Shown: in pieces, positions 1 to 14,496 of the stretch | Layout: each line of letters begins with the position of its first letter | Numbering within the stretch: position 1 is the first letter of the stretch | NCBI GenBank assembly: GCA_037133055.1 | Contig: JBAXOY010000080.1 | Span: 1-14,496 of the forward strand | Direction: 5' to 3' | DNA from: Chlamydiota bacterium | Lineage (GTDB): Bacteria > Auribacterota > Tritonobacteria > UBA1439 | Length of the DNA stretch: 14,496 nucleotides | Notes under the pieces: generated by a model | Seen by the model: only the letters and a program-made list of their open reading frames with translations | The model's database searches: none | What the model was told of the DNA's origin: nothing | Program-made: the position numbers and the translations under genes

Positions 1-160
1 GTGGACTAGTAGAGGCCAGAATTGATTCTGACGCAAAAATCGACTCGTGAGAGGGAACGTCTGCAATTAGTCCTTGCGTTTTCCAATAGTTTTTGATATT
101 TACATTTAAAAAGCGGGCAGAGTGGGGCTCTATCCTTACCGGGCCATGGAGGAGTGTGTC

Positions 161-2083
161 GTGAGACGCAGGATAATGTTGTGCGTGTTTGCCTTCTTGG
201 TTGCTTTGATTATTCCCCGCTTCTCCGCATCGCAGCCCGCCTCCTCACCGTGGCCTATGTTCGGGCATGATGTGCAGCACACTGCGAGGGGCTTGTACAG
301 CCGCTCACAATCATGCGCTCTCTCCTGGAGCTATACAATGGGGTACGTGTCATCCGTTGCGGTGGGTGCGGACGGCAGGATATATCTCGGCTCCAGTGGC
401 AATGCGATACATTGCGTAACTCCTTACGGCACTCTTGCATGGAGCTATATGACAAGAGGCAGAGTGGATTCCTCCTCCCCCGCACTCGCGACTGACGGGA
501 AGGTCTATGTGGGTTCCTGGGACTATGCGCTCTACTCAATCAGCTTTGATGGAAGTTTCGCGTGGAGTTACAGGACTGGTGGAGGGGTGCAATCCTCCCC
601 TGCTTTGGGGAGCGACGGGAGGATTTATGTGGGGTCTTCTGACAACCGGCTTTATTCTTTTTCCCCAGCCGGATCGATCGCGTGGAGTTACTTGACCGGC
701 GGGTATGTGTCCTCTTCCCCCGCGCTGGGGGTCGACGATAGGGTATATATTGGCTCTGATGACAGCAGGCTCTACTCACTCAGCTCTCAAGGGGGCCTCT
801 TATGGAGCTATGCGACGCCTGCGTTCATACAATCGTCCCCCGCCCTCTCATCGGATGAAACCGCATACATTGGAGTCGAAAGACGGATTGAGGCTGTCGG
901 TTCAAACGGGGCTCTCGCCTGGAGCTATCTTACCTACTTACCTGGGGGTTCATTCAATTCTGCCTCTGCCGCCATCGGCTCGTTGGATACCCTCTATATC
1001 GGGTCCACGGACTTTAACCTGTATTCTCTTACCTCCCGCGGGTCCCTTGCATGGAGCTATTCAGCAGGGTACGCCATCGCGTCGTCATTTCCGGCCCTCG
1101 ACCCTGACGGCATGATATATTTTGGCAGCGGGGATAACCGAATCTACTCTCTGACTCCCACGGGATTGCTCGTGTGGAGCTACGTGGCGGCAGGTCAGGT
1201 ATGGGAATCTCCCGTACTCGGCTCGGATGGGAAAGTCTATGTAGGATCCAGCGACGAAAACCGGCTTTACGCCCTCGTGGGGGCATTGACGCCCCTCCCC
1301 ACCCTTACCCCGACCGTAACACCGACGGGGCCGACACCTACGCCGACAATCACCACCACTCCAACAAGGACGCCCACTGGCACAGTGACCCCGACGGTAA
1401 CCTTCACGCCGACGACAAGCCCTACGGCGACGATAGCACCCACGACCCCCCCGGGGACCTTTTACTACAGGTCCGATACCCATACCGTCAATGGGCAAAC
1501 ATGCTATGCGCTGAGCAACCAGAACAGCTCCAATGCGACCTACATGATCATCTGGAGCGAGCCTCCCGGAGAGGGGTGCGCGGGCAATCCCTACTGGTAC
1601 TCGGACATTTACATCAGGCACGCGGACGGATCTGAAACTCTTCTGGGGACGACGATGGGTGAGATTTGGGGCTCTCAATGGGGCGAGGTATCCAAGACAT
1701 GGACCTGCCCCGCGACAAATCTCCTGAGAACCGACGCTCTCAAGATAGTCGAGCATATACAGTTGTGGGAGGGACTCAGCGACAGCGAGAATTTCATCAC
1801 CTCCCCGCTGGGAGCGGACCGGATGGGAAGCACCGAGTGGACACTGACTCGCTGGGTGTGGGGATATTGCTTCAGGGGGGTGACGACATACGAGTATCTT
1901 TACTGGGGTGATAGCGCACAGCAGACGCGCGTGAGCAATGTCAGCTTCACGACATTCACGCCGACCCCGACGACGCCCTGGGGGACCGTGAACTTCCAGC
2001 CCGTTTCGGAGACACCACCCCCCGGCTTCTGGTCCGACGACGGCTCCCCGTTCGGGACCCACGGGGACTACGGCTGGCTCTGA
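161..2083 (+). CDS. Secreted PQQ-like/BamB-like 8-bladed beta-propeller repeat protein with Pro/Thr linker, unknown beta-rich domain and short C-terminal VNFQP..YGW motif
   Basis: The ORF opens at 122, but GTG at 161 follows a GGAGGAG RBS (149-155) and gives a signal peptide (MRRRIMLCVFAFLVALII..SASQ). It has a WPMFGHD cap, eight ~40-aa repeats (WSYxTGGxVxSSPALGSDGRIYVGSxDNRLY) and a long TPTPT linker. Confidence 0.9.
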   Translation: MRRRIMLCVFAFLVALIIPRFSASQPASSPWPMFGHDVQHTARGLYSRSQSCALSWSYTMGYVSSVAVGADGRIYLGSSGNAIHCVTPYGTLAWSYMTRGRVDSSSPALATDGKVYVGSWDYALYSISFDGSFAWSYRTGGGVQSSPALGSDGRIYVGSSDNRLYSFSPAGSIAWSYLTGGYVSSSPALGVDDRVYIGSDDSRLYSLSSQGGLLWSYATPAFIQSSPALSSDETAYIGVERRIEAVGSNGALAWSYLTYLPGGSFNSASAAIGSLDTLYIGSTDFNLYSLTSRGSLAWSYSAGYAIASSFPALDPDGMIYFGSGDNRIYSLTPTGLLVWSYVAAGQVWESPVLGSDGKVYVGSSDENRLYALVGALTPLPTLTPTVTPTGPTPTPTITTTPTRTPTGTVTPTVTFTPTTSPTATIAPTTPPGTFYYRSDTHTVNGQTCYALSNQNSSNATYMIIWSEPPGEGCAGNPYWYSDIYIRHADGSETLLGTTMGEIWGSQWGEVSKTWTCPATNLLRTDALKIVEHIQLWEGLSDSENFITSPLGADRMGSTEWTLTRWVWGYCFRGVTTYEYLYWGDSAQQTRVSNVSFTTFTPTPTTPWGTVNFQPVSETPPPGFWSDDGSPFGTHGDYGWL

Positions 2084-2241
2084 CCGTCGCCGCGGCTCCG
2101 CCGTCGCGCAAGTCCATTTCCCCATAAAGGACACCCTGCCATCTGTCGATATACAGGGCTGTCGTCCGGGCACTTAGGCTCGCAAGACTTCATCCTACGC
2201 ATTTAACCTGAAATATAAAAGGGGCCTCAATTGAGGCTCAA

Positions 2242-2309
2242 GGGATTTCGAGAGACCTCGACAGGCTCGGTCTTTCCCTTCGGGAAACTCGCAGCCCTCG
2301 CTCAATCCC
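2242..2309. repeat. Nested REP-like palindromic unit A
   Basis: Closing stem GGGATT/AATCCC encloses TCGAG..CGCTC, an inner AGACC-TCGACAGGCTC-GGTCT and a TTTCCC-TTC-GGGAAA hairpin. 2240-2262 matches 13128-13150 at 21/23 nt. Confidence 0.7.
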
Positions 2310-2350
2310 AAAATGAAAAGGGCCCGAATATCTGGCCCTTTTCATTTTGG
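2308..2350 (-). terminator. Intrinsic-terminator-like hairpin overlapping a tRNA-like 3' end on the minus strand (probably bidirectional)
   Basis: Perfect 17-bp inverted repeat CCAAAATGAAAAGGGCC (2308-2324) / GGCCCTTTTCATTTTGG (2334-2350) with a 9-nt loop and A/T tracts. Confidence 0.7.
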
Positions 2351-2753
2351 CTCCCCGGGGCGATGGCGGAGCGAACCCTGCTTTGGGATGTCTTCGACTA
2401 TGTGTTCGAGGCCGACCGCCGGCGGATAAAGCCAATCCGGACATACCGGAACCCGGTCTTCCTTGCCCGGGAGTGGTCTGACGCAATGCGATCGGGCAAC
2501 TTCCGGTCACACCGGGCGTTCGCCCATGCGCTTAAATTATCACACGCCCGGGTATCCCAGGTGCTGGGGCTCCTGCGGCTTTGCCCACAGGCGCTTGGAC
2601 AGATTGAAGGACTAGGGGATTCTCTCACATCCAGAGCAGTCACCGAGAGGAAGCTCAGGCCGGTATTGAGTCTGCCCCGTGAAGAACAAATGCAGAAGAT
2701 TAGAACGATTCTCGCTTTGGCCTCCCACGGGTGATTGCGTATTTCCCCCCCAA
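2348..2753 (+). repeat. Copy 1 of a ~400-bp dispersed repeat (att-like junction + HTH ORF)
   Basis: Begins TGGCTCCCCGGGGCGATGGCGGAGCGAACC. It aligns over its length with 8114-8513 and, with more divergence, with 9502-9878. Confidence 0.95.
2363..2734 (+). CDS. 123-aa ParB/Spo0J-like HTH protein; possibly a displaced serine-recombinase C-terminal tail (frame reads WLPG-A-MAERT..)
   Basis: SHRAFAHALKLSHARVSQVLGLLRLCP..VTERKLRPVLSLP resembles the ParB HTH and following helix. Changes between copies are synonymous-biased. There is no clear RBS before the ATG. Confidence 0.65.
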   Translation: MAERTLLWDVFDYVFEADRRRIKPIRTYRNPVFLAREWSDAMRSGNFRSHRAFAHALKLSHARVSQVLGLLRLCPQALGQIEGLGDSLTSRAVTERKLRPVLSLPREEQMQKIRTILALASHG

Positions 2754-2967
2754 ACCTTCGTCACTTTCGGCAAAGTGATATTCCTACATCATCCGGATCT
2801 CAATATGTCATCCACATGATAGAACTGAAGGAATGCGTATTTCAATCAGGAGGTCCGGAAATGGCTTTGATATACTCTGCGTGACGGGATAGCGGTGTCC
2901 CTAGACGCACATCGTTTTGCCCTATTCCCCTCTGAGGAAAAGACCTTCGATCCATTGAGAGGAAGAG

Positions 2968-4731
2968 ATGCGTTTCAGCTACCGTGGAAGCCTCTATGCA
3001 AGTTTCCTGATTACCGTCACCGTCCCGATTATTCTTGCATACATATTGTTCCAAACATTCCTAAGGGAAACGGCGCGAGGCGAATTCTATTCTCAGGCGG
3101 AACGCGTCGCCCGCGGGGTAACGGAGGAGATACAACACCGATCGAGAAGCCTCCTCCACCTCGCCGCAATCTACGCGAAGGACCGATTTATCCTGTCGGC
3201 CGCCGCGAGTCGCGACCGCGCCGTCATGGAACAGCGTCTTTCCGAGCTCTATAGATATTCGAATCTGGACCTCCTCGAAGTGGGGGATTCAAACGGATAC
3301 GTCCTCGCGAGGGGGCACCGACCCCAGGAGTACGGGGAACAGAAATCATCGCAACTTATCATCAAGAACGCGCTGAAAGGCCGGGAAGACGCCGACATCG
3401 AATACGGTGCGTCGGGAATCGCGCTGCGGGCTGTCGCCCCTATTCTTGCCACCCCGGATAAACCCACGGGTACCCTGATGACAGGGGTCCTCTTGAACAG
3501 GGACTTTTTTGACATCTACAAGACCATCACGGGCTTCGACATCGCGCTCTTTGCAGGCGATACCTTGATAGCTGGTACCTTCCTCAATGCCCCCAGCGTG
3601 GCATCCACATTGCCCCGCTACAACCCCCATGATGGTCCCCAGCTCACCAAGGCCGTCTTCAGACTCAACAACGCGGAGATGTGGGGGGTTGCAATCCCTG
3701 TGTATCATATGAGCGGTACCCCATTGGGGAGCCTGCTCTTGTGGAAAGAGCGCGACGTCATCCTCAAGCCCCTGCGGGTCAACCAGCTCACCCTCGCCCT
3801 CTCATTCATTGTGGCTTGTATTTTCGCCGCCGTTCTTGCCGTATTCCTAAGCCGGAACTTCTCCTCTCCCCTGAAAAAGATGCTTCCAGTCATGGATCGT
3901 GTTTCCCGTGGGCACATGGATGCTTCAATGCCGGACTTGCGATGGAAGGAATTCCATGAGCTGTCGCGGCATTTTCAGAATATGGTCGGCGAGCTAAAAA
4001 ATTCGCAGGATAAGATCATGCACACCCAGCAGCAGCTGATCGTTGCGGCGAAGTTCGCGGTCCTCGGGCAGGTGACCGCCGAACTCGCGCACGAGGTGCG
4101 GAACCCGCTCAACTCGATGGAGATCACACTTCGCCTGCTCAAGGAGGAGGTCGGGGAAGGGCACTTCCCAGCCCACGGCATCATCGAGAAGATCGAATGC
4201 GTCCACTCCGAGATAAAGCGGCTCGACCAGACCATACGGGATTTCGTGGAGGCGGGAGGCAGCATCGCCCTGAAGAAGACCCGTTCGGATCTCACAGAGG
4301 AGGTTCGAGCCGTGCTCGCGCTTGCCGCACCACAAGTGGAGATGCTGGGGATCGGAATCGAACTCGATCTGGGGGTCGCATTGCCGGCGGAGGTCGACCG
4401 GAATCGGTTTCGCCAGGCCGTGCTCAACCTGTTGCTGAACGCCTGCCAGTCGATGAGGCCGGGGGGGCGACTCACCATCAAGGGCATACGCAGCGGGGAC
4501 CGGGTGGTCATCGCCATCCGCGACACCGGCATGGGGATGGGTAGGGAGGAGAAGGCGCGGCTCCTCGATTTTCCTTTCACGACAAAACCCGGGGGGATGG
4601 GTTGCGGCCTGCCCTATGTGATGAGAATCGTTCAGGCCCACGGCGGCGAGTTCGACATGGATTCCGAGGAAGGGGCGGGAACCACGGTGAGGATTTCTCT
4701 CCCGGCGGCCCGCGGGGGAGGAGACGCATGA
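2968..4731 (+). CDS. Membrane sensor histidine kinase (TM, Cache-like extracytoplasmic domain, TM, HAMP, HisKA, HATPase)
   Basis: Two hydrophobic TM segments, H-box AHEVRNPL, N-box NLLLNA, G1 DTGMG, F-box FPFTTK and G2 GMGCGL. Its stop overlaps the next start (ATGA). Confidence 0.95.
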   Translation: MRFSYRGSLYASFLITVTVPIILAYILFQTFLRETARGEFYSQAERVARGVTEEIQHRSRSLLHLAAIYAKDRFILSAAASRDRAVMEQRLSELYRYSNLDLLEVGDSNGYVLARGHRPQEYGEQKSSQLIIKNALKGREDADIEYGASGIALRAVAPILATPDKPTGTLMTGVLLNRDFFDIYKTITGFDIALFAGDTLIAGTFLNAPSVASTLPRYNPHDGPQLTKAVFRLNNAEMWGVAIPVYHMSGTPLGSLLLWKERDVILKPLRVNQLTLALSFIVACIFAAVLAVFLSRNFSSPLKKMLPVMDRVSRGHMDASMPDLRWKEFHELSRHFQNMVGELKNSQDKIMHTQQQLIVAAKFAVLGQVTAELAHEVRNPLNSMEITLRLLKEEVGEGHFPAHGIIEKIECVHSEIKRLDQTIRDFVEAGGSIALKKTRSDLTEEVRAVLALAAPQVEMLGIGIELDLGVALPAEVDRNRFRQAVLNLLLNACQSMRPGGRLTIKGIRSGDRVVIAIRDTGMGMGREEKARLLDFPFTTKPGGMGCGLPYVMRIVQAHGGEFDMDSEEGAGTTVRISLPAARGGGDA

Positions 4732-6083
4732 AGAAAGTCTTGATTGTCGAGGACGAAAAAATCGCCTGTGATAACCTCGGCCAGTTCCTGCTGAAGAAGG
4801 GATACTCCCCCTCGTGCGCGTATACTTTCGCGGAGGCGAGGGAGCAGATCCGGTCGGAGCGGCACGACATCTACCTGGTGGACGTGCGCCTCCCCGACGG
4901 CAACGGTCTGGAACTCATTCCCGCGATCCGAGGGGCCCTCTCGGACGCGATCATCATCATCCTCACCGCCTACGCGACGGTCGAGAACGCGGTGAGCGCG
5001 CTGAAGTCCGGAGCGGACCACTACCTGATAAAACCGATAGACCTCGAAGAGCTGCTCGTTGTGGTTAGGAAGGAGGAGCGCCTATCCGTGCAGCAGAAGA
5101 CCGCCGCACTGGGGACGGAGACCCCCCCCCTGGCCGGCCATGAGGACCTCATCGGCACCAGCCGGGTGATGCTTCCGGTGCTCGATCTCATCAAAAGGCT
5201 GTGCCTTTCCGACGCGAGCGTTCTCATCACGGGGGAAAGCGGCACGGGGAAGGAGCTCGCGGCGAGGACCCTGCACTACTCCGGGCCGCGCGGGAAGAAG
5301 CGCTTCGTGCCCGTCAACTGTGCGGCGCTACCCGAGCCGCTGCTCGAAAGCGAGTTGTTCGGTCACGTCAAGGGGGCGTTCACAGGCGCCCTGCAGGACC
5401 GCGAGGGGAAGTTCGAGTACGCAGATGGAGGCACGCTCTTCCTCGATGAGATCGGCGAACTCGGCCTCGCCCTCCAGGCGAAATTTCTCCGCATCCTCGA
5501 GCAGAAATCCTTCGTGAAACTTGGGTCGAACCGCGAAACGGTCGCGGACGTCCGGATACTCGCCTCGACGAACCGCGACCTCAAGGAAATGGTCGACAAG
5601 GGGCTCTTCAGGGAGGACCTCTACTGGCGCCTGAACGTGGTCGAGATCCATCTTCCGCCCCTCCGTGAGAGGGCGGAGGACATAGAACTGTTTGCGCGAC
5701 ATTTTCTGGCGCAGTACGCGGAGCGGTCGAACAAAGCGGTCCCGGCGCTCTCCCCCGACGTGCGGGAGATCTTCCGCGAATATCCATGGCCGGGCAATGT
5801 CCGTGAGATGGAAAACGTGCTCGAGCGGGCATTCATCCTCATGGAGTCTCCCACGCTCACGGTGGACCTTCTCCCGACACGACTTCGCAACCTCGCCTCC
5901 GTCGTCCCCCCTCCCGCGGAGACCGGGAACGAGCCGCTTCAGAAGCTGCTCGGCGATTTCGAGAGGGACGTGATACTCAAGGTCCTCCAGCAGGAAAACG
6001 GAAGCAGGGCCAAAGCGGCGGAACGGCTGCGAATCAGCCTCCGGACGCTCCAGTACAAGCTGAAGGAATACAACATCACCTGA
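4728..6083 (+). CDS. Sigma54-dependent response regulator (NtrC/AtoC family; REC-AAA+-Fis HTH)
   Basis: Start MKKVLIVEDE at 4728 (ATGA overlap, GGAGGAG RBS). Contains DVRLPDGNG, Walker A GESGTGKE, GAFTGA, LFLDEIGE, WPGNVRE and C-terminal AAERLRISLRTLQYKL. Confidence 0.97.
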   Translation: MKKVLIVEDEKIACDNLGQFLLKKGYSPSCAYTFAEAREQIRSERHDIYLVDVRLPDGNGLELIPAIRGALSDAIIIILTAYATVENAVSALKSGADHYLIKPIDLEELLVVVRKEERLSVQQKTAALGTETPPLAGHEDLIGTSRVMLPVLDLIKRLCLSDASVLITGESGTGKELAARTLHYSGPRGKKRFVPVNCAALPEPLLESELFGHVKGAFTGALQDREGKFEYADGGTLFLDEIGELGLALQAKFLRILEQKSFVKLGSNRETVADVRILASTNRDLKEMVDKGLFREDLYWRLNVVEIHLPPLRERAEDIELFARHFLAQYAERSNKAVPALSPDVREIFREYPWPGNVREMENVLERAFILMESPTLTVDLLPTRLRNLASVVPPPAETGNEPLQKLLGDFERDVILKVLQQENGSRAKAAERLRISLRTLQYKLKEYNIT

Positions 6084-6086
6084 ACG

Positions 6087-6131
6087 CGTCGTTGTGCAAG
6101 GCATTGCACAACGACGTGCAGAATCATGCAC
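6087..6131. promoter_or_regulatory. Tandem enhancer (UAS) palindromes for a sigma54 activator
   Basis: GTGCA-N6-TGCAC at 6094-6109 and 6116-6131, 22 bp apart. The first lies within a perfect 13-bp inverted repeat (6087-6099/6104-6116). They sit about 120-160 bp upstream of the -24 box. Confidence 0.8.
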
Positions 6132-6251
6132 ACGGACGCGTGTGCATCCATTCATTCTCCACAGGAGCCACCCAGTATCCCCCATCCATATTCGCCCGTA
6201 TCCCCTTGCTCGCTTCATTGTTGGACAGCGGGATTGCATTCCCTCGAACTC

Positions 6252-6268
6252 TTGGCACGGAAGTTGCT
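6252..6268 (+). promoter_or_regulatory. Sigma54 (-24/-12) promoter
   Basis: TTGGCACGGAAGTTGCT matches the TGGCAC-N5-TTGCW consensus and lies about 60 bp before the ATG at 6331. Confidence 0.9.
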
Positions 6269-6330
6269 TATTTCTGCGATGGAGATACTGTCAGACTGTT
6301 CACGGGTCGCCAAGAAAAGGAGGGCAGGCC

Positions 6331-6879
6331 ATGGTCATGTTCTCCATCAAAGCTCTGTCCATCGTCGAGGAGCAGCTCCTCAGGTTGCACACTCAGGTTG
6401 TCGCCGCGCTGCGAAAACCTGAGCTTTTGACCGGACCGTCTTCCCTGCGTGACGAGGCGATACAGCTCCATATGTCCGCATTCGGAGATCTGGCGAACGG
6501 CGATTCGCTACCGTTCTTCCGCTGGCATTATATCGAGATTTCCGGCAGCCTAGTGACCCTCGCCCGCCGCATGGATGCCCTCATTTCCTTCATTGCATCC
6601 CTTCAACCAAATGAGCGAACCATGCTTGCGAATCTCTCCGAGGTCTTCATCGCCTTGGGCAAGGTTATGGAAATGTTCATGCACGCATGGGCCTATCTGC
6701 GCACGGACATGAAGAAGGCCAGAGAGGAACTGCAAGAAATTGCGGCAAAGATAGCCCGGTTCGAGGACTTCGCCGCGAAGCAGGATCTGGGCACGGCGGC
6801 ACTCCTGGCACCGGTCACGGACGCTCTCTATATGGTGGACATATCCATGAAAAAGCTGGTCGTTCTCCTAAGGCTATGA
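6331..6879 (+). CDS. Divergent DUF47/PhoU-like helical protein (PiT accessory)
   Basis: AAGGAGG RBS before ATG 6331; 182 aa with an amphipathic helical pattern. LANGDSLPFFRWHY and YLRTDMKKAREELQEI resemble DUF47 segments, and the gene precedes the PiT genes. Confidence 0.6.
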   Translation: MVMFSIKALSIVEEQLLRLHTQVVAALRKPELLTGPSSLRDEAIQLHMSAFGDLANGDSLPFFRWHYIEISGSLVTLARRMDALISFIASLQPNERTMLANLSEVFIALGKVMEMFMHAWAYLRTDMKKAREELQEIAAKIARFEDFAAKQDLGTAALLAPVTDALYMVDISMKKLVVLLRL

Positions 6880-6900
6880 CCCAGCACGAAGGATACACAC

Positions 6901-7032
6901 ATGTTTATCAGTCGCGCGCTTCTCGGGGGACTCTTCCTCGCGTGGTGCATCGGGGCGAATAACGGTGCCAACGTATTTGGCACCGCAGTGGCAACAATGT
7001 TCGACGCGACCTATTTCAGCCTCCCGTCATAA
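6901..7032 (+). pseudogene. Truncated PiT-family paralog (43 aa, N-terminal motif only)
   Basis: Not in the ORF track. Translates MFISRALLGGLFLAWCIGANNGANVFGTAVAT-MFDATYFSLPS*, parallel to LFGGLFLGWGIGANNAANMFGTAVGT of the next gene. Has an AAGGA RBS. Confidence 0.85.
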
Positions 7033-7049
7033 ACCAAAAGGTAGCGATT

Positions 7050-8027
7050 GTGATCGCATTAGTCAAACTTTTCGGCGGCCTTTTCCTCGGATGGGGAATC
7101 GGAGCCAACAACGCCGCCAACATGTTCGGCACGGCGGTCGGCACCGGCGCCGTGAAGTACCGCACCGCCGTTGGCTGCGTCGCGGCTTTCGTCCTCATCG
7201 GCTCCTTCCTCGAGGGGTACAAGCTCTACGACGGCTACAAGTTCGACAAGAGCGGTGAGTTCAAGGTCTCCTTCTCCCAGGCGGCCGTCGCAACCACCGC
7301 CGCTGCCGTGAGCATCATGTTCCAGACGTACCTCGGCATCCCCACCTCCACCACGCAGAACGCCATCGGCGGCGTGATGGGGATCTCCATCCTGTCGATG
7401 GGGATGGGAGGGATAAGCTGGATGAAGCTACTCTACTGGCTTGTCTCCTGGATAATCCTCCCCGTCGCCGCAGCGGCGATTGCATATGCCGGCGTCAGGG
7501 GGATCGGCTGGATTATCCAGCGCACGGTGAAGGACATGCCGCATCTCAACACGGTCTACAAGCTCTGCCTCCTCGTCTTCGGCTGCTATGGGGCGTACGC
7601 GATGGGAGCGAACAACGTCGTCGTCACAACGGGGCCGTTCTACCATGCGGGATTCTTCGGCGATCCGACGCACGCACACGCCGTCTTCGCCGCCACGCTC
7701 GGCGGCCTTGCCATGGCAGTCGGGGCGCTCACCTACGGGGGGAATGTCATCCGGACCGTCGGCAAGGACATCACCGCGCTCGACCCGTTCTCCGCACTCA
7801 TCGCCGTGCTTACGCACTCGCTCGTCGTCCACTTCTTCACGCAGCTCGCCATCCCGGTCTCGTCGTCCCAGGCGATCGTGGGTGCGGTTGCTGGGGTGGG
7901 GCTCGTCAGAGGGGTGAACACCGTCAACTCAAAGAAACTCTGGGCCATATTCTCCGCATGGTTCTTGTCCCCGGTCGTCGCCGCGCTGCTCGCGATGGGC
8001 ATCGCGTTTGCGCTGGGCATACGCTGA
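7050..8027 (+). CDS. PiT (PHO4) family inorganic phosphate/anion transporter
   Basis: Two PHO4 repeats (GANNAANMFGTAVG..GIPTSTTQ and GANNVV..AIPVSSSQAIVGAVAGVG) and multiple TM helices. Confidence 0.92.
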   Translation: MIALVKLFGGLFLGWGIGANNAANMFGTAVGTGAVKYRTAVGCVAAFVLIGSFLEGYKLYDGYKFDKSGEFKVSFSQAAVATTAAAVSIMFQTYLGIPTSTTQNAIGGVMGISILSMGMGGISWMKLLYWLVSWIILPVAAAAIAYAGVRGIGWIIQRTVKDMPHLNTVYKLCLLVFGCYGAYAMGANNVVVTTGPFYHAGFFGDPTHAHAVFAATLGGLAMAVGALTYGGNVIRTVGKDITALDPFSALIAVLTHSLVVHFFTQLAIPVSSSQAIVGAVAGVGLVRGVNTVNSKKLWAIFSAWFLSPVVAALLAMGIAFALGIR

Positions 8028-8079
8028 AAAGTGCAATAGACCGTGGTGGAATAGGGTGCGCCGCGTTCAACCCTAAAAG

Positions 8080-8109
8080 GAAAAGGGACCTCGATTGAGG
8101 TCCCTTTTC
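8080..8109. terminator. Terminator-like hairpin abutting junction 2
   Basis: Perfect 13-bp inverted repeat GAAAAGGGACCTC-GATT-GAGGTCCCTTTTC, about 50 bp after the PiT stop. Confidence 0.75.
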
Positions 8110-8113
8110 AAAA

Positions 8114-8513
8114 CTCTCCGGGGCGATGGCGGAGCGAGCCCTGCTTCGGGACGTGTTCGACTATGTGTTCGAGGCCGACCGCCGGCGGATAAGACCGATC
8201 CGGACATACCGGAACCCGGTTTTCCTTGCCCGGGAGTGGGCGGAGGCAATGCGATCGGGCAACTTCCGGTCACGCCGGGCGTTCGCCCATGCGCTTGGAT
8301 TATCACACGCACGGGTATCACAGGTGCTTGGGCTCCTGCGGCTTTGCCCACAGGCGCTTGGACAGATTGAAGGACTGGGGGATTCTCTCACATCCGGAGC
8401 AGTCACCGAGAGGAAGCTCAGGCCGGTATTGAGCCTGCCCCGCGAAAAGCAAGTACATAGGATTAGAACGATTCTCGCTTTGGCCCCCGCTGATGATTGC
8501 CTATCCCCCCCAA
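8114..8513 (+). repeat. Copy 2 of the dispersed att-like/HTH repeat
   Basis: Begins CTCTCCGGGGCGATGGCGGAGCGAGCC and is highly similar to 2351-2753 through TGATTGC..CCCCCCAA. Confidence 0.95.
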
Positions 8514-8671
8514 GAGTGCTACGCTTTACATCGCTAGACTGCTCACCGAAGGGAGGGGCTTATGAAATACAGATTGTTGCTCGCCGGGATGGTTCTCAGC
8601 ATAATATGGGTTCCCAGCGCAGTGCTCTACGGAGGTATCACGCCGGGCTTCTGGAAATCCGCCGACGGTAG
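8126..8671 (+). CDS. HTH protein copy 2; homology ends ~8496 and the rest is frameshift read-through
   Basis: Near-identical to 2363-2734. A 1-nt loss near 8485-8493 puts the homologous TGA out of frame, so the ORF runs into the next gene. Confidence 0.55.
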   Translation: MAERALLRDVFDYVFEADRRRIRPIRTYRNPVFLAREWAEAMRSGNFRSRRAFAHALGLSHARVSQVLGLLRLCPQALGQIEGLGDSLTSGAVTERKLRPVLSLPREKQVHRIRTILALAPADDCLSPPRVLRFTSLDCSPKGGAYEIQIVARRDGSQHNMGSQRSALRRYHAGLLEIRRR

Positions 8672-9425
8672 TACAGAGTTCTACGTTTCATCCGACGGAA
8701 CGCAGGTCTATAACTTCGCCATCCATATCACCGTCTCCGGTTGTGGGGCGTATAAAATCACCCACACGTACAATATTCCCATCGTCGGCAATTCATTTTC
8801 CTTCACGGGCCCCTACTATGCCTCGGGGACGTTTTTATCGGATACCTCATCCTCCGGGAACTACGGTCTCGACCAGTTACCCATCTCTGGCTGTGGCAAT
8901 GTGAGTAGCGGACCGTGGACATGGAACGCAGTATGTACACAGGCTTATTTCACCCCGACGCCCACGCCGAGCGGCAAGCCACCCACGGCGGAGTTGCACA
9001 TGCCGTCGCCCGACACGCTCTTCCCCGGGGAGAACGCCGTACTCGGGTACCGTATCCGGCTCCAGGACCCGTCGTGGGCGGGCGCCCCCGCCGACGCCTA
9101 TCTCGGCGTTGTCCCGCCGACCGGCGGGCTCCTCTACATCGGCTCGCGGGGGCGCTTTTACACGAGCCAGAACCCGATCGTGCGGAACCTCGCGATCGCC
9201 GACATAGATGGAGAGCTAGACTTCGGGCCGCTCCCGGTCGAGTACCCGACGGGCATCTACACCTTCTACGGTGTGCTCGCGCGGCCGGGGATGAGCTCCC
9301 TGCAGGTCTCGGGCCGCATCTCGAACGTTGACAGCACACAGTTCGAGCTCCTGCCGGCGCCCATCGCGCCCCCGACGCCCACGCCGGGCGGACCCACGCC
9401 CACGCACCCTGGCCTGGAGCTATGA
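8562..9425 (+). CDS. Secreted modular protein (beta-rich domain, Pro/Thr linker, second beta-sandwich-like domain, Pro/Thr tail)
   Basis: GGGAGGGG RBS, signal peptide MKYRLLLAGMVLSIIWVPSA, two SGCG motifs and TPTPTP linkers. Ends abruptly inside a linker. Confidence 0.8.
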   Translation: MKYRLLLAGMVLSIIWVPSAVLYGGITPGFWKSADGSTEFYVSSDGTQVYNFAIHITVSGCGAYKITHTYNIPIVGNSFSFTGPYYASGTFLSDTSSSGNYGLDQLPISGCGNVSSGPWTWNAVCTQAYFTPTPTPSGKPPTAELHMPSPDTLFPGENAVLGYRIRLQDPSWAGAPADAYLGVVPPTGGLLYIGSRGRFYTSQNPIVRNLAIADIDGELDFGPLPVEYPTGIYTFYGVLARPGMSSLQVSGRISNVDSTQFELLPAPIAPPTPTPGGPTPTHPGLEL

Positions 9426-9497
9426 CACCTTGTCCGATGGGCTGTACTCCATCGCGCGCAATAATAGCAACGGGGCGTTGTATGGTGGTTCGACATC
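9406..9497 (+). pseudogene. Degenerate single WSY beta-propeller blade fragment
   Basis: Frame of ORF 9328 reads TLAWSYDTLSDGLYSIARNNSNGALYGGST, matching the register of the blades in 161-2083 (WSY..S.A..SDG.IYVGS). Confidence 0.5.
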
Positions 9498-9501
9498 AAT
9501 G

Positions 9502-9878
9502 CTCCCCGGGGCGATGGCGGAGCGAACCCTGCTTTGGGACGTGTTCGACTATGTGTTCGAGGCCGACCGCCGGCGGATTAGGCCGATCCGAACCTACCGG
9601 AACCCGATCTTCCTTGCCCGGGAGTGGGCGGAGGCGATGCAAGAGGGGGTTTTCCAGTCCCGGAGGGCTTTCGCGAGGGCGATCGGCCTATCCCATGCCA
9701 GGGTGTCCCAGGTGCTTGGTCTCCTCCGGCTCTGCCCGCAGGGCTTGAGGGGGATCGAGGCGCTCGGGGATCCGCTCTTGTCCCGGATAGTCATAGAGAG
9801 GAAGCTCAGGCCGATTGTCATGCTCTCCGGGAAGGCGCAGAAACAGGGCTTAAGAAGATGTTGGCCGTCAGACGGTGA
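9502..9878 (+). repeat. Copy 3 (most diverged) of the dispersed att-like/HTH repeat
   Basis: The first ~77 nt differ from copy 1 at 2 positions. The 3' part differs mainly at synonymous sites. Confidence 0.9.
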
Positions 9879-9909
9879 AGGTTTATGTTTCAATTCCTTG
9901 CCCGTCTGA
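9514..9909 (+). CDS. HTH protein copy 3, probably frameshifted near 9848
   Basis: MAERTLLWDVFDY..AIGLSHARVSQVLGLLRLCP..ERKLRPIV. The homologous end LKKMLAVRR* lies in another frame (stop 9876-9878). Confidence 0.55.
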   Translation: MAERTLLWDVFDYVFEADRRRIRPIRTYRNPIFLAREWAEAMQEGVFQSRRAFARAIGLSHARVSQVLGLLRLCPQGLRGIEALGDPLLSRIVIERKLRPIVMLSGKAQKQGLRRCWPSDGEGLCFNSLPV

Positions 9910-9945
9910 TACCATTTCTACGGCCTATACGTTGGGAGGAGGACG

Positions 9946-10392
9946 GTGGAACGGCCCATTGCCTTGTTTACGATCGGATATGAAGGCTCGGACATGGATT
10001 CCTTCATTGCCCGCCTGGAGCAATCCCAGATAAATCGCGTCGTTGACGTGAGGGAAATTCCCTTATCGCGCAAGCCGGGATTTTCAAAAACTTCCCTGCG
10101 GGAAAAGCTTGAGGAGGAAGGGATCGAATACGTCCATATTCAACGGCTTGGGAGTCCCAAAGCGATTAGGAACAAGCTGAAAGAGGACGAGGACTATAAT
10201 TCCTTTTTTCAGTCATGCTCAACCTACCTTAACGACAATTATCTCGCCATCGAGGAAGCATACCGGCACGTCCTTGAGGCCAATTGCTGCCTCATGTGTT
10301 TTGAACGGCGCCCTAATAAATGCCATCGTTCTCTGGTTGCAGAGAAGATCAGAGAACGAGATGGTAACGGCCTCCGCATAGTCAACATATAG
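9946..10392 (+). CDS. DUF488 family protein
   Basis: GGAGGAGG RBS; motifs LFTIGYEG, VVDVREIPLSRKPGFSK, YVHIQRLGSP and CLMCFE..CHRSLVA. Confidence 0.9.
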   Translation: MERPIALFTIGYEGSDMDSFIARLEQSQINRVVDVREIPLSRKPGFSKTSLREKLEEEGIEYVHIQRLGSPKAIRNKLKEDEDYNSFFQSCSTYLNDNYLAIEEAYRHVLEANCCLMCFERRPNKCHRSLVAEKIRERDGNGLRIVNI

Positions 10393-10406
10393 GCAGAAAG
10401 ACCGCC

Positions 10407-10466
10407 GTGCTTACGCAAACAAAAAGAATTCTCATCACGGTCAAAGTGACACGACCCGGTTATTGA
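10407..10466 (+). pseudogene. 5' stub of a DUF488-associated gene
   Basis: MLTQTKRILITVK-VTRPGY*. It resembles the KRVLITVKTYP start I recall for DUF488 neighbour proteins; it is short and unverified. Confidence 0.4.
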
Positions 10467-10630
10467 CTCAACTCTACCTCGATTCCCTGGCCGAGGATAT
10501 TGATAGAAACCAGTCCCTTGTGATCTACTGCACCCGGCGCGTTAGCAGGCTGAATATTCCGGACAATATTGAGATCAGGAAGATTCCGCGTGATCTCCTT
10601 GAGAAATGCGATTTTGAGGAGGACAAATAG
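10448..10630 (+). pseudogene. 3' remnant of a type III R-M Mod (DNA methyltransferase) gene
   Basis: Start-less frame DTTRLLTQLYLDSLAEDIDRNQSLVIYCTRR..NIEIRKIPRDLLEKCDFEEDK* resembles the TT..LLI.C..NI.IKKIP..LL.KCEF C-terminus of Mod subunits (recalled). It ends 3 nt before the next ATG. Confidence 0.6.
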
Positions 10631-10633
10631 ACG

Positions 10634-11767
10634 ATGACAGTGGGAAAAAGAAACAGCCTTGCGCAAGGTAGTACTTATTTGTCCGCTGTCGCCGGAGTGG
10701 CGGCGGAGATACGGAACCTGATTGAGTCCGCCCGAAGTCATGTCGCGGCTTCGGCCAATCTGGCACTCGTGAATTTGTACTGGAACATTGGGCGGGTGAT
10801 TACTCAGGATATCCAAAAGGATGAGAAGCGAGCTGGATATGGGGATCTCTTGATGGAACGCCTGGCGACGATGTTGACAAGGGACTTTGGTTCAGGGTAC
10901 TCCATTCATAATCTAAGGGATATGAGGCGATTTCATGACATGTTTGAGATTCGGCAGACGCCGTCTGCCGAATTGGACGAAGAGAGAAAACGGCAGACGG
11001 TGTCTGCCGAATCCTGTGAGCGTATCCGTATTGATTTCCGGAAACATTACCGCCTGGGTTGGTCGCACTATCGGCTGCTTTTGAGTCAGGGCGATTCAGT
11101 CCGGCGCATGTTCTATTTTGAACAGGTGGCTAACCAACGCTGGTCGGTGCGCGAACTGCGGCGGCAGATTGACCGCGGACTGTTCGAGCGCGTGGCGCTT
11201 TCCAAGGACTCCCGGCAATTGGTGATAAGGGAGAAGCAGAAAGGGCCGGTTGAGATTGTCCGTTATGATGATGTGTTCAAGGATCCCTACGTTCTCGACT
11301 TCCTGGGACTGAAAGATTCTTACTCCGAAAAGGATCTTGAGGCCGCCATCATTCGGAACCTGGAGCAATTCCTTTCCGAACTTGGGACCGATTTCTGTTT
11401 TATTAAGCGACAGTATCCTATGCGGATTGACGATGACGATTACTTCCTGGATTTGCTCTTCTTCCATCGCAGCCTGAATTGCCTTGTTGCAATAGAATTG
11501 AAGATCGGTACCTTTACCGCGGCCGATAAAAGCCAAATGGACCTCTACCTCGCGTGGTTGAAGGAGCATGAATGGCGGAGGGGTGAGAACGAGCCGGTGG
11601 GGCTGATTCTCTGCACCTCCAAGCGCCGTCAACACGTCGAGCTATTGTTGCGGCACGGACCACACAAGATGAAAGTGGCCGAGTATCTGACGAAGATGCC
11701 GGACAAGCGGATTCTGGAAGCGAGGTTGAGAATGTACGGCAATCTGCTGAAAGAAGGGGCAGTATGA
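10634..11767 (+). CDS. DUF1016 / YhcG-like PD-(D/E)XK nuclease family protein
   Basis: LYWNIGRVI, RAGYG, LGWSHYRLL, WSVRELRRQI, KDPYVLDFLGL, SEKDLE, DLLFFHR..VAIELK and QMDLYL..ENEPVGLILC. Confidence 0.95.
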   Translation: MTVGKRNSLAQGSTYLSAVAGVAAEIRNLIESARSHVAASANLALVNLYWNIGRVITQDIQKDEKRAGYGDLLMERLATMLTRDFGSGYSIHNLRDMRRFHDMFEIRQTPSAELDEERKRQTVSAESCERIRIDFRKHYRLGWSHYRLLLSQGDSVRRMFYFEQVANQRWSVRELRRQIDRGLFERVALSKDSRQLVIREKQKGPVEIVRYDDVFKDPYVLDFLGLKDSYSEKDLEAAIIRNLEQFLSELGTDFCFIKRQYPMRIDDDDYFLDLLFFHRSLNCLVAIELKIGTFTAADKSQMDLYLAWLKEHEWRRGENEPVGLILCTSKRRQHVELLLRHGPHKMKVAEYLTKMPDKRILEARLRMYGNLLKEGAV

Positions 11768-11829
11768 GCATCCCTGAACAGATCAGCCGATATGTCCTAG
11801 CGACTGTTAGAAATACCGCAGAAAAATAG
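11764..11829 (+). pseudogene. Possible 5' stub of the next operon gene (type III Res?)
   Basis: ATGA-coupled start MSIPEQISRY.., then an early stop and A-rich DNA. The identity rests only on context. Confidence 0.25.
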
Positions 11830-11989
11830 CAGAAAAAAAACGGAGGGTTTCGCCTTTAATGCAGGCATCGGAAGCCCACAACCCCCGCTGGCATAGGCGC
11901 AACGTATTTGAGCCAAAACTGCACCAAAAATAGACCACTACGGGCGGCGCGGGCGGGAAGAGGAAGTGGACGGGGAATGGATGGGTAAA

Positions 11990-13033
11990 ATGACTTTTAG
12001 ACCGAAGTACACCATCTCAGACGCCACAGCGGTATCGCTGACGGGGATCGAGCGGGCGAGGGGGTTCCTGGAGGCCGCCCGCCTCTCCGAGGACTGGATC
12101 GCCGGGATGCAGCGCCGGGCGCTCGTCCTCGAGGCTCACCACACCACGCACATAGAGGGGACGCACCTCACCCTGGACCAGTCGGAGCGCCTCCTCTCGG
12201 GGAAGGCTGTCCCGGAGGCGAGCCCGGATGACGCCCGCGAGCTCCTGAACTACCGGGACGCATTCGAGCTCGTGGCCGGCTACCTCGGGAGCGGCGAGTC
12301 TATAACTGAGGGGCTCATTCGGGAGATACACAAGCGCCTCGTGCGCGGTGTCCGGGGCGATGCGGGGATGCCCGGGCAGTACCGGACCGGGCAGAACTAC
12401 GTCGTAAACATCCGCACCAGGGAAGTGGTATACACGCCTCCGCCTCCCCATGATGTGCCGCTCTTGATGACGGAGCTCGTCGCGTGGCTCGGGAAGGCCA
12501 AGTCGATCAATCCCGTCCTGGAGGCCGGCGTAGCGCAGTTTCAGCTCGTCCATATTCACCCCTTCGTGGACGGGAACGGCCGGACCGCCAGGCTACTCTC
12601 GACACTTTGCCTCTACCGGAAAGGGTACGACTTCAAGCGCCTCTTCACCATAAGCGAATACTACGACCGGGACCGGGCGGCGTATTACAGTGCAATTCAG
12701 AGTGTCCGGGCGGGTGGAATGGACCTTACGGCATGGCTGGAGTATTTCACGGATGGGCTCGCCGTGCAAATGAAAGAGGTCCAGGAGAAGGGCGAGCGGG
12801 TAATCAGGGCGGACGTGCTCACCCGGAAACACCGCCTCTCCGACCGGCAGCGGGCTGCTCTCGGGCATGCGTTGGAGCACGGCACTATTGCCCTCGATGA
12901 CTACGTCGTCCTGTGCCCGAAGGCAAACCGCCGGACGCTTCAGAGAGATCTCAAAGCAATGGTGGAGAAGGGCTTTCTAATGCAGGAAGGGGCAGGGCCG
13001 GCGGCACATTACCGCTTGAGGGGCAAGGAGTAA
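11990..13033 (+). CDS. Fic family AMPylase with C-terminal winged HTH
   Basis: [12 protein letters not shown] catalytic motif, N-terminal TTHIEG inhibitory-type motif and [15 protein letters not shown] wHTH. Alternative starts at 11966 and 11981. Confidence 0.95.
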
Positions 13034-13037
13034 CGGG

Positions 13038-13080
13038 ATCGCGACAAGATCGCGACATAAATCGCGACATAACCACGACA
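13038..13080 (+). repeat. Four-copy ~11-bp tandem array
   Basis: ATCGCGACA at 13038, 13049 and 13061, and ACCACGACA at 13072. Confidence 0.85.
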
Positions 13081-13129
13081 TCAGAAAACATCGGGGTAAG
13101 ACCCGACTATTGACTGACTTATACCGGAA

Positions 13130-13275
13130 GGGATTTCAAGAGCCCTCGACGGAGTTTACACTGCGCTTGCCGAAGTGCTCGGGCCTCCCTCGCTTTGCTT
13201 GGTCGCTCGTACGGCGCGCTCAGTCCCGGAAGGCATCTCGACTCGTGCAACCTTCGGTTGCACTCGCTCAATGCC
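13130..13275. repeat. Two tandem nested REP-like palindromic units (B, C)
   Basis: GGGATT-TCAAG..CGCTC-AGTCCC (13130-13227) and GGCAT-C-TCGAC-[GTGCAACCTTCGGTTGCAC]-CGCTC-AATGCC (13232-13275), with the same architecture as 2242-2309. Confidence 0.7.
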
Positions 13276-13318
13276 AAAATAAGAAAAGCCCCATCTCTGG
13301 GGCTTTTCTTATTTTGGC
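13273..13318 (-). terminator. Terminator-like hairpin overlapping a tRNA-like 3' end (minus strand)
   Basis: Perfect 21-bp inverted repeat GCCAAAATAAGAAAAGCCCCA / TGGGGCTTTTCTTATTTTGGC with a 4-nt loop. Confidence 0.75.
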
Positions 13319-13416
13319 TCCCCATAGTGGACACGTTTAGAACTCTCTGTATAGCTCCCACTACGGAAATCAGGCGGGTTTTCGCGGATTTGGGCAATTT
13401 AGCAGGGGTGGCATAA
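13315..13416 (+). mobile_element. Junction 4: att-like site and 33-aa recombinase-type tail
   Basis: TGGCTCCCC-N15-AGAACT; reads WLPIVDTFRTLCIAPTTEIRRVFADLGNLAGVA*, in register with WLPGAMAERTL of copy 1. Confidence 0.6.
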
Positions 13417-13477
13417 TCGCGAAAGTACGGTGCGGGATAACGTTGAGGTCAGAAGAAAGGGGAACAAGAGGTGATTT

Positions 13478-13825
13478 ATGGGAAAGACAAAAGATAGAGG
13501 GAGGTCCAGCGATTCCACCGCAAACAAAGGGACTGCTATCCATTTCTCCGCAAGGGATGACGGGTCGAAGCAGCAGATGGACCGCTTGGTGAAGGAATCT
13601 GCCGGAGAGATAGCGCACCTCAGAAGATCGGTGTTCAAGGATCTACAGGATCGGAGTAGTCTGCTGAGAACGGGGAGGCTTTGGAGCATGACCGAGGCGC
13701 TTAAGGCGACGGAGAAGATAATTGGGAAGCAGAGGCTCTCCGATGTGCCGACAATAAGGCTCTACAAGCTCAGGCTCCGTTATCTGGAACTGCTTGGAGG
13801 AAAAGGGGGAGCGGCTTCTCTATAG
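13478..13825 (+). CDS. Hypothetical basic protein (115 aa)
   Basis: GAGGTGA RBS just before the ATG; no recognised motif. Confidence 0.5.
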   Translation: MGKTKDRGRSSDSTANKGTAIHFSARDDGSKQQMDRLVKESAGEIAHLRRSVFKDLQDRSSLLRTGRLWSMTEALKATEKIIGKQRLSDVPTIRLYKLRLRYLELLGGKGGAASL

Positions 13826-13889
13826 CCATTAGGAGCGAGCCTCCTGCACAAAGCGAGAGGCATTTGGGAACTTCGCCCATTGTGAAATG

Positions 13890-13921
13890 AACCGGCACAA
13901 ACCCGGCACAAACCCGGCACA
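13890..13921 (+). repeat. Three-copy ~11-bp tandem array
   Basis: AACCGGCACA, AACCCGGCACA, AACCCGGCACA, followed by GAATCGCGACT. Confidence 0.8.
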
Positions 13922-13994
13922 GAATCGCGACTAATCCGAAAATCCGATCGAGAGAGGGGGATTGAGCGACGATCTTCCTCCATGAAGGATAATA

Positions 13995-14087
13995 GCCATA
14001 TCTGCGTCAGAGCTCCTGGACGCTTACCCCCGCCTTAGCCTCTTTCAAAATGCCAATGATCTGCTCCGATGTAGACCTATTTTCTCT
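13995..14087 (-). pseudogene. IS3-family transposase OrfA N-terminal remnant
   Basis: Minus strand reads RENRSTSEQIIGILKEAKAGVSVQEL*RRYG, like KKSRFTEEQIIGILKEAEAG..ELCRKHG, with an internal stop. Confidence 0.85.
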
Positions 14088-14282
14088 CGGGCCTAACGCC
14101 GCAGGATAGCCCAGTCCTCGGAGGGCGGGTTCCCCCAACGGCTGGGGTGGGCGCGTAAAGGATTCCTTGCCTACCCACCAAGAAAGATCGAAAACGGGAA
14201 GATTTGTCAGGCCCTTCTGTTATGACTCTTCGCACCAAGAATGGCTAACATGACATGAGCACAGACACAGGCAAATAAGCAC

Positions 14283-14387
14283 AGTAAGGCCTCACTTACA
14301 GTGGGTACTTTCACCCCCCTCCCTATCCCTCCCCCTCAAGGGGGGAGGGGAAAAATGGTGGGACCCCCCCATAAGTGAGGCCGTACT
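14283..14387. mobile_element. 105-bp MITE-like element
   Basis: TIRs AGTAAGGCCTCACTTA / TAAGTGAGGCCGTACT (15/16 match), a flush AAGCAC direct repeat on both sides and an internal CCCTCCCCC/GGGGGAGGG hairpin. Confidence 0.8.
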
Positions 14388-14496
14388 AAGCACAGGCAAA
14401 TAAGCTTCTGCGGACTAAAAATATTTGGTAAGCTCACGTGGCTGTCCTAGCGACCAGATGATGAGACCGTGAAAATGGAGAAAATGGGTAACACTC

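Follow-up and report, generated by a model that had tools for sequence, protein, structure and literature searches.

The 14,496 nt of DNA analysed here (the window; contig C80 of the 2.99-Mb, 92% complete genome G000) are most likely a fossil pile of old gene insertions and not a working integron-like capture machine. The four same-strand junctions that it contains (2348, 8114, 9502 and 13315) are sites of a serine recombinase that targets the 3' end of a tRNA-Asn, and the tail ORFs beside them read as C-terminal pieces cut off from genes of large serine recombinases (LSRs), genes that had the att site within their own last codons. With a probability of roughly 70%, the window consists of serial LSR islands that have lost the recombinase body and are stacked at the tRNA-Asn 3' end. 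Its features, from left to right, are given below; the palindromic element of the left arms is what we take to be a REP-like one.

122..2083, + strand: secreted PQQ-type beta-propeller protein (Pfam)
2198..2307, + strand: left arm, made up of a truncated first hairpin and the REP-like palindromic element (GGGATTTC...CTCGCTCAATCCC); homologues at 13128-13272, on C188 and beside the tRNA-Asn of C21
2308..2350, no strand: hairpin H1, perfect 17-bp stem, terminator-like, its base being the CCA of the tRNA-end copy
2348..2376, + strand: junction 1, tRNA-Asn end core, its right arm of P type with GAAC at offset 19; 16 nt are shared with the tRNA junction of C21
2363..2734, + strand: tail 1, putative detached LSR C-terminus with a ParB-like helix-turn-helix, in frame with the core WLP; 98 aa align at 59% identity with the C-terminal end of P0001, and there are ParB/Spo0J matches
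2968..8027, + strand: cargo 1, histidine kinase, sigma-54 response regulator, 182-aa unknown ORF, 43-aa PiT stub (6901-7032), PiT phosphate transporter
8080..8109, no strand: hairpin H2, perfect 13-bp stem, of the same type as the hairpin behind tRNA-Glu(TTC) on C49
8114..8139, + strand: junction 2, degenerate core (C-TC-TCCG), GAGC replacing GAAC at offset 19
8126..8488, + strand: tail 2, 89% identity to tail 1, frame open until 8671
8562..9425, + strand: cargo 2, 287-aa protein with Pro/Thr linkers, probably secreted; paralogue on C11; no Pfam match
9496..9527, + strand: junction 3, hairpin missing; TCAATGC recurs at the base of the L058 hairpin arm
9514..9909, + strand: tail 3, 74% identity to tail 1
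9946..13033, + strand: cargo 3, defence-like, DUF488, a 55-aa piece, YhcG/DUF1016 nuclease and Fic (Pfam; PDC-M19A, PDC-S02, SoFic)
13128..13318, + strand: left arm of junction 4, REP-like element plus hairpin H4 (21-bp perfect stem, 13273-13318)
13315..13416, + strand: junction 4 and a short 33-aa tail, 94% identical to the C-terminal 33 residues of P0155, an LSR of 580 aa
13478..13825, + strand: cargo 4, 115-aa ORF, no family found
14443..14496, + strand: end of an insertion-sequence-like multi-copy element, where the contig breaks; same end on C28, C168 and C30

A repeat of about 430 bp begins at three of the four junctions (identity 77-93% over 300 nt, 79-88% by BLASTN), and the full TGGCTCCCC is present at 2348 and 13315. 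All three copies of the extended joint motif in the 2.99-Mb genome fall inside the window; TGGCTCCCCGGG also has three copies in the genome, as does TTTTGGCTCC (2345, 13312 and the tRNA-Asn end), and the bare 9-mer of the core is unspecific, with 30 matches genome-wide. We would place the crossover of junction 1 at the TC of 2352-2353. No hairpin precedes junction 9502 (best stem 6 bp), and Rfam gave only hairpin matches in the window, all sub-threshold. The cargo includes gene stubs, and the 55-aa piece of cargo 3 weakly resembles the end of a type III methyltransferase (MTase_III). The beta-propeller gene probably belongs, as cargo, to another unit on the left side; positions 1-55 are common to C188 and are joined to a copy of 2240-2292 at about double depth in four of four runs. 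A sequence-only reading of this DNA had described four same-orientation junctions dividing unrelated gene modules (kinase, sigma-54 regulator and PiT; secreted protein; DUF488, YhcG and Fic), three of them behind a perfect hairpin and two with the full core, and all of this we find as described. Its label "integrase-less" holds for the catalytic body, Pfam detecting no recombinase among the 15 window ORFs, and fails for the tail ORFs, which appear to be pieces of integrase genes. Its choice of target, the tRNA-Asn 3' end, agrees with a tRNA-Asn end on another contig, and its choice of enzyme, an LSR reading ...WLP across the site, with LSR ends that overlap tRNA-Asn in relatives.

ARAGORN finds no tRNA within the window. 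The tRNA-Asn whose end matches the junction core lies on C21, carries a 379-nt group I intron and is adjoined by a homologous hairpin arm; over the bases shown, its exons match the intron-less tRNA-Asn of G002 except for one base. With introns on, ARAGORN wrongly labels this gene Asp. Its tRNA-Asn call on C31 was rejected as the target because the end differs from the core, and our literature search on tRNA-Asn group I introns found nothing on point. An opposite end related to the insertion-sequence-like element of the window is found on C21, C100 and C186; a C80-C21 join via this insertion sequence finds no support, as both contigs end there and the flanks show no matching target duplication, and this speaks against a stack at the tRNA-Asn. 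An LSR end overlaps the tRNA-Asn in all four same-family genomes in which this tRNA was located (seven searched), and also in G013, G024, G031, G039 and G045. The hairpins are not generic tRNA terminators, as across 47 tRNA/tmRNA calls, some of them false, the arm type follows tRNA-Asn and tRNA-Glu(TTC) only. GAAC stands at offset 19 in 20 of 22 arms of the tail-1, 1b and 4 types versus offset 14 in the tRNA arm, a count in which the tails are homologous to one another and the tRNA arms were chosen by a GAAC-containing pattern. A 5-bp motif shift between phage-type P and B arms is described in the excerpted text of PMC3783163.

Two C-terminal forms exist around an att site inside the recombinase gene. 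Within one LSR family, P0152, P0154 and P0156 run into the tRNA antisense whereas P0155 terminates in tail 4 of the window, and the same pairing is seen between the LSR of G001 and the 651-aa P0001, which is approximately the G001 protein plus a 120-aa ParB-like tail fused in frame; close kin of both P0001 and P0155 run into tRNA antisense instead. P0152, the tRNA-side form, retains Resolvase, Recombinase and zinc-ribbon domains, and P0153, of the same family, continues out of frame into a different tail type. In L152, an LSR-end relic is joined in frame to a tail-1-type ORF. Foldseek gave nothing for the tail at E<=0.001 (best ParB/Noc, E about 0.01). Tail matches occur in 22 of 79 genomes, where weak ones may be ParB, and a fourth, weak match in G000 (on C38) was discarded as a tail since it reads as a chromosomal ParB. 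Viral contigs yielded one weak tail match, no relative of P0001 and no junction motif, and a literature search on in-frame LSR tail fusion and on the Mx8-type C-terminal swap found nothing on point.

The stack has probably formed in repeated rounds. In the free element, the att site would lie in the last codons of the LSR, so that the gene reads LSR-WLP-tail. Integration would leave the LSR body beside the tRNA, reading into its antisense, and would displace the tail to the far end in a hairpin-core-tail joint of the attR type, the exact crossover base being presumptive. The LSR body would afterwards be deleted, a new terminator arm would arise at the tRNA, most likely through a small GIY-YIG/REP/terminator insert such as relatives carry, which duplicates about 20 bp of the tRNA end, and the next island would find an empty target restored. 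What each round leaves behind would be a tail, a cargo block and a hairpin. On their own, such units would be immobile; they could travel in cis with a complete island landing alongside, and may also be exchanged by homologous recombination. Since the left arms of the window hold no LSR relic, tRNA fragment or GIY-YIG gene, the step of hairpin renewal is taken over from relatives; and since no LSR sequence could be detected to the left of 25 of the 29 tail junctions, loss of the LSR is required almost every time. The three long tails of the window are all open frames with a dN/dS of 0.18-0.37 among five copies, which is tidier than pure decay. All three points count against this account.

Relatives provide intermediates. 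G025 and G050 have tail junctions and tRNA-Asn on one contig with no LSR between them, and their units keep both att sites, that is, a tail arm and an LSR-end relic; such relics, of 60-170 bp, are found in G025, G050, G054 and G045. Many of the relatives' tails are truncated or contain stops. Their GIY-YIG/REP/terminator insert duplicates about 20 bp of the tRNA end, and GAAC is gone from the old tRNA-side arm in three of three junctions with the insert; a literature search on GIY-YIG with REP found nothing on point. Tentatively, the LSRs of tRNA ends might be a widespread bacterial family that rewrites its own C-terminus by recombination: only the circular (attP) form would have the 120-aa ParB-like domain, as a switch of direction, autoregulation or circle partition, and the GIY-YIG/REP/terminator element would be the ratchet that removes GAAC, locks the island and rebuilds the target, so that cargo piles up.

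It is quite unlikely that the units are cassettes, each a tail, cargo and hairpin that circularises and integrates at tRNA-Asn through an LSR acting in trans, in the manner of integrons. Such cassettes would account for the recurrence of the LSR-less architecture in G025, G050, G054 and a digester strain, for the 20 tail matches beside a complete LSR at tRNA-Asn in G045, for the conserved shape of the hairpin arm (G025 has one and the same arm beside the tRNA and in a tail junction) and for purifying selection on the tails. However, the circle of a single unit would join hairpin to tail, yet GTTC at offset 14, 19 or 20 is found in none of the 29 tail junctions versus five of nine LSR-adjacent arms, and the CGCCATC mirror motif of true P arms is absent from the hairpin arms of the window. 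Because the hairpin left arms have no mirror motifs and the right arms show the 5-bp shift, the joints look like attR scars and not like attP cassette joints; according to the excerpt of PMC3783163, attR sites need a directionality factor to recombine with other sites. Nor was an LSR found in G000 (no PF00239 or PF07508 match; five full LSRs matched tails only), G025, G054 or G048, and the assembled contigs of 4 of the 15 runs, which drop rare variants, hold no core-precise joint or excision.

RecA-type recombination among the REP-hairpin-tail repeats of 430-500 bp, which would expand, contract and swap blocks after a few LSR insertions, is unlikely as the main origin of the array. It finds support in the only strain comparison (L064 versus L065), in which a common upstream cargo runs into the REP/hairpin, each strain then has a hairpin, a tail allele and a first cargo of its own, and the downstream cargo is common again; the breakpoint lies inside the hairpin, not at CTCCCC, and the hairpin of L064 is identical to one at another junction of the sister strain. 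One contig also fuses 9543 to 2393 where the two tails share 35 identical nt, but this lone joint (338 bp, depth 3.7, one of four runs) may be an assembly chimera. The window tails, moreover, are mutually old (dS 0.17-0.89) and the tail of junction 4 belongs to a different family, which takes a minimum of two independent LSR insertions. Very improbable is a reading of the long tail as an independent ParB-like regulator gene that the islands carry and whose fusion to LSRs is incidental. Tail 1 has its own ATG, the best 150 of the 508 clusters that it matches are all 52-261 aa, the long fusion was seen just once among 695 candidates, and in G003 the LSR upstream of a tail sits in another frame. 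Yet the ATG belongs to the GATGGCG arm motif, continuity is in frame in P0001, P0155, L152 and the 691-aa LSR of G024, the integrated state itself predicts short stand-alone calls, and the array is left unexplained by a regulator alone. The sequence-only reading was right that the units are stacked and without an LSR. Its proposal that hairpin, core and tail form a reusable integron-like joint worked in trans does not fit arms without mirror motifs and a genome in which no LSR was found; the circular junctions that it predicted are missing at the core in the contigs of four runs, and the module breakpoints that it expected exactly at CTCCCC fall, in the one strain pair, in the hairpin. The alternative it offered, relics of serial islands, is the better fit given the intermediates in relatives.

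Integrons consist of an IntI, an attI and an array of same-orientation accessory modules. The window is like them in its unrelated modules of one orientation and in a repeated hairpin-bearing joint. Unlike integrons, it lacks both IntI and attI (its contig is open on either side, and the six tyrosine recombinase matches are all on other contigs), its hairpins are terminator-like and left of the crossover, its units are operons of 1.4-5.8 kb, and the contigs of four runs give no evidence for single-unit mobility. CIMEs (cis-mobilisable elements) and their site-specific accretion were reportedly described by Pavlovic et al. in 2004. As excerpted, PMC5704250 has accretion proceed by integration, integrase decay and arrival of a new element beside the target gene, leaving tandem decayed elements; the window units likewise have no integrase or transfer genes, but where CIMEs keep both att sites, the tRNA-proximal P arm is missing from all four left arms of the window and the P' arm at the far end alone survives (units of G050 and G025 still have both att sites). 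In the archaeal "suicidal" SSV-type integrases (PMC8371274, in part), the att site also lies within the gene, and integration leaves split int(N) and int(C) at the island ends; these tyrosine recombinases have their catalytic part cut off, whereas the window-type LSR loses none of its catalytic, recombinase and zinc-ribbon domains and exchanges the tail alone. The same review, in the part cited, calls gene-disrupting recombinases exclusive to archaea, and the LSRs of this analysis are bacterial.

A close parallel is with the ssrA islands of Dehalococcoides and their serine recombinase DsiB (McMurdie et al., 2011; PMC3146451). On the excerpted account, islands also lie in tandem at the 3' end of a tRNA-like gene, 15 of them without an integration module, and the LSR gene, which overlaps attP/attL, has a C-terminus that varies and that may, as its authors suggest, be whole only on the circle or behind an adjacent island. 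Unlike there, the target in the window is tRNA-Asn and not ssrA, no DsiA/ParB/Mom module is seen, and the far-end piece is a folded 120-aa ParB-like domain, with fused proteins on record and a hairpin arm per joint. The suggestion made for DsiB in 2011, an integrase complete only on the circle, thereby becomes a testable case in which both forms of the protein are identified. The defined attP/attB pair at a nearly universal tRNA-Asn end could serve integration tools. The array pattern is not unique to the window, and some 500 clusters of "orphan" ParB-like HTH proteins would be explained as markers of island ends.

The array is a real feature, and most likely a fossil stack. Three of its four junctions follow a hairpin and two carry the full core; these and the cargo were all found, on re-examining the window, as the sequence-only reading had stated them. 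The tRNA-Asn 3' end it had proposed as target exists too: a gene ending GGGGAGCCA, missed by ARAGORN, lies on C21, another contig of the source genome (G000; 2.99 Mb, 92% complete) than C80, which is the window in full. Its anticodon is interrupted by an intron that Rfam places in group I at 55 bits, above the cut-off of 50, and in its exons the gene agrees with tRNA-Asn of the relative G002, which has no intron. The gene is likewise interrupted in G003, G030, G033, G039, G046 and G050, and intron-less in G001 and G007 as in G002.

Repeats and intron in the window and at the C21 tRNA.
C21 30443-30821 (about 3444-3822 of locus L007): group I intron of tRNA-Asn(GTT), 379 nt, in the anticodon
Window 10948-11013: 23-bp inverted repeat within the YhcG coding sequence
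Window 14283-14387: palindromic repeat that recurs on dozens of G000 contigs
Window 14443-14496 and ends of C21, C28, C100, C168 and C186: insertion-sequence-like element, multi-copy, both ends, starting TGT; body unassembled at all these places

After the C21 tRNA come a REP-like element and a hairpin homologous to window arms 2290-2359 and 13220-13323, and linkage of C21 and C80 is plausible because both contigs stop at an insertion-sequence-like end. Two relatives have tRNA-Asn and tail junctions on one contig with no large serine recombinase (LSR) between: in G025 the tRNA is followed by two tail junctions, and in G050 one lies 6.8 kb from an intron-bearing tRNA-Asn. On the other side, contig C188 (L008) shares its first 55 bases with window 1-55, and its far end closely copies the 2179-2343 arm. 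Upstream of both contigs is a repeat of roughly double depth that did not assemble, which makes it probable that the array extends further to the left. Within G000, the array's 430-bp repeat is found on C80 alone. The short tail-4 arm recurs in decayed form, with no tRNA seen nearby, on C172 (~940-1020), C83 (~1290-1330) and C22 (~25700-25870). Behind tRNA-Glu(TTC), a 7.3-kb stretch (C49 3331-10704) has the same build as the array: a hairpin adjoins the tRNA, the stretch carries PQQ and toxin-antitoxin-like genes, and the hairpin at the far end bears a short tail of another kind. No recombinase was seen in it.

Sequence comparison identifies the tails as LSR C-termini. We compared the C-terminal form of 12 long relatives of the LSR end that reads into tRNA-Asn. 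P0155 ends as window tail 4 does (94% over 33 aa), while P0152, P0154, P0156 and others have their C-terminus in the tRNA antisense. P0001 (651 aa) is near-identical to the G001 LSR, yet its C-terminus is the long tail, which is 59% identical to window tail 1 over 98 aa. An in-frame LSR fusion of the window's exact long-tail type was found only in the relic L152. The long tail has a confident predicted fold (pLDDT 86), which resembles the DNA-binding domain of ParB/Spo0J/Noc (E 9e-9 by profile; Foldseek only E ~0.01), and its dN/dS is 0.18-0.37 (10 pairs, five copies). The tail family counts 508 clusters, the best 150 of which are all short; matches occur in 22 of 79 phylum genomes (E<=0.001, a count that takes in G000 and some weak rows), and Candidatus Auribacterota is among the closest named loci with a window-type tail, so the window's host probably belongs to this phylum. 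G045 has 20 matches (C11, C57, C104, C113, C114 and others), several in mixed orientation, alternating with secreted repeat proteins, and a complete LSR at its tRNA-Asn.

Counting from the TC of GGC-TC-CCC as centre, GAAC lies at 14 in the tRNA arm and at 19 in 20 of 22 tail-1/1b/4 arms, the tails being mutually homologous and the tRNA arms chosen by GAAC itself. This is the 5-bp attP/attB shift described in PMC3783163. In true P-left arms the tail-arm motifs recur as mirror images: GTTC is at 19 or 20 in five of nine arms next to an LSR, and in G002, G003, G007 and L152 CGCCATC stands opposite GATGGCG. Left of the tail junctions, GTTC stands at 14, 19 or 20 in 0 of 29, and CGCCATC is absent from all four window left arms. 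Because the left arms lack these mirror motifs, the best reading of the window joints is as attR-type hybrids of a host arm and a P arm, and that of the C21 site is an empty attB. From symmetry we infer TC as the crossover base.

No serine recombinase matched in the 92%-complete genome. All four same-family genomes whose tRNA was located (seven searched), and several more distant ones, have an LSR that runs into tRNA-Asn in antisense; in G002, G003 and G007 the assembled part is the end only, and the G003 piece shares 95% identity with P0152, a full LSR. In L020 (8200-8290, G003:C180) an LSR shortened by tandem duplication near its end lies immediately 5' of a tail-1 arm, in a different reading frame. 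LSR ends in L087, L099 and L106 (G003, G012, G022) overlap the start of a gene of apparent miaB type, which suggests a further target class.

Site-specific movement of single units left no sign in the contigs of four runs, which yielded no core-precise joint and cannot prove absence, or between L064 and L065, whose differing block begins within the hairpin. A join of 9543 to 2393 occurs in one contig of 338 bp and falls within the tail, at a 35-nt identical stretch; L059 is identical to window 9480-11960.

Left of 29 tail junctions we found one full LSR, three LSR-end relics (tblastn) and neither in 25. In G050 the tail is followed by cargo, then LSR-end (~60 bp) and tRNA-end (~20 bp) sequence, a GIY-YIG gene, a REP-like repeat, a hairpin and the tRNA; G025 has this order without the GIY-YIG. 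A GIY-YIG unit between two hairpins immediately precedes the tail in L067, and L148 runs relic, REP, hairpin, tail. In 3/3 tRNA-fragment junctions the match ends just short of GAAC. In the cycle that we propose, an island would integrate at the tRNA end, a small terminator insert would restore the target, the LSR body would be deleted, and the following island would enter the restored target. For the window we infer the renewal step, since its arms keep REP and hairpin only.

PMC3146451 describes LSR islands that sit in tandem at ssrA, with a dsiB gene that overlaps attP/attL; 15 islands there are missing the integration module. PMC5704250 sets out a route of decay then accretion, and PMC8371274 treats split integrases of archaea. 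In a limited literature search, no paper turned up on either a fused ParB-like tail or a GIY-YIG/terminator insert. Of this system, the tail swap and the proposed ratchet merit tests.
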